DNA of 64,000 bases from Halobacteriovoraceae bacterium (GTDB taxonomy: Bacteria; Bdellovibrionota; Bacteriovoracia; Bacteriovoracales; Bacteriovoracaceae): assembly GCA_963719505.1 (NCBI GenBank), contig CAVRCF010000001.1, positions 800,001 to 864,000 on the forward strand. Reading direction: 5' to 3'. The notes beneath the pieces are model-generated. The model did not search any database, was not told the DNA's origin, and saw nothing but the letters and a program-made list of their open reading frames with translations. Positions 1-64,000 of the stretch are shown here, in pieces; within the stretch, counting starts at the first letter, position 1, and each line of letters starts with the position of its first letter. Position numbers and translations under genes: made by a program.

Positions 1-534
1 GATCTCTCTAGGGAAATTAATCGTGTAAACCCACTGTCAATGGTTTATTGTGGATACTCCTTGAAGGCCAAAGAACTGCTTTTGATTTCAAATGCTATAA
101 AAGAAATGCAAAGTGAACATGGAGCTAAAATGTATTGTGTTTGTGAAGCTCCTCCAGAAGGACTAGACTTTAGCTTTGAATTTGTAAAATATAATCAATC
201 TAAAATAATAGAGCAGTTATCTGCTTTCGATATCAAACTTGCACCTAGAGACTTATATAATGGATATAACTTAGGACATGCTGCTACAAAGGTAGCACTT
301 CCTGTTGTTGCAGGTGTTGTAGCCATTGGTTCAAACATCCCTTCATATATAAATAGAATTGAGACGCTCGATAACAATCCTCTTAATTGGCTGAATTTAC
401 TAAAAACTCTAAATAGTGATCGGTCTTTGATGGAGCATATGCTTTTTAGTCAGTACGAGTCTGTGCGAGCAAACTTGTCTGGTAAAAAGATTAAAGCTGA
501 CTATAAAAGAATGTTTGAGTATATTTTCTCATGA
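1..534 (+). CDS. Glycosyltransferase-like protein, 5'-truncated by the window edge
   Basis: Frame is open from base 1; C-terminal GT-B-like segment (ATKVALPVVAGVVAIGSNIPSY); lies in the polysaccharide locus. Confidence 0.5.
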   Translation, partial: DLSREINRVNPLSMVYCGYSLKAKELLLISNAIKEMQSEHGAKMYCVCEAPPEGLDFSFEFVKYNQSKIIEQLSAFDIKLAPRDLYNGYNLGHAATKVALPVVAGVVAIGSNIPSYINRIETLDNNPLNWLNLLKTLNSDRSLMEHMLFSQYESVRANLSGKKIKADYKRMFEYIFS

Positions 535-1508
535 TGAAAATTTACCTAGATTATGAACATTCAGAAGATCCTTGGGGGGGAATTAATAGTTTCTTTAGAG
601 GTTTCCATAAAGAACTAACATCAAGTTCTCAAAGGGCAAAACTAATAAATTCTAAATCTAAGGCTGATATCGTTCTCTTAGGTGCAGCTTCTAGAGGGAT
701 CGAGAAAGCTGTCACTGGTGATGAGATTGAAAGAGAATATCAATTAAGAGAGAAACTATTAAATAAAATTTTAAGTCGTCATCGATATAAACTTATTCAT
801 CGTTTGGACGGTCTGAGGGCTAGTTATGGGGCTGGATTTATACCAAATGATAGGGAACAACTTAATATAGCTGAACTCTCAGATGCGATAATATTCCAAA
901 GTAAAGAGAGTAAAAATGTTTTTGAAAAATATGGTCTAAACATTTCAAAAGTACAGTCTGAAATCATTTATAATGGAGCGGACCAAAGTATTTTTTTCCC
1001 TTGTATTTCTAAAAAACCTTCATTAAAGAAGAAAGTTTTAGCTACAAGCTGGTCAACAAACCTGAGGAAAGGTTTCAAAAAGATTGCTCAATTATCAAGA
1101 AGACAGGACATAGATGTTTTATTTGCTGGTCAATGGAATCAAGAGGTAGATTCAGAAAATGTTTGTCTTTTGGGTACAAAAAATTACAAGGAGTTATCCT
1201 ATTTATATAGAGAGGTTAATTTTTTTCTACATGCAGCTGAAAATGACCCTTGTCCCAATGTTGTTCTCGAGGCTCTCTCTTCTGGATTACCAATTTTGTT
1301 TCACCCCTCTGGAGGAACGAAAGAGTTATCTGAAAGATATGGTGAATCTATAGGATCAAACTCGGTAGATGAGCTTTTTAATGCTTTAGATAATATAATT
1401 ATTAACGAAGAAAAAATAAGAGAAAATATTATTCAGAATTTAAATAATTTTTCATTTAAAAAATGTTTTAACCAGTACTTAGATTTCTTTGAAAAACAGC
1501 TGATTTAG
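531..1508 (+). CDS. Glycosyltransferase family 4 (GT-B)
   Basis: WGGINSF N-terminal loop; IIYNGAD; DPCPNVVLEALSSGLPI motif. Confidence 0.85.
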   Translation: MMKIYLDYEHSEDPWGGINSFFRGFHKELTSSSQRAKLINSKSKADIVLLGAASRGIEKAVTGDEIEREYQLREKLLNKILSRHRYKLIHRLDGLRASYGAGFIPNDREQLNIAELSDAIIFQSKESKNVFEKYGLNISKVQSEIIYNGADQSIFFPCISKKPSLKKKVLATSWSTNLRKGFKKIAQLSRRQDIDVLFAGQWNQEVDSENVCLLGTKNYKELSYLYREVNFFLHAAENDPCPNVVLEALSSGLPILFHPSGGTKELSERYGESIGSNSVDELFNALDNIIINEEKIRENIIQNLNNFSFKKCFNQYLDFFEKQLI

Positions 1509-1517
1509 GAGAAAAAG

Positions 1518-2096
1518 ATGCTTCAAAAGTTAAAAAAACTTTTAAATAAAAGAAAAGTCTTTATTGATTGTGGTGCAAATGTTGGTGAGATTTCAGCAAG
1601 GTATCTAGATTTAGGATATACAGTAATTGCTTTTGAGCCTAACCCCAGTGCCTTTGAGGTTTTGTTGAATAAATTTGAAGATAATAAAAAAATAACGCTC
1701 ATCAATAAAGCTGTCTGGCATAAAAATACAACTTTAAAGCTTTATCTACATGAGAATAGCGACGAAGATGAGGTGTATTGGTCTCAGGGGTCTTCGTTAC
1801 TTTCATTTAAGGGTAATGTACTTGAGAGTAAGTTTGTAGAGGTCGAAGTTATCGACCTTTTCGAATTTATTAAAAATAGCGAATATGACTTCATTGATAC
1901 GATTAAAATCGATATAGAGGGTGCGGAAGTAGAAGTTCTTGAGAGATTGATAGAGGAAAAACTATATACTAAATTTGGAGAAATCTTTGTGGAGACTCAC
2001 GACCATAAAATCCCAGAGCTCAAAGAGTCTACAGACAAGATTCGAAATAGAGTTACTAATCTTAGAATCAAAAATATAGATTTGGATTGGGTCTAA
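1518..2096 (+). CDS. FkbM-family SAM-dependent methyltransferase
   Basis: FIDCGANVG, AFEPNP and IKIDIEGAE motifs. Confidence 0.9.
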   Translation: MLQKLKKLLNKRKVFIDCGANVGEISARYLDLGYTVIAFEPNPSAFEVLLNKFEDNKKITLINKAVWHKNTTLKLYLHENSDEDEVYWSQGSSLLSFKGNVLESKFVEVEVIDLFEFIKNSEYDFIDTIKIDIEGAEVEVLERLIEEKLYTKFGEIFVETHDHKIPELKESTDKIRNRVTNLRIKNIDLDWV

Positions 2097-3110
2097 ATGA
2101 AGTATAATGTCGCTATCCCAAGCCTCGAAACAACTGGAATTGGAGGCCCTATATCATTCCTAAAAAACTTCAGAGAATTTTCTAATAAAAATGGAACTAA
2201 ATTTTCAAAAAATAGCAAGAATATTTTCTTTCCCATTGAGCACCCTATTCATGATTTAAAAAAAAGAAGAGAGATGGGAGGATGTATTATCCAAAGGCTT
2301 GATGGTATATACTACCCTGAGAAGCATGGTGAAATGTTCGTTACTCTGAATGAAAATATAAAAGAAATCTACAGAAATTATTCATCGCACATCATCTTCC
2401 AAAGTGAATATTCAAAAAAGCAATGTTTTGCCATGTTTGGACCAGTCACTAAATACTCAATTATTCACAACGGGGCAAATTTGGAAGTCTTTTATCCACT
2501 ACAGGATAAACCCAAAAATAAAACAACTCAATTTATTACAACCGGCAACTTTAGAAACTTGGATATGCTAGAGCCAGTTATTAAAGCACTTGATATCCTT
2601 AGTGATAGCTATCAATTTGAATTGCAGATCTTGGGACCAGTAGTTAATGATGATCTTAAAAAATATTTAGATCGAGAGTATATTCGTTATTTAGGTCAGA
2701 GTACATCGCAGTTAGAAATTGCAGGTTATCTACGGACAGCAGATGCATTTATCTATTCTCACCTAAATCCTCCATGTCCAAACTCTGTCATAGAGGCAAT
2801 CTCAACCGGACTTCCCGTTATAGGGTTTGATAGTGGATCAATGTCGGAGTTATGTCATTTTTCGAAAGATTTGCTTGCTGATGTTGAAACAAAAATATTT
2901 CAAGAATATCTCGATTTTGATGAAAAAGAGTTAGCTATAGTTATAAAAAACTACTTAGACTCGCCAAGTTATTTTAATAAGATAGCATTAGAAAACCGTA
3001 GTTTTTTTTCAATTGAAAAATGCGTGAAATCATATTTTGAAATTTTTAGTAATGCTGGACTTAAAAGAGAGTCTTTTATAGATAAAATTAGGAGATACAT
3101 AAATGGATAA
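2097..3110 (+). CDS. Glycosyltransferase family 4, paralogue of 531..1508
   Basis: RLDG, IIFQS, IIHNGA and PPCPNSVIEAISTGLPV motifs shared with 531..1508. Confidence 0.85.
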   Translation: MKYNVAIPSLETTGIGGPISFLKNFREFSNKNGTKFSKNSKNIFFPIEHPIHDLKKRREMGGCIIQRLDGIYYPEKHGEMFVTLNENIKEIYRNYSSHIIFQSEYSKKQCFAMFGPVTKYSIIHNGANLEVFYPLQDKPKNKTTQFITTGNFRNLDMLEPVIKALDILSDSYQFELQILGPVVNDDLKKYLDREYIRYLGQSTSQLEIAGYLRTADAFIYSHLNPPCPNSVIEAISTGLPVIGFDSGSMSELCHFSKDLLADVETKIFQEYLDFDEKELAIVIKNYLDSPSYFNKIALENRSFFSIEKCVKSYFEIFSNAGLKRESFIDKIRRYING

Positions 3111-3753
3111 GCCCACTATGCATTGCCAGTCAGAAATTTTAAGTGATATTGGATATGAGTCCGTTTTAACGGATGATTTGATGTTGAAGTGGTATCGAGA
3201 TTATTACTCAACCTCAAAGCATTTGTTGACGCTGTATTCTATTGCAAATGGTCTCTGCGCAAAAAAGATCTTAGAAGTCGGATTTGGAAGAAGCTCATTT
3301 GTGTTAGCAAAGTCAGCGAAAGAAAATAATGGAAAATTATTCGCTTGCGATATGCGTGACTTTTCATATCTATTTAATGACGTCGAGAAAAAATATACCA
3401 ATTTCATTATCGGCTTGTCAGATAAAGCTTGGAACTCTTTAGAGGACGAGTCTTTAGATTTTGCATTTTTAGACTATTTCTCAGGAGAAGATATCTCAGA
3501 AGAATTTGTCATGAATGAGATTGAAAAATGTCTAAAGAAGATGAAGGGAAACAGCGTGATCGCAATTCATGACGTCTTTGATAGTCGATATAAAGTAGGC
3601 GAAGTTTTGAAAAAGATGTCTAGATCATGGAAGTTTAAGAATAAAATTTCTTTCTCATCAATAACTTATAATTACGGACTAGGGATCTTGACAGTTTCTC
3701 CTAAAGGGAAAAAAAATATCTTACAGGACGAGCAAAAAAAGAAGCTAGAATAG
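3103..3753 (+). CDS. Class I SAM-dependent methyltransferase (Methyltransf_24-like)
   Basis: ILEVGFGRSS, LDFAFLD and VIAIHD motifs. Confidence 0.75.
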   Translation: MDKPTMHCQSEILSDIGYESVLTDDLMLKWYRDYYSTSKHLLTLYSIANGLCAKKILEVGFGRSSFVLAKSAKENNGKLFACDMRDFSYLFNDVEKKYTNFIIGLSDKAWNSLEDESLDFAFLDYFSGEDISEEFVMNEIEKCLKKMKGNSVIAIHDVFDSRYKVGEVLKKMSRSWKFKNKISFSSITYNYGLGILTVSPKGKKNILQDEQKKKLE

Positions 3754-4560
3754 ATTTTTAACTCTAAATATAGTTTTTCTTTTTAAACGAGAGAGACTAC
3801 ATCTGAAGGGATTTATGGCAATAACTTTTCCACCATTAGCCCTTATTTTCGCTGTTAAGGAGTGTTCATTCAATATGCACAAGGCTTTAAATCTTAAAGT
3901 TTTAGCCGACTTAATTGTTAAATCTTCCGAGCGGTACCACTTTTTTGGCATTTTCATAATGGGAACGCTTTTAATGAGCCACTCGTCTATCAATTCTATA
4001 TAATTCTTACTAAAGAAATTGTTGTGATTATTTATCAGCTGATCGGATCCATCAATATCCTTAATCTTATAGGAAACAATGGACTCTACGCATTGAAGAG
4101 CTTTCTTATTGCAAAGAAAAAAGTTTGTTCTAATCCAGCTATTAGATTTTAGATTTCTAATTCTAACATCTTCAATATAAGCGTCTGCGTAACCTGATAT
4201 GAAAGGAGAATTGATTTTCTCCAGCCTTTTCAGATTAAATTTATTAATAAAGTCGGCAGAAAAGTTTCTGTGAAAAGAATCGTTTGCCAGTATTATTATA
4301 TCTTGCTCATTAATAGACTCTGACAAAATAGTATAACCTTTTTGCCATGCGCTAAATTCATGAGAACTGTTGTCTCCATTAATTAAAGTCTTATTTCCTG
4401 CGAGCTGATCTTTGAATTCGTGATCTACTGAGTTATCTAAAATTAAAAAATTTTGGGGAATTATTGAATTCTTTTCTAAGAACCTATTTATGACATTAAT
4501 TGAGCTATTGTGATGTTTACTTCCAAATTGAACAAGAATGACGTGGTAATTTATATCCAT
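3745..4560 (-). CDS. Hypothetical polysaccharide-biosynthesis protein (GT-A-like/rhamnan-synthesis-like)
   Basis: 271-aa ORF; LILDN, GDNSSHEFSAWQKG and IILANDSF segments; locus context. Confidence 0.5.
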   Translation of the reverse strand: MDINYHVILVQFGSKHHNSSINVINRFLEKNSIIPQNFLILDNSVDHEFKDQLAGNKTLINGDNSSHEFSAWQKGYTILSESINEQDIIILANDSFHRNFSADFINKFNLKRLEKINSPFISGYADAYIEDVRIRNLKSNSWIRTNFFLCNKKALQCVESIVSYKIKDIDGSDQLINNHNNFFSKNYIELIDEWLIKSVPIMKMPKKWYRSEDLTIKSAKTLRFKALCILNEHSLTAKIRANGGKVIAINPFRCSLSRLKRKTIFRVKNLF

Positions 4561-4662
4561 TTATTGCGCCCATTGTTAGAGTCCAATCTGAGCTAATATT
4601 TTAGCCAAATTGTTAGATTTAGGCTATACATTATGTCTAATAATAAACAAGTAGGGGGAGAT

Positions 4663-5733
4663 TTGAAAGTTTTAATAACTGGTGGAGCAGGTTTTATTGG
4701 TTCTGCTGTCGTAAGACATATTATCAAAAATACAGACAACACAGTTTTAAATATTGATAAGCTCACCTATGCAGGGAACTTGGACTCACTAGTAGGAGTT
4801 GAAGAAAGCGAAAAGTATAAATTCTCTAAGACTGATATTTGTGACTTTAATAACCTAAAACAAGTATTCAATGATTTTAAGCCTGATCTTGTAATGCATC
4901 TTGCGGCTGAAAGTCATGTCGATAGATCAATAGATGGAGCATCTGAATTTATTCAGACAAATATAATTGGAACTTTCAATTTACTGGAAATTTCAAAAGA
5001 GTACTTCAACGGTCTCTCTGATGAAAAAAAATCAGTCTTCAAGTTTCATCATATATCCACAGATGAAGTGTATGGCGACTTAGATAATATGACTGACCTT
5101 TTTACTGAGGAGACATCCTATGCTCCAAGTAGCCCATACTCTGCTTCAAAAGCATCTTCTGACCATTTAGTTAGAGCTTGGAGAAGAACTTATGGTCTTC
5201 CTACCGTTGTAACAAACTGTTCTAATAACTATGGACCTTACCACTTTCCTGAAAAACTAATTCCTTTAGTCATCTTAAATGCTATTTCCGGTAAAAGCCT
5301 ACCTGTGTATGGTGATGGAAAGCAAATCAGAGATTGGTTATATGTAGAAGATCACGCTCGGGCTCTCTATAAGGTACTCACTGAAGGGACAGTAGGAGAG
5401 ACTTATAACATCGGTGGCCACAATGAAAAAACTAACTTGGATGTTGTTCATACAATTTGCGATCTCCTTGATGATTTAGTGCCAAATAAACCAGATGGAG
5501 TTACAAACTTTCGAGACCTAATAACTTTTGTTACAGATAGACCAGGACACGATCAGAGGTACGCAATAGATGCTTCTAAAATACAAAAAAAATTAGGTTG
5601 GTCCCCAGAGGAAACTTTTGAAACAGGAATTAAGAAAACAGTTGTTTGGTATCTTGAAAATAGGAATTGGTGGGAAAAAGTTTTAAATGGTTCGTACAAA
5701 AATGAAAGACTTGGTCTTTCTGGAGGGAAATAA
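4663..5733 (+). CDS. rfbB: dTDP-glucose 4,6-dehydratase
   Basis: [30 protein letters not shown] and YSASK motifs; likely TTG start at 4663 after a G-rich SD-like run (ORF track begins at 4633). Confidence 0.97.
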
Positions 5734-6605
5734 TGAAAGGTATTGTATTAGCAGGAGGTTCTGGGACACGATTGTATCCTATTACTAAGGGCGTCTCTAA
5801 GCAGCTTCTTCCGGTTTATGATAAACCAATGATTTATTATCCACTTTCGACTCTTATGCTTGCTGGAATTAAAGATATTCTTATCATTACTACTCCAGAA
5901 GACAATGAAAGCTTTAAGAGGCTTTTAGGTGATGGCTCTGATTTTGGTATTAACCTAAAATATGCCGTTCAAGATGCTCCAAACGGTTTAGCTGAAGCCT
6001 TTATTATTGGAGAAGACTTTATCGGTGGAGACTCTTGTTGCCTTGTATTGGGCGACAATATTTACTACGGACACCATTTCTCAGACACATTAATTAATGC
6101 TTTTAATCAAAAGGAAGGGGCTACTGTTTTTGGTTACCATGTGAGAGACCCAGAAAGATTTGGAGTTGTTGAGTTCGATAAAAACTTCAAAGCACTTTCA
6201 ATTGAAGAAAAACCTGAAAATCCTAAGTCTAATTGGGCCGTAACTGGATTATATTTTTACGACAACAAAGTGGTTGAATATGCAAAAAAGATAAAACCTT
6301 CTCACCGAGGAGAACTGGAGATAACAAGTATTAATCAGCTTTATCTTGAAGCGGAAACGTTAAAGGTTGAGCTCTTGGGAAGAGGTTTTGCATGGCTTGA
6401 CACGGGAACTCATGAGAGTTTGAGTGATGCATCAACATTTATTCAGACTATAGAGAACAGACAGGGGTTAAAGGTAGCTTGCTTGGAAGAGATCGCCTGG
6501 TCAAAAGGTTGGTTGAGTGATGATGAACTTAGAGAAAAAGGGAATCTCATGGCAAAAAATGAATATGGTCAATACCTTTTACAACTACTAAAGAGTCATA
6601 GATAA
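5733..6605 (+). CDS. rfbA: Glucose-1-phosphate thymidylyltransferase
   Basis: [32 protein letters not shown] and WLDTGT motifs. Confidence 0.97.
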
Positions 6606-7472
6606 ATGAAAGTTTTAGTCTTTGGAGCTAATGGGCAAGTCGGTAAAGACCTCGTTTTAAAGCTTAATCAGAACAATATTGATTTCAAAGCTTATGAAAG
6701 AGAGTCTTTGGATATAACAGATAGGGAACAATTACTGTCCGTGTTTAAAAAAGAAAGACCTTCTTTTGTTGTTAATGCAGCCGCCTACACAGCTGTTGAC
6801 TTAGCTGAAGAAGAAGAGTTGAAAGCTAGAGCAGTTAATACAGATGCTCCGGGTATTATCGCAAAGCTATGTTCCGAATTCGACACGTGTCTTGTTCACA
6901 TATCAACAGACTATGTTTTTGATGGTGAGAGTATTGATAGGTTGTATTCAGAAGAAGATGTCACTAATCCTGAAACTGTCTATGGGACAACCAAGAGAGA
7001 TGGTGAAATCGAAATTTGTGAGGTTCTAGCTAAATACATAATTCTTAGGACCTCTTGGGTGTTTGGTGAACACGGAAATAACTTTGTTAAGACAATGTTG
7101 AGGCTCTCGAAGTCAAATGATGAACTTCGAATTGTTCACGATCAAGTGGGAGCTCCTACCTACGCTGGAGATATTTCAAAAGCGATTATTCAAATTTTGA
7201 AAGCTGATAATATTAACTATGGAATCTTTCACTTTTGTGGAGCTCCGTATGTTAGTTGGTATGAGTTTGCTAATGAAATTTTTAAAAAGGCTAAAGCAGA
7301 AAATATCATTGAACAAGAACCGATACTAAAACCGATTCAATCAATAGATTTTCCTCAAAAAGCTAAGCGCCCAAAGAACTCAAGGTTGGCAACGGCAAAA
7401 ATAGAGTTGAAATATAATATTCAACCATCGAATTGGTTGAACGCACTAGATAATATTAAGGATTATAAGTGA
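6606..7472 (+). CDS. rfbD: dTDP-4-dehydrorhamnose reductase
   Basis: GANGQVG, NAAAYTAVD, HISTDYVFDG and YGTTK motifs. Confidence 0.95.
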   Translation: MKVLVFGANGQVGKDLVLKLNQNNIDFKAYERESLDITDREQLLSVFKKERPSFVVNAAAYTAVDLAEEEELKARAVNTDAPGIIAKLCSEFDTCLVHISTDYVFDGESIDRLYSEEDVTNPETVYGTTKRDGEIEICEVLAKYIILRTSWVFGEHGNNFVKTMLRLSKSNDELRIVHDQVGAPTYAGDISKAIIQILKADNINYGIFHFCGAPYVSWYEFANEIFKKAKAENIIEQEPILKPIQSIDFPQKAKRPKNSRLATAKIELKYNIQPSNWLNALDNIKDYK

Positions 7473-8029
7473 AAGTAATTGATACCAAACTTCAAGATGT
7501 AAAAATAATAGAGCCCGTTGTATTCGGAGACGACAGAGGCTTTTTCATGGAAACCTTTCAGCAAGAGAAATTCGAAAAAGAAGTTTGTGAAAGAAGATTT
7601 GTTCAAGACAATCATTCAAAATCTAGCAAAGGGATTCTAAGAGGTCTTCATTTTCAAACAAAGAATACACAAGGGAAGCTTGTTAGGGTTGTAAGTGGTG
7701 AGGTTTATGATGTCGTTGTAGACCTTAGAAATAGTTCTCAAACATTTGGTCACTGGGTAGGTGTTTATTTATCTGCTGAGAATAAGAAACAGCTTTGGGT
7801 TCCGGAAGGATTTGCTCACGGCTTTTACGTTACTTCAGCAGAAGCGGAATTTGTTTATAAGTGTACTGATTATTATAACCCAAAGTATGAAAAGACATTA
7901 GCTTACAATGATAAGGACATCAAAGTCGATTGGCCATTTGATGGAGATCCTATTCTATCTTCCAAAGATGCAGATGGAGAGAAATTTAGTGAGTTAAACC
8001 TTAATTGGGGGGGGAATGAATTTAGATAA
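7469..8029 (+). CDS. rfbC: dTDP-4-dehydrorhamnose 3,5-epimerase
   Basis: FGDDRGFF, QDNHSKS, LRGLHFQ and VPEGFAHGF motifs; GTG start. Confidence 0.96.
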   Translation: MKVIDTKLQDVKIIEPVVFGDDRGFFMETFQQEKFEKEVCERRFVQDNHSKSSKGILRGLHFQTKNTQGKLVRVVSGEVYDVVVDLRNSSQTFGHWVGVYLSAENKKQLWVPEGFAHGFYVTSAEAEFVYKCTDYYNPKYEKTLAYNDKDIKVDWPFDGDPILSSKDADGEKFSELNLNWGGNEFR

Positions 8030-8811
8030 CTTTATCAATCTTGAAAATTTTGAAAATTCTTTTCGCAATTTTAAAAATGAGAAGCCATTTCCTTTTGCTA
8101 TAGTAGATGACTTTTTTAAAAATGATATAGCAGCACAACTAGAAAATGAAATCCCTGAGTATGATGGAAGTGAGTGGTTTAGCTATGAAAATGCAATTGA
8201 GATCAAAAAAGCCTGTAATAACTGGAATTATTTCCCCAAATTAACATATGAAGTTTTCACATTACTAAATTCAAAGACATTTACTCAAATGGTCGCATCT
8301 CTTACAGGTACGGACTTTTTAGAAAGTGATATGGGGTTAAACGGAGGTGGTTGGCATATTCATCCAAGTGGTGGGAAGCTCAATACTCATCTCGACTACT
8401 CTCTTCATCCCAAACTAGGATTAGAAAGAAAGTTTAATATTATTATCTATTTAAACAGTAATTGGAAGGAAAGTTGGGGGGGGCCATTTAGGATTTTGGA
8501 ACCACGATGAAAAAAATAGCGGACCAGGGGAGCTTTCTAAAAAGGTTAGCTGTAAGTTTAATAGAGCGGTTATCTTTGACACAACATTCAATAGTTGGCA
8601 CGGCTTACCTGAGCCTATAGAAGCCCCAAAGGGGGAGTTTAGAAAAAGTATCGCAGTTTATTATTTAACAAAACCTTCTGAGATGACTTCTAGTAGAGGG
8701 AAGGCGTTGTTTGCACCTACTAATGCTCAAAAGAATGATCAAGAGGTTTTAGATTTAATAAAGTTACGCTCTCAAGTGTCGGAGGCTCAAAATGTTTATA
8801 GAAAGAAATAG
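8016..8811 (+). pseudogene. 2OG-Fe(II) oxygenase split by a +1 frameshift in a G8 run (8476-8483)
   Basis: HLD motif in the first part; removing one G gives WGGHLGFWNHD...SWHGLPEP...RKSIAVYY to TAG at 8809-8811, supplying the distal His and the RxS motif. Confidence 0.85.
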
Positions 8812-8817
8812 GATACC

Positions 8818-9591
8818 TTGAAAGAAGTAACAGTTATTATTCCCTTTTATAATTTAGGAAAGTATCTAGATGAAGCAGTATTATCTGTTGAGAATCAGTC
8901 CCTGAGTAATTGGGAATTAATCATTTCAAATGATGGGTCAAGCGATTTAGATTCTATTGAATCATTAAATAAATATAGACAGAAATATACAGTCATTGAC
9001 AAAGAAAATACTGGCTTAGCGAATACAAGAAATGTCGCTATCGAAATATCTAGAACTGAATTTATAGTCTGCCTAGATGCAGACGACGTCTTAGAACCAA
9101 CTTATATTGAAGAGCTTTTAAGAGTTATAAAGAATAATAATGAATTAGGCTTTGTAACCTCTTGGGTTCAACTCTTTGAAGGAAGTCAATCTATTTGGGA
9201 GACTTCAAAGTTTGATAAAATTAAGCTTTTGAAAGAGAATTGCATTCACGTGGCTTCACTATTTCGAAAGGAAGCATGGAAGCAAGTCGGTGGATATGAT
9301 GAAAAACTCATTGGCTATCAAGATTGGAACTTTTGGTTAGGTCTAGTAGCTAAAGGCTACAAATGGGAAGTTGTTGAGAAGTGCTTATTTAATTATCGTG
9401 TGCGGGAGCAATCTATGATTCAGAACTCTGATGGAAAAAGAAGAGAAATCTTATCTGAGATTATAAAAAACCATTATCAACTTTATCAGGAAATGATGCT
9501 CGATTTGATATTATCTATGGATGAAGATAAACAAAATTTACTGGAAAGGATTAGATTTTTAGAGGGAGAACTTGATGAAAAAAATAAGTAA
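8818..9591 (+). CDS. Glycosyltransferase family 2
   Basis: VIIPFYN, NDGSSD, LDADD and GGYDE...QDW motifs; TTG start. Confidence 0.92.
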   Translation: MKEVTVIIPFYNLGKYLDEAVLSVENQSLSNWELIISNDGSSDLDSIESLNKYRQKYTVIDKENTGLANTRNVAIEISRTEFIVCLDADDVLEPTYIEELLRVIKNNNELGFVTSWVQLFEGSQSIWETSKFDKIKLLKENCIHVASLFRKEAWKQVGGYDEKLIGYQDWNFWLGLVAKGYKWEVVEKCLFNYRVREQSMIQNSDGKRREILSEIIKNHYQLYQEMMLDLILSMDEDKQNLLERIRFLEGELDEKNK

Positions 9592-10615
9592 AGTTCCTTA
9601 TTTACTCTTTTCAAAGATAAAGGTTATTCTATTTAGCTTAAAAATTTTATTAAAAAAGTTTCTTGATAACTTTAGAGACTATTCAAAGGTGAAATCGCTT
9701 CCTCTTAAATTGGATCAATCAGGGCATTGCTTTGCAGCTCAAAGCGAATACTTTAGATCAAATTACTATGATATGTTAGAGATTGAAGGTAATTTTGAAT
9801 ATCCTATTCTTCCAGAAAAAAAAGATAACCTTCAAAATCTAAAATCATTTTGTTATGCCAATAATATTAAAACTCTGTGGCTTTATAGGCCGGAGTGGTT
9901 CACATCAATAAAGGAAGATTTAGAAGAATTGCGAGAGAATGGTGTATCAATTATAGGCTTTTCAACTGAGCCAATACCAACCCTCAATGATTTCCTCAAG
10001 ATGAACTCTCATATTGATCAAATGAAAAGACTAATTTCTCTTTTTCCTGCAAGAAAGTTACAACTTGATAGAATTATTCACTTCGACTCTTCTTCCGAAA
10101 GTTTACTGAAGTATTTAGGATTTAAGAACTTAATTTGTCATCCACTACCTGTAAGTCGTTCTGTTTTTGACGTTCCTTCTGAGGAGATTAAATATGACAT
10201 TTGCTTCATTGGTAGGCCAACAGAGTATAGAGAGTTTTTTCTATCTCCACTTAAAGCCTTTTATAAAGTCATTCATATTGCCCACGGTCTTTTTGATGAG
10301 GACGCTGCAAAACTTATGGCATCTTCAAGAATTGTATTAAATCTTCACAATGAGAAATACCTCAATTTTGAAGACAGATTAGTCCAAATAAAATTTTCTA
10401 AAAGTATCGTTTTCTCTCAGCCTTTAACAATGAATGAATGGCTTAAAGAAGATGAGTACGTAGAATTCAAATACAAAGATGAATTGCTTAAAAAGGTGGA
10501 ATCTGTATTAAGAGAGAAGGACGCCTCTGTAATAGAAAAATACAGAAACAAATTTGATAAAAAAGAATCTTTTTATTATTCATCACTTTTAAAAGTACTT
10601 AGTTTAGCCAAGTAG
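9572..10615 (+). CDS. CgeB-like/GT-B glycosyltransferase
   Basis: YDICFIGRPTEYR and SRIVLNLH...FEDRL motifs. Confidence 0.65.
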   Translation: MMKKISKVPYLLFSKIKVILFSLKILLKKFLDNFRDYSKVKSLPLKLDQSGHCFAAQSEYFRSNYYDMLEIEGNFEYPILPEKKDNLQNLKSFCYANNIKTLWLYRPEWFTSIKEDLEELRENGVSIIGFSTEPIPTLNDFLKMNSHIDQMKRLISLFPARKLQLDRIIHFDSSSESLLKYLGFKNLICHPLPVSRSVFDVPSEEIKYDICFIGRPTEYREFFLSPLKAFYKVIHIAHGLFDEDAAKLMASSRIVLNLHNEKYLNFEDRLVQIKFSKSIVFSQPLTMNEWLKEDEYVEFKYKDELLKKVESVLREKDASVIEKYRNKFDKKESFYYSSLLKVLSLAK

Positions 10616-11800
10616 TCTTTTTAAATATAAGTAGGCTTTGATGTTGTGACGTTTTAAAAAACGAGCAACTTTCCCTTTAAAAACTTTAAAGTATTTGCGC
10701 ATTAGGCTTTCTCTTGGAGAGTTTGAGCTGTACCACGCCAAGTGAATCTGATTCATCTGTCCTATTGTTTTTTGTTTTTCCTTATTAACGATAAAATTCT
10801 GGAACACTTGATCCCAAAACTCTTGAGAAGATTCTTTCCAATTGGGCCATGCTTGAGCTGTAGCTATAGCTCCCTTTTTGAGATCCAGTAGCTTATCTTT
10901 ATTGTCTTTGAGACCGTTTATTGCAGATATAACGCCTCGTTCATCATTGGTTTTAATTACAATTCCATTTATTCCGTCTTCTATATATTCATCGTGTCCG
11001 GATACATCATAAACAATAGATGTTCCTCCGCAGTGAAACATTTCAAGGGGGGGACCAAACATTCCTTCGACATAGCTGAGCTTTACTAGGACATCGCATG
11101 CTCCATATATTTCAGGAGTCTTTGTGATTGGAACTTGGCTAAAGACTCTATCAACTCCTGGAAGCGATTTGACTTCCGTGCTTGTCAGGAGCCAAATCTC
11201 ATCAGCATTTGAATCAATTGCAAGCTTTATTGTTTTTTCAACATTTTTAAAAGGAACGTGTAATGGACCTTCTATTAAAACTCGAAGTTTATTATCTGAT
11301 CTGAGCGAGAGGCTCTCTTTATAAATATCTTTTCTTATGCCATTTTTTGCAAGGGATACTTGGTGTCCATATTTGTCTTCCAAATAATCTTTTATCCAAG
11401 TAGCCTCAGTGATATAGTTGACGGGTAGAAAGTAAGTAGATTCAACAAAGCTTTGAAGATTGACATCACTGTCAGGGTAAAATTTCGACTCTATAGATTG
11501 AACAAAGTAACCGTAACTATCCGCTTGAATCTTGTGTATATCGAGAGAAGTTTTCCACCAAGTTGCAAAGCAGTAGTTAAAGTTGATACTCGCTGCTTCA
11601 TCAAATGTGATCCAGTTAAGTGTTTTTGCTTCGGGGTGCCAATCGAGACTGCCTTCTTCTATTGTATCCAAAGTGATCATTGTAATACGGTGTCCAAGTG
11701 CTTTGGCGTGTAACGCATGTTGGAAAATCACATACATACCACCCGAGATGCAGGGGGGTCCCATTAGAAAAGCAATATCTCTAGAATCAGCCATCATCAA
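10604..11800 (-). CDS. Glycosyltransferase family 4
   Basis: SGGMYVI, FATWW, YFVQSIE and LSYVEGMFGPPLEMFHCG motifs. Confidence 0.85.
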   Translation of the reverse strand: MMMADSRDIAFLMGPPCISGGMYVIFQHALHAKALGHRITMITLDTIEEGSLDWHPEAKTLNWITFDEAASINFNYCFATWWKTSLDIHKIQADSYGYFVQSIESKFYPDSDVNLQSFVESTYFLPVNYITEATWIKDYLEDKYGHQVSLAKNGIRKDIYKESLSLRSDNKLRVLIEGPLHVPFKNVEKTIKLAIDSNADEIWLLTSTEVKSLPGVDRVFSQVPITKTPEIYGACDVLVKLSYVEGMFGPPLEMFHCGGTSIVYDVSGHDEYIEDGINGIVIKTNDERGVISAINGLKDNKDKLLDLKKGAIATAQAWPNWKESSQEFWDQVFQNFIVNKEKQKTIGQMNQIHLAWYSSNSPRESLMRKYFKVFKGKVARFLKRHNIKAYLYLKRLLG

Positions 11801-11943
11801 CCTTTAGTTAAATAGTCTAATTATAGTGAGTTGAGACTAAAATGTGTACCTAAAACTTAAATATGTTGATAAGAAAGTACGCAGAAGTTAATATGTTGGC
11901 AATGAGCTTCAGATAATGATGCTGCATGTAACGGAGAATCGGA

Positions 11944-13350
11944 TTGATAATGGTGGACTTGAGAGAGTATAAGAGGAAAGCTAAGTTTATAGCCTCCAAA
12001 AATGATACTATCTTCAAAATTTCGAAGTTTGCTTATCATATTTTGCTCAAGGTGAAGTCTCGCCTAAAAGTGAGAAGAAATCTTCGTCTGATAAAAGAGT
12101 ACTTCTTTTCAATAATTTCTGTTTTAAAGCGTATAAAATACAAAGTTAAAAATTCTTTTTATGATAAAGACTTTATCAAATTAAATGAGTCGCCTTTTAA
12201 GTTTTGCGATCCGCATACACAAATATCAAAAAAAACTCACCATGAAATTTTAGATTACTATGAAAAAAATAAATACAGATCAAGAGAGCATACGTTTCGT
12301 AAGTATGGGAAAAAGATAAGGTTCAGGGCCAAAGATATTTCTTCTGAAAACATAGACATATTAGTGTTTCCTGATTATCGGCTAAATAATCCTTACCAAA
12401 AGGACTTATATCTTTTTAATGAAACAACAAAGTATATAAATACTGTCGATGCACTTAAAAATTTCTTGGAAAAAAGAGGATCAGAGAAAAAAGTATTACA
12501 CCTTCACTGGACCTCAAATATTCTTAGAGAACTCGGTTTTGAGAGATTTAAGAAAAGCTTAGATCTTTTTCTTTCTCGGGGTGGGAAGGTTGTCTGGTTT
12601 GTACACAATCTTTACCCTCACGACTCTCAAGATAAATCGGAAGAGAAAAAACTGAGGCTATATATATCTGAGATTTCTTCTAAAGTTGTTGTTTTGGCTG
12701 AAGCTTCAAAGAATAAGGTTATAGATGAATTTCATTGCGACCCAAGCAAGATGACTGTGATCCCTCATCCCAACTATGCTCGTCATTACAACTACCCAGA
12801 TCTAGACTTTTCTGTAAGAGGAAAACAAAACTCTGGAAGAACGAAACTTCTTATAATGGGTTCTATTAAAAAGTATAAGGGAATAAAAGAATTTTTGGAT
12901 GCTTTTGTTTCCTCTGAAGTCATGTCCAAGTTGTGTAGTTTAACAATTGTTGGAAATGCTGATGATGAAACTTATCGACGAGAATTGATGAATTATGGAG
13001 ATGCCTTTAATGTTCATTTTGATTTGCGAATGCTCTCTGATTATGACTTAGCATCCTATCTTAATGAGTGTGACTTCGTTGTTCAAAATTACCTTTGCAC
13101 CCTAAACTCTGGGGTAACCCTCTTGGCACTCTCAAAAAATCGTCCCGTCTTATGTTTGAAGAATGACTCATTCGACTTTCTAATAGAAAATGGAGAGAAT
13201 GGTTTCAAATACGGAAACTTTAGCGAATTAGAAAGTGAGATGGCCAGTCTAGTTAAAAACAAAGAAAAACTAAAACAGAAATCCTTTAAATCTGTTGAGA
13301 TGTACGATTGTGTTCCTCTCTCTCAGCTTAGAGATACTTTAAAGTTGTAA
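11944..13350 (+). CDS. GT-B glycosyltransferase with a basic N-terminal extension
   Basis: NNPYQ, LHLHW, HNLYPH, GSIKKYKG and LNSGVTLLALS motifs; start may be ATG 11950. Confidence 0.75.
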   Translation: MIMVDLREYKRKAKFIASKNDTIFKISKFAYHILLKVKSRLKVRRNLRLIKEYFFSIISVLKRIKYKVKNSFYDKDFIKLNESPFKFCDPHTQISKKTHHEILDYYEKNKYRSREHTFRKYGKKIRFRAKDISSENIDILVFPDYRLNNPYQKDLYLFNETTKYINTVDALKNFLEKRGSEKKVLHLHWTSNILRELGFERFKKSLDLFLSRGGKVVWFVHNLYPHDSQDKSEEKKLRLYISEISSKVVVLAEASKNKVIDEFHCDPSKMTVIPHPNYARHYNYPDLDFSVRGKQNSGRTKLLIMGSIKKYKGIKEFLDAFVSSEVMSKLCSLTIVGNADDETYRRELMNYGDAFNVHFDLRMLSDYDLASYLNECDFVVQNYLCTLNSGVTLLALSKNRPVLCLKNDSFDFLIENGENGFKYGNFSELESEMASLVKNKEKLKQKSFKSVEMYDCVPLSQLRDTLKL

Positions 13351-13355
13351 CAATT

Positions 13356-14453
13356 ATGAATGAGAAACAAAAAAAAATCTTTGTGACGAGACCTTTTCTT
13401 CCGGCTAGAAAAGAGTATGAAAAGATCTTAGATAGGGTTTGGGATTCATCCTATTTAACAAACTTTGGTCCAATCCTAACAGAGCTAGAAAAAGAAATAA
13501 AGACATACACTGGTGTAGAAAACCTAACGGTATCGAATGGAACCTTTGCATTAAACTTGGCTTACGAATTATTAAAGCTTAAGGGAAAGAAGGTATTAAC
13601 AACACCTTTCTCTTTTATTGCAACGGCATCAACTTTGGCTTGGGATCGGATCGATTTTGACTTCGTAGATATAGATGAGCAAACATACAACATTGATCCG
13701 GTAAAATTAGAGATTCGACTACAAGAAGACGCATCTATTTCGGCAATCGTGGCAACTCATGTGTTTGGTAATCCATGCGACGTAAAAAGAATTGCGGAGA
13801 TCGCAAAGAAATATGATGTGAAAATCATTTATGATGCTGCTCATAGTTTTGGAGTTAAAATTGATGGTGTATCAATCTTTAAATATGGTGATTTAAGTAC
13901 TTGTTCGTACCATGCTACAAAAATCTTTCATACTGTTGAGGGTGGAGCTGTCTTTTCAAATAGTCCAGAGGTTATTCTTAAATTGAAACAGCTCTCAAAC
14001 TTTGGTTATAATCCTAAAGCTGTAATAACTGAAGTAGGTATTAATACAAAGGTTTCTGAGTTCCACGCCTCTATGGGGCTTGCTAATATTAAGCATATTT
14101 CCAACTTGATTGATGAAAGACTTGATATTATAGGTACCTATAAGAGAGAGTTATCTGAGTTAGGTACATTCCAAAAAATAGATGAGAGTGTCAGCTGGAA
14201 TGGGGCATATATGCCAATTTTACTTCCAAGCTCAGCTCATGTTGAAAAGCTTTTTGTGACTTTAGAAGAAAACTTTATTTATCCCAGAAGGTACTTCTAT
14301 CCTAGTTTAGATGAACTTGGAATTTTTAGTGATAAAAGCGCTTGTCCTGTGTCGAGGAATATTGCTTCAAGGATAGTTTGCTTACCTCTGTTTAATAATA
14401 TGAACAAAGATGATCTAAAAAATATAATTGAGTTAATAAAGGTGAGCCAGTGA
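13356..14453 (+). CDS. DegT/DnrJ/EryC1/StrS aminotransferase, VioA-like (dTDP-4-amino-4,6-dideoxyhexose synthesis)
   Basis: IFVTRPFLP, YDAAHSFG, SYHATKIFHTVEGGA and RRYFYP motifs. Confidence 0.88.
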   Translation: MNEKQKKIFVTRPFLPARKEYEKILDRVWDSSYLTNFGPILTELEKEIKTYTGVENLTVSNGTFALNLAYELLKLKGKKVLTTPFSFIATASTLAWDRIDFDFVDIDEQTYNIDPVKLEIRLQEDASISAIVATHVFGNPCDVKRIAEIAKKYDVKIIYDAAHSFGVKIDGVSIFKYGDLSTCSYHATKIFHTVEGGAVFSNSPEVILKLKQLSNFGYNPKAVITEVGINTKVSEFHASMGLANIKHISNLIDERLDIIGTYKRELSELGTFQKIDESVSWNGAYMPILLPSSAHVEKLFVTLEENFIYPRRYFYPSLDELGIFSDKSACPVSRNIASRIVCLPLFNNMNKDDLKNIIELIKVSQ

Positions 14454-15061
14454 AGAAGGTAATAATTTTAGGAGCTGGTGGCTTCGCCAGAGAATTACAT
14501 TCATGGATTGATAATGTTGAAGGAGTCGAACTCGTGGGATTTTATGCCGATGTAGATTCAGATAAGAAGCTTAACGATTATAATATCTATTCCGACCTTA
14601 GTGGGCTTAAAGATACAAAGTATGTTCTAGGTGTTGGCGACGTTAATTTAAGACAAAAGTTTGCAGAAATTGCAGAGTCGCAAGGGCTTTCCGCGTGCGA
14701 TCCCTTAGTTCATCCTTCCGTTGTTTTAGGAAAAAATAATAGCCTTGCACAAGGAGTTGTTTTAACTCCCGGATGCATTGTTACAACAAATGTGACACTT
14801 GAAAAAAATGTTATGATTAATATTGGATCCACAGTTGGACACGATTGTACTATCGGGGAGCTTAGTGTCCTTTCTCCTGGGTGCCGAGTCTCAGGAAATG
14901 TGGAGGTCGGTAAGAGATGTGATCTTGGAACAGGATGTTCTATAAGACCAAAGATACATATAGTAAATGATGTCGTGGTGGGGATGAACGCTGCAGTTGT
15001 ATCTAATCTTAATGAAAGCGGTGTCTATATTGGCATTCCCGCCAAAAAGTTAAGCAGGTAA
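14450..15061 (+). CDS. Sugar N/O-acyltransferase (NeuD/PglD family, left-handed beta-helix)
   Basis: ILGAGGFARE, TVGHDC, hexapeptide repeats and GIPAK. Confidence 0.88.
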   Translation: MKKVIILGAGGFARELHSWIDNVEGVELVGFYADVDSDKKLNDYNIYSDLSGLKDTKYVLGVGDVNLRQKFAEIAESQGLSACDPLVHPSVVLGKNNSLAQGVVLTPGCIVTTNVTLEKNVMINIGSTVGHDCTIGELSVLSPGCRVSGNVEVGKRCDLGTGCSIRPKIHIVNDVVVGMNAAVVSNLNESGVYIGIPAKKLSR

Positions 15062-15065
15062 GTGA

Positions 15066-16190
15066 GTGCTTAAAATACTTCACATTGTTAAAGATGAAAA
15101 GTTTGTAGATCTTGCAGGTGATTTATTTGAGACAGCTTACCCTGGACAGAACGAATTCTGGTCTTTTCAATCGAGCAAAGACTTTAAATATATTAAAAGA
15201 ACTAAGATTATACAAAGATCACTTCTTTCACTTTTCTCTCTATCATTAAAACAAAAAGTTCAAAAATTTGATTTAATTATTATTCATTGGTTAGGGCCTG
15301 TTGCTTGTATCTTTGTCAATCGATTTTCATTCAAGCCAATAAGTTGGATTGGCTGGGGTGGAGACTATTATGAATTTACGGATATTAAGCTATTAGATGA
15401 TAAGTCGGAAAAATTTGAGAAAGAAATCAAAACGATTTTTTCGTTTTATTATTTGCAAGAAACTGTAAAACAATTAACCTTTTTTACATTAAATCAAATT
15501 GGTTGGGGAAAGAAAAATTCCATTAGAAAAATAAAAACTTTTGCGCCTGTTCTAGAAAATGAGTATTCAAGGGTTAAAAGTTCTTTTGATAAGAGTTACT
15601 TTCCTGAATTTGTCGATTGGAATTATGGGTCTCTAGAAAGACACTTGATCGTTGGTGTTGAAAACAAAGTTGTCAGTGGTGAAAATTTACTTCTTGGAAA
15701 TAGTGCGACCTTAACCAATAACCATCTTACAGCTTTTGATGTGATCAAAGAGGAAAAAACAAGTTTTAACAAATTGATAATACCTTTGAGTTACGGAAAT
15801 GATGTCTATAAAAAAACGATTTCTGACCTTTTTAAAAAAGAGCTAGGAGAGAAGTTTGAATCACTAGACCGATTTATGCCAGTTGATGAGTATTTTCAAA
15901 TAATTCTAAGCTGTAGAATAGTGGTCATGAATCATACTAGGCAGCAGGGGTATGGAAATATTATCGTGGCACTATATTTGGGAGCTTCAGTATATCTAAA
16001 CGATAAAAATCCACTATATGAATATTTAAAAAATAAAGGGTTCAATATATTTAAAATTGAGGACCTCGGTCAAAGCAATACAATCTCTGACGAAATGATT
16101 GAGATCCATAGAGCCTTACTTTCTTCTATTTTTTCAGAAAGTCAGATGCTTTCAAAAACAAAAAACCTTGTTGAGAAGACTTTGACATGA
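15066..16190 (+). CDS. WecF-like (GT56) 4-acetamido-sugar transferase
   Basis: WIGWGGDYY, LLGNSATLTNNHL, IPLSYG and MNHTRQQGYGNI motifs. Confidence 0.8.
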   Translation: MLKILHIVKDEKFVDLAGDLFETAYPGQNEFWSFQSSKDFKYIKRTKIIQRSLLSLFSLSLKQKVQKFDLIIIHWLGPVACIFVNRFSFKPISWIGWGGDYYEFTDIKLLDDKSEKFEKEIKTIFSFYYLQETVKQLTFFTLNQIGWGKKNSIRKIKTFAPVLENEYSRVKSSFDKSYFPEFVDWNYGSLERHLIVGVENKVVSGENLLLGNSATLTNNHLTAFDVIKEEKTSFNKLIIPLSYGNDVYKKTISDLFKKELGEKFESLDRFMPVDEYFQIILSCRIVVMNHTRQQGYGNIIVALYLGASVYLNDKNPLYEYLKNKGFNIFKIEDLGQSNTISDEMIEIHRALLSSIFSESQMLSKTKNLVEKTLT

Positions 16191-17632
16191 CTAAACAGCT
16201 AAACGATTCGACATTAAAAGGTATCAGATGGACCACCTTTTCTAGTGTCATAACAGCATTTCTTCACTTATCTCAAATTATTATTCTCTCAAGATTTCTA
16301 ACTAAATCAGAGTTTGGATTAGCTTCTTTATCAATAGTGGTTTTAGGATTTGCTCAAACGTTCGTGGATATGGGGTTTTCAAACGCGATCATTCATAAGC
16401 AGAACTCAAGTGAGTCTCAACTAGGTACTCTTTATTGGATGAATTTCATAGCCGGTATCATAGTTGCAAACATAATATACTTTTCATCTGGCTCTATAGC
16501 GTCGTTCTACAACGAACCTGGTATGGTACCTTTGCTGAAGGTTATTTCGATATGCTTTGTAATTATACCTTTAGGTTTGCAGTTTAAGGTTCTATTCCAA
16601 AGAGACTTGAGGTTTAATTTACTTGCAATACAAGAAACGATCGGTGCTTTGTTTGGTTTTGTGGCAGCTCTGTACTTTGCTATAAATAATTATGGCGCAT
16701 TCAGCATTGTAAATGGCTATCTTTTTAATATTTTGATTACAAATTTTCTATTCCTTACATATGGAGTAAGAAAATACCCTGTAAAACTTGTCTTTAAATT
16801 ATCAGAAGTAAAAGAGTATATAAGATTTGGCATGTTTCAAACTGGTGAAAAGACTATCAATTATTTTAACACTCAGTTTGATGTGATGATTATCGGAAAG
16901 ATTCTTGGAGCTGAAACCGTGGGGGTTTACTCGATTTCAAAACAGCTAGTTTTAAGGCCAGCTCAGGTTATAAACCCTATTGTCACGAGAGTTTCATTTC
17001 CAGTAATGTCAATTCTCCAAAATGATTTAATCCGAATTAAATCAATTTATATGAAAACAATTAATTTTTTGTCATCTGTAAACTTTCCAATCTATCTTGG
17101 AATATTTCTTCTTTCAGAAGAGATAGTACTTCTTTTATTTGGTGAGAATTGGACTCAGGCCATCTCTGTCGTAAAGATTCTTTCCTTATATGCTGCCCTT
17201 CGTTCAACAATTAATCCCATCGGTTCATTGACTCTTGCAATGGGAAGGGTCGATATAGGCTTCTTTTGGAACTTAATTGTTTTTTTTACTCTTCCATTTG
17301 CTGTTTATATTGGGACATTCTTTGGACTCGACGGTGTTTGTTTTGCGTTAGTCATTTACATCCTTCTACTCTTTATCCCTAACTGGCGATTCCAAGTGAG
17401 TGTTTTATGTGGCGCTGGTTTTAGAGAATATCATTTAGAGATTCTGAAGCCTCTTGTATTGACCTTGATTGCTTCTATAGCTCCAATAATATCTCTCTAT
17501 TTTATTGATAATTTATATGTGAGGATTTTAGCAGTATCAATTTTGGGAACAGTATCAGCGGGTATCGTTAATTATTTATTTAACAAGCCTTTTTACAACA
17601 TGATAAAAAAACTTATAAAAAGTACTTCCTAA
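16187..17632 (+). CDS. wzx: Wzx/WzxC-like MOP flippase
   Basis: Many hydrophobic segments; ILSRFLTKSEFG, DMGFSNAII and DVMIIGKILG motifs. Confidence 0.9.
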   Translation: MTKQLNDSTLKGIRWTTFSSVITAFLHLSQIIILSRFLTKSEFGLASLSIVVLGFAQTFVDMGFSNAIIHKQNSSESQLGTLYWMNFIAGIIVANIIYFSSGSIASFYNEPGMVPLLKVISICFVIIPLGLQFKVLFQRDLRFNLLAIQETIGALFGFVAALYFAINNYGAFSIVNGYLFNILITNFLFLTYGVRKYPVKLVFKLSEVKEYIRFGMFQTGEKTINYFNTQFDVMIIGKILGAETVGVYSISKQLVLRPAQVINPIVTRVSFPVMSILQNDLIRIKSIYMKTINFLSSVNFPIYLGIFLLSEEIVLLLFGENWTQAISVVKILSLYAALRSTINPIGSLTLAMGRVDIGFFWNLIVFFTLPFAVYIGTFFGLDGVCFALVIYILLLFIPNWRFQVSVLCGAGFREYHLEILKPLVLTLIASIAPIISLYFIDNLYVRILAVSILGTVSAGIVNYLFNKPFYNMIKKLIKSTS

Positions 17633-18371
17633 TCCCATGAATAGCATAGCGAAAAAAGTAATAAGCTGATTTTATAAATCCTAGTTTAAACTCATCTCGA
17701 TACAATCCCCATTGAATAACGGCCATTTTCTTTTTATCTGAAGATAAAGAGTCACCGCCAAATATTCTATAACAGCTAAGTTTCTCGTTTAACCCTATAG
17801 CTTCTCTACAAGCTAAAATTGCATCATACCAAAATAAATAATCTTGCCTTCGACGAAGGTGTTCCTTAAACCTGATAGAGTTTAAATCTAATAGGCTTTT
17901 TGAGATCATGATGGAGCTCGTAGCAAAAGGGTTGAACTTTAAAAGATCAGTCGCAGTGTATTTTTGATCGAGAAGTTGCTCTTTTAAGACTTTTCCTTCT
18001 GCGTCAATTGTCCAGTAGTCGTGGTAGGTGAATTCACTTCCTGTTTGCTCCATAAAAGAGATCTGTTTTTGAAGTTTTTGAGATTCCCAAAGATCGTCTA
18101 CATCTAAAAATGCCACGAAATCACCAGTTGCATGGTCTAAGCTTACATTTCTCGTTTTTGCGGCACCGGAGTTTTTCTCATTTTTAATGAGTTTTACTCT
18201 TTGGTCATTTTCCCTTAGTTTCTCAATGATTTCGACAGAGCCGTCAGTTGAGCAGTCATCTGTAATGACCCATTCCCAATTTGAGAAAGTTTGACTCTTA
18301 AGGCTATCATAAGTCTCAGGGATGAACTTTTCAGCATTGAAGCAAGGCGTAATTATCGATACTTTTTTCAT
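17613..18371 (-). CDS. Glycosyltransferase family 2 (TuaG-like)
   Basis: VSIITPCFN, DDCSTDGS, FLDVDDLW and RQDY motifs. Confidence 0.9.
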   Translation of the reverse strand: MKKVSIITPCFNAEKFIPETYDSLKSQTFSNWEWVITDDCSTDGSVEIIEKLRENDQRVKLIKNEKNSGAAKTRNVSLDHATGDFVAFLDVDDLWESQKLQKQISFMEQTGSEFTYHDYWTIDAEGKVLKEQLLDQKYTATDLLKFNPFATSSIMISKSLLDLNSIRFKEHLRRRQDYLFWYDAILACREAIGLNEKLSCYRIFGGDSLSSDKKKMAVIQWGLYRDEFKLGFIKSAYYFFRYAIHGIRKYFL

Positions 18372-18440
18372 GTAAACTTCACTCTTTTTTTAGTATAGTC
18401 CCATGATATTTCAAATGAACTATATTGGTAAGGAAATGTT

Positions 18441-19730
18441 TTGAGACGTCGTGTTAAGTCCATTGATTATACCCAAAGAGTTGTAGACCTTTTTATTGTC
18501 TACATCTCGTGGATGTGCGCTTATTTTCTAAGGTTTGAAAATGAAAGTCTGTTTTCTTGGTACGCAAATTACGGCGTGCTTTTGTTTTTAATCTCTTTAC
18601 TCGTTTTTAAAAACTCAAAACTCTACGATGCTCTAAGGTTAACTAATACCTCTAAATTGGCCAGTGCACAGATTAGGGCCAATGCAATATCTCTTGTCGC
18701 TTTCTTAGTAGTGGCTTTCTTTATGTCTCATCACAGAGTTTCAAGAGTGATGCTTGTTGTGTACTTTGCTCTTTCCACATCTCTTCTCGTTTTGAGTAAA
18801 ATTTATTTTAGAAAAGTCATGAACTCAATTAAGCAGAGGATTCTTGTTATTGGAAACGGAGAGCCCGCTAAGAAATATGTTAAAAATATTGAAGAGTATA
18901 AAAATATAGAGATTGTTAATTGGATAGACTCTGTAGAAAGTGTTGATGCCAGTGAGATTGAAAAACTTGAACTCGATGATATCGTGGTGGGTTTTGATGC
19001 TGAGAATGTTAAAGACCAAAAAGAGGTTCTCACAAGACTTTCGGAGTCTATGGTTCCTATTATCGTGCTCCCAGATGTGAGCTTTGCAAAAGTGGGCTAC
19101 ACCATGAGCGATTTTAAGGGGCAACCTTTAATTTATCTCAATGAGCCCAACATAAAGCATTCGGGATTGATCCTCAAAAGACTTTTTGATTTTACCGCTA
19201 CCGTTATAGGTGTGTTTTTAATTTCTCCCATTCTACTTTTTATAGCCGCAGCTATAAAGCTCACAAGCAAAGGCCCAGTTCTTTATCATCAAGTGAGAAT
19301 GGGCGTAGACGGAAAAGAGTTTAAGATGTGGAAGTTTCGCTCCATGGTTACCGGTGAAGCGAATCACGGTGGCTGGACAGTAGAAAATGATCCAAGGGTA
19401 ACAAAGATCGGTCGCATCATTAGAAAAACGAATATAGATGAACTTCCTCAACTTTGGAATGTTATAAAAGGCGACATGAGCCTAGTGGGTCCAAGACCAG
19501 AGAGGCCTCAGTACGTCGATAAATTTAGAACTGAGATCCCAGGCTATATGATTCGCCATAAGTTTAAAGCAGGTGTGACTGGTTGGGCTCAAGTTAACGG
19601 TTGGAGAGGAGATACATCCATTCCCAAAAGAATTGAATGTGATCTTTGGTATATTAAAAACTGGAGTTTCTCTTTGGATATCTCGATTCTTTTTATGACC
19701 TTTTTTAAAGGAAATAAAAATGCTTACTAG
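18441..19730 (+). CDS. Undecaprenyl-phosphate glucose phosphotransferase (WcaJ/CpsE family)
   Basis: N-terminal TM helices; KFRSM, DELPQLWNV..GDMSLVGPRPERP and GVTGWAQVNG motifs. Confidence 0.92.
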   Translation: MRRRVKSIDYTQRVVDLFIVYISWMCAYFLRFENESLFSWYANYGVLLFLISLLVFKNSKLYDALRLTNTSKLASAQIRANAISLVAFLVVAFFMSHHRVSRVMLVVYFALSTSLLVLSKIYFRKVMNSIKQRILVIGNGEPAKKYVKNIEEYKNIEIVNWIDSVESVDASEIEKLELDDIVVGFDAENVKDQKEVLTRLSESMVPIIVLPDVSFAKVGYTMSDFKGQPLIYLNEPNIKHSGLILKRLFDFTATVIGVFLISPILLFIAAAIKLTSKGPVLYHQVRMGVDGKEFKMWKFRSMVTGEANHGGWTVENDPRVTKIGRIIRKTNIDELPQLWNVIKGDMSLVGPRPERPQYVDKFRTEIPGYMIRHKFKAGVTGWAQVNGWRGDTSIPKRIECDLWYIKNWSFSLDISILFMTFFKGNKNAY

Positions 19731-20949
19731 CTCTCAAGATAAAACTTTTAAATGGATTATGTGGGCGCTTATGTTTTTGAGTGTGGGCTTTTTATCGAGT
19801 CCAACGATTGTAAGTGTGTACCATATACTCATAGTCATCCCTATGTTTATAGCGATTAAGCGAGCGGATTCATTTCGTATTCCTAAAAGCGGATGGTTTT
19901 TAATAGCCCTCACGGTTTGGGGATTAGTTTGTAATTTTGTAAACTTAGATGAGCTTGTCAAGGTGAGAAAAAGTTTTGATGAATTAAAGTTTTATCTTCT
20001 TGGCCCTCTTTTGATTTATCCTCTTAAGTATTTCTTTGATAGGGCGACGCCTTTTCAGGTGAAAAGAATGTTAAATGCCTTGTACCTCGTTATTATTGTA
20101 GCCCTCATCGTTGGCTGCACCAAAGCTTTTTTTGGCTTCAATCTTTTAAAGATGGAATTTGGTGACTTTAAAAATCGCTCGGATGGCCTGACGAATTATA
20201 TGCGTTACGGCTATGCATCAGCTTTTCTTTTTGTTTTGGGCTCAGGTTTTGTCCTTAAGAGGAAGGAACTTCAAAAGATTTTTAATCCAAGATTCTTTTA
20301 TATCGCTCTTTCACTTTGTTTCTTTGCTGTTCTTGCAGCTAAGACTCGTGGAGCGCTTCTTGGAATTATCGTTGGATGTTCATTTTTAATGCTTAAATTT
20401 AAACCAAAGCTTGGTAAGGTCTTGGTGGGGTTTGGAGCCTTCTTTATTGCAGTCGTTATATTTATCTCCTTTACAGGAATCAAAACCAACTCGAGATTTT
20501 TTAATATCAAAGATGGCTCTAATAAAAAGAGAATGAGCCAGTTCTATACTGCTGTAAAATCAATTGGGGAAAAGCCAGTCTTTGGACTTGGAGCTTCTCA
20601 GTTTTCTTATCACGTTACAAAACTAAAGATAAAGTACGATATATGGTCGAAAGAGTATTCCGGGCATTCTCATAATATCTTTCTTGAACATGCAGCAAAT
20701 TATGGGATTCCAGGTCTTATTTTATTCTTGGGCTTCTTAGCCTTTTGGGGGATGGAGCTTTTTCAAAGAGGAGACTTTGGATGGGTTCTTTTATCTTATC
20801 TTGTGGCCTTTACCGTCTCTGGTCAGGTAGAAAATCTATTTGATAATACGAATTCACATTTATTATTTTTTATATATCCATTGAGCTTTATTAAATTTAA
20901 AGACTACTCGAAGAACTTAGATAAATTTAAAACGAGCCAAAAGATATAA
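19720..20949 (+). CDS. O-antigen ligase/Wzy_C-family membrane protein
   Basis: Polytopic; TRGALLG, PVFGLG and HSHNIFLE motifs. Confidence 0.85.
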   Translation: MLTSSQDKTFKWIMWALMFLSVGFLSSPTIVSVYHILIVIPMFIAIKRADSFRIPKSGWFLIALTVWGLVCNFVNLDELVKVRKSFDELKFYLLGPLLIYPLKYFFDRATPFQVKRMLNALYLVIIVALIVGCTKAFFGFNLLKMEFGDFKNRSDGLTNYMRYGYASAFLFVLGSGFVLKRKELQKIFNPRFFYIALSLCFFAVLAAKTRGALLGIIVGCSFLMLKFKPKLGKVLVGFGAFFIAVVIFISFTGIKTNSRFFNIKDGSNKKRMSQFYTAVKSIGEKPVFGLGASQFSYHVTKLKIKYDIWSKEYSGHSHNIFLEHAANYGIPGLILFLGFLAFWGMELFQRGDFGWVLLSYLVAFTVSGQVENLFDNTNSHLLFFIYPLSFIKFKDYSKNLDKFKTSQKI

Positions 20950-21049
20950 TCATTTATACCTTGGTCTCAGATTAACTAACATATTTTCAATAGTTTAGCT
21001 GCATCAGCTTCATATTTTACTTGCATAAGACTCCATAAGGAGATGACTT

Positions 21050-21313
21050 ATGCCGGCAATATCAATGTTTTTTGGAATTATTATCAAAATGTATTATCGT
21101 GAACACAATCCACCTCATCTCCATGCTTACTATCAAGGATTTGAAGCAAGCTTTAGCATAGTTACAGGAGATAAAATTATAGGGAATTTTCCTATAAAAG
21201 CTGATAGAATTGTTTCCGATTGGATACAAGTGTATAAAGTCGAGTTAAGTAATAATTGGGAGTTAATGAGAGACAGTAAACCTCTTCTTCGTATCCCTGG
21301 AGCTGACCAATGA
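21050..21313 (+). CDS. DUF4160 protein (putative HicA-like TA toxin)
   Basis: MPAISMFFGIIIKMYYREHNPPHLHAYY signature. Confidence 0.85.
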   Translation: MPAISMFFGIIIKMYYREHNPPHLHAYYQGFEASFSIVTGDKIIGNFPIKADRIVSDWIQVYKVELSNNWELMRDSKPLLRIPGADQ

Positions 21314-21558
21314 AAAATATAATTAGAGTTGAAGCTTTTGAGTACTATCTTGAGTGTGAAATGGATAACGGAGATATTTTTAGATTTGATATGTCATTTG
21401 TTCTTAGTAGTGAAGGGGAGATGCTTCAAGCTCTAAAAGATAAATCTTTTTTTAAAAAAGTATTTATAGAAATGGGCGCGATTACTTGGCCCAACGGCTA
21501 TGATATACATGCTGACACTATTATAGCTGATGGTGAGTTAATAAAGAGTGCATCTTAA
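21310..21558 (+). CDS. DUF2442 protein (putative antitoxin partner)
   Basis: ITWPNGYDI motif; overlaps the DUF4160 stop codon. Confidence 0.8.
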   Translation: MKNIIRVEAFEYYLECEMDNGDIFRFDMSFVLSSEGEMLQALKDKSFFKKVFIEMGAITWPNGYDIHADTIIADGELIKSAS

Positions 21559-21584
21559 AATATTAATATAACAAAGGATTAAAC

Positions 21585-22898
21585 ATGAAAATATCAGTAA
21601 TAGGAACAGGCTATGTAGGCTTGGTCACAGGAACTTGTTTTGCCGAAATGGGAAACAAAATAACATGCATCGATATCGATGCTTCTAAAGTTGAGAGCAT
21701 GAAAGCTGGAAAGTGTCCGATCTATGAGCCGGGTCTTGAGCCAATGATGCAAAGAAACTTTGAAGAGGGACGTCTTCAATTTTCAACATCTAATGAATCA
21801 ATTAAAGATTCTGCAGCAGTATTTATGGCCGTGGGAACTCCAAGTGGAGATGATGGATCTGCCGATCTGCAATACGTTTATAAAGCTCTCGATGATCTTA
21901 TTCCTATGATCACAGATGGACTTATTGTGGTTTTAAAATCCACAGTGCCTATTGGAACTGGTGAAAACGTTAAAAAATATCTTAGTGAAAAAACTTCAAA
22001 GAAGGTCGTCGTTGTGAATAACCCTGAATTTTTAAAAGAGGGTTCCGCTGTCCAAGATTTTATGAAACCGGAAAGAGTTATCATTGGAACGGATGATGAC
22101 AAAGCTTGGAGTGTAATGGAAGAGTTATACGAGCCGTTTAACCGTCTAAGTGGAAGAACAATTCGAATGAGTAATCTTTCTGCTGAGATGACTAAATATG
22201 CGGCGAACTGCTTTCTTGCCACAAAAATATCTTTCATGAATGAGATAGCAAGGCTTTGTGATAAAACAGGTGCAGATGTGACTGAGGTTCGCCACGGAAT
22301 TTCAACGGATTCAAGAATTGGGATGCAGTTTTTATACCCGGGACCAGGATACGGTGGATCTTGTTTTCCAAAAGATGTTAAGGCCCTGGCCTATACAGCG
22401 AAACAGCACGGTATGACGCTTAAGCTGGTGGAAACAACAGAAGAAGTAAATGCTGAGCAAAAACTTTATATGTTTGAAAAAATGAAAAATCATTTTGGAG
22501 ATCTTAAAGGAAAGACCATTGCTATTTGGGGAGTTGCCTTTAAAGCGAATACTGATGATATCAGAGAGACCCCCGCAATCTATACTGTTAAGGCCCTAAA
22601 CGAAGCTGGAGCAAAGGTGAGATTCTTTGATCCTGTGGCCGATGATAACTTTGAAATTTATGCCAAAGAGAATTCTTTTGACGCGGTAAAAGTTGAAAAT
22701 AAGTATGACTGTCTCGATGGTGCAGATGCCCTTTGTGTTCTGACTGAGTGGAAAGAGTTTAGAGCTCCTGATTTTGATGAGATGAAATCAAGACTTAAAG
22801 CCCCACTGGTTTTTGATGGTCGAAACCTTTATAAGACCAGTCATATGCTGGAAGATGGATTTACTTATTATGCGGTAGGGAAGAGAATTAACAAATAA
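21585..22898 (+). CDS. ugd: UDP-glucose 6-dehydrogenase
   Basis: IGTGYVGL, NPEFLKEG and GYGGSCFPKD motifs. Confidence 0.95.
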   Translation: MKISVIGTGYVGLVTGTCFAEMGNKITCIDIDASKVESMKAGKCPIYEPGLEPMMQRNFEEGRLQFSTSNESIKDSAAVFMAVGTPSGDDGSADLQYVYKALDDLIPMITDGLIVVLKSTVPIGTGENVKKYLSEKTSKKVVVVNNPEFLKEGSAVQDFMKPERVIIGTDDDKAWSVMEELYEPFNRLSGRTIRMSNLSAEMTKYAANCFLATKISFMNEIARLCDKTGADVTEVRHGISTDSRIGMQFLYPGPGYGGSCFPKDVKALAYTAKQHGMTLKLVETTEEVNAEQKLYMFEKMKNHFGDLKGKTIAIWGVAFKANTDDIRETPAIYTVKALNEAGAKVRFFDPVADDNFEIYAKENSFDAVKVENKYDCLDGADALCVLTEWKEFRAPDFDEMKSRLKAPLVFDGRNLYKTSHMLEDGFTYYAVGKRINK

Positions 22899-22960
22899 TT
22901 CCGATTTCAGAAGACCTTTATTCCATTTGCGGGATTAAACATTCAAAATATTAATAACTT

Positions 22961-22991
22961 AGGCCAGATATACTCTGGCCTTTTTATTGCT
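22961..22991 (+). promoter_or_regulatory. ugd terminator hairpin overlapping a sigma54-type -24/-12 promoter for the lipoprotein gene
   Basis: AGGCCAGA/TCTGGCCT stem plus T run; TGGCCTTTTTATTGCT (22976-22991) has GG-N10-GC spacing. Confidence 0.55.
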
Positions 22992-23026
22992 TAAACCTTT
23001 GGATACAAAACAACAAAGGGGAAACG

Positions 23027-26008
23027 ATGAAAAAGTTAATAACGACAAGTCTCATTATGCTGAGTGTATTCAGCTGTGGACAAAAGGGCGATTCAGGTCA
23101 ATCTGATTCCGTGCTTACTCAAAATCTAGAAGAGGCATCAGGCAACAAACCAAACTATTCACATCTTGATCTTTATAGTTTTAGTAATAATCTAAAAAAG
23201 CCACTTAAAGCTGATCTCAGATACATGCAGTATCAAGATCGAAAGAGTAAGGGCGTTGAGAGTCTTAATCATATCTCTCCTGAAGGAGGAATAAAAGATG
23301 TCTCGATTAGTGGTCTTAAAGTTATTATCAAAAAAGATGACCCCCAAGGCTTATATAAAAAGCTCTATCAAAGATCTGATCTTAAAAGCCTCTCAATTGA
23401 TGCCGAAACTATTGAGATTCATGATCCCATTCATCTCGCACAAACGGATATTACTCTCACAGCGAAAAAAATTATCTTCATAGGAGCGGGCTCTATTAAT
23501 ACGACACCTCTTGATTCAATAGCTCTGAGAGCACCTCAGTTTAAAGATGGTGTCGATGGCTTAGATGCAGGATCTATTTACGTGCATGCCGATGAGATTG
23601 TAGAGGATAAGAAGAGCGTGAGATTTATTGCCAATGGTGGTAAAGGTCAGGGAGCCGGACCTGGACAAGCTGGAAGAAGAGGGACCAATGCCGTTTTAAA
23701 ACACGGATACTACAAGTACACAAGTCATGTCTGTCATCCAGGAACAAATACGAATATTTGTTTTGATGAAGTAGAGCGAGGGAGTCCTTCTGGAAATGGC
23801 CAAAATGCCATTGTTGGTGGGAAGCCAGGAGAGGGAGGACAAGCCGGGAAGATATATATAAATAAGAACTTTAGTATCGCCGCAACTCAAACCGGAGGTG
23901 TGGCAGGAAACACAGATTCTTTGCGACTTGGTGGTGCTCCTGGTTCGCCGGTGACGACTTGTGCAGCAAAGTTTAAACGTAGAAGAGTGAGGTCCTATGA
24001 TTGTATAACAGCGATTGGAGGCGCTTCAGCGATGCCAATAAAGGCAAAGAGACCTTGGGCTTTTGATAAAAAAATTCAGATTAAAAGAACAAAAGCTTCT
24101 TGGATAAGTTCTGCTATTACACCTTTTCAATATAAATATATCGAGGACCTTTATAAGGCCGGTTATCTTAGTTCATCACAAAGTGAAATCTCGAGCTTAA
24201 AAAATACTATCACAAAAAATGTAACAGGAATGGAGACGAAGGCTTTGCAGCAAAAGCTTACAAAGCTATCTAATCAGATGGATATGCGACTGGATTTTTA
24301 TGGAAATAAAAAAACCTGGGTTCCAAACCTTGGCTTTGAAGTTAACTATATGCTTTTTAAAAATGAAGTAAAAAGAAATATTGAAGTTCTCTATCTGGCC
24401 AACTCTATGTCTATTGATCTTGAAAAAGAACAGATGAATATTCAAACGATTAAGGAGCTTCAAAGTGAACTCTTTGAAAATATCGATGCCGAGAAAAAAG
24501 AAATTGATAAAACAATTGATGATATCGTTGCAACCAATGAGGCGCTTGGAGAATTAAAGACGGCTGAAGAGGAATTTCACTATCAGTTAAAGGAAGTTGA
24601 AAGACAAATTAAAGCGAAGGCCAAAAGAAATATAAAAGTGCCTTTTATGGATAAAGCCGTAAAGGTTTTTGCAGCAGCTTCCAAAGTAATTCCTGTAGGA
24701 CAGCCGGCTCTTGGTGCTGTTGGGATGGGAGTTGAATTTTTCCACAATGCCACAAATGGAAGTATGAGCGCCGGTGAAATCCTTCAACAAGCTCCTTCAA
24801 TGTATGGACAATTCCAAGAACTCGACTGGAAGGCCACGACAAAAGAGATTCATGAAAAACTGGATGAACTGTCTTTATCTCATCTTGAGGGAATGGACTC
24901 TTGGGAAGAGAGAGGAAAGCATTTAAAAAAGATCGTTGATTTTTCAAGCCCAGTTTTTAAAGCTGTTGCCAGTCAGATGAGTCAGTGGAAAGAGATGGAG
25001 GGAGGATCAAAGCTTGATCGTGAAATCGCAAAAATAAAAAGCTCTCATAAAATGTACAGAAAAGTTATTGAAGCTCTAGAGAACTTAAATTTAAAGAAGA
25101 CACTTTTTAAAGACCGAGTGATCGATTTTCAAAGCTCTATGTCAGATGCTTTGACATCTATTACTGTTAATTACTCAGCACTGGCCTATTCATTTGAGGA
25201 TATTGAAACCATTAGTATTGAGAGAAAAAGAGATTATATGAGTGCACTTGATGAAGTTAAAAGCCTCGCCTCAAAATCTCTTCACTATTATGGGTATCTT
25301 CTTGAAAAGTCTTATGAGTATCGCCTGCTAAAGGACTATAAAAGTAAATTTAACCTAGATATTTTAACGGATGAGATTTTAAATTTAATTAAAACCGGAG
25401 CTGGAAATAGCGTGAATAATATTGAGTCTCTTGAAGTGATCTATAATGCTAAGCTGACTGAGATTACCAACGAACTTTTACACGTTTACAATGATAGTAG
25501 CGCCGCTCAAACCATGTCTAAAGAAGTCAGCCTCACTGTGGAGGAGATCAACTCCCTCAATAATGGTCAAGCGATCTATCTGGATACCACACAAGCAAAC
25601 TTCTTTGGAGAAGATAAAGAGAATATTAGGCTGCTTGACCTAGAGGTAGAGTCTATAAAAAGTAGTGGTACTCATGCACAAATTGAAGTTTCAATGAGTC
25701 ATAGTGGAAGATCGGTGATCGATCAAAACTCTGTAAACTTTGTCTTTGACTTTCATCATCCGAAAACAAATTCTGCTCTCAACTGGAGATCGGTCTATAA
25801 CCCTTGGGCAAATACCTATTATCACTCTGAAATAAGTGCTAATGATGAGTCCCTTCTTAGAAATCTGCTAGATTTGGACTCAGGAAATAGTCAGCTCTTT
25901 ATCAGTCCTGGAGCGAGGACCTTTATCAAAGTCGAGCTCAATAAGAGCGAACAAACAAAGATTAACTCGATGCGTATTAGGATGGATTATTCATACAGAA
26001 TTAAGTAA
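23027..26008 (+). CDS. Large lipoprotein (993 aa) with Gly-rich repeats, long coiled coils and a central hydrophobic hairpin
   Basis: Lipobox VFS-C17; GGxG repeats; heptad-like regions; strong SD (AAAGGGG). Confidence 0.75.
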   Translation: MKKLITTSLIMLSVFSCGQKGDSGQSDSVLTQNLEEASGNKPNYSHLDLYSFSNNLKKPLKADLRYMQYQDRKSKGVESLNHISPEGGIKDVSISGLKVIIKKDDPQGLYKKLYQRSDLKSLSIDAETIEIHDPIHLAQTDITLTAKKIIFIGAGSINTTPLDSIALRAPQFKDGVDGLDAGSIYVHADEIVEDKKSVRFIANGGKGQGAGPGQAGRRGTNAVLKHGYYKYTSHVCHPGTNTNICFDEVERGSPSGNGQNAIVGGKPGEGGQAGKIYINKNFSIAATQTGGVAGNTDSLRLGGAPGSPVTTCAAKFKRRRVRSYDCITAIGGASAMPIKAKRPWAFDKKIQIKRTKASWISSAITPFQYKYIEDLYKAGYLSSSQSEISSLKNTITKNVTGMETKALQQKLTKLSNQMDMRLDFYGNKKTWVPNLGFEVNYMLFKNEVKRNIEVLYLANSMSIDLEKEQMNIQTIKELQSELFENIDAEKKEIDKTIDDIVATNEALGELKTAEEEFHYQLKEVERQIKAKAKRNIKVPFMDKAVKVFAAASKVIPVGQPALGAVGMGVEFFHNATNGSMSAGEILQQAPSMYGQFQELDWKATTKEIHEKLDELSLSHLEGMDSWEERGKHLKKIVDFSSPVFKAVASQMSQWKEMEGGSKLDREIAKIKSSHKMYRKVIEALENLNLKKTLFKDRVIDFQSSMSDALTSITVNYSALAYSFEDIETISIERKRDYMSALDEVKSLASKSLHYYGYLLEKSYEYRLLKDYKSKFNLDILTDEILNLIKTGAGNSVNNIESLEVIYNAKLTEITNELLHVYNDSSAAQTMSKEVSLTVEEINSLNNGQAIYLDTTQANFFGEDKENIRLLDLEVESIKSSGTHAQIEVSMSHSGRSVIDQNSVNFVFDFHHPKTNSALNWRSVYNPWANTYYHSEISANDESLLRNLLDLDSGNSQLFISPGARTFIKVELNKSEQTKINSMRIRMDYSYRIK

Positions 26009-26013
26009 GGTTG

Positions 26014-26038
26014 GGTCCCACAAACGTGGGGCTTTTTT
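26014..26038 (+). terminator. Intrinsic terminator
   Basis: GGTCCCAC-AAAC-GTGGGGCT followed by a T run. Confidence 0.7.
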
Positions 26039-26118
26039 CATTTTACCCCAGCGGTTATTAGACTTCTTTTTCTCAAATTGGTATTAATAAGGTGTCTAAA
26101 ACATAAGGATATACCGCT

Positions 26119-27522
26119 ATGCATACTGAAGTGCAAAAATCTCTTTTTCTAGAAGTTGTCACTCTTATTGAAAACTATTTTGATGAAAATAAAACGTCAA
26201 ATGTTGTGAATTACATTAAAGGCACTGAACTCAAAAAACAGCTAGACCTTAAGATCACAGATTCTGGAATCGATTCAACTGAACTCATTTCTGAAATTAA
26301 AAAATATTTAAAATACACGCCTAGAACAAGTCATCCTCAATTCGCCAATCAACTCTCTGGTGGTTATCAATTTGAGGCGATGCTTGGAGAGCTGATCTCT
26401 TTTGTTGGCAATAACACCATGGCCACTTATGAGGTCTCGCCTGTTGCTTCTTTAATTGAGGCTGAGTTAGTAAAACTTATCAATGACATTATTGGAATTA
26501 AAGACGGTGATGGCATTATGCTCACAGGTGGAAGTAATGCCAATTTAATGGCCATCCACTGTGCTCGTGAAAAAAAGTTTCCCGATGTAAAACGAAAAGG
26601 AAATCAAGGTCTTGATCTTTGTCTTTTCGTTTCTAGTGAAGCTCATTACTCCCATAAAAAAGCTATGATGGTCATGGGACTTGGCTTGGATAATCTCATT
26701 ATGGTTGAAACTGATGAGTCAGGAAAAATGCTAGCTTCAGATTTAGATAAAAAAATTGAAGCTTCAAAAGATGCTGGTAAAACGCCTTTAATTGTCTGCT
26801 CAACCGCTGGAACGACTGTTCTTGGGGCTTTTGATCCCATCGATGAAATCGATGTCGTTTGTAAAAAGCATAATCTTTGGCACCATGTGGACGGCGCATG
26901 GGGTGGGGCAGTGATGTTCTCTCCTAAATATAAAGCTCTTATGAAGGGAATTCAAAACGTTGACTCCTACACCTTTGATGCTCATAAGCTTATGGGATCA
27001 GGACTCATCACTTCATTTTTTACAACGAGACACCCCGATATTTTAAAACTTGCCAACTCCGGTGGTGGAAGTCAGTACATCTTTCATGAATACGAAAACG
27101 CGCAGTTTGATACTGGTCGAAAATCACTTCAGTGTGGACGAAAAGTTGATGCCCTTAAATTTTGGCTTCAGTGGAAATCAAAGGGGCATACGGGGTTAGC
27201 AAAATTTGTTGAAGATCAATATGAGAAACAAAATTATATGGTCAAAAAAATTGAGGAGCATCCAAGATTAAAACTTGTTGCTCACCCTGAGTATCTCAAT
27301 GTTTGTTTTCAAGTGATCCCAAAAGATGAGTCGAAAGATATTAATGAATATAATCTCGACCTCAGAAGTCGTCTGGTGAAAGAGGGAAAGATGTTAACAA
27401 ACTTTTCTCGTTTTAAAGATGGGACAATCTTTTTTCGCCATATCTTTGCCAATAATATAACGACAAATGAGCACACCGACGCTTTACTCAATCATTTACT
27501 TAACGATCTTAAAAAGGAATAG
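26119..27522 (+). CDS. Group II PLP-dependent decarboxylase (GAD/CSAD/ADC-like)
   Basis: HPQFANQL, GGSNAN, AHYSHKK, HVDGAWGG, DAHK (PLP Lys) and QCGRKVDALKFW motifs. Confidence 0.88.
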   Translation: MHTEVQKSLFLEVVTLIENYFDENKTSNVVNYIKGTELKKQLDLKITDSGIDSTELISEIKKYLKYTPRTSHPQFANQLSGGYQFEAMLGELISFVGNNTMATYEVSPVASLIEAELVKLINDIIGIKDGDGIMLTGGSNANLMAIHCAREKKFPDVKRKGNQGLDLCLFVSSEAHYSHKKAMMVMGLGLDNLIMVETDESGKMLASDLDKKIEASKDAGKTPLIVCSTAGTTVLGAFDPIDEIDVVCKKHNLWHHVDGAWGGAVMFSPKYKALMKGIQNVDSYTFDAHKLMGSGLITSFFTTRHPDILKLANSGGGSQYIFHEYENAQFDTGRKSLQCGRKVDALKFWLQWKSKGHTGLAKFVEDQYEKQNYMVKKIEEHPRLKLVAHPEYLNVCFQVIPKDESKDINEYNLDLRSRLVKEGKMLTNFSRFKDGTIFFRHIFANNITTNEHTDALLNHLLNDLKKE

Positions 27523-27524
27523 AT

Positions 27525-29120
27525 ATGAAAATCTTTTTAGTGGCTCTAATGTGCTTTCAGGCTCACGCAAGCTTTCTTGTGAAAAGAACAATTGAAAATG
27601 GAAAGACCAAGGTCATCAGTACAAAAAAACTAGAAAGAGAGGCAAAAAAGACAAAGATCTTAAAAAATATTAGAGAGTCTATTTCAGAGAAGGAAAAGAC
27701 AAAAGATATCATTTATCAAGAGGTCATCTATCCCAATCACCTTTTACCTAAAGGGTATGAGGATTATATCAAAGAGAATAAGTCTTCTTGGCCAGATTCT
27801 GAAATAAGAGACATCGTAAAAACGGGTAATGATAATAATAGAATCACCATTACTATTTTAGGCGATGGTTACACTTTGTCTGAAAAAGAGAAGTTCTTCT
27901 CCGATGTGAAAAGAATGGTTAAAGATATGTTTCAAGAGGTGACGTTTAAATCCTACCTCAACCTTTTTAATATTTATGCGATTTTTACTCCAAGTGAGGA
28001 AAGCGGAATTTCTGATCTAACCACAAAAAGAACGGCCTTTGATCTATATAGAAGTCCTAGAGGTTCTAAGCGCGGTATCATGCCGGGCAATAGATCTGCG
28101 ATTGAAAAGGCTTTAAACCTTATTTCTGCTAATACTGATTATCCAATCATCATCGCCAATGATGACTTTTATGGAGGTCTGGGGGGAAGGTATGCCATCA
28201 CGACTAGAAGTCTAACTTCAGGCTCAATGGTTCTTCGCCATGAACTTGGACACAACTTCTCAAATGTTGGTGAAGAGTACGACGGAGGCCAAGTTTATTC
28301 CGGCGCAAATTTTTCTCGAACATCAAATGTTCCTTGGTCCCACTGGGTAGAGGGGAAACTTTCAGTTAATGATTCAAAGTTTTTGACAGGCTCTTATGTT
28401 TGGCAAGATTTAGGTGAGAAGGACTTTGAAATTGATTTTAATTTCCCAAGCGGAGAGGGCTATTCCTATGATCTACAATTAAGCTCAGTTGGTTGGGAGA
28501 GTAAAGATGACGTTTCAATTTTCTTAGATGGAACGAAATTAGAACTAGATGGAGATTTTACAATTGATAGAAGCTTCTTTCAAACAGTGATGACTCCTCT
28601 TTCAACTGGCTTTCATAAGCTGCAAATTAAAGACAATAATAGGGACGGAAATAATGTTTTGGCCTTCGCCAATGGATATGCCTATCCAAAAGAATACAAT
28701 TTCACGCCTAATCTTGTCGGTGCTTTTAATGTTTTTCGCGACGGGGGAAGTAAGGCCGGCTATAGACCTACGGATAATCAGTGTTTAATGAGAGAGATGA
28801 AAAGCAAGGTTTTTTGCTCGGTTGATCAAGAAAATATTTGGTTTAAATTTTTAGATCGTATCTCTTTAATAGATGAGTTAAATGTCTCTGGGTCTGTTCA
28901 CTCTTTAAAGCTTCTGGATATTGAGACGATTTCAATTAAGTGGTTTAAAAAAGAGGGATGGAGCACAGTCTCTGAGATTGTTGAATTAAGAGACAAGCTT
29001 GTGGTGGATCTCTCTCAATATGGCAAAGGTAAGTACGAAGTTCACGCGGAACTCACCCATCCAGAAATAAGAAAGAAAACTGATTCAACGAAAGACATTA
29101 AAGAATTTAAAATAAGGTAG
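27525..29120 (+). CDS. Secreted M64 (IgA-peptidase-like) metallopeptidase
   Basis: Signal peptide; ILGDGYT, YGGLGG, HELGHNFSNVGEEY and YRPTDNQCLMR motifs. Confidence 0.85.
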   Translation: MKIFLVALMCFQAHASFLVKRTIENGKTKVISTKKLEREAKKTKILKNIRESISEKEKTKDIIYQEVIYPNHLLPKGYEDYIKENKSSWPDSEIRDIVKTGNDNNRITITILGDGYTLSEKEKFFSDVKRMVKDMFQEVTFKSYLNLFNIYAIFTPSEESGISDLTTKRTAFDLYRSPRGSKRGIMPGNRSAIEKALNLISANTDYPIIIANDDFYGGLGGRYAITTRSLTSGSMVLRHELGHNFSNVGEEYDGGQVYSGANFSRTSNVPWSHWVEGKLSVNDSKFLTGSYVWQDLGEKDFEIDFNFPSGEGYSYDLQLSSVGWESKDDVSIFLDGTKLELDGDFTIDRSFFQTVMTPLSTGFHKLQIKDNNRDGNNVLAFANGYAYPKEYNFTPNLVGAFNVFRDGGSKAGYRPTDNQCLMREMKSKVFCSVDQENIWFKFLDRISLIDELNVSGSVHSLKLLDIETISIKWFKKEGWSTVSEIVELRDKLVVDLSQYGKGKYEVHAELTHPEIRKKTDSTKDIKEFKIR

Positions 29121-29123
29121 AAA

Positions 29124-30323
29124 ATGAAAATTTTAATTTTACTTATTCCCTTTTTCGCTTTTGGATCTGTTACTCAGAACAATTATCCCTGGGCAATACA
29201 TTGTTAAGGGGTCTCAGTTTATTGTCGGTCAAAAGCTTCGAGATCTTGGAGACGATGTCTTTTTAATTAAAACCAAAGATAAGATTAAAGTTGATAATAT
29301 AAATGTCTTTTATAATTTCCAATATAGTGGAGAGTTTAAAGAATCAAAGATTGAATCCACTAAAAGTAATGATGCTCTATTGGGGGATCAAAAACACCAT
29401 CTTATGATCAAATCCCTTGAGGCTTGGAAGATTAGTCAGGGCAGTAAGAAAGATTATTGTTGCTGTTACGGATAATGAATTTGAAATGGATCACGATGAT
29501 TTAAAACATGCGTGGTGGAAAAATGAAAAAGAGATCCCTGGCAATGGAATCGATGACGATCAAAATGGATACGTTGACGATATTAATGGATGGGATTTTG
29601 TCACACAAGATAACGATCCCAATGTTGAAGAGGGACCAACTCATGGAACTCATGTCTCTGGAATTATTGCCGCTTCTTTAAATAATAAAATTGGCGTGGC
29701 CGGAATCGCACCAAATGTTTCGATTATGCCCCTTCGTTGGTACGGGGATGAGAGAAGTTGGAATACCGCTTTGGTGGTTGAGACTTATCGCTATGCCATT
29801 GAAAATGGAGCGAATATTATTAATACAAGTTATAATATCGATCCTTTAGTTGAGGATCCCGCTTATCTTAGACGTGATTCAATACGCGAAAAAAAATGAA
29901 GTCATTATTTTTAATTCTGCTGGAAATGATTATAAAAAAGATCCTCCCAGAGGTGTTGTCAAAGATATTGTTTTGGTTTGCTCTGTCAGAAGTTCTAAAG
30001 AGAGACATTTTGATAAGAAATCGAATTTTTCAAATTATGGTTCTGAAATAGATGTCTGCGCTCCAGGTGATCCTATTCTTTCAACAGTTCAGCGACGCTA
30101 TCTTGGGGAGAGTCGCTACGGTGAGCTTGAAGGCACCTCAATGTCCTCTCCAGTTGCTGCGGCAGTGGCGGCCTTAATTTGGTCTCACTTTCCAGAACTC
30201 ACGGCGTCTGGGGTGGTGAGGAAACTTTTAGATTCAGCTGATAATATAGATGAAAAAAATAAACGTAAATATAAAGGAATGCTTGGAAGCGGAAGAGTGA
30301 ATGCTCTGGAAGCTTTGAGATAG
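29124..30323 (+). pseudogene. S8 subtilase interrupted by three +1 frameshifts
   Basis: Signal peptide from ATG 29124 (MKILILLIPFFAFG); catalytic VAVTD, HGTHVSG and GTSMSSP, plus NSAGN; the reading frame shifts near 29175, 29450 and 29868. Confidence 0.85.
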
Positions 30324-30335
30324 AGGGATAAAAAA

Positions 30336-31328
30336 ATGAAAAAGATTTTAGTCACAGGTGGAGCTGGATATATTGGATCTCATGTTGTTAAGCAACTTGG
30401 TGAAGCCGGTTATGATGTGGTTGTTTATGATAATTTATCAACAGGTAATAAAAATGCTATTTTGTTTGGGGAACTTGTCGAAGGGGATCTTGAAGATCAT
30501 AAAAAACTCGATGACACTTTTGCTAAACATAAGTTTGATGGTGTGATGCACTTTGCTGGATCAATTGTTGTTCCAGAAAGTGTGGAAAAGCCCATTCTTT
30601 ATTATAAAAATAATACAGAAAATTCTCTAAATTTAATTAGTATGTGTGAAAAACATGGTGTCTCTAGTTTTATCTTCTCATCTACTGCAGCTGTTTATGG
30701 AGTGCCTGAAGGTGATGAAGCGAGTGAGGAGACCCCTACACTTCCTATTAATCCTTATGGTCAATCAAAACTTATGACTGAACATATGCTTAGAGACACT
30801 TCCTTTGCCAATGATAATTTTAACTATGTCGCTTTAAGATATTTCAATGTCTCAGGAGCAGATCCATCTGGAAAGATTGGACAGGCCTTTCCAGGGGCCA
30901 CTCATCTGATTAAAGTTAACTGCGAAGCCGCTGTTGGAAAGAGAGAGAAAACTTATATCTTTGGAACGGACTTTAATACTCCTGATGGAACGGGTGTTCG
31001 CGATTATATTCACGTGGTCGATCTTGCTGCGGCTCACTTAAAAGCGATTGAGTATCTGTTTGAGAATAAGAAGTCTCAGGTTCTCAATTGTGGTTATGGT
31101 CATGGGTTCTCAGTCAAAGAAGTGGTAAAGACTGTTAAAGCGGTAACAAAGAGTGACTATACAGTTATTGAAACTGATAGACGTGCAGGTGATCCAGCCA
31201 AACTTATTTCTCGAGCTTCTAAAATAAAAGAAGTTTTGGGATGGACACCAAAACATGATGATCTAGAATTTATTATTAAAACAGCTTTTGAATGGGAAGG
31301 CGGAGAGACTTATAAGTCTTGGAGTTAG
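30336..31328 (+). CDS. galE: UDP-glucose 4-epimerase
   Basis: VTGGAGYIGSH, FSSTAAVYG, YGQSK, LRYFN and DGTGVRDYIHVVDLA motifs. Confidence 0.95.
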   Translation: MKKILVTGGAGYIGSHVVKQLGEAGYDVVVYDNLSTGNKNAILFGELVEGDLEDHKKLDDTFAKHKFDGVMHFAGSIVVPESVEKPILYYKNNTENSLNLISMCEKHGVSSFIFSSTAAVYGVPEGDEASEETPTLPINPYGQSKLMTEHMLRDTSFANDNFNYVALRYFNVSGADPSGKIGQAFPGATHLIKVNCEAAVGKREKTYIFGTDFNTPDGTGVRDYIHVVDLAAAHLKAIEYLFENKKSQVLNCGYGHGFSVKEVVKTVKAVTKSDYTVIETDRRAGDPAKLISRASKIKEVLGWTPKHDDLEFIIKTAFEWEGGETYKSWS

Positions 31329-33220
31329 TAATAAAGAGCAAGACCTAATTGAGTTCTATATTCTTTTGGGTCGTACTCACCACTTGAGATGAGACTCACA
31401 CTTTTATTTATCGAATAATTAAAATTATAGTCGATGATATTAAACTCTCTATGACTTTCAAGGTCCTGATAGTATCCCGCCGCTAGAGTTGCTCTTATGG
31501 CATCAGTAGTAAAGAAGAGTGAGTATTTTCCACCCACCAATGATTCACGAATATAACCTTGTCTTGAAATATGTCTAAAGCGAGAATCAACGGCTAGGTA
31601 GCCCACGAGAGAGTCGAGCACATGGGTGGCGAAACCCAGTCCTAAATCTAGGTAGGGAGAGGTTATTTCTTCATACTCCCTTGAGTTACCAAGGCCCACA
31701 GCAAAGTTCCACGAAAAAGTTTTTTCAAGAAGATTCCAAGGGCGAAGGGCCAAAACGGTTGCAAGTTCAGCTCTGTTGAGATGGGCTTTCTTTGTTTCAA
31801 AAAAATCCAAATCTAGTTTTCCCATTTCAAGACTAAAGGTGGAAAAAACATCTCCAGATCTATCGGTAACCTGATGAAGAGCAGTTCTGTTTTGAATATT
31901 AATTCCTATTCGATCATTATCACTAACGGAAGAGAGATTAACTCTACGGGCCCTGTGACCAAGATCAATCTTCTCTAAAGTGACTTTGTTTTGAAACTCA
32001 GTGGCTTTAAGAGGGATTTGGCTTCTGGCGATAAGGACTTCTCTTTTAAAATCTTGAATAGCGACGGCATCTTCGTCTTTTGAGTTTAATTGAATCGCAC
32101 TGGCGTGCTTATAATCAATAAACTGAGCAATGATATCCAGTGCACGAGCTTTATGTTTTTGATCTAAATTTACTTTATTAAAGTCTTCTAAGCTCTTATC
32201 ACTATAAGCTTTGATAATAGCGCTTTTTTGTTTTGCATCGGTTTGTTCAATAAGTGTGTTGAGTCTTTTTTGAAGAGATGCTCTAAAAGAGATTTCACTT
32301 GTTAGTCCCTTGTTTTCTATAAGCGGGTAGAGAGTATCGACCGGGACGGTAATAAAATAGGACTCTGGCATAAGATCGTACTGAGGAGCGATGGCATCGA
32401 TAAAACGCAGGACATGGTAAGAGCAGTTTTCTGTAAAATAAAAATAATCAAAAAGTGCATTATTCATATCCCAAAGATGAGCCTCGGCAAGTTCAAGCTC
32501 TTTAGCAGAGAGATTTAATTTAAATTCATAGAGATCTCGAGATTCAAAATCATTATATTCTCTAAGTTTTAAAAAGTAGGGAAGCAGGGTGAAACGTCCA
32601 TAGAATCCTCCCATAATGCCACCAATCCCATACATTAGAGGATTTGATGTTGTCACTTGTGCAGAGAAGTCTACTCCGTAGGAGAAGAAATCATTTCCAT
32701 TTTTTGCTTTTGAATTAATTTTTAAAAACGTATGGCCAAACGCCGATGCAGGTTTATTGATATAATATGAAGAAAAGATAACGGCAATGGAGTCGATATC
32801 AATTTTCTTTTTATAGGTCTGATAATCTGAGCACATAGAGAAGTCGGCTTCAAGATTAATAAGACTTTTATTTTTTAAGTAAAGAAATCTTCCCGGAAAC
32901 TGACAGCGAGGATGTTTGTTAACATCTTTAACTGCAGTTAACGGACGGGAGAGAGCAACGATGGAAGCCTTCATTTCAGCTTTGGGAGAATTTTTTCCAT
33001 TTTCAGCAAAGAAGTAAGCGCTTGAATCGACCTCACTTTCATGGCCCAATATTGTTTTCTCGTAGCGCATAAGCTTCAGCCAACCTGGATCAGCTGGATT
33101 TGCTTTTGCACTTTGTGATATAAAGAAGAGTATAAAAAGAGAGAGGCCCAAAGATAGGGCCTCTCCAAACTTAACGTTTCTTATATTTTTAAAATTATAA
33201 AACAGCGTTAATTTTTTCAT
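31325..33220 (-). CDS. DUF4105 (Lnb-like) protein with a C-terminal beta-barrel
   Basis: CQFPGR, PASAFGHTFL, YNDFESRDL and YFYFTENCSY motifs; C-terminal aromatic residue. Confidence 0.8.
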   Translation of the reverse strand: MKKLTLFYNFKNIRNVKFGEALSLGLSLFILFFISQSAKANPADPGWLKLMRYEKTILGHESEVDSSAYFFAENGKNSPKAEMKASIVALSRPLTAVKDVNKHPRCQFPGRFLYLKNKSLINLEADFSMCSDYQTYKKKIDIDSIAVIFSSYYINKPASAFGHTFLKINSKAKNGNDFFSYGVDFSAQVTTSNPLMYGIGGIMGGFYGRFTLLPYFLKLREYNDFESRDLYEFKLNLSAKELELAEAHLWDMNNALFDYFYFTENCSYHVLRFIDAIAPQYDLMPESYFITVPVDTLYPLIENKGLTSEISFRASLQKRLNTLIEQTDAKQKSAIIKAYSDKSLEDFNKVNLDQKHKARALDIIAQFIDYKHASAIQLNSKDEDAVAIQDFKREVLIARSQIPLKATEFQNKVTLEKIDLGHRARRVNLSSVSDNDRIGINIQNRTALHQVTDRSGDVFSTFSLEMGKLDLDFFETKKAHLNRAELATVLALRPWNLLEKTFSWNFAVGLGNSREYEEITSPYLDLGLGFATHVLDSLVGYLAVDSRFRHISRQGYIRESLVGGKYSLFFTTDAIRATLAAGYYQDLESHREFNIIDYNFNYSINKSVSLISSGEYDPKEYRTQLGLALYY

Positions 33221-33614
33221 TAATTACAGATGCGTTATTTCCTTTAGCGAAAATAGTTGCAAAGTTTCTTTTTAAAACTGCTCTGTCAGCAGTTGGCTTG
33301 TTGATTACCATTAGGTAAGCATCAAGAGTTTCCCCATTTCCTCTTGCGATATCGTTAGATAGAGCAACAGTGTTTCCTTCGATAAAAGAAACTGCAGAAA
33401 CTTTAGCTGTTTTTGCATCTTCACATCCTAGAGTACCTGTAGACATACCAAAAGTTTGGTTGGCAGAAGTACCGTTGAAAGTCGCTGCAAGAACGTTCAT
33501 TACTAGTCCATCTTTTCCTTCAAAAAGAATTGAACCAAGACCACAACCAGCAGGTCCGTGTGCTGCGAATGCAGATGTAGACATAATTGCTGTTAATAAT
33601 ACTAATTTTTTCAT
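33195..33614 (-). CDS. DUF3015-family secreted protein
   Basis: Signal peptide; GPAGCGLGS, TFGMSTGTLGC and DIARGNGETL motifs. Confidence 0.85.
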   Translation of the reverse strand: MKKLVLLTAIMSTSAFAAHGPAGCGLGSILFEGKDGLVMNVLAATFNGTSANQTFGMSTGTLGCEDAKTAKVSAVSFIEGNTVALSNDIARGNGETLDAYLMVINKPTADRAVLKRNFATIFAKGNNASVINEKINAVL

Positions 33615-33700
33615 CGTTAACCTCCGTGAAAATTTTGATTAATGAATTTTAACAAAGTTTCTAATATATGAAAGTAGAAAAAAAGAGGTATAATAGGGTC

Positions 33701-34402
33701 ATGACGAATCTCAATAAAAAAGCAATTGTTGTGCACTCAGGCGGAATGGATTCATCAATCTGTCTGTGCCTTGCAATAGAACAGTTTGGCGCTGAAAATG
33801 TCCTCGCTATTTCCTTTAACTACGGTCAGCGTCATTCAAATGAACTCACTCAAGCTCAAAAAATTTGTAAAAATTTTAACGTTGATAGGCTGGTTCTAGA
33901 CATTAATTGTCTATCAAAAATAACGCAAAACTCTCTGACGAATATGAGTATGACCATCAGTGAAAATGAAGATGGCTCTCCCAATACTCTTGTCTCTGGA
34001 CGCAATGGATTGATGGCCAGAATAGCTGCTATCCATGCTAATGAACTGGGGGCCAGTTGTATTTTTATGGGAGTGATAGAAGTGGAAGAGGCGAATTCTG
34101 GTTATAGAGACTGCTCAAGAAAATACATGGATATCGTGCAAGCGGCGCTTCGCATGGATTTTGATAATGATAAGTTTGAGATTAAAACACCTATTGTGTA
34201 TATGACAAAAAAACAGACAATGGAACTCGGTTATCAAATGGGAGTTTTACAATATCTTCTCGATAATACGATTACTTGTTATAACGGCGTCATAGGAGTT
34301 GGTTGTCAAAAATGTCCAGCCTGCAAGCTTCGAAATGATGGAATTCGAGAATTTTTAAAATCTCACGAGGACTTTGTTTTCTCATTCAAAGATGATCTTT
34401 AA
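33701..34402 (+). CDS. queC: 7-cyano-7-deazaguanine synthase
   Basis: SGGMDS, YGQRH, GRN, SGYRDC and TCY..GCxxCxxC motifs; likely start ATG 33701. Confidence 0.93.
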   Translation: MTNLNKKAIVVHSGGMDSSICLCLAIEQFGAENVLAISFNYGQRHSNELTQAQKICKNFNVDRLVLDINCLSKITQNSLTNMSMTISENEDGSPNTLVSGRNGLMARIAAIHANELGASCIFMGVIEVEEANSGYRDCSRKYMDIVQAALRMDFDNDKFEIKTPIVYMTKKQTMELGYQMGVLQYLLDNTITCYNGVIGVGCQKCPACKLRNDGIREFLKSHEDFVFSFKDDL

Positions 34403-34448
34403 TCCTGATTGCAAGAGTCAGGATTAATGACAAAATTTTAATTTCAGC

Positions 34449-34475
34449 TCACTTTAAATTTAAAAAATCCGATAA
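34449..34475 (+). promoter_or_regulatory. Putative sigma28 (FliA) promoter
   Basis: TCAC-N15-TCCGATAA ending 8 nt before ATG 34484. Confidence 0.5.
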
Positions 34476-34483
34476 GTTGGGTA

Positions 34484-36361
34484 ATGAATTTAACTGCTGT
34501 GTTACTATTTCTGATTTCCTTTTCAATATTTGCAAAAGGGCTTCCCGCAAGCTTTGGGGGAAAAACACGTAACGCGTGTGAGATTGCCTTTGTTAAAGTT
34601 CTCAACGGAAAAATTCCAGCTCAAAAATCAGGTTTAGCTTCTCTCAACTATTGGGATGAGAGATTTGATCCAAAAATGGTGATGGATGATGTTCAGGCCC
34701 TCCCAGATAATGAATCAAGGCTTTTATTTTTAAAAGAACTTCAAAAGCTTGTTCATAAAGACCAAACATTCGTGGATAATGTCGCATCCACTGCAAGTCT
34801 TATGGTGGAGCGAAAACTCCTTAACTTATCAGATATTAAAAAAGTCTTTCTTTCTCCAAAATTTAATAATGTTACTTACTTTTACTCAAAATCCACGAAA
34901 ACTCTAACGGGCAAGCTGGATGTTGATACGGATAAGCTAGGTGTCATCAATGAAATTGTGAGTAAAGCAAAGCTTTCAAAAAATCGGGCTAAAGAATATA
35001 CAGACATGATGTTGCAAAGTAATAGAACGATTGAAGATTTCGAGCTAGCACTTGAGCACGGCTTTAAGCTCAGAGACGATATTCGCTCTCAAGAGCAGCT
35101 TAGGCACTATCTGGAGTTTTTAGATAATGCAAAAGCGGCCAGAGTAAAAAATGGTATGAAGCAAATTGAAAAAATTTATGATTTTAATTACTCACAGCGC
35201 TTTTCAGTTATTGATGAGGTGCTGCCTGTTTATAAGAAATTCCTTGGTCAAAAATCTCGTGTTAACTCTTTTGAAAAAAGACGAGTGGCAGAGATTGAAG
35301 AGGGCTTAAAAATGCAGATGAACAAAGAGCATATTAAAGAGCTCGATGATCTTGTTGCAAGAAAGGCGAAAGGGGAAGAAGTAGATCCGGAAAAGGTAGC
35401 TGCTCTTCGTAAAAAAATAAATGATAATGAGTTGCCAAAAAATCTCAAAAAGAGAGCTCTCTCCCAGGCAAAAGGTGAGAAGTCTATCTTTAGAAAACTC
35501 ATGAGTGGATGTGGCTCTGGTGGGGGAAAGCGTCTGGCCGGAGCTAAGAAAAAGTTTATACGTTTTAAATTTGCTGTGGGACTCGTTGGAACACCAATCT
35601 TTTACTACATGAAAAACAAAGATAAAATTGACGTTGATGATTATTGGTATGAAAAACTTGGGTACGAGTGGACGGCAAGCATCGTCTTTAGTTACTTCGG
35701 TGGAAAGCTAGTGACTGGAAACGGAGGCTTTCTCAATAAGTACCTCAAAGGATTTTTTATCTTTCGAGGAATGGATGGGGTAAGTTCACTCTCTTACGAT
35801 ACGCTTTTTGGTAAAAGTAAGCATATTCGAAAATTTATGCAAATCTATCGAGATGATCTGCCTGAAAATGAAATTGAAGCTGAGTTTAATAAGCTTTTAG
35901 AGAGTCCTACATTTGAAAAAGACGTCCGTGGGCTTTTGGCCTACCTCGATAAAAAGACAAAAGAGAGAAATACAAAGTTCTTCATCGATAAATACTTCAA
36001 TACCTCAGCTTATAATTCTCTAGAAAGTGATCGTATCACCCAAGAAGATCTTGAAACCGAAGAGGGTAAAGAGGTGATGATGGAATTATTAGCAGAGAGA
36101 ATGTATATGGAGAGCATGGGGAATTCACCTTACTTCTCTACCGGTAATAGTGGTGGGGATCGGTGGAGCTTCTATGCTGCTCGAGCAACATTTTGGGATC
36201 TAAAAAGTCTGGCTTTCAATCTAGCTTTGTTTCAAATCATGTGTAAAGAGCCCTTTGGAAAAGTGGGGTCTTGGGGTGCTGTCATTGCTCTTTACTTAGG
36301 AGATCAATGGCTTTCAGGTAACTTGACCTACTCATGGCGTAGAGACGCTATAAATCAGTAG
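34484..36361 (+). CDS. Hypothetical secreted/membrane protein (625 aa)
   Basis: Signal peptide; helical charged middle region; several C-terminal hydrophobic helices. Confidence 0.7.
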   Translation: MNLTAVLLFLISFSIFAKGLPASFGGKTRNACEIAFVKVLNGKIPAQKSGLASLNYWDERFDPKMVMDDVQALPDNESRLLFLKELQKLVHKDQTFVDNVASTASLMVERKLLNLSDIKKVFLSPKFNNVTYFYSKSTKTLTGKLDVDTDKLGVINEIVSKAKLSKNRAKEYTDMMLQSNRTIEDFELALEHGFKLRDDIRSQEQLRHYLEFLDNAKAARVKNGMKQIEKIYDFNYSQRFSVIDEVLPVYKKFLGQKSRVNSFEKRRVAEIEEGLKMQMNKEHIKELDDLVARKAKGEEVDPEKVAALRKKINDNELPKNLKKRALSQAKGEKSIFRKLMSGCGSGGGKRLAGAKKKFIRFKFAVGLVGTPIFYYMKNKDKIDVDDYWYEKLGYEWTASIVFSYFGGKLVTGNGGFLNKYLKGFFIFRGMDGVSSLSYDTLFGKSKHIRKFMQIYRDDLPENEIEAEFNKLLESPTFEKDVRGLLAYLDKKTKERNTKFFIDKYFNTSAYNSLESDRITQEDLETEEGKEVMMELLAERMYMESMGNSPYFSTGNSGGDRWSFYAARATFWDLKSLAFNLALFQIMCKEPFGKVGSWGAVIALYLGDQWLSGNLTYSWRRDAINQ

Positions 36362-36470
36362 AAAATCTCACTTTGAATTGAATTTTTGATCTATAATGAT
36401 AAACTTCTATAAATTCGTTTAACTCACTTCACAAGGTAAAGTCTTATTATTATAAGTCTAAAAATAACAT

Positions 36471-37142
36471 ATGAATGATTTTGAAGTTAAATATGTTAAT
36501 GTTAATTTGAAAGCGCCTATTGCTAAGAAATGGCTTGATTTAAACCTCATCCCTGATCCCAAATATCCAGGAACGATTATTTCCAGTATTTACTTTGATA
36601 CAAAAGACTTTAAGTATTTAGATGAAAAAACTGAGAGTGATCATGTTAAATCCAAGTTTCGAATAAGATGGTACGAAACCTTAGACAAAAAAGAACCAAG
36701 TTCAGTTAGTTTTTTAGAATTCAAACATAAAGTTGGTGAAAATCGTTTTAAAAAAAGAATTCAAGTCAGTAATGATTTTTTCTCAAAGCCTCTAGAGTCC
36801 TTAGACTTTTTGAAGAGTTTAGACGAGCTTCGACTCTTTAATGGAAATATCTTGGAGCATATTTATCCTAGTTTTATCGTAAGCTATACTCGATATAGAT
36901 ATATTATCCCTAATACTGATATTCGACTTTGTATTGACTACAATATAAACGTTCCAAAACTGAATTCTCGTTTACTTCCTATGAAAATTAAGAAAAAGTA
37001 TTTATCACAATGTGTATTTGAATTAAAAGGGGAGAGTGCTATTTTGCCATCTGCTTTGCGTAATATTGAACAGCTTGGCTTTGAGAAAAATTCTTTTTCA
37101 AAATACGAGAGATGTTTCGAAGAATTAATAAATAATATTTAG
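36471..37142 (+). CDS. VTC-domain (polyphosphate polymerase-like, CYTH/TTM fold) protein
   Basis: FEVKY, ISSIYFDT, KFRIRWY, FLEFKHK, YTRYRY, RLCID, FELKG and FSKY motifs. Confidence 0.85.
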   Translation: MNDFEVKYVNVNLKAPIAKKWLDLNLIPDPKYPGTIISSIYFDTKDFKYLDEKTESDHVKSKFRIRWYETLDKKEPSSVSFLEFKHKVGENRFKKRIQVSNDFFSKPLESLDFLKSLDELRLFNGNILEHIYPSFIVSYTRYRYIIPNTDIRLCIDYNINVPKLNSRLLPMKIKKKYLSQCVFELKGESAILPSALRNIEQLGFEKNSFSKYERCFEELINNI

Positions 37143-37150
37143 GAGAAAAA

Positions 37151-37846
37151 ATGGAATCATATTTTAATTTAAAAATTTTAAGTAATACAGGTATTCAAAA
37201 AATGGCCGACATCGGTCTTCTACCTTTTTTCTTATTATTACTAGCATCGCTTATTTCTTCCCTTTTTATTTCTCATCTCTATTTAAGGTTCTGTGGAAGT
37301 AAAGGAACAGGATCAACTCTTCATAGAGCTTTTCCACTTCTGGGTGTCGCTATTACGTCCATTTTTGTGAGTCTGCAGTTCTCTGTTCCTCTATCTCTTG
37401 GGCTTTTAGGGGCGCTATCAATTGTAAGGTTTAGAACACCAATTAAGGATCCGGAAGAAGTAGGCTTTATCCTTCTTGTGATTGCTTCAAGTCTAACTTG
37501 TGCAACGTTCAATCTGCCCTTTCTCATTCTTATTTTTGTCGTTTCTATATTGGGACTTATCATTTTAAAGTTTGACAAAAAATATTTCAAGAGGACGAAG
37601 AATACGGGGATGATCATCGTGAATCTTCAATCATTGGCATACAGTAAAAATAGTACACAAGTAATGACAGTTCTCGAGTCTAAAGCACAAAATCTAAAGA
37701 TTGATAGTATTGTAGAAGATGATGAACACACAACTCTATCTTACACTTTTGGAGCGATGGAGAACCATAGTTTTGCCTCTCTTAAAGAAGAACTATATGC
37801 GCTAGATAGTTCCTCAAAGATAAATATCTTTTTTAATAAACAGTGA
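37151..37846 (+). CDS. DUF4956 membrane protein (MgtC-like TM domain plus ACT-like C-terminus)
   Basis: LSLGLLGALSIVRFRTPIKDPEE signature; 4-5 TM helices. Confidence 0.88.
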   Translation: MESYFNLKILSNTGIQKMADIGLLPFFLLLLASLISSLFISHLYLRFCGSKGTGSTLHRAFPLLGVAITSIFVSLQFSVPLSLGLLGALSIVRFRTPIKDPEEVGFILLVIASSLTCATFNLPFLILIFVVSILGLIILKFDKKYFKRTKNTGMIIVNLQSLAYSKNSTQVMTVLESKAQNLKIDSIVEDDEHTTLSYTFGAMENHSFASLKEELYALDSSSKINIFFNKQ

Positions 37847-39228
37847 TCAATTTAAAGACTATTGGCTTTTTCATTCTTATCGTTCTATGTGGACTCATCC
37901 CCAAGATTTTAAATGGGCAAAAGAAGTATAAAAAAGCGCTTGATATTTACTACGCGCAATCTGAAGATGCCCAGTCGGTTTATACAGGTAAAGTCCGTGA
38001 TGTTTTTGATCCTCTGGATGAGGCATACCAAATCTCTTCAAGTCTCAAAAATCTCATTGATGTCAAACGTCCTCTGTTTAGTGAAGATTCATCTGTCTGG
38101 CCTATTATATCTTTGTGGGTAGATCCAAGAGATCTTTACTCGGAAGAGCGAGGGATCATTACTCATGGGTATAAAAAAGGACGCCTTTGGGAGAGAGCAA
38201 GTTTTGTTGACTACTTTAAAGATAATGAAAATGTCTTTAAAACTTTTGCCGGCCTGAGGCAGCATGGAGGTACAAGTCGTAATGAATCTCAAAAGATAAA
38301 AAGTTTTCGCGTGTACTTCAAACAAAAATATGGGGCAAGTGAGTTTATAAATAGTGAAAAAATAAGTTTAAGCTCCAAAGCTAAAATCAAAAGACTTGTT
38401 ATCAAAAGAGATATCTATCTTCATTTTGGAAACTCATTTTCATTTTTCTTTATCAACTCTCTAGGGGGGCTTGCCCCCAAGGTTGAGCTTGTAAAACTTT
38501 ATATCAACGGAGAGTTTTACGCCTATCATATGATGACAGAACATTTAAGTCGTGAACAGTTAAAATTTTACTGGGGACATGAAGATTTTCTTTTCGCAAA
38601 AATTAAAGGAGATCAAGATATCCATTCGCGTATCCTTTATAAAGACCTAAGGTCAAAGCTAGAGACAAGTCGTGATATTAGTTTTGAATATGTCGATAGT
38701 AGAGTTGATATGGACACTGTTATGGCATCTTTACTAGTAATCATGTACACGGGGATGACTGACTGGGCCCAAGGGGTTTATACGAAAGATATAAAAAGAG
38801 ATTCAAAGTGGAAGCTAATCTCATGGGATTTTGACAGAGCTTTTTTTCCTGTGAATGGGGAGAGTGTGAGATCTGGGATGCAGTTTGATTCAGAGATGAA
38901 AAGTGTTGGTCTTGGGATGGATATGAAGAAAGGTCAAATTAGGTGGTCTATTTTTAACCGGCTCATCAAAAAGGATGTACGATTTAGAGAATATTTTTCA
39001 AATCTTGTAGATAATCTTTTTGATAAAATTCTAAAAGGTGACTCATATAAAGCATTTTTGGCAAAAGCTGAAAAGCTAACACTATCTGCAAACGATCCCA
39101 AAATGAATAGCGACCTAAAAAGAATAAAAGATTTTATTAAGTTTAGAAAAAAAACACTTTGTGACGATCTCAAAGTGCGGGTTAATCTTGTACCTAAGAC
39201 ATGTCTTCGAGAGGCTTTGACGAGGTAG
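37843..39228 (+). CDS. CotH-family exported/membrane-anchored kinase
   Basis: N-terminal TM; WERAS, HGGTSR, KSFRVYF, LYINGEFY and KWKLISWDFDRAF motifs. Confidence 0.82.
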   Translation: MINLKTIGFFILIVLCGLIPKILNGQKKYKKALDIYYAQSEDAQSVYTGKVRDVFDPLDEAYQISSSLKNLIDVKRPLFSEDSSVWPIISLWVDPRDLYSEERGIITHGYKKGRLWERASFVDYFKDNENVFKTFAGLRQHGGTSRNESQKIKSFRVYFKQKYGASEFINSEKISLSSKAKIKRLVIKRDIYLHFGNSFSFFFINSLGGLAPKVELVKLYINGEFYAYHMMTEHLSREQLKFYWGHEDFLFAKIKGDQDIHSRILYKDLRSKLETSRDISFEYVDSRVDMDTVMASLLVIMYTGMTDWAQGVYTKDIKRDSKWKLISWDFDRAFFPVNGESVRSGMQFDSEMKSVGLGMDMKKGQIRWSIFNRLIKKDVRFREYFSNLVDNLFDKILKGDSYKAFLAKAEKLTLSANDPKMNSDLKRIKDFIKFRKKTLCDDLKVRVNLVPKTCLREALTR

Positions 39229-39335
39229 ACTTCGGCTAAGTATCTAAAATTATTGCTGTCTAAATAACGACAAGCTATTGTAAAAACTTCAATCCAATTT
39301 ACCAAAATCCAGATCAATGAGACCATAATGGTGTT

Positions 39336-39437
39336 ATGAAAATCGCTATGTCACTTCTTTCATTCACTTACTGGTCAGCTAAATTTACACTTTTAGCATG
39401 GTTTGTTTTAGCAACAATTTCAGCTTTAACGAACTAG
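39336..39437 (+). CDS. Putative small hydrophobic protein (33 aa), below the ORF-track cutoff
   Basis: MKIAMSLLSFTYWSAKFTLLAWFVLATISALTN*; CATAAT 6 nt upstream; stop overlaps the convergent SNF2 stop. Confidence 0.45.
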   Translation: MKIAMSLLSFTYWSAKFTLLAWFVLATISALTN

Positions 39438-42400
39438 CCAATAAGAGACTGAAAATCATTCATTGTTAATTTACCATTAAAGAAATTGTCTTGGTCTGTT
39501 GCCATGAGGTCTTTAAAGAGATCCTTTTTGGCATTTTGTAAGACGAGAACCTTCTCTTCAACAGAATCCTTAATAATAGGGCGGTAGACGGTGAGTTTAT
39601 TCTCTTGCCCAATTCTATACGCTCTATCGATAGCTTGATTCTCAACAGCTGGGTTCCACCAAGGATCCATTAAAAAGATATAACTAGCGGCTGTGAGGTT
39701 TAAACCAACACCACCGGCCTTAAGGGAGATAAGAAAAACTTGGGCATCACCCTCTTGAAAACGTTCAACTTCTTGCCCACGTTTTTTAAGAGTCTGGGAT
39801 CCATCAATTCTTGCTTGCTTCCATCTTCTTTCTTGAATCTTATTTTGAATAATATCCAAGTAAGTGGTGAACTGTGAGAAAACGAGAACTTTATGTCCCT
39901 CATCAATTAGCTGCTCTAGATTTTCCATAAGAAAATCAATTTTTGTTGAGTGCATGAACTGCTGATTCTGCCAAAGACAGAGTTGTCGAAGCTTTAAGAG
40001 ACTTTTGAGAATTTCTGAATACTTTCTTCCGTTTTGAACGGTTGTCATATTCTTTCTCACATTTGCAAGGGTTGCAAGGTAGTGCTCTTTTTCTTCTTTT
40101 TTAAAGTTCAGATAAACATGGTTTTCAACTTTCTCAGGAAGCTCGGTAAGAACTTCTTGTTTTGTTCGTCGAAGAATAAAAGGTCTTACTGTTTGACGAG
40201 CGAGGAGACGACTTTTCTTTGAAGACTTTGTTTTGAAAAAGCTCATCTCTCCCCAAATGCCAGGGATACTTAAGTCCATAATATTGTAAAACTCAGAAAG
40301 ATCATTTTCTACAGGTGTACCTGTCAGGCATATTCTAAACTTGGCTTTTAAATTTCGGGCCGCACTAGCGCCTTGAGAGCGAATATTTTTAAGATGTTGA
40401 ACTTCATCCATGATAAGAACGTCAAATCCTACATCATTGAACGTGGTGAAGGATTCTTTTTTCATGACCCCATAACTCGTAAGAATAATTTTTGAATCAG
40501 TTGGATCGGTTCTATCTGTCCCATAGTAACAGTGAACATCTAGGTCTGAGAATTTCTCGATCTCTTTTTGCCAGTTAATAAGAATAGAGACCGGACAAAC
40601 GATGAGAACCTTATTTACGCGAGTCTCAACCGATTGGAGAAACATTATTGTTTGAAGAGTTTTCCCAAGTCCCATATCATCGGCAAGACAGGCTCCAAAG
40701 CGATTTTCAAAAAGGAAGGATAACCACTGAAAACCTGTGTTTTGATAATCACGAGCAATCGTCTTGTACCTCTCTGGAAGATCGTAGTGAGGCATATCCT
40801 TAAGGTTGAGAAGGTTGTGACAAAGCTGCTCTTCTTCTTCCGTCAAAGCTCCTTCAATACCGTGTTTCTTTAGTTCAAAAAGCTCAAAGATTCTGGTTCT
40901 TTTAAAGTTTAAGGAGAATCTTTTCGCCTTATTACCTTCCATCTCTTTTGCGCTTGCTTCATGGTCAGTATACTTTTTCATGAACTTTAAAAGGTCTTTT
41001 TCTTTCTTCTCAAGAATGACAAGCCCTTGATCGGTGAGGATGAAATTCTCTCCCATAGAGGCATTCTTTATAACTTGAAGGTCTTCATCATCGACAACGA
41101 GATTGAGCTCAAACCAATCCAAGTTAGACTTTCTTCTTTCAAAACGAATATTTGAACTCCACGTCTTTACTTCGGTGTCGTTGTAAAAAATAGGAATATT
41201 GAAATGGCTCATGCGGTTATGAAAAGATGAGACTCCGTTAAAGAGTTGATTTTTTGGAATCTGAAAATAAACCTTTTCATCATCAGCTCGGTTGAAAGAG
41301 AATCGGCTCGCATTTTCTCCAAAGCATTCAAAGACACCTTTAAAGATCGCCCAGAACTTATTTTTTGGAAGATAATAGATCACCCCAGGCTTTTTCGTCA
41401 TAAAAGGGATGTCGTCATTGTCCATGGCAAAATCAAACCAATCTTGAAATTTTTGTTTTTGAGAGTTGGCGTGCAGATATTTTTTATATTCTTGATTATT
41501 ATAATTAAGGGAATCAAGCAGATGCTTTACAAATTCATGGGAGTCATTTTTTGTTCTAAAGCCCCCTAAAAAACCACCATCACTAATCATGAGTTTAAAA
41601 ACGGGTGGTGGAGGTAAAAGTCTGTTTTCATTATCAAAGAGTTCAATATGGAGCTCTAGAAAACTTTTTCGCTCTCCAGTGAGAATAGAGAATCTAAAGT
41701 TTACATCTTTGGCTTCTAGTTCATTGAATTTAACTCCATCAATAGAGAACTCGATACCGTCCTCGTCTATGATGGCTGTACTCCATCTTAGGAACTCATT
41801 GATCGGTTGAAGAAACCCCTCTCGTGTCACTCTTTTAACAAATTCTTTTAAACTTGTAGGGAGATCAAAAGCTTCACCGGTTTCCCAGTTAAACAGGTAG
41901 AGGTACTCAAATAAAGAGACCTTCTTTAATTCTTCCCCTTGGTTATTTTCAATAGAGAAAACAGGAAGATATTTATTCTCAATTAAAGGATAGGTTTGAT
42001 ATTCTTCAAAATTTACCGCTTTAACAAGATTCACTTTTATTTTATTTTCAGATTTTTTCGTCAAGGGGAAGTTGACGATCTTTCTATTTGTTAACAGATA
42101 CTGAACCGACGCGTAGGTACTATTGGGTTTTGCCCCAATGAGCTTTGCCGGGTTTGGAACAATTCGCCCATAGCTTTCCACGTGGACGCCCTGACCGTGC
42201 ATCGTCAATTCTGGTCTTAGAGGAGCGTCGCTATTTTCTTTAAGTTCTTCTTTTAGGACTTGATTGAGATGAAATTTATAGAACAAAGCCGCTGTGTGAG
42301 GACAGTGGTTTTCATCTGAGTGAAGGTTACAAGTGCAGCTGGTGCTTAGCATGCCTTCTGGATAAGTTTCATTTTTCTTATAACTTGCTTTGGCTTCCCG

Positions 42401-42610
42401 AGTTTCACCATCGTTGACAATCCCTGAGATAATAAAAAATCTCTCAGGAGATCCTTTTTGAAAGGAGATGTTAATTCTGGCATTTTCCAAAACTTTCTTC
42501 GCGTGAATTATCAGTGTATTAGAGAAGAATTTTTTACCTTCTTCGAGAATTGCTTGAGAGACAACATTCATTGAATTCGGCCTTTTTACGCTTAGATTTA
42601 AAAGTCTCAT
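39434..42610 (-). CDS. SWIM zinc-finger SNF2-family helicase/ATPase
   Basis: CTC..CPH SWIM motif; LADDMGLGKT, DEVQ, LTGTPVEN and QAIDRAYRIGQ motifs. Confidence 0.93.
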   Translation of the reverse strand: MRLLNLSVKRPNSMNVVSQAILEEGKKFFSNTLIIHAKKVLENARINISFQKGSPERFFIISGIVNDGETREAKASYKKNETYPEGMLSTSCTCNLHSDENHCPHTAALFYKFHLNQVLKEELKENSDAPLRPELTMHGQGVHVESYGRIVPNPAKLIGAKPNSTYASVQYLLTNRKIVNFPLTKKSENKIKVNLVKAVNFEEYQTYPLIENKYLPVFSIENNQGEELKKVSLFEYLYLFNWETGEAFDLPTSLKEFVKRVTREGFLQPINEFLRWSTAIIDEDGIEFSIDGVKFNELEAKDVNFRFSILTGERKSFLELHIELFDNENRLLPPPPVFKLMISDGGFLGGFRTKNDSHEFVKHLLDSLNYNNQEYKKYLHANSQKQKFQDWFDFAMDNDDIPFMTKKPGVIYYLPKNKFWAIFKGVFECFGENASRFSFNRADDEKVYFQIPKNQLFNGVSSFHNRMSHFNIPIFYNDTEVKTWSSNIRFERRKSNLDWFELNLVVDDEDLQVIKNASMGENFILTDQGLVILEKKEKDLLKFMKKYTDHEASAKEMEGNKAKRFSLNFKRTRIFELFELKKHGIEGALTEEEEQLCHNLLNLKDMPHYDLPERYKTIARDYQNTGFQWLSFLFENRFGACLADDMGLGKTLQTIMFLQSVETRVNKVLIVCPVSILINWQKEIEKFSDLDVHCYYGTDRTDPTDSKIILTSYGVMKKESFTTFNDVGFDVLIMDEVQHLKNIRSQGASAARNLKAKFRICLTGTPVENDLSEFYNIMDLSIPGIWGEMSFFKTKSSKKSRLLARQTVRPFILRRTKQEVLTELPEKVENHVYLNFKKEEKEHYLATLANVRKNMTTVQNGRKYSEILKSLLKLRQLCLWQNQQFMHSTKIDFLMENLEQLIDEGHKVLVFSQFTTYLDIIQNKIQERRWKQARIDGSQTLKKRGQEVERFQEGDAQVFLISLKAGGVGLNLTAASYIFLMDPWWNPAVENQAIDRAYRIGQENKLTVYRPIIKDSVEEKVLVLQNAKKDLFKDLMATDQDNFFNGKLTMNDFQSLIG

Positions 42611-42638
42611 TGTACATGAAGACTCGCCTCTAGGCGAT

Positions 42639-42664
42639 AAAAAAGCCCTTAAATTAAGGGGTTT
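42639..42664 (-). terminator. Terminator-like hairpin ~30 nt upstream of the SNF2 start
   Basis: Minus strand AAACCCCTTAA-T-TTAAGGGCTTTTTT. Confidence 0.55.
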
Positions 42665-42915
42665 GTATCAATCACATTTTGTCAATAGAAGCTCGCGTTC
42701 TCTATCATTTTTTAAAGAGATCTTGAGCGACTTTCTGTGGTATGCGGACTTTACTTCACGAATTAGCGAGAGAAGTTTATTTCATTATATCGCTAAGCTT
42801 TTGTTATCAGGCTCGTCCCATCCACCTTTTAGGTAAAAGACTCAGTAAATCTTTCATCATCCTTTAAAACAATCTGGATAAGCGATAGAAACCAGTTAAT
42901 TTAACCCCTAGGAGA

Positions 42916-43722
42916 ATGACAATGAAATTTCTAATGATAGTTTCTTTATCAGTTCTTTCTTTTTCAAGTATGGCCTCTTCCGATTTTGGAGACCTTGAAA
43001 ATGCAAAAGAGTTTGGTGTTCCCACCAGTGCAGAGAATTTAATTAATATTGAAAACACGCAAGAGAATCTTTATCCACTTGGTAAAGGTGACTTTAATTA
43101 TATCCCTCGCGCCTATGATCCCATAAACAAAACGAAGTACCAAAAAGTAATGGTCGGTAAAACTTTTAAAGCCAGCTATTTTTCTTCTTATACCCATTGG
43201 AGATATGTAACGGTTTACAACGTAAAGACAGAGGCAGAAAGGATAGCTTATCTTCCTTACTTTGAAGAAGAGTGTTTTGACAATTCTGTTTTCATGGCCC
43301 AGTGGGGTGAGTCTCGCTCGATTAGTGTCACTTTAAAGTCAGAGATCGGTGCAAGTGTTGGAGTTGGAGATATAGGACTGTCAGCTTCAGTTGGTATGAG
43401 TATTCAACAAGGCATGAGCTTTTCTACGCAGCGAAGAGTGCGGGCCGTCGAAGGAATCCGCGCACGTCACTATCCTATGAAGTTAAGTGATAATTACGTT
43501 GGTGTTACTTATATTCAAACTTATAATGAAAATAAGGAAACTTATGGTTACCTAACAAAGTCACTCTATGAAGATATGTTTGGTGGCTATCCTTATGCAT
43601 TTGAACTGGATAATCAAAACGTAGGATTCAAGGTGAAAAGAGAAATACTTGAATACTGCCAAGAGTATGACTCGACAGAAGATCCGGTTAGGGACTCGGT
43701 TTTGTATCACATTAAAAACTAA
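42916..43722 (+). CDS. Hypothetical secreted beta-rich protein (possibly aerolysin/ETX-like)
   Basis: AGGAG SD; signal peptide; Ser/Thr/Gly-rich alternating hairpin. Confidence 0.65.
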   Translation: MTMKFLMIVSLSVLSFSSMASSDFGDLENAKEFGVPTSAENLINIENTQENLYPLGKGDFNYIPRAYDPINKTKYQKVMVGKTFKASYFSSYTHWRYVTVYNVKTEAERIAYLPYFEEECFDNSVFMAQWGESRSISVTLKSEIGASVGVGDIGLSASVGMSIQQGMSFSTQRRVRAVEGIRARHYPMKLSDNYVGVTYIQTYNENKETYGYLTKSLYEDMFGGYPYAFELDNQNVGFKVKREILEYCQEYDSTEDPVRDSVLYHIKN

Positions 43723-43754
43723 GACCTCAATAATCTTTAAATATCATTATATAG

Positions 43755-43790
43755 AAAAAAAAAGCCCCTCAAATTGAGGGGCTTTTCTTT
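43755..43790. terminator. Bidirectional intrinsic terminator
   Basis: A run-GCCCCTCA-AAT-TGAGGGGC-T run, between convergent genes. Confidence 0.85.
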
Positions 43791-43809
43791 AGAGTATTTG
43801 TAAAAAAAA

Positions 43810-45549
43810 TTAGTTGTCGATGTATGACTTTAAAAGCTTCGCACGACTAGGGTGACGAAGTTTTCTGAGAGCTTTCGCCTCAATCTGTCTAATACGCTCA
43901 CGAGTAACGAAGAAATCTTGTCCAACCTCTTCAAGAGTGTGGTCTGATTTTTCACCGATACCAAAACGCATTCTTAAAACTTTTTCTTCTCTTGGAGTAA
44001 GAGTTGAAAGAACAGATCTCGTTTGCTCAGAAAGAGTCACACTCATCACAGCATCTGCTGGAGAGATGATTTTCTTATCTTCAATAAAGTCACCTAATGA
44101 ACTATCTTCTTCCTCTCCAATTGGAGTTTCAAGAGAGATAGGCTCTTTAGATATTTTGAAAACTTTCTTAACTTTCTCAACACTCATCTCCATTTTCTCA
44201 GCAATTTCTTCTGGAGTAGGTTCACGACCTAGTTCTTGGATGAGTTGTCTCGATGTTCTGGCAAGCTTATTGATTGTCTCAATCATGTGAACCGGAATAC
44301 GGATCGTTCGACCTTGATCGGCAATAGCACGAGTGATAGCTTGTCTAATCCACCAAGTCGCATATGTTGAGAATTTATAACCACGTCTGTACTCAAATTT
44401 ATCAACCGCTTTCATAAGACCGATATTTCCTTCTTGGATAAGATCCAAGAATTGAAGTCCACGGTTTGTATATTTTTTAGAGATCGAAACAACGAGTCTG
44501 AGGTTGGCTTCAACGAGCTGACTTTTTGCAAAATCGGCTTTCTCTTCACCTGTTGTAATAATATTGAAAACATTTTCGATGTCTTCATATGCCATACCAG
44601 CATCAATTGACAGTCGTCTAAGTTTTCTAATGATGTCTTCTTGGTTACGAATCATCTGCTCGATTTTTGCATCACTTGTATAAAGGTGACGAGCAAGTTT
44701 TCTCTTGTAAACATCGTCTTCCATTACTTTGTCATACAACTCTCTATAAGCTCCATCAGTATCAACTTCTAGGAATTTATAGATTCTATCTTGTTGCTCG
44801 TAGAGGCTTCTGAATTGAAGGTAGTAAGCCTTTACGGGTTCAGTAAAGCTGTTGATGATCTTTCTGTTGAAGGTTAAATCAACAAGCTCGTCTTCAACGA
44901 TACCCATTGTTTTACTTTCTTCTTTTGTCAGCTTTCTAAGAGTACCGTCTTCGTTAACGATCTCAGAGATAAGTGTATCAACATGCTCACAAACTTCATA
45001 AATTCTTTTTCTGAATTTTTCAATATCTTTGTCAGAAGACTCGTCATCAAGTCCACGCACAAGATCTTTAACGTATTCACTTTGAGCTTCTGCAGCGTCA
45101 ATTTTTTCTTTAAGTTTTGAGATCTCTTCCAGAGCATGCTTTGAATTAAGACAAGACAGAACGATTTCTTTTTCGCCTTCCTCAATTTCTTTTGCAATTA
45201 CAACTTCGCCTTCTCTGGTAAGAAGAGCGACTGATCCCATTTTCTTTAGGTAGAGTTTTACAGGGTCGGTTGATGAAGACTTAAGCTCTTTTGCTTCTTG
45301 AGCAGAGAGAGCTTCATCGATGAGTTCGATTTCTGTTTGCTCGTTTTCTTCTTCTTCAAGATCAACTTTGTTGATCGTGATATTCATTTCTTCTAACTTC
45401 ATCAGAATCAAGTCAACGTCGATATACTCTACAATACTTGCAGGGATACCATCGTTGATTTCTTCTGGTGTTAGAAAACCTTGGTCCTTACCTTTGACGA
45501 TAAGTTTTGAAAATTCTTTTGCACTAATAAATGCTGATGCGATTGACAT
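43810..45549 (-). CDS. rpoD: Primary sigma factor sigma70
   Basis: [50 protein letters not shown] and [10 protein letters not shown] motifs. Confidence 0.97.
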
Positions 45550-45580
45550 TAAATTGCTCCACCTTTTTCACTTCGTTTTC

Positions 45581-47539
45581 TTACTTCTTTAAATTTGAAA
45601 GTTCTTCGTTCACTTTTTGGATATCACCTAAAACTATTAGTCCGTCTTCTTCAGTTATAACCTGAGATTGTTTTTGCAAAAGTTTAGTTTTTTTATCTAA
45701 GAGCGCTTCCCTTTTTAATTTAAATGTTAAGTCAGTCATCGTCTTATCGATGATTTTTTTGTTAAACTTCAGCGAGTTGTAATTAAAAAGTGCTGAAGCA
45801 ATTGTATTTTTACATTCACTATTAAGATTCTCTTCAAGTTTAACCTTAATAAAATTTGTGTAGTCGGCGTCGTCTATTTCTAAATAAATATTTTTCAGCC
45901 AATGAATTAACTGTTTTACATCATTATGGTCTATTAAATCAAGTATTTCAGCAATTTGTTTGCTTTCTAGACACTCTGGGTTAGACACCAAAGTCGACAG
46001 TATTTGCAGCTCCACTTTATTGGGGGGAGGGCTTTTCATTTGGGTCTGGGGCAGCTCATCTGATGCTAGGAATTCCCCAGCAAAATTCTCATCCACTTCC
46101 ATGGGAGGACCATCGTAATCTTGAATGGGAGGGCCATCTGCAAAAGGATCGTTGTTTGAGTTATTCTGAGCACTTACAATCTTTTTAGGTTTCTCTGTAA
46201 CTCTCTTTTTATACTTATTCTTGGTCGCTTCTTTCTCTGCAAGAAATTTTTTATACGCGTCAACAATATCGTCATTGGACGATTGAAGTCCGAGAGACTT
46301 TGACGCAAGGATAACCTTCTCTTTTGCCACGAGCCCGTCTTTTAAAGGGGAGACGATCTCAAAGACGTTGCGAAGCGCGGCAAGTTTTTTATCGGTGGTC
46401 CCTGGTATCGGTTTTGGGATAGCCGCTTCGATTTGAATCTCTAAAAATGCAGGAGCTTTATCCATTCTAGCGATGAGCTCCAGGCGGCCAAATTCATTCA
46501 AGAACTCATCTGGATCTTTTGAAGGAGAAAAGTCGATGTACTTTGCAAGGATACCTTGGGTGAGAAGCATCTCATTAATTCTCTCCATCCCTTTCATACC
46601 CGCGGCATCTGAGTCCATCCCCAAGTAGAAATTTTTTGTCAGGTTCGCCAATAGGCGAGAGGAGTTTTCAGAAAAGGCAACACCCATGGTTCCAACAGAG
46701 TTGGTAAATCCGTATTGATGGAGGATGACAACATCCATATTTCCTTCGCATACAATGACAGCGTCTTTGGAGCGAATATTATTCTTGGCCAAATTGAAGC
46801 CGTAGAGAATGTTTCCCTTATCAAAAATAAAAGACTCTCGTGAATTCATGTATTTTGGTTTTTGATCAGGAAGAACGGCCCGAGCTTGAAAGCCACGAAC
46901 CTGACCTGCGTGATCTTGAACGGGAAAGACAATTCTATCTCTGAAAAAGTCATAGGTCCCATTGCCGTGTTTTGAGTCACCAATGATGCCGATCTCTTTG
47001 GCAAGCTTCATCGCAAATTCTTTATCTTTGGCATTTGGAATAGAAGCCAGATAACTTGAAAGAGCATTATTTCCCGGGGCAAAGCCTAGTCCAAAGTTTT
47101 TAACAGACTCTTCATTGAGACCACGCTCTTTTAAAAAGTTAATAAAATTTGGTGGTTTTACTTCGCCCGCTACTTTTTTGTAGAGCTTAAAGGCTCCGTT
47201 TAGAACACGAAAACCCATTTCAAATTTCGGATTTTTTTCTTTCTTTTGAAACTCATCAATAGGAATTGAAAGTTGAGCCGCAATATCTTTAACCGCTTCA
47301 ATGAAGTCTAGGTTTCTTAAGTCTTGCACAAATTTGATACCATCACCGGCAGCACCACAGGCAAAACACTTATAAACCCCTTTGGAGTCTGAGATACTCA
47401 TGGATGGTTTGGTGTCGTTATGAAAAGGACAGACACCTTTATAGTCCGCCCCTTTTTTTGAGATGGGGTGATAGAAGTTAATGATACTCGATATAGGAGT
47501 ATCCTTAATAATGTTTTTAGCTTCTTCTATACTTGCCAC
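45581..47539 (-). CDS. dnaG: DNA primase
   Basis: CPFH...CFAC zinc domain; FRDRIVFP, KYMNS, EGNMDV and DSDAAG (TOPRIM) motifs; GTG start. Confidence 0.96.
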   Translation of the reverse strand: MASIEEAKNIIKDTPISSIINFYHPISKKGADYKGVCPFHNDTKPSMSISDSKGVYKCFACGAAGDGIKFVQDLRNLDFIEAVKDIAAQLSIPIDEFQKKEKNPKFEMGFRVLNGAFKLYKKVAGEVKPPNFINFLKERGLNEESVKNFGLGFAPGNNALSSYLASIPNAKDKEFAMKLAKEIGIIGDSKHGNGTYDFFRDRIVFPVQDHAGQVRGFQARAVLPDQKPKYMNSRESFIFDKGNILYGFNLAKNNIRSKDAVIVCEGNMDVVILHQYGFTNSVGTMGVAFSENSSRLLANLTKNFYLGMDSDAAGMKGMERINEMLLTQGILAKYIDFSPSKDPDEFLNEFGRLELIARMDKAPAFLEIQIEAAIPKPIPGTTDKKLAALRNVFEIVSPLKDGLVAKEKVILASKSLGLQSSNDDIVDAYKKFLAEKEATKNKYKKRVTEKPKKIVSAQNNSNNDPFADGPPIQDYDGPPMEVDENFAGEFLASDELPQTQMKSPPPNKVELQILSTLVSNPECLESKQIAEILDLIDHNDVKQLIHWLKNIYLEIDDADYTNFIKVKLEENLNSECKNTIASALFNYNSLKFNKKIIDKTMTDLTFKLKREALLDKKTKLLQKQSQVITEEDGLIVLGDIQKVNEELSNLKK

Positions 47540-47546
47540 ATTGCCT

Positions 47547-48302
47547 TTACTTTTTTGATTTTAATACCATCGCTTTAATTTTTATTCCCTTGTCGAGAAA
47601 AATGCGTTCAAACTTTGTGATAAATGATGAGAGAAAGTGTTCCGGGTGTTCACCTCGAAGATCATATGTCTTGAGAATGATATCAAATCTGCGCTCATCT
47701 TTCATGACATCACACATCCATTCAAAATAGACGTCGTGATCTGTCTTGATGAGAAATTCTCCACCTGGTTCTAAGACCTTGTAGGCTTCATCTAAGAAGC
47801 GCTTTTGAAAGAGACGCTTTTTATTGTGGCGCGCCTTAGGCCATGGATCTGGAAAAAAGTAAAAAATCTTTGCCAGTTCACTCTCTCCAAAAATATGACC
47901 GAGTCTCTCGCCTCGACCTCGAAGATATTTAAAGTTTTTAAACTTGAGCTTATTGAGATGCTTGGCCAGGGTAAAGCTTCTTTTAAAGCGGTGATCGAGA
48001 CCGATAAAATTAACATCTGGATTTTTTTGAGTGTAGTCGATCATAAATTGACCGTAACCTGTACCAATTTCTGTGTGCAAAGGGGCAACCCGTCCAAAGG
48101 CTTTCTCATTCCAACTGCCTGCATTGGCTTCAGCTTCATCATCCCGAAGAACGAATTCATCAAAAACCGCTAATTTTTCGTGATAGGGATTGTCGTGAGA
48201 GTATTCGAAATTGTCTCCAAACGCTCTATCTCCAGCGTTGGTTTTTGGCTTCTTCTCTTTGATGACGTCATCAACACTTTGATCTTTCTCTTGTTCGCTC
48301 AT
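47547..48302 (-). CDS. trmB: tRNA (guanine-N7)-methyltransferase
   Basis: EIGTGYG, FPDPWPKARHNKKR, KTDH and TKFE motifs. Confidence 0.92.
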   Translation of the reverse strand: MSEQEKDQSVDDVIKEKKPKTNAGDRAFGDNFEYSHDNPYHEKLAVFDEFVLRDDEAEANAGSWNEKAFGRVAPLHTEIGTGYGQFMIDYTQKNPDVNFIGLDHRFKRSFTLAKHLNKLKFKNFKYLRGRGERLGHIFGESELAKIFYFFPDPWPKARHNKKRLFQKRFLDEAYKVLEPGGEFLIKTDHDVYFEWMCDVMKDERRFDIILKTYDLRGEHPEHFLSSFITKFERIFLDKGIKIKAMVLKSKK

Positions 48303-48352
48303 GGTATGGCTTATAGCGCATTCTCCGTCAGTTGAAAATAAGATTTAAAAAT

Positions 48353-48380
48353 AAAAAGGGGAGATGTGAATCTCCCCCCC
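48353..48380 (-). terminator. Flagellin terminator
   Basis: GGGGAGAT/ATCTCCCC stem with a T run on the minus strand. Confidence 0.7.
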
Positions 48381-48415
48381 GTTAAAAAATTGTTTTAGAA
48401 TTTTTACTTTTCGGC

Positions 48416-49249
48416 TTAGCCAATCAGTCTTAAAGCGCCTGCGCCTTGAGAGTTTGCTTGTGCCAGAACCGAGGTCCCTGCTTGTTTAAGAATGTTGTTC
48501 GATGCGTTTTCAGCAGTTGCCTGCGCGAAGTCTACATCTCTAATTCTTGAATTTGCAGCTGACATACTTTCAATACTCGTATCTAAGTTTGCCGAAGTCG
48601 ATTGTAGTCTGTTCTGAAGGGCACCCAGTTCAGCTCTTTGACCTGAAACCGCATTGATGGCTCCATCTAAAGTCTCAAGCGATGATTGAGCATCTTCTTT
48701 ACTCGCTACACTTACTCCATCTATTCCCAGACTCGATAATCCCGCGTTAATCTTACCCGCGTCATATTGAATTCTGTCTTGAAAATCGTCATTGTTTGCG
48801 CCAATTTGAAAGTCAAGTTGTCCACCAGTTCCGTTAAGAAGGCTAGTTCCGTTGAATTCAGTTGTTTCTGAAATTCTTCCGAGTTCCTGCTTAAGTTGTT
48901 GGTATTCCATATCAGTGAAACCTCTTTCAGTGTCCCCAACTGTATCCGATGCCGATTGAACTGCAAGCTCTCTTAACCTAATTAAGATGTTACCTGTCTC
49001 GTTTAATCCACCCTCAGCTACTTGAATCATTGAAATACCATCATTCGCATTTCGATTCGCTTGTTGCTTCGACCTAATATTTGCTTTCAACTTCTCACTA
49101 ATCGCTAAACCTGCGGCATCATCCGCTGATTTATTAATTCTTGATCCGCTTGCAAGCTGAGCACTAATGTTTTCTGACTTGGCCGTCACTTTCTTTAAAG
49201 AATTTTGTGCTGCCATTGACGTCGTGTTTGTGTTAATTCTGAAACCCAT
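48416..49249 (-). CDS. fliC: Flagellin (short, D0/D1 only)
   Basis: RINTN, SGSRINKSADDAAGLAIS, RAELGALQNRL and SRIRDVDFA motifs. Confidence 0.96.
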   Translation of the reverse strand: MGFRINTNTTSMAAQNSLKKVTAKSENISAQLASGSRINKSADDAAGLAISEKLKANIRSKQQANRNANDGISMIQVAEGGLNETGNILIRLRELAVQSASDTVGDTERGFTDMEYQQLKQELGRISETTEFNGTSLLNGTGGQLDFQIGANNDDFQDRIQYDAGKINAGLSSLGIDGVSVASKEDAQSSLETLDGAINAVSGQRAELGALQNRLQSTSANLDTSIESMSAANSRIRDVDFAQATAENASNNILKQAGTSVLAQANSQGAGALRLIG

Positions 49250-49382
49250 GTTAATCTCCTAAATTCATAACATCTCCTTCTGTTGCGTAAGTATTGGTCC
49301 CCACCGAATACTTAAGGGGCTACCGTGCCCGTTTGTTAATAATAGTTTTAAACTTCATACCCATAAGAAGTTCTTATAAAGC

Positions 49383-49410
49383 ATTTCGGTTTGTTTTTTT
49401 GGTAAGGTGA
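49383..49410 (-). promoter_or_regulatory. Putative sigma28 promoter of flagellin
   Basis: Minus strand TCAC-N16-ACCGAAAT, ~135 nt upstream of the ATG. Confidence 0.5.
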
Positions 49411-49566
49411 GTACTTTTTCACTTTTGTCAGGAAAAAGTTGCCGAACTGAATAATTTCGATAAGTTATTGATATTACTTGATTTTTTGAGTCAGGTACTG
49501 TTGAGACAAAAAAATACCCTTAAGAAGGAGCGAATCACTTATTAAGGGTTATTTTTTGGTTATTAT

Positions 49567-49749
49567 TTAATTATTTATTAATTTTTCTAAGATAAGTGCC
49601 GCTTTTTTTTGAGTGGCCACATCTTTTATTAAATCTTCCGTGATCTTATTTTTAAGATCTTGAATTCTTTTTTTCTGCTCCTGAACATCTTTTGCTTCCT
49701 GCGTAGAGGTCTCTGGAACATAATGCTTATATTTTCGTGCAGAACTCAT
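49567..49749 (-). CDS. Small hypothetical protein (60 aa)
   Basis: Start overlaps the upstream stop; followed by a hairpin with a T run. Confidence 0.6.
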   Translation of the reverse strand: MSSARKYKHYVPETSTQEAKDVQEQKKRIQDLKNKITEDLIKDVATQKKAALILEKLINN

Positions 49750-49967
49750 TAAGAGGCTTGAGCTCCAGCATAACGAGGCTGAGTTGCAACTTTTTTCATG
49801 TGCTCTTCAATAACATCAAATAGCTCTAGTTTCGTAGACTTTGGATCCATACCTTCTGGCATTGCTGAATAAACAACTTCTTCGTTGATCTCAGTGAAGA
49901 TGTACCAAGTTTGACCTAGTTTTTGGAAAAGTACTTCTTTAGTGATTTCGTTTGATGTTTGTTTCAT
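49749..49967 (-). CDS. Small hypothetical protein (72 aa)
   Basis: AGGAGG SD; sigma28 promoter upstream. Confidence 0.75.
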   Translation of the reverse strand: MKQTSNEITKEVLFQKLGQTWYIFTEINEEVVYSAMPEGMDPKSTKLELFDVIEEHMKKVATQPRYAGAQAS

Positions 49968-50038
49968 ATAACCCTCCTGGTAGAAACTGCTTTTAAAAAG
50001 CTTGGCTGATAACTTCCTGTCATCATGTTGTACCTAAC

Positions 50039-50065
50039 TTATCGAACGAAATAAGAGGGAGCTTA
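50039..50065 (-). promoter_or_regulatory. Sigma28 promoter
   Basis: TAAG-N15-TTCGATAA. Confidence 0.65.
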
Positions 50066-50115
50066 ACTTAAATTATAGGAGAGGAAAATATTGCCTTAAA
50101 TGGTCAAAAGGAGCT

Positions 50116-51177
50116 CTAGTAAGCAGTCTGGATGCCCAGGTAATAGGACTGCTCAAGGCTATAACCAACATCATATTCAGGAACCCATCTATCGGGATTA
50201 GGATTTCCTTGGGCCGTGTAGGTGTGGGGTGAGTGAGTGATCGCTTTGAGTCCCGCTACGAAATCAATATTGGCAAGGATCTTTTTGTACTGATAATTGA
50301 GACCGATTTTGGGAGAGAAATACAAAGAGGTGTAGGTGACACTTTTTTCATCAGAGATAGTATCAAAGTCCTGACTAATTTCTTTTGAATCGTAAAAATT
50401 GAGGACTAAACTTCCATGAATATTAATAACGTGTCGATCTTTGCGATAGAGATCATAGGTGAGATACGGGCCGATTCCAATTCTCACTTGATCTTCAACC
50501 GCATCAATATTAGAGGTGAGATACCTCGATTGCCCAGTCATAATATTAAATTCACCACCAAAGAAAAAACGCTCTGATTTATCAAACGCAACTTGTCTTG
50601 CCCAGATAAAAGAGAACTCTTTATTGAAGTCAAAACCTGTGTCGCGAATCTTTTGCGAGTAGGGATAAGGTTGATCTGTGGGGGTTCCTAAAGAGATGAG
50701 AATCTGCCCTCTGATGCCGGTTTGGGACTCCAGTGGATAGTCCTTTGGAAGAGGTTCAATGATTCTATAGTCTGTTTCATCAACCTGAGGAACTGTTTGT
50801 GTTAGCTCCCGAGCGTCTTCGAAGTTTATAAAGACATGATCTTTTTTAATATATCCAATCCTCCCACTTCGAGTGAGAGTTCTATAAAAATCTCTATAAC
50901 CTCTTTGAAATTCTTTTTTAAAAAGGGGATCGGGATAGTCTTTTTGATATTTATCGTGGGTGGATAAGAGTTGTTTTTTTGTGGTTGAAAGGTATTGTCG
51001 AAAAGCATCCTGCCTATAAGCTTCGGCGTGAATATAGATATCATCACCTTTTCTTTTGTATTGAAGAACTTTTGCTTTCATTGAAGGTTCACTAAAAATA
51101 GGGGCTTCCAAAACCATGATCGTTGCATTTTTTGACCAAACACAAAGACTGAAAAGAAAAAGACACAGAACCCTCAT
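50116..51177 (-). CDS. Hypothetical outer-membrane protein (SH3-like N-terminus, C-terminal beta-barrel)
   Basis: Signal peptide; GRIGYI; alternating strands; ends YYLGIQTAY. Confidence 0.6.
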   Translation of the reverse strand: MRVLCLFLFSLCVWSKNATIMVLEAPIFSEPSMKAKVLQYKRKGDDIYIHAEAYRQDAFRQYLSTTKKQLLSTHDKYQKDYPDPLFKKEFQRGYRDFYRTLTRSGRIGYIKKDHVFINFEDARELTQTVPQVDETDYRIIEPLPKDYPLESQTGIRGQILISLGTPTDQPYPYSQKIRDTGFDFNKEFSFIWARQVAFDKSERFFFGGEFNIMTGQSRYLTSNIDAVEDQVRIGIGPYLTYDLYRKDRHVINIHGSLVLNFYDSKEISQDFDTISDEKSVTYTSLYFSPKIGLNYQYKKILANIDFVAGLKAITHSPHTYTAQGNPNPDRWVPEYDVGYSLEQSYYLGIQTAY

Positions 51178-52397
51178 AGAATGTCCTTCATGATACCTAA
51201 ACTCAGTACGAATGAGTCGGTGATATTGCTTTCACTTTCTATATTGGCTGCAAGATTTTGAGATGAAGGCTTAAGCCACTGTCTTTGGTAGTTGCCACCA
51301 AAAATCATCTCGCCTAAAAATGTTGTAAAATGCTTTTCAAGTCCCATAGCGACTGACGTTTGTGCAATAGAGAAGTCACCTGTAAAAACATCAGATTCGA
51401 CAATCGCCTTTGAAAAAATAGCGTGTCTCACTTGTAAAAAGCCTGTGTAGATACCTTCTCCCATTTGAAACTTCTGAGTTTTTACAATCGGTCCTAAGGA
51501 CAAAGAATTCATATTATAGCGACCGCCATTGGCAAAGTTGGCAAAGGTATTTTCGTAGTTTGTCGTGAGTCCCACTTTGATAGGAAAATCAAAGCTTCCA
51601 AAAACCTGTCCCTCGTAGCGAACAGTTTGGGCCGTTCCACTTTGCACTCGACTTATTTGATTAAGAAAGTCTGACTGGGTTATTCCTGCATGAAAATTAA
51701 ACTGGGCTTTAAGCTTTAGTTTTTGATCCACAAGATTGTAGTCCAATTTATTTTCTACAACTTGAAAGCGATGGGGTTCTTCGTAGAGGTTCGTGACTTC
51801 TTTTATATTATTGAGTTTTCCAGAGAGAACTTTATAAGTGGAGAAACCATTTTTATTAATAAGAAGTTTATAGCCTTCATAGTCACTTTTTCGATAGGCG
51901 CGCACGGTGAGAAGTTTTTGGTTGTAATAAACTTTTCCTGTTTGCAAATGAACAAGCTGAGTTCCTCGCCTGATGACACCGGTAAAGGTTCCACTGGTGA
52001 CGATGTCTTTGAGTTTTATTTTTAGCGCTTCTTTTTCAGCATAGGAGTAGTTTCGCGTGGACTTTCTATGAAGAAGTTTTTCTAGGACTTTATCTTTTTC
52101 CACTTCCGTTTCTCGAAGTTTGTCTACTACCGTAAATTCAATTTCAGGGTAATCGTCTTCATAAAGATCGGGATCAACTTCCTCAAAGCTTTCAGTATTT
52201 TCTTCGAGGTCTACCACCTCAAGTGGATCGAGATATTTTGTTTCATCAAATTCTAAGTCTTCAGAGGTTTCACTCGCCTCTATCTCAAGTTCTCCCATGA
52301 GCTCATCCATACTGGGCTCTTGGGCGACTGCGCATAAACACACACAGAAGAGAATAAGAATGGAGAACGTTTTTGATTTCACTTCATCTCCACACAA
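51174..52397 (-). CDS. Hypothetical outer-membrane protein (acidic N-terminus, C-terminal beta-barrel)
   Basis: Signal peptide; E/D-rich region; amphipathic strands. Confidence 0.6.
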   Translation of the reverse strand: MCGDEVKSKTFSILILFCVCLCAVAQEPSMDELMGELEIEASETSEDLEFDETKYLDPLEVVDLEENTESFEEVDPDLYEDDYPEIEFTVVDKLRETEVEKDKVLEKLLHRKSTRNYSYAEKEALKIKLKDIVTSGTFTGVIRRGTQLVHLQTGKVYYNQKLLTVRAYRKSDYEGYKLLINKNGFSTYKVLSGKLNNIKEVTNLYEEPHRFQVVENKLDYNLVDQKLKLKAQFNFHAGITQSDFLNQISRVQSGTAQTVRYEGQVFGSFDFPIKVGLTTNYENTFANFANGGRYNMNSLSLGPIVKTQKFQMGEGIYTGFLQVRHAIFSKAIVESDVFTGDFSIAQTSVAMGLEKHFTTFLGEMIFGGNYQRQWLKPSSQNLAANIESESNITDSFVLSLGIMKDIL

Positions 52398-52801
52398 GTG
52401 ATAAGGGCGTCTCTGTTGGAATCGTATTTTAAAAGAGTCGGATCGAGATAGGATTCAACCTGCCATTTAAACTCACTATGTTCAGTTTCATCGAGTTTTA
52501 CATCCCAAAAGCCTTCGCTTTGGATGAAAAAGACTTTCTCCGTGACGTAGTGTTCCCACTGATCAACGAAAGTGAATTGCATATTGGTTTCGGTGATACT
52601 TTTAATATTGTCTTTTAAAAGACCGGTCTCTTCCATGGCTTCACGCATGGCCCCCATTTTAAACGTTTCACCGTCCTCAACTGAGCCTGTGCAGTTTTGC
52701 CAAAAGAGTCCTCTTTTTTTATTTACACGTAACAATAAAAAGTGTTTTAAACCTTCTGCGTCACGATAAAAAATTACAGACTGAACTTTTCTTTTTTCCA
52801 T
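52379..52801 (-). CDS. NUDIX hydrolase (NudB-like)
   Basis: WQNCTGSVEDGETFKMGAMREAMEETG NUDIX box; EHSEFKW. Confidence 0.88.
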   Translation of the reverse strand: MEKRKVQSVIFYRDAEGLKHFLLLRVNKKRGLFWQNCTGSVEDGETFKMGAMREAMEETGLLKDNIKSITETNMQFTFVDQWEHYVTEKVFFIQSEGFWDVKLDETEHSEFKWQVESYLDPTLLKYDSNRDALITCVEMK

Positions 52802-52808
52802 GACTTAT

Positions 52809-52837
52809 ATTATGCGGCATAAAATCAATTGCGACAA
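52809..52837 (-). promoter_or_regulatory. Sigma70 promoter, probably giving a leaderless NUDIX mRNA
   Basis: TTGTCG-N17-CATAAT, 7 nt before the ATG; no SD. Confidence 0.55.
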
Positions 52838-52863
52838 GCTCTCGGTTCTGGTAGATAAACTGC

Positions 52864-53538
52864 ATGAATCTACAGGCAATAATACTATCTCTGGCCCAGG
52901 CTCTTCCAGGATTTTTACTCGCGATTGTGGCCCATGAATGGGCACATGCCTATATGGCAAAACGCTTTGGTGACAACACGGCCGAAAGAGAAGGTCGTCT
53001 GACCTTAAACCCCGTCGTGCATATCGATGTCATGGGGACAATTGTCTTTCCCGTCATCCTTTTAATGATGGGCGGCATGGTCTTTGGTTGGGCGAAACCC
53101 GTTCCCATTGATACTAGAAATTTTAGAGACTATAGAAAAGGACTTTTTTGGGTAAGCTTTGCTGGAGCAATGATGAACTTCTTTTTAGGAACGATGTCAG
53201 GACTTCTTTTTGCTATTATCGCTACTAAAGTCCCAGATACATTCAGTTTTTACGGCGTTCTTTTAGAAATGCTTAAATACTCCATGATGATTAACTTTGT
53301 GCTGGGAGCTTTTAACTTGATTCCTATTCCGCCTTTGGATGGATCAAAGATGGTGATGTCTTTTTTAAAAGGCGAGACCGCCCGTAAGTACGAAAGTCTT
53401 GCGCAGTACACAAATATGATTTTTCTCGTAATTATAGCCCTAAGCTTTATGGGGATTTCCACCATCGGCTACGTGATAACCCCTGTAGTAATGATTGGTC
53501 AGAAATTAACCATGTACTTTTTGTATCTGCTAGGGTGA
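52864..53538 (+). CDS. Site-2 protease (M50 family)
   Basis: HEWAH, GWAKPVP and FNLIPIPPLDG motifs. Confidence 0.92.
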   Translation: MNLQAIILSLAQALPGFLLAIVAHEWAHAYMAKRFGDNTAEREGRLTLNPVVHIDVMGTIVFPVILLMMGGMVFGWAKPVPIDTRNFRDYRKGLFWVSFAGAMMNFFLGTMSGLLFAIIATKVPDTFSFYGVLLEMLKYSMMINFVLGAFNLIPIPPLDGSKMVMSFLKGETARKYESLAQYTNMIFLVIIALSFMGISTIGYVITPVVMIGQKLTMYFLYLLG

Positions 53539-53598
53539 AATAAAATGACACACACAAAGCTTGGTCCTGAGAAAACCTGGCTTGAGAGAGAATAAGAC

Positions 53599-54453
53599 AT
53601 GATTGAACACAATATTCAGGTCAAACTAGATCATTTTGACGGACCACTTGGTTTGCTCCTTCATCTCGTCCAGCGCGAAGAGATGAGTATCAAAGATCTT
53701 GAGATCAATAGCATCACAAATCAGTACATCGATTATCTGCATAAAATGCAAGACCTCAATTTTGATGTGGCAGGTGAATACCTCTATATGGCCGCCTCTC
53801 TTCTTTATATTAAATCAAAAAATGTCACTGAAGATGAAGAACAGAAAATTCGCTTAAGTGGTGATGAAAATATTCAAATCACAACAAAGACTCAACTGAT
53901 TCAAAAACTTGAAGAGCTTCAAAAGTTTCAAATGCTTGGTGAAAGATTAATGACTCTTCCTATAAGAGATCAAGATATTTTTGTCAGACCCAAAATTGAT
54001 AGAAAAGCCATTCAAAACAGTATCTTGACGCCGATGAGTGCTGAAGCCCTAACGGAGAGTATGGTTGATTTGATCAGACGAGAGAAACGAAAATATACGG
54101 TTATTAAAAGAGACAAACTCTCTATCAAAGAGAAGCTTGTTCAACTTAAAAATGATTTGAAAGTTGGAACACAAACCACAATGGATAAACTTATTAAAAG
54201 TAAGGATAAAGATATTGGTGAAGTGGTGATAACTTTTATTTCTCTTTTAGAACTTGCGCGTTTAAATAAGCTAGACGTTTTTCAAAATGAAGTCATGGGA
54301 CAAATTTACGTTGATGTAAAAGAGGACCTCGACTCATTCGATGTAGAAACAGCAGATGGATTTGACCCTGAGGACGAGGGAGAATCGATTACCACTGATG
54401 ATTTAATTCAGGCACAAACACAAACAGACACAAACACACAGATTGAGGCATAG
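53599..54453 (+). CDS. scpA: Segregation/condensation protein A
   Basis: FDGPLGLLLHL, AGEYLYMAA and FISLLELAR motifs. Confidence 0.92.
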   Translation: MIEHNIQVKLDHFDGPLGLLLHLVQREEMSIKDLEINSITNQYIDYLHKMQDLNFDVAGEYLYMAASLLYIKSKNVTEDEEQKIRLSGDENIQITTKTQLIQKLEELQKFQMLGERLMTLPIRDQDIFVRPKIDRKAIQNSILTPMSAEALTESMVDLIRREKRKYTVIKRDKLSIKEKLVQLKNDLKVGTQTTMDKLIKSKDKDIGEVVITFISLLELARLNKLDVFQNEVMGQIYVDVKEDLDSFDVETADGFDPEDEGESITTDDLIQAQTQTDTNTQIEA

Positions 54454-54454
54454 T

Positions 54455-55939
54455 ATGAGCGTAATTGATTACAGTTGGGACTTTACCAAAGAAGACTTTT
54501 CATTAGATCTTGATTTCTTTAACGAAAAAGAACAAGAGGATAAATTGTGGCAAGCCAGAACTGGTTTAAACACAGAGACTCTTTGTGGTGCGATTGAGAC
54601 CATTATCTTTATGAGTGAAAGACCTATTACTCTTCAAAAAATTAAATCTCAAATTGACTCTGACCTCCCTTTGCGTGTTGTTCATGAATCAATAGCCAGA
54701 CTTCAAGAAGAATACGAGGCGAAACACCATGGAATCCGTTTGATGGAAGTGGCCGCTGGTTATCAATTTAGAACGAAAGCAACATACTCAAAAGTTATTC
54801 AAAATATGTTTAAGGTTTCATCTCTTCAATTAAGCCCGACGGCTTTAGAAGTCATGGCCATTATTGCTTATAAACAACCTATTTCGAAAACATCAGTGGA
54901 GTCGATCCGTGGTGTTGATTCCTCGCATATTGTTCGCCAACTTATGGACAAACGTTTGGTCAGAATTGTGGGAAGAAGTGAAGAGATGGGAAGACCATCA
55001 TTATTTGGAACGACTCAAGAATTCTTAGAGGTCTTTAATCTTAATGCGACAGAAGATCTTCCAAGTGAAAATGAACTTCAAGAGCTTGCAATGGCCACTG
55101 ATATTGGAGAGATTTCTGATATTAAATCCATCGTAAATTCTGGTGATAAGAAAATATTTAACTTTGATGAATTTGATGAACTTGAAACACTGACAAGTCA
55201 AATCAGAGAGATTGCTTCAGACACTATGTTTACGCAGTCACTTAGAGATATGGATAAGAAGCGAAAGTCAGCAGATGAAGGTGAGAGAAAATCAGCCTTT
55301 GATATCTTAGAGGATTTTGTTAATTCAAGCGAAACTGTCGATCAAAATAAATTATCAGCTCTTTCTGAAACATTGATGGCGATAATGGAACCAAAAAGTG
55401 TCAACGTTTTAAATACGGATAAAGTCTTTAATGCTCCTGAGATGGAAGAAGATGATGTTGTGGATTTTGCTATTGATCTTGAAATGGAAGATAGAGAGCT
55501 TCCTCCTGTGGACTTTTCGATGGCAGAGGATTTCGATGAAACTGAAATCAATGATGTTGAAATGAACCTTGAACAAGTTCTTGCAAAAAGTGAATCACTG
55601 GTTAATGAACTCTTTAATGAGGATTCAATAGACGCAGCGATGAGCTCTCAACCACAAGCCGCTCCCGTAGAGGATAAACTTGAGCAGATTGAAGCACCTC
55701 CAATAGAAGAGATTAAAGTTGAAAATAAAGAAGAAGTTCCAGCTGGAAGTCCAAAGGATTTAAATTTTGAAGCTGAAGAACTTGCTGATGCTCTTGACCT
55801 GGCTTTTGATAACCTCTTCGAAGGTGTTGCCGTTGAGACGGTAAAAGAGGCTAATACAGACTCTATAGATGAAGATGTTTTATTTGACTCTAAAGATCTT
55901 AAGAACTTAGAAGATCTTAAAGATAGCAATCTCGAGTAA
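54455..55939 (+). CDS. scpB: Segregation/condensation protein B with a long acidic C-terminal extension
   Basis: IETIIF, GYQFRT, LEVMAIIAYKQP, IRGVDS and GRPSLFGTT..FL motifs; likely ATG at 54455. Confidence 0.9.
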   Translation: MSVIDYSWDFTKEDFSLDLDFFNEKEQEDKLWQARTGLNTETLCGAIETIIFMSERPITLQKIKSQIDSDLPLRVVHESIARLQEEYEAKHHGIRLMEVAAGYQFRTKATYSKVIQNMFKVSSLQLSPTALEVMAIIAYKQPISKTSVESIRGVDSSHIVRQLMDKRLVRIVGRSEEMGRPSLFGTTQEFLEVFNLNATEDLPSENELQELAMATDIGEISDIKSIVNSGDKKIFNFDEFDELETLTSQIREIASDTMFTQSLRDMDKKRKSADEGERKSAFDILEDFVNSSETVDQNKLSALSETLMAIMEPKSVNVLNTDKVFNAPEMEEDDVVDFAIDLEMEDRELPPVDFSMAEDFDETEINDVEMNLEQVLAKSESLVNELFNEDSIDAAMSSQPQAAPVEDKLEQIEAPPIEEIKVENKEEVPAGSPKDLNFEAEELADALDLAFDNLFEGVAVETVKEANTDSIDEDVLFDSKDLKNLEDLKDSNLE

Positions 55940-56041
55940 TATCTAAATTATTTTTAAAAGACTTGCTAATTTAGGGCCACAGCGTTAAGTTGCACGCTCT
56001 AAATCATTATTAACTGCCGGGATGGCAGATAGGAGTCTCAC

Positions 56042-57055
56042 ATGAGTAAAAATCACAAAAAAGAAACTAAGTTGATCCGCCTGCAAAAGTATATTGCAGA
56101 TTGTGGAGTGACGTCTCGAAGAAAAGCCGAAGAACTTATCGTCGAAGGTCTTGTTAAGGTTAACGGTCGAAAAATTACCGAGCTTGGTAGTAAAGTTGAT
56201 CCCTTAGAAGATTCAGTCATGGTTCGAGGTGAAATAATTGATGTGCTAAGTATTGACCATGTTTATCTCGTTTTAAATAAGCCCAGAGGTTATATGACAA
56301 CTCTCTCTGACCCTGAGGGAAGAAAGACTGTTATGGATCTTATTAGAGCTGTTAGCCAAAGAGTTTACCCTGTTGGACGTCTCGACTATCTTTCAGAAGG
56401 GCTTCTTATCATGACAAATGATGGTGAGCTTTCAAACATGATCATGCATCCAAAGTATGAAGTTGTTAAAACTTATGAAGTAAAAGTTTTTGGAAAAGTT
56501 AATGATAATGTTATCAAGAAACTTCGTGCCGGAATTACAGCTGATGATGGTGTTTTAAAGCCAAAGTCCGTGAGAATTATCGAGCAACTTCCTAATAAAA
56601 CATGGCTTGAGTTTAAATTATCAGAAGGAAAAAACAGAGAGATTAGAAGAATCTGTGAAGCCGCTGGGGTGACCATTGATAAGTTAAAAAGAGTGGCCAT
56701 TGGAAACCTTGCCATTGATAAAATTAAACCAGGTGATTGGGGATTTATTTCAAAACCAGAAATGTTAAGACTTATAGGTTTTAATAAGGATGGGACGATA
56801 AATTCTCAAGCTGAAGAGTACGTAAGCATGAAGAAAACCATTGCGGTTAAAAAGGCTTCCAAGTATCAAAAAGAAGCTAAGGTTGCTGATAGCCGTGATT
56901 TTGGAAAGTACAATAAAGAAAATTATCTAACGACGATAAAGCTTCAAAAAGAAATTGCTGAAAAAGCTAAAGAGCAAAAGAAGAAAGATGATGAAGGAAG
57001 TGTGAAGGTTGTTCACTCTTTTGAAAAAGGAAAAAAGTCAAAAGCGAGAAGATAA
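56042..57055 (+). CDS. rluB: 23S rRNA pseudouridine synthase (RluB/RsuA family)
   Basis: RLQKYIA..G..SRRKAE (S4 domain), NKPRG, VGRLD and EGKNREIRR motifs; follows scpAB. Confidence 0.88.
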   Translation: MSKNHKKETKLIRLQKYIADCGVTSRRKAEELIVEGLVKVNGRKITELGSKVDPLEDSVMVRGEIIDVLSIDHVYLVLNKPRGYMTTLSDPEGRKTVMDLIRAVSQRVYPVGRLDYLSEGLLIMTNDGELSNMIMHPKYEVVKTYEVKVFGKVNDNVIKKLRAGITADDGVLKPKSVRIIEQLPNKTWLEFKLSEGKNREIRRICEAAGVTIDKLKRVAIGNLAIDKIKPGDWGFISKPEMLRLIGFNKDGTINSQAEEYVSMKKTIAVKKASKYQKEAKVADSRDFGKYNKENYLTTIKLQKEIAEKAKEQKKKDDEGSVKVVHSFEKGKKSKARR

Positions 57056-57060
57056 GAAAT

Positions 57061-57089
57061 AAAAAACTCACCTTAGGGTGAGTTTTTTT
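57061..57089. terminator. Bidirectional terminator
   Basis: AAAAACTCACC-TTAG-GGTGAGTTTTT. Confidence 0.85.
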
Positions 57090-57110
57090 ATGTCAAAATG
57101 TAAAATAAGT

Positions 57111-57428
57111 TTAGTTGTCGTGGCGAAGAAATGCCGAACCTTGAAGATGATCTGAAACCATATCCATACAAAATTCTAAGGCTTGATCTCCATAGGGGAT
57201 GTCAGCGTTCTCACTCCATTGAGTTGAAAAATTAGCTTGTTTAATAACAGCTGCTACCAACTTCATCAGGTCTGCACTTCCATCAAAGTAGTCACACTCA
57301 TCATCTGTTGTTAAAACATGATTGAGCATCGAGCTAATACTTTTAACTAATCTAATTTGCTGGGGGTTTAACTCTGTAGTATCAAAGTTTATCGTGAGTG
57401 ATTTTTGTTCTAGTTTTGATGCGGCCAT
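57111..57428 (-). CDS. Hypothetical protein (105 aa)
   Basis: ATG 57428 with GGAGA SD; sigma28 promoter upstream. Confidence 0.75.
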   Translation of the reverse strand: MAASKLEQKSLTINFDTTELNPQQIRLVKSISSMLNHVLTTDDECDYFDGSADLMKLVAAVIKQANFSTQWSENADIPYGDQALEFCMDMVSDHLQGSAFLRHDN

Positions 57429-57463
57429 GTGCAGATCTCCGGTTAGTATCAATTACTTAGTCT

Positions 57464-57490
57464 TTATCGACGATCAGAAAGATTTGTTTA
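57464..57490 (-). promoter_or_regulatory. Sigma28 promoter
   Basis: TAAA-N15-GTCGATAA, one mismatch from the consensus TAAA-N15-GCCGATAA. Confidence 0.75.
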
Positions 57491-57592
57491 GAGATTTGTA
57501 ATAGAGTATTTCACTTTTTTTAAGTGAATTAACCTTAAAGGGGACTAGACATATTAATTTTAATGGTTTATAACCTTTAAACAATACTTTGA

Positions 57593-57688
<96 letters not shown>

Positions 57689-57695
57689 AGTATAT

Positions 57696-57721
57696 AGCCA
57701 CTCAAGAAGAGTGGCTTTTTT
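57696..57721 (+). terminator. tRNA terminator supplied by the element
   Basis: AGCCACTC-AAGAA-GAGTGGCT plus T run. Confidence 0.75.
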
Positions 57722-57732
57722 ATTTGAATTTA

Positions 57733-57758
57733 AAACTTCGACTACATTTCGACCACAC
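57733..57758 (+). repeat. Putative integrase arm-type sites, left end
   Basis: AAAC-TTCGACTACAT-TTCGACCACAC; the first 15 bp are identical to 62051-62065. Confidence 0.65.
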
Positions 57759-57768
57759 TAAAATTTAT

Positions 57769-58923
57769 TTACTCACAAAGCTTCAAGATTGTAGCTTCAT
57801 TTTCTTCACTTTTAGACGAAATAGAGAACAGTTTAGAGACCTCTTTAATTTTGCTTCCAACCACATGAACATAGTTCATTGTGGTTTTGATATCCTCATG
57901 GCCCGCAATGGACTGAACGGTCTTTATATCCACTCCAGCGGCAATCATTTGAGTGATGGCCGTATGTCTTAGATCATGAAAGCGAATTCTAGCTCCTCCC
58001 CATATTTTTAGATCCTTACTAAAGAATCTTGAAATAAAATTATCGTGATCAACTGGTTTTCTTTTTTGATTAAGAAAGAGCGTCTCTTCAGGATTAATCT
58101 TATTTTCTTTTATGAGGGTAGTAAGTTCAAAGAATAGTTCTTGATTACAGGGAACTCGTCTTGAGAGCTTACCGGATTTAGAGTTTCTCTTTCCCTTTAA
58201 AAGATCAAAGTCTTGAGTCAATTTATTAAACTGTCGCCTAATAAAAAGAGTGTCTTCTTCGATATCAATTGATCTTAGGCCCCAGACTTCTCCAGCTCTT
58301 AAGCCAGTATTTAAAGCTAACAGGTAAACGATATATATCCATCTCTTATCGGAATTATAATATCTACTCTTAGCAAACTTTAAAAAATTAGAAGCTTCTT
58401 CTTGATTCCAAAAACTCATCTCTGCTGACTTTGGATTCATCTTTTTATATCCAACTGAAGGATTGTAAGGAATTCTTCTATGCCTTAAAGAGTGGTTTAG
58501 AGTTGAGAGAATAACTTCAACCTTTCTATTAACAGTTGCGTTAGCTTGTCTTTTAAGCTTTAGCTCTTTTTGGTATTGAGTGAGCCTTGCCGCAGTTAAT
58601 TTGTCTAAAGTTAGTGCTCCAAATAGCGGTAGGATTTCTTTCATTATCCCTTCACACCTTTTTATATGAGATGCACTAAATCGATGTTTTGAGCTTTCAA
58701 ACCAAAACTTAAGTTCATCTTTAAAATAAACTTCCTCGAGAAGATTTAATGATAAACCTTGAGACTTGTAATTTTCGGATTCGCTTAGGTAATTTTTCAA
58801 GAAGGCTTGAGCATCAATTTTTCTTTTAAATCGTCTTCTAATTCTTTTAGAACCTCTACCATTTGAGTAGATGTCTACTTCGTAAATGGTTTGATCTTGT
58901 AATTGTACTTTTCTAATGGACAT
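57769..58923 (-). CDS. Tyrosine recombinase/integrase
   Basis: TGLRAGE (R), HDLRH (HxxR) and AGH...TTMNY (H, Y) motifs; N-terminal arm-binding-like domain. Confidence 0.95.
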   Translation of the reverse strand: MSIRKVQLQDQTIYEVDIYSNGRGSKRIRRRFKRKIDAQAFLKNYLSESENYKSQGLSLNLLEEVYFKDELKFWFESSKHRFSASHIKRCEGIMKEILPLFGALTLDKLTAARLTQYQKELKLKRQANATVNRKVEVILSTLNHSLRHRRIPYNPSVGYKKMNPKSAEMSFWNQEEASNFLKFAKSRYYNSDKRWIYIVYLLALNTGLRAGEVWGLRSIDIEEDTLFIRRQFNKLTQDFDLLKGKRNSKSGKLSRRVPCNQELFFELTTLIKENKINPEETLFLNQKRKPVDHDNFISRFFSKDLKIWGGARIRFHDLRHTAITQMIAAGVDIKTVQSIAGHEDIKTTMNYVHVVGSKIKEVSKLFSISSKSEENEATILKLCE

Positions 58924-59251
58924 TATTTAACTCCTTGTTTTGAGAATTAATCCATCTTTGAAGCACTGTTTTTCGAATGTATAGCAATCTGTTTATTTTA
59001 AGGAATAGATCACTTGGTATGTTTCTCGTCTTGGCCCTGTAGTTCCAGTCATAGATTGTTTTAATAGACACATCTAAATAACTAGCAAGCATATTAGGCT
59101 TTATAATTTCTGGTAAATTGTCAAAGAGCACTTCTGATCCTACTCGATCATTGCCACTATAACTTGAATTTAATAAAAGGGAATTCCTATTTACATTTTT
59201 ACTCAATTCAAAATCCTTTTCTTTAATCATTAAAATCCATCTTCTCATCAC
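58913..59251 (-). CDS. Excisionase/AlpA-like helix-turn-helix protein
   Basis: LASYLDVSIKTIYDW...VLQRWI; directly upstream of int; start uncertain. Confidence 0.75.
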   Translation of the reverse strand: MMRRWILMIKEKDFELSKNVNRNSLLLNSSYSGNDRVGSEVLFDNLPEIIKPNMLASYLDVSIKTIYDWNYRAKTRNIPSDLFLKINRLLYIRKTVLQRWINSQNKELNNVH

Positions 59252-59278
59252 AAATAAATCTATCTACTTCATAAATAC

Positions 59279-59436
59279 CTCCATTTCTTATAAGCCTTAG
59301 ACGACTTAATTATCATCTTCACAGAGCACAAAAGTGACTCCACATACTAAAACAACGTTGTGGGTGGGGAGTCACTTTTATGCGTCGTGAAAAACTGAAT
59401 GAAATTAAAGAGTTGTAAGCCACTTTGAAAATGGAG
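59279..59436 (-). other. Long imperfect hairpin upstream of xis-int (candidate structured RNA leader or cruciform)
   Basis: Nested complementary blocks: 12-bp perfect core AAAAGTGACTCC/GGAGTCACTTTT and outer CTCCATTT/AAATGGAG. Confidence 0.6.
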
Positions 59437-59816
59437 TTCACCAAATCTACCTCAAGTCACCATCAAGTCTACCGCTAGGTGACACCCCATTTACGTCTAG
59501 TTAACTCTTAGTTTCACTGAAAGCTTTACTTACTTTCGTGGATTAATAGTCAAGAATGGTGCCAATATAGAGTCGATTGGAGCGATCATAGTTTCAGATA
59601 CTTGAGTAGGGATAGAGCTTAGGTAGTTATACTTTTCATAATTTTGAGTTATAAAAAGTATAAGTTTTGGAGTTGTAAGAAGGGGACTTCTAGCAATATG
59701 ATTTTGTAGTCAGTCTTTGATTGTTATTTATTTTTATTTCAGTTTTTATTTCAGTTTTTATTCTTTTTACTCGGACTTAGCGAGTCCGAATCAGAAGTTT
59801 CAGCTATAAAAATATC

Positions 59817-61112
59817 TTAATAAACTTCTGCGGTATAATTTCCATCAGAGTTGTACTCATCGAAGTCATCTTGTGCTAGATGATTACCTTTAAAAGCTTT
59901 AATTAATACTTCTTTAATTTTAGATTTTTCAATTAGAGATCCAAACATTGCAGTATCATACAAAGGGCCATGACTATTTTGATTCATCTTAACGACATAT
60001 GATCTAACACCTTTCGACTTATAAACATTATTAATAAATAATAAATCATCAAAATATCCGTCGAAGTAACCTTGAAAGAAATACACTGGACTTTTTAACT
60101 CTAAATTCCCTATATTGAGTGTTTTATTGAATGCCGTAGAATTTATAGAACAGTCAAAGTCCTCATAATCATATATACATCCAAATTCGTCGTTACTTGT
60201 TATAAGTTCGGTTGTCCAACTAGGCTCCCAGACATAGTTGATCGCACCTTCAAAAACATGCTTGCCTCTTGCCGAATAAATTTTTTCAAAATTATAATAT
60301 GCATCCTCATATAGAGAGCCTTCGTCGAAGTCTAAATATAGATTTTCAATAGAAGCTTTAATTTTATCCAACGTGAATGGTACTTTGAGTTGTTTTTTCA
60401 CTGCATCATGAATAATCGCAAGCCCTTTATATCCAAAGTTATTTGTAAAAGCGTAAATCAATTCCTCATACTTTTCAAAGAGATCTTCTGGTAAGCTGTA
60501 ATCCTTAAATATAGACTCATCCCATGACTTTAATGCAGGATTTTTCGAAAATGAATCCACCTTGCTTTGTTCAAAGAAGTGTATTCCCGCGGGCCCATCA
60601 ATAACTGTAGATGTAGTATTCTTAGCGAACATCTCTGAATATTTCAAACTTATGGGGGTCCCAAATGAACTACCGTAAACACTCCAAGTAGAAATCTGGA
60701 TAGCATTGCGAATTTCATTCATATCTCGTGCTGTATTTTCTAAGCTGTAAAAGGATAGACTACTTTGATCCTTAAAAGAGTTTGGCCGAGAGCAGACATA
60801 CCCTCTTTGATCAAAAAAAACTATATTATAGTCCTTATTAATCTCATCTAGAAGTGAGTGATAATAATGGCTAGTTCCTCCTGGTCCACCATCAACTCTA
60901 ATAATTGTTGGCTTTAGAGGATCGTATTTTTTTCCTAAAAACCAATAGTATAACCCAAAGGTTCCTTTATTAGGTGAGGCGTAACTGACTGGAACTTGAA
61001 TCCATTCTCCACCTTCAATAGGTGCGATATCTTTGCAGTAATCAGTACCACTCTGATAATTATCATTAGCAAATATGGTCAAGCTAAACATCAATATAAA
61101 ATACTTAATCAT
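59817..61112 (-). CDS. Secreted alpha/beta hydrolase (S33/prolyl aminopeptidase or TAP-like)
   Basis: ATG 61112 after AGAGGA; signal peptide; GGPGG, FDQRG, GSSFG nucleophile and C-terminal His (NSHGP). Confidence 0.82.
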   Translation of the reverse strand: MIKYFILMFSLTIFANDNYQSGTDYCKDIAPIEGGEWIQVPVSYASPNKGTFGLYYWFLGKKYDPLKPTIIRVDGGPGGTSHYYHSLLDEINKDYNIVFFDQRGYVCSRPNSFKDQSSLSFYSLENTARDMNEIRNAIQISTWSVYGSSFGTPISLKYSEMFAKNTTSTVIDGPAGIHFFEQSKVDSFSKNPALKSWDESIFKDYSLPEDLFEKYEELIYAFTNNFGYKGLAIIHDAVKKQLKVPFTLDKIKASIENLYLDFDEGSLYEDAYYNFEKIYSARGKHVFEGAINYVWEPSWTTELITSNDEFGCIYDYEDFDCSINSTAFNKTLNIGNLELKSPVYFFQGYFDGYFDDLLFINNVYKSKGVRSYVVKMNQNSHGPLYDTAMFGSLIEKSKIKEVLIKAFKGNHLAQDDFDEYNSDGNYTAEVY

Positions 61113-61396
61113 TTCTGAAATTCCTCTTTTAATAATTGTCTTACAACACTTTTCTTGAAGCTTGATAGAAAATGACAAAATTTGAAAATAATTCAAAAGA
61201 ATCTGAATCAGCAAGTTGAAAATATATGAATTGTAGCTCTCTTTTCTCTGTAGAGTAAGAATAACAATCTCAAAAGTAATTCTCTGTGATGGTGTATGGG
61301 GCATTCTTTTAATATCTACTATCAGGTAAGTTTCAATCAGGCTCAACTCTTAGCAGCAGCTTTATCTCACGATTAAGAGATCTTTAAGACTATCTA

Positions 61397-61729
61397 CTAT
61401 TCATCAACAGTATAAGTCGGCATTGAATTATTAGGGTATATGTCTTTATTAAGCATTCTATTGTCAATAACATCAAGTAAATAGATTATTTGGTGTTTAG
61501 TTAATTTGAAAAAGAGTCTGTATCTTCCACCTGAAAAAGGCCACGATTGATCACCTGTTTTTGGATGAGGAGCCGGTGTTGTAGGGTTCTGTTTAATAAA
61601 TTGAACTACGTTATCATGAGCATCAATAAAGCTCTCAACTTGCATGATATCTTCTGTAGATTCAAAAATAAAATCTTCTATCTCTGTTAAAGACTTTAGG
61701 TATAGCTTTGTTGCTTTAACCTTTGTCAC
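61397..61729 (-). CDS. RelE/ParE-family toxin
   Basis: YLKSLTEIEDFI, GRYRLFFK and YLLDVIDNR segments; coupled to the upstream antitoxin. Confidence 0.7.
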   Translation of the reverse strand: MTKVKATKLYLKSLTEIEDFIFESTEDIMQVESFIDAHDNVVQFIKQNPTTPAPHPKTGDQSWPFSGGRYRLFFKLTKHQIIYLLDVIDNRMLNKDIYPNNSMPTYTVDE

Positions 61730-61980
61730 TATGCTTTAAACCTTTTAAGTCTATTTTCTTTTGTTGGAAGTTCTTCAATTTCATCATCCAAAATATTGGC
61801 CATAGAGAGAAGACGTTTTTGAAGAGACATAATCTCCAGCTGCATTTTTGAGTATTGATCTTCATTTAAAAGGATGTAGTTCTCACCAGACCTTCTTTGA
61901 ATTCTAATAGGCTCTTGAGATGCTAAATCTAAGTAGTCTTTCATCTCGGCTCTTAATGTTTTTGGTGTTGTATTTTCCAT
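61729..61980 (-). CDS. Phd/YefM-family antitoxin
   Basis: TPKTLRAEMKDYLDLASQEPIRIQRRSGENYILL; GGAG SD before ATG 61980. Confidence 0.78.
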   Translation of the reverse strand: MENTTPKTLRAEMKDYLDLASQEPIRIQRRSGENYILLNEDQYSKMQLEIMSLQKRLLSMANILDDEIEELPTKENRLKRFKA

Positions 61981-62050
61981 AAAAACTCCTTCAAAACTAT
62001 AGTACCACAAAGTGTACACCTAAGAAAGGCTAAGAGTGAAAATTACAATC

Positions 62051-62076
62051 AAACTTCGACTACATATTGACTACAT
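62051..62076 (+). repeat. Putative integrase arm-type sites, right end
   Basis: AAAC-TTCGACTACAT-ATTGACTACAT. Confidence 0.65.
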
Positions 62077-62192
62077 TGGATAGAAATAACCCGAAATACA
62101 CCAAAAAGAACAGTACTCAAAGATGAGTTAACTCTATGTTATTATTAATAAAAGTGAATGATTTTAAAAACTTGTAAAACTACCTTAAGGCA

Positions 62193-62256
62193 CTCATAAC
62201 CCGAAGGTCGTTGGTTCGAATCCAGCTCCCGCAACCATTTAAATTCAATAATTTCA
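62193..62256 (+). repeat. attR (displaced 3' fragment of tRNA-fMet)
   Basis: Identical to 57625-57688; starts exactly at the anticodon loop. Confidence 0.92.
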
Positions 62257-62264
62257 GATCATAT

Positions 62265-62289
62265 AGCCACTTTCACAAGTGGCTTTTTT
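62265..62289 (+). terminator. Original tRNA terminator
   Basis: AGCCACTT-TCAC-AAGTGGCT plus T run. Confidence 0.75.
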
Positions 62290-62397
62290 GTTTCTCTTAT
62301 GACTATTTTCATCAAAGCCTACCCTGTAAATTTATCTCTTAGTCTTTCCCCAAGTGATCAACAAGAGTATAACTCCTTTAAATAAAAGGAGATTTTT

Positions 62398-62802
62398 ATG
62401 AAATATATTTTGGCCCTAATGGTCGTTTTCTCTACAAGTGTTTTGTCTGCTGAAATTGAAGATGGAAATTTTGAAATAGCTTTCGATGGATATGTGAGCA
62501 CAATTAGTCGCTGTTCAACTTTTACTGATGGTCGCGTGGTCGGTATCTCTAATTCACAAACAGCACCTTTGACCTTTACCTATGAAATGGAAGTGCCTGC
62601 TCAAACAGATTTATCTGTTGAATCTTTTTCTACGACAAAAAAATTGGGAGCACTCTCAGCTGAAGGTTTCTGTGCAGCTCAAAACCTTTTAAGTTCACTT
62701 GAAATCACATACACGAAATCTTTGAACACTGTTAGCATGAGCTACAAATATAGATGTAACAGAAAACTTGTCACCAAAACAGTTTCTTGTTCACAAATCT
62801 AG
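62398..62802 (+). CDS. Small secreted hypothetical protein (4 Cys)
   Basis: AAGGAG SD; signal peptide. Confidence 0.75.
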   Translation: MKYILALMVVFSTSVLSAEIEDGNFEIAFDGYVSTISRCSTFTDGRVVGISNSQTAPLTFTYEMEVPAQTDLSVESFSTTKKLGALSAEGFCAAQNLLSSLEITYTKSLNTVSMSYKYRCNRKLVTKTVSCSQI

Positions 62803-63623
62803 AGAAGAATCAATTGGCTTTCAACGATAAAAAAAATAAATGGCTGTTCTTGTTGATGGCCATTTTTTTTGTTCCAAGCGCTCATAGTTCCATTACTAAG
62901 TCTCAGTATGATTCAATTCTCGATGAAATTTATGAAGCCTATAAACCCAAATATTCAAATGCCAAAGCGGTTTTTAAGATCAATAGATCATGGGATAATC
63001 CAAAGGTTAATGCCAAGGCAAGGATTGAGGGCAACAACTGGATTATCGACATGTGGGGAGGATATCCCAAGCATGAGATGGCCACAGTTGATGGATTCTA
63101 TGCCTTTACTTGTCACGAGATTGGTCATCACTTTGGAGGGTTTCCTTTTTGGAATGAACCCAACGCTCTTTGGGCAAGCGCAGAAGGGCAGGCGGACTAC
63201 TTTGTCACAACGAAGTGTTTGAGGATGTTGTGGAAAACCGCTAAAAATAAAACAGCTCTTGAAAATAAAAAGATTGAACCTCTTATTTTAAACAGTTGCT
63301 CAGAGCAATTTAAAAATCAAGATGATTATTATCTTTGCGTGCGTTCTGCCAACGCTGGATATGAAATGCTTGCACCCCTTGCGTATAAATTTGAAAACCT
63401 CTCTGTTGCAAAACCAAACCTATGGGTGACGACCTTCACCTTCGTCAATCAACACCCTGGAGATCAATGTCGTTTGGATACATTGTTTCAAGGTGCTCTT
63501 TGCCAGGTAGATGAAAGAGAAGACTTCGATTCTCAAGATGAAACGATAGGCGCTTGCTCTCGACTCAGTGGTCATGACCTTGGAGTAAGGCCACGTTGTT
63601 GGTTTTTACCAAGAGGTTATTAG
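62787..63623 (+). CDS. Secreted Cys-rich HExxH zinc metalloprotease (M48-like)
   Basis: VNAKA, CHEIGHH, EGQADY, HPGDQCR and RPRCW motifs; start uncertain. Confidence 0.75.
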   Translation: MFTNLEKNQLAFNDKKNKWLFLLMAIFFVPSAHSSITKSQYDSILDEIYEAYKPKYSNAKAVFKINRSWDNPKVNAKARIEGNNWIIDMWGGYPKHEMATVDGFYAFTCHEIGHHFGGFPFWNEPNALWASAEGQADYFVTTKCLRMLWKTAKNKTALENKKIEPLILNSCSEQFKNQDDYYLCVRSANAGYEMLAPLAYKFENLSVAKPNLWVTTFTFVNQHPGDQCRLDTLFQGALCQVDEREDFDSQDETIGACSRLSGHDLGVRPRCWFLPRGY

Positions 63624-64000
63624 AAACAGCTAAGAGTTGCTATTAACTGATTTTCACCCGTAAAATCTTTTCCCAGCAGTTGGCCTTTTTTGGTTTGCGA
63701 GTTGGCAATAATTCTAAACTCAGGCTTTTTTCCGTTTTTGTTGAATTTAAAATCCTTATTAAATCCAAAGTTGTCCTGAGGTCTAATCGAATCACCTCTG
63801 TCACTAGAGAAACTATCTTTTCCTATAAAAATATGAAAACCATTGAGACGATCCTGCTCGATGAGGACTTTATTATTAATTTTTGAGTCCAAATCTTTTT
63901 TAAAGAAAGTTGGATCAAAGAGGTCCTCAACCTGACAAGAAATTTTCGTCTGTGCATAGGTGGAGGTACAAAGAATAAGTGTTAAAAAGAGTATTTTCAT
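63620..64000 (-). CDS. Small secreted hypothetical protein
   Basis: Signal peptide MKILFLTLILCTSTYA; Cys near each end of the mature protein. Confidence 0.65.
   Translation of the reverse strand: MKILFLTLILCTSTYAQTKISCQVEDLFDPTFFKKDLDSKINNKVLIEQDRLNGFHIFIGKDSFSSDRGDSIRPQDNFGFNKDFKFNKNGKKPEFRIIANSQTKKGQLLGKDFTGENQLIATLSCF

Follow-up and report, generated by a model that had tools for sequence, protein, structure and literature searches.

The three-gene cassette at positions 36471–39228 (+) of the window, the whole 64,000-nucleotide stretch of DNA analyzed here, is real, and the linkage of its genes, which encode a VTC-family protein, a DUF4956 membrane protein and a CotH-family protein, is far beyond chance. 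We propose that the cassette is a widespread, self-contained bacterial unit that would work across the inner membrane: the VTC protein would make polyphosphate, DUF4956 would conduct it out and CotH would act on it outside, a reading to which we assign a little less than an even chance of being correct.

Gene organization and conservation of the cassette

The window comes from a predatory-type marine bacterium. The VTC-family gene occupies positions 36471–37142 (+; 223 aa), the DUF4956 gene 37151–37846 (+; 231 aa) and the CotH gene 37843–39228 (+; 461 aa, GTG start), each being defined by its open reading frame and by a Pfam match above the cut-off. The Pfam families are PF09359 for the VTC protein (E 2.7e-21; 76.7 bits against a cut-off of 23), PF16316 for the DUF4956 protein (E 3.9e-13; 49.9 bits against 30.6) and PF08757 for the CotH protein (E 6.4e-11; 42.8 bits against 23.8), the last along profile positions 1–320 of 322. 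NCBIfam offers a family for none of these proteins. These are the identities assigned in the original prediction, and the tight coupling that it described can be read directly from the DNA. An 8-nt gap (37143–37150, +) separates the VTC and DUF4956 genes, with an AGGAG at 37141–37145 (+) that overlaps the VTC stop codon and precedes the DUF4956 ATG, and the CotH GTG start lies over the DUF4956 TGA stop in a GTGA overlap (37843–37846, +). CotH homologues start with the same N-terminal hydrophobic helix as the protein read from the GTG at 37843. Spacing this close, with a gap of 8 nt and an overlap of 4 nt, indicates coupled translation of the three genes.

The linkage was assessed in 80 loci from at least nine phyla that were seeded by DUF4956 alone. 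VTC adjoins DUF4956 in 78 of the 79 testable loci and CotH does so in 76 of 79; the three stand side by side in 74 of the 78 testable for both, and the order VTC-DUF4956-CotH (V-D-C) is found in 71 of the 80. An even sampling of the window's phylum (151 genomes) gave the same picture, in that VTC was present in every one of the 18 genomes with DUF4956 and lay within 4.5 kb of 20 of the 21 DUF4956 matches, and the 10 genomes with CotH above the cut-off all fell within those 18. Of the 14 named genomes that served as controls, three match VTC, and the same three match DUF4956; Bacteroides thetaiotaomicron and Corynebacterium glutamicum are controls with matches to VTC, DUF4956 and CotH alike. 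Co-occurrence of the three genes across genomes, a check that accompanied the original prediction, was thus observed in both samples. That the three are unrelated genes brought together by chance in the host genome is so improbable as to be negligible: a promoter and terminator scan of the locus, which gave no signal above the shuffled expectation, is a point in its favor, but the idea is refuted by the co-occurrence counts, which span many phyla and are strict at the genome level, and the coupled arrangement of the reading frames also argues against it.

The genes that flank the trio are not conserved with it, which marks the trio as a self-contained unit, and across the 80 loci the V-D-C set is widespread with variable neighbors. 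A 625-aa gene upstream of the cassette in the window was considered as a further member and rejected, its homologue being present in 0 of the 80 loci. Glycosyltransferase and sugar-nucleotide genes occur near the cassette in some cases (GT2 in 21/80 loci, an epimerase in 13/80). In the window, the neighbors between 21585 and 51177 encode sugar-nucleotide enzymes, peptidases, queC, an SNF2 helicase, rpoD, dnaG, a methyltransferase and flagellin.

The VTC protein resembles Vtc4

As judged from its sequence, the VTC protein is most likely a Vtc4-type enzyme that converts NTP to polyphosphate. It is without a hydrophobic segment by Kyte-Doolittle analysis, in agreement with the soluble protein that had been predicted, and PF09359 was its only Pfam match, with neither an SPX domain nor a CYTH-type family. 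A profile of 45 bacterial VTC relatives matches Vtc4 (3g3q_A) at E 4e-14. A profile from the C-terminal 60 residues alone did not reach Vtc4 in the PDB search, and single-sequence PDB searches with the three cassette proteins and with the VTC protein of a second cassette type (see below) returned nothing useful.

The accessible part of a study of Vtc4 lists nine residues required for polyphosphate synthesis and indicates that, among these, the inactive Vtc2 and Vtc3 lose K458 only (bioRxiv 10.1101/2023.01.27.525886). In the profile alignment, eight of the nine are retained: R64, R66, K85, Y139, R141, E184, S210 and K211 of the VTC protein correspond to Vtc4 R264, R266, K281, Y359, R361, E426, S457 and K458, respectively, and each of these eight positions is either invariant or conserved to 90% or more among the 45 bacterial proteins. 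The ninth, K200 (chain residue 15), lies outside the aligned range, which begins at chain residue 38; an E5-x-K7 motif that is invariant in 45/45 VTC sequences is its putative equivalent. In the mechanism that we propose, the protein would act as a soluble cytoplasmic enzyme that turns NTP phosphate into polyphosphate at the inner membrane face.

These features bear on a different reading of the cassette, in which the VTC protein is a hydrolase or sensor, DUF4956 is an MgtC-like regulator that senses a small ligand and CotH is an ATP-dependent kinase of protein or glycan, such that a surface polymer would be tuned and no polyphosphate exported. We consider this unlikely, while granting it a real share of the probability. 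The glycosyltransferase and epimerase genes near the cassette favor it, but the VTC protein belongs to PF09359 and to no CYTH-type family, and it keeps the equivalent of K458, the residue missing from the non-polymerizing Vtc2 and Vtc3.

In the phylum sample, PPK1 was present in 12 of the 18 DUF4956 genomes versus 95 of 151 overall. We therefore rejected VTC as a replacement for PPK1; these counts indicate that the cassette is not a simple substitute and suggest a specialized role. Neither PPK1 nor PPK2 was found in the host genome, which is 83.5% complete.

DUF4956 as a candidate conduit

The DUF4956 protein has four hydrophobic segments by Kyte-Doolittle analysis and five helices (residues 23–48, 56–76, 79–93, 101–119 and 122–141) in an AlphaFold2 model (pLDDT 74.6, pTM 0.50), consistent with the four to five transmembrane segments originally proposed. 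Its invariant core spans Q76 to I107 in 27 sequences and includes R93-F-R-T-P-x-K99-x-P-E-E103, kept in 27/27. In the model, residues 147–231 form a beta-alpha-beta-beta-alpha-beta, ACT/ferredoxin-like C-terminal domain, which resembles ACT-type domains with Z 8–10 and superposes on the C-terminal domains of MgtC/SapB proteins (7qa5, Z 8.6; 2lqj, Foldseek E 6.6e-3). Nearly all of the structural matches listed cover residues 147–231 only, and the membrane part had no match in Foldseek or VIA. We suggest that DUF4956 is the membrane partner of the VTC protein and most likely the conduit by which the chain would leave the cytoplasm, with the conserved basic/acidic loop and the ACT-like domain placed on the cytoplasmic side. 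Complex prediction for DUF4956 and VTC with alignments gave an ipSAE of 0.00 in both runs, which were made without control runs and so count neither for nor against an interaction.

The resemblance of the C-terminal domain to ACT and MgtC domains is what would be expected of a ligand-sensing regulator, and in a protein atlas the MgtC cluster is a feature-space neighbor of DUF4956 at 0.78, a sub-threshold value that serves as a lead only. Against this, PF16316 was the sole Pfam match of DUF4956 at E <=10, MgtC (PF02308) and DUF202 both being undetected. The DUF202 result also bears on the description of the cassette as a split VTC machine, which does not hold by homology: DUF4956 is without a DUF202 match at that threshold, and the VTC protein is without an SPX domain. 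In the host genome (83.5% complete), PF02656 (DUF202) had no match.

A library search with DUF4956 yielded 2697 cluster representatives at E <=0.001, and no VTC-DUF4956 fusion was found among the best 150 of these; long outliers in the same 150 carry PMT_2 and/or BPD_transp_1. A 476-aa open reading frame at one locus (L055) that matches both VTC and DUF4956 was rejected as a natural fusion. It is a frameshifted reading, because the VTC C-terminus is lost, with no equivalents of E184 or the S-K pair, and Arg/Gly/Ala-rich text runs into the DUF4956 frame.

The evidence that points, indirectly, to DUF4956 as a membrane conduit or exporter is a second cassette type, which is found in some genomes of the window's phylum and consists of DUF4956, an HlyD-like gene, an OEP-like gene and VTC, in the order D ... 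V. It shares its phylum and the VTC and DUF4956 families with the V-D-C cassette, but two envelope-spanning, export-type genes stand in the place of CotH. At four loci in this phylum, two closely spaced genes lie between DUF4956 and VTC; where these genes were scanned, at two of the loci, they proved HlyD-like and, at one locus, also OEP-like, with no other transporter genes in the operon. Of the 18 phylum-sample carriers of the VTC-DUF4956 pair, eight have no CotH that Pfam detects; three of these eight, together with G042, which has CotH, supply the four loci, and both cassette types occur together in some genomes (G042, G133, G056). The HlyD-like and OEP-like genes suggest that DUF4956 is an exporter, and they are hard to explain if the cassette merely tunes a surface polymer. 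Taken with the pairs that lack CotH, these adaptor/outer-membrane-factor-like loci suggest that CotH is an exchangeable outside partner. Both observations would also suit a reading in which polyphosphate is exported as an anionic polymer of the envelope or matrix, while CotH would receive the chain, anchor it, trim it or join it to a glycan or protein of the surface, or would simply be a co-regulated ATP enzyme; we regard this version as rather improbable.

The CotH protein and its orientation

The CotH protein has one N-terminal hydrophobic helix, at residues 1–25 by hydropathy and 2–23 in its AlphaFold2 model (pLDDT 87.9, pTM 0.84), in line with the single N-terminal membrane segment of the original prediction. 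The best Foldseek matches of the model were B. cereus CotH structures 5jda and 5jd9 (E 6e-11, probability 1.00, 15% identity); a profile built from the clade alone reached 5jd9 at a mere E 0.018. The catalytic aspartate, D307, is present in 36/36 sequences and the metal-binding D329 in 34/36; they align with D224 and D247 of the B. cereus chain, whose spacing of 23 residues is that of B. subtilis, and correspond to D228 and D251 of that species. The catalytic-loop Asn of 5jd9 (D-x-x-x-x-N) is absent, its place being taken by V312 in a variable column, and the cassette CotH family instead has a D-x-x-Q-G loop (Q310 in 34/36, G311 in 33/36). C440 and C454 are the sole cysteines of the soluble part and are invariant in 26/26 clade members. 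The altered loop is what one might expect if CotH handled an exported chain and transferred no phosphoryl group, but the retention of both catalytic aspartates argues for catalysis over mere binding.

The CotH domain had been predicted to face the periplasm, and here the results diverge. In other phyla the charge bias around the helix favors an N-in/C-out orientation in 20 of 28 sequences, with the opposite in 0/28, and from this wider-family bias we consider the catalytic domain likely to be periplasmic. The flanks of the helix in the window protein point the other way, no basic residue being counted N-terminal to it against five C-terminal to it. The clade of this protein gives no clear sign (3 versus 3, with 2 ties), so that its outward orientation is not secure. 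A cytoplasmic domain, which these flanking charges permit, would agree with a regulatory cassette that exports nothing, but the outward bias of the wider family opposes that reading.

Under the export mechanism that we favor, CotH would be tethered by its one helix, its catalytic domain being most probably periplasmic, and would act on the emerging polymer, which would either serve it as a source of phosphoryl groups or be passed on to a protein or glycan of the envelope. That CotH uses polyphosphate at all is the weakest step of this proposal. Its boldest form, that a CotH-fold enzyme uses exported polyphosphate in place of ATP, giving an ATP-independent envelope phosphorylation whose outer module could be swapped (CotH, or an adaptor together with an outer-membrane channel), is in our judgment improbable.

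Functional implications

Pel is a cationic polymer, and an exported anionic chain beside it would fit a role for polyphosphate in the matrix. The Gram-positive form of the gene set adjoins Pel loci, where cotH, polyphosphate-polymerase-domain and DUF4956 genes occur as accessory genes (Whitfield et al., bioRxiv 10.1101/768473; also the accessible text of PMC12345266), which favors such a role; on the other side, what could be consulted of this cassette literature (10.1101/768473; PMC12345266) yielded no extracellular polyphosphate data for carriers. The cassette is thus already in print as an uncharacterized gene set, and the statement in the original prediction that the triad lacked experimental characterization is out of date. 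In S. intermedius, SIR_1592–1594 represent the same three families and all three genes have been deleted (PMC12345266). The available portions of that report describe no change upon deletion of the VTC-domain gene, SIR_1593, an increase in Pel upon deletion of the DUF4956 gene and a decrease upon deletion of the CotH gene; they further indicate that the DUF4956 and CotH genes affect aggregation, that the DUF4956 protein has four membrane segments and an ACT domain, and that the CotH protein is secreted. The knock-outs do not agree with a simple linear pathway from VTC through DUF4956 to CotH, and the opposite shifts in Pel, together with the lack of a reported effect for VTC, count in favor of a regulatory role for the cassette. 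A literature search found no biochemical assay of any bacterial cassette member. Overall, the original interpretation of the triad is partly supported.

An active bacterial VTC enzyme, if confirmed, would change the picture in which, in the portions of polyphosphate reviews available to us, VTC is the eukaryote-type polymerase and PPK the prokaryote-type. The cassette also offers a concrete three-protein test case for how a phosphoryl donor might be supplied to kinase-fold enzymes outside the cytoplasm, and because the same genes occur in streptococcal Pel biofilm loci, where by the accessible account two of them affect aggregation, its chemistry bears on the biology of biofilm matrices. The window itself is an ordinary instance that adds little beyond one more example; what gives it value is that here the cassette occurs by itself, away from any pel locus, and that neither PPK1 nor PPK2 was detected in the host genome.

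Comparison with known systems

One close known arrangement is the Pel accessory set, which has the same three families in one contiguous set. The window cassette differs in belonging to a Gram-negative lineage and in lying by itself among housekeeping genes (queC, SNF2 helicase, rpoD, dnaG), where the neighbor identities show no pel-type gene for about 12–15 kb, whereas the S. intermedius authors, in the text available, did not find the arrangement outside pel loci (PMC12345266). With the yeast VTC complex (Vtc4/Vtc3 or Vtc2/Vtc1; 3g3q, 7ytj, 8i6v) the cassette shares a homologous catalytic domain with eight catalytic residues and the setting of a cytoplasmic tunnel enzyme beside a membrane protein, but the bacterial VTC protein is without SPX, its membrane partner is the separate DUF4956 protein, which shows no detectable kinship with the DUF202-type domain, and a CotH-fold enzyme is added. 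DUF4956 is like MgtC/SapB in its layout, a small membrane domain of several helices that precedes an ACT-like domain in the cytoplasm, and unlike it in having no Pfam MgtC match at E <=10. The CotH protein has the fold and both key aspartates of the Bacillus proteins (B. cereus 5jd9/5jda; B. subtilis), from which it is set apart by its 15% identity, its N-terminal membrane helix, its D-x-x-Q-G loop without the catalytic-loop Asn and its place outside the context of the spore.

Results

The VTC, DUF4956 and CotH genes of the window form a real cassette, as the original prediction observed. The VTC gene (36471-37142, + strand, 223 aa; PF09359, E 2.7e-21), the DUF4956 gene (37151-37846, + strand, 231 aa; PF16316, E 3.9e-13) and the CotH gene (37843-39228, + strand, 461 aa from a GTG start; PF08757, E 6.4e-11, whole profile covered) all match above the Pfam curated cut-offs, and NCBIfam gives no family name for any of the three proteins. 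The predicted tight coupling is exact in the sequence: an 8-nt gap containing AGGAG precedes the DUF4956 gene, whose stop overlaps the CotH start in GTGA. The expected architecture was likewise recovered, with no hydrophobic segment in the VTC protein, taken to be soluble, five helices in the AlphaFold2 model of DUF4956, for which 4-5 transmembrane segments had been proposed, and one N-terminal hydrophobic segment in CotH. Each family is present in a single copy in the genome (3.69 Mb, 5 contigs, 83.5% complete), and named relatives of the three proteins come from Halobacteriovoraceae, Bacteriovoracaceae and Oligoflexia. The long form of CotH was used because homologues run 442-466 aa; P0167, a 316-aa protein from a 3074-base contig, is 99% identical to the window CotH and lacks the N-terminal helix.

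Linkage was examined in loci seeded with DUF4956 alone. The best 80 of 450 relatives' loci, from one-genome-per-species contigs, were kept; being the closest to the query, they speak for this DUF4956 subfamily rather than for the whole of PF16316, a large family with 2697 representatives found at an E threshold of 0.001. By record title, their lineages include Bdellovibrionota-type bacteria, Bacteroidota, Spirochaetota, Desulfobacterota, Planctomycetota, Acidobacteriota, Verrucomicrobiota/Kiritimatiellia, Actinomycetota, Pseudomonadota and others. When the ORFs of these best 80 of 450 loci were searched with iterated HMMs made from the window's own clade, VTC adjoined DUF4956 in 78/79 testable loci, CotH did so in 76/79, and both did in 74/78, in keeping with the co-occurrence that had been predicted. 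The order VTC-DUF4956-CotH on one strand accounts for 71 of the 80, the remainder being VTC-DUF4956 alone (four), VTC-DUF4956 preceded by CotH on the opposite strand (two), DUF4956-CotH (two) and VTC-DUF4956 followed by an inverted CotH (one). Independently, 151 genomes sampled evenly across the phylum of the window, its own included, gave DUF4956 in 18 genomes, VTC in 20 (the same 18 and two others) and CotH above cut-off in 10, all within the 18; VTC lies within 4.5 kb of 20 of the 21 DUF4956 matches, the exception falling on short contigs. None of the window genes that flank the trio recurs next to it in the other loci, so that the trio itself is the conserved unit. The gene directly upstream (34484-36361, + strand) encodes a protein of 625 aa whose N-terminus resembles a signal peptide; it belongs to no Pfam or NCBIfam family, and none of the 80 related loci contains it.

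Several variants were seen. Desulfobulbaceae-type loci carry an extra 274-301-aa ORF between DUF4956 and CotH (L019 8693-9532 and L038 8697-9581; similar in L025, L026, L028, L031, L034 and L042), which is weakly DUF4956-like in the iterated HMM (E 1e-5 to 1e-51) and had no Pfam match in the two scanned. A single ORF running from VTC into DUF4956 on a Vicinamibacterales contig (L055 7236-8666) was rejected as a fusion; because its junction is Arg/Gly/Ala-rich and the VTC C-terminus is missing, we attribute it to a frameshift, real or due to assembly error. Candidate fusions of the DUF4956 membrane part to a BPD_transp_1 (ABC importer permease) segment occur in P0304 (663 aa), where they sit behind a PMT_2 glycosyltransferase domain, and in P0329 (283 aa).

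CotH was not detectable with Pfam in eight of the 18 DUF4956 genomes, in several of which DUF4956 and VTC lie 3.1-3.9 kb apart. Four such loci were fetched, three from these eight genomes (L084 1375-5750, G136; L085 946-5460, G066; L087 938-5378, G106) and one from G042, where CotH is also present (L086 905-5530). In all four, DUF4956 and VTC enclose two middle ORFs, of 582-593 and then 386-434 aa, tightly packed and with no CotH in the cassette. In both loci scanned, the first of these middle genes matched families of HlyD-type adaptors, and it has a propeller-like part that weakly resembles Phytase-like, DUF3616 and SdiA-regulated families; the second was assigned to the outer-membrane efflux protein family in one scanned locus (E 6.4e-6) and had no match in the other. 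No other transporter gene was seen in these operons. Because the inner-membrane component of envelope-spanning sets of this kind is the transporter, such neighbors provide the best available argument that DUF4956 moves something made by VTC and that CotH is an exchangeable outside partner.

A profile headed by the window's VTC protein and made from 45 bacterial sequences matches yeast Vtc4 (3g3q_A, E 4e-14, chain residues 38-283; chain number equals Vtc4 number minus 185, calibrated on R264/R266), and an earlier, narrower profile gave the same alignment in the middle part. The available part of a yeast cryo-EM preprint (bioRxiv 10.1101/2023.01.27.525886) lists K200, R264, R266, K281, Y359, R361, E426 (Mn2+), S457 and K458 as residues that polyphosphate synthesis requires, only K458 being replaced in the inactive Vtc2 and Vtc3; the dead enzyme of a second paper is R264A/R266A/E426N. 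The window counterparts are R64/R66, K85, Y139/R141, E184 and S210/K211, so that eight of the listed residues are kept, at positions invariant or at least 90% conserved among the 45 sequences. K200 falls outside the aligned range, and its likely equivalent, by inference, would be E5-x-K7 in the first strand, invariant in all 45. Because these residues, including the K458 equivalent, are retained, the window protein is predicted to be a minimal tunnel enzyme, Vtc4-like rather than Vtc2/3-like; unlike Vtc4 it has no SPX domain in Pfam.

The DUF4956 model is of moderate quality (pLDDT 74.6, pTM 0.50). Its helices (23-48, 56-76, 79-93, 101-119 and 122-141), with two-residue turns at 77-78 and 120-121, are followed by a beta-alpha-beta-beta-alpha-beta domain (151-229) that matches ACT-type and ferredoxin-like domains (Z 8-10), the MgtC C-terminal domain (Z 8.6) among them, in agreement with the ACT domain described for the streptococcal homologue in the available part of PMC12345266. 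Our reading of the model and the sequence by the positive-inside rule would place loops 45-59 and 93-103, the Lys-rich stretch that follows helix 5 and the ACT-like domain in the cytoplasm and the N-terminus outside. The stretch Q76-I107, including R93-F-R-T-P-x-K-x-P-E-E, is invariant in 27/27 sequences from several phyla. The membrane part showed no relation to DUF202 (the VTC channel domain), MgtC or any solved chain in Pfam at E up to 10 or in fold searches, and the genome has no DUF202 match; the idea of a split VTC machine gains no support as a statement of homology.

The CotH model is confident (pLDDT 87.9, pTM 0.84), and it most closely resembles the B. cereus CotH kinase structures (E 6e-11, probability 1.00, 15% identity), with HipA, PI-kinase, CtkA and Fam20 entries following only weakly; a 36-sequence profile matches B. 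cereus 5jd9_A at E 9e-11. D224 and D247 of that chain are spaced by 23 residues, like the catalytic D228 and metal-binding D251 of B. subtilis CotH (PMC7821199), and correspond to D307 (36/36 sequences) and D329 (34/36) in the window protein. While the fold and both aspartates are thus shared with B. cereus CotH, the Asn five residues past the catalytic Asp is not kept (V312, a variable column in the 36 sequences); the family instead has Q310 (34/36) and G311 (33/36). The CotH domain is likely, but not settled, to be periplasmic. In phyla other than that of the window, 20/28 sequences carry more positive charge ahead of the helix than behind it and none shows the reverse, which indicates an N-in, domain-out orientation there, as had been proposed. 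In contrast, the window's clade is divided (3 versus 3, with 2 ties), and the window protein itself, with a charge of 0 before the helix and +5 after it, is the wrong way round for N-in. Just two cysteines, C440 and C454, occur in its soluble part, and 26/26 clade members share both; a disulfide between them would fit an exported domain but proves nothing.

Discussion

In the mechanism that we rank as the most likely, VTC would make polyphosphate at the membrane, the product would pass through DUF4956, and CotH would act outside. The conserved catalytic residues and the gene context speak for this scheme, and streptococcal genetics and the ambiguous topology of the window CotH weaken it, so that we hold it tentatively, as a serious possibility a little on the doubtful side. 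That polyphosphate serves as the phosphoryl donor of CotH seems unlikely.

Neither PPK1 nor PPK2 has a match in the window's genome (83.5% complete), which has two Ppx-GppA family matches (L088, C1:578145-578975; L089, C5:221710-222093). Since 16/23 genomes sampled from the same family also lack PPK1, and most of these are listed at 98-100% completeness, its absence here is probably real. A role for the cassette as a PPK1 stand-in was ruled out, as PPK1 is no rarer in DUF4956 genomes (12/18) than overall (95/151).

The cassette is loosely associated with surface-glycan genes: the commonest neighbor clusters in the best 80 of 450 loci are family-2 glycosyltransferases (21), NAD-dependent epimerase (13) and asparagine synthase (12). 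In the window, the surroundings encode sugar-nucleotide enzymes, peptidases, queC, an SNF2 helicase, rpoD, dnaG, a methyltransferase and flagellin. They also include a 993-aa ORF (23027-26008, + strand) to which Pfam assigns no family within E 1e-4, and two overlapping short ORFs (29417-30323, + strand). The second of these (157 aa) aligns with positions 138-278 of the 288-position subtilase profile, its C-terminal half only, so that the pair may represent an S8 peptidase gene that is broken or mis-started.

The original prediction knew of no experimental characterization of the triad. This stands for biochemistry, as no biochemical study of a bacterial member was found in the available parts of the literature on CotH with VTC or polyphosphate, or on bacterial VTC. 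It does not stand for genetics: according to the available part of a 2025 mBio paper (PMC12345266), all three genes were deleted in S. intermedius, where loss of DUF4956 or of CotH reduced aggregation in sputum medium, with Pel raised in the former mutant and lowered in the latter, and no difference was reported for the VTC mutant. Its authors state there that they found no such arrangement outside pel loci. In the parts available of the earlier reports, VTC-domain, membrane and CotH genes appear among those that Lepp et al. list for a C. perfringens locus, and Whitfield et al. (bioRxiv 10.1101/768473) treat cotH, a polyphosphate-polymerase gene, DUF4956 and DUF4832 as accessory genes that adjoin Gram-positive pel loci. 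The window set comprises the same three families as the pel-linked set, although no pel-type cluster surrounds it; it is one more member of a described, still uncharacterized gene set, here standing alone in a Gram-negative genome.
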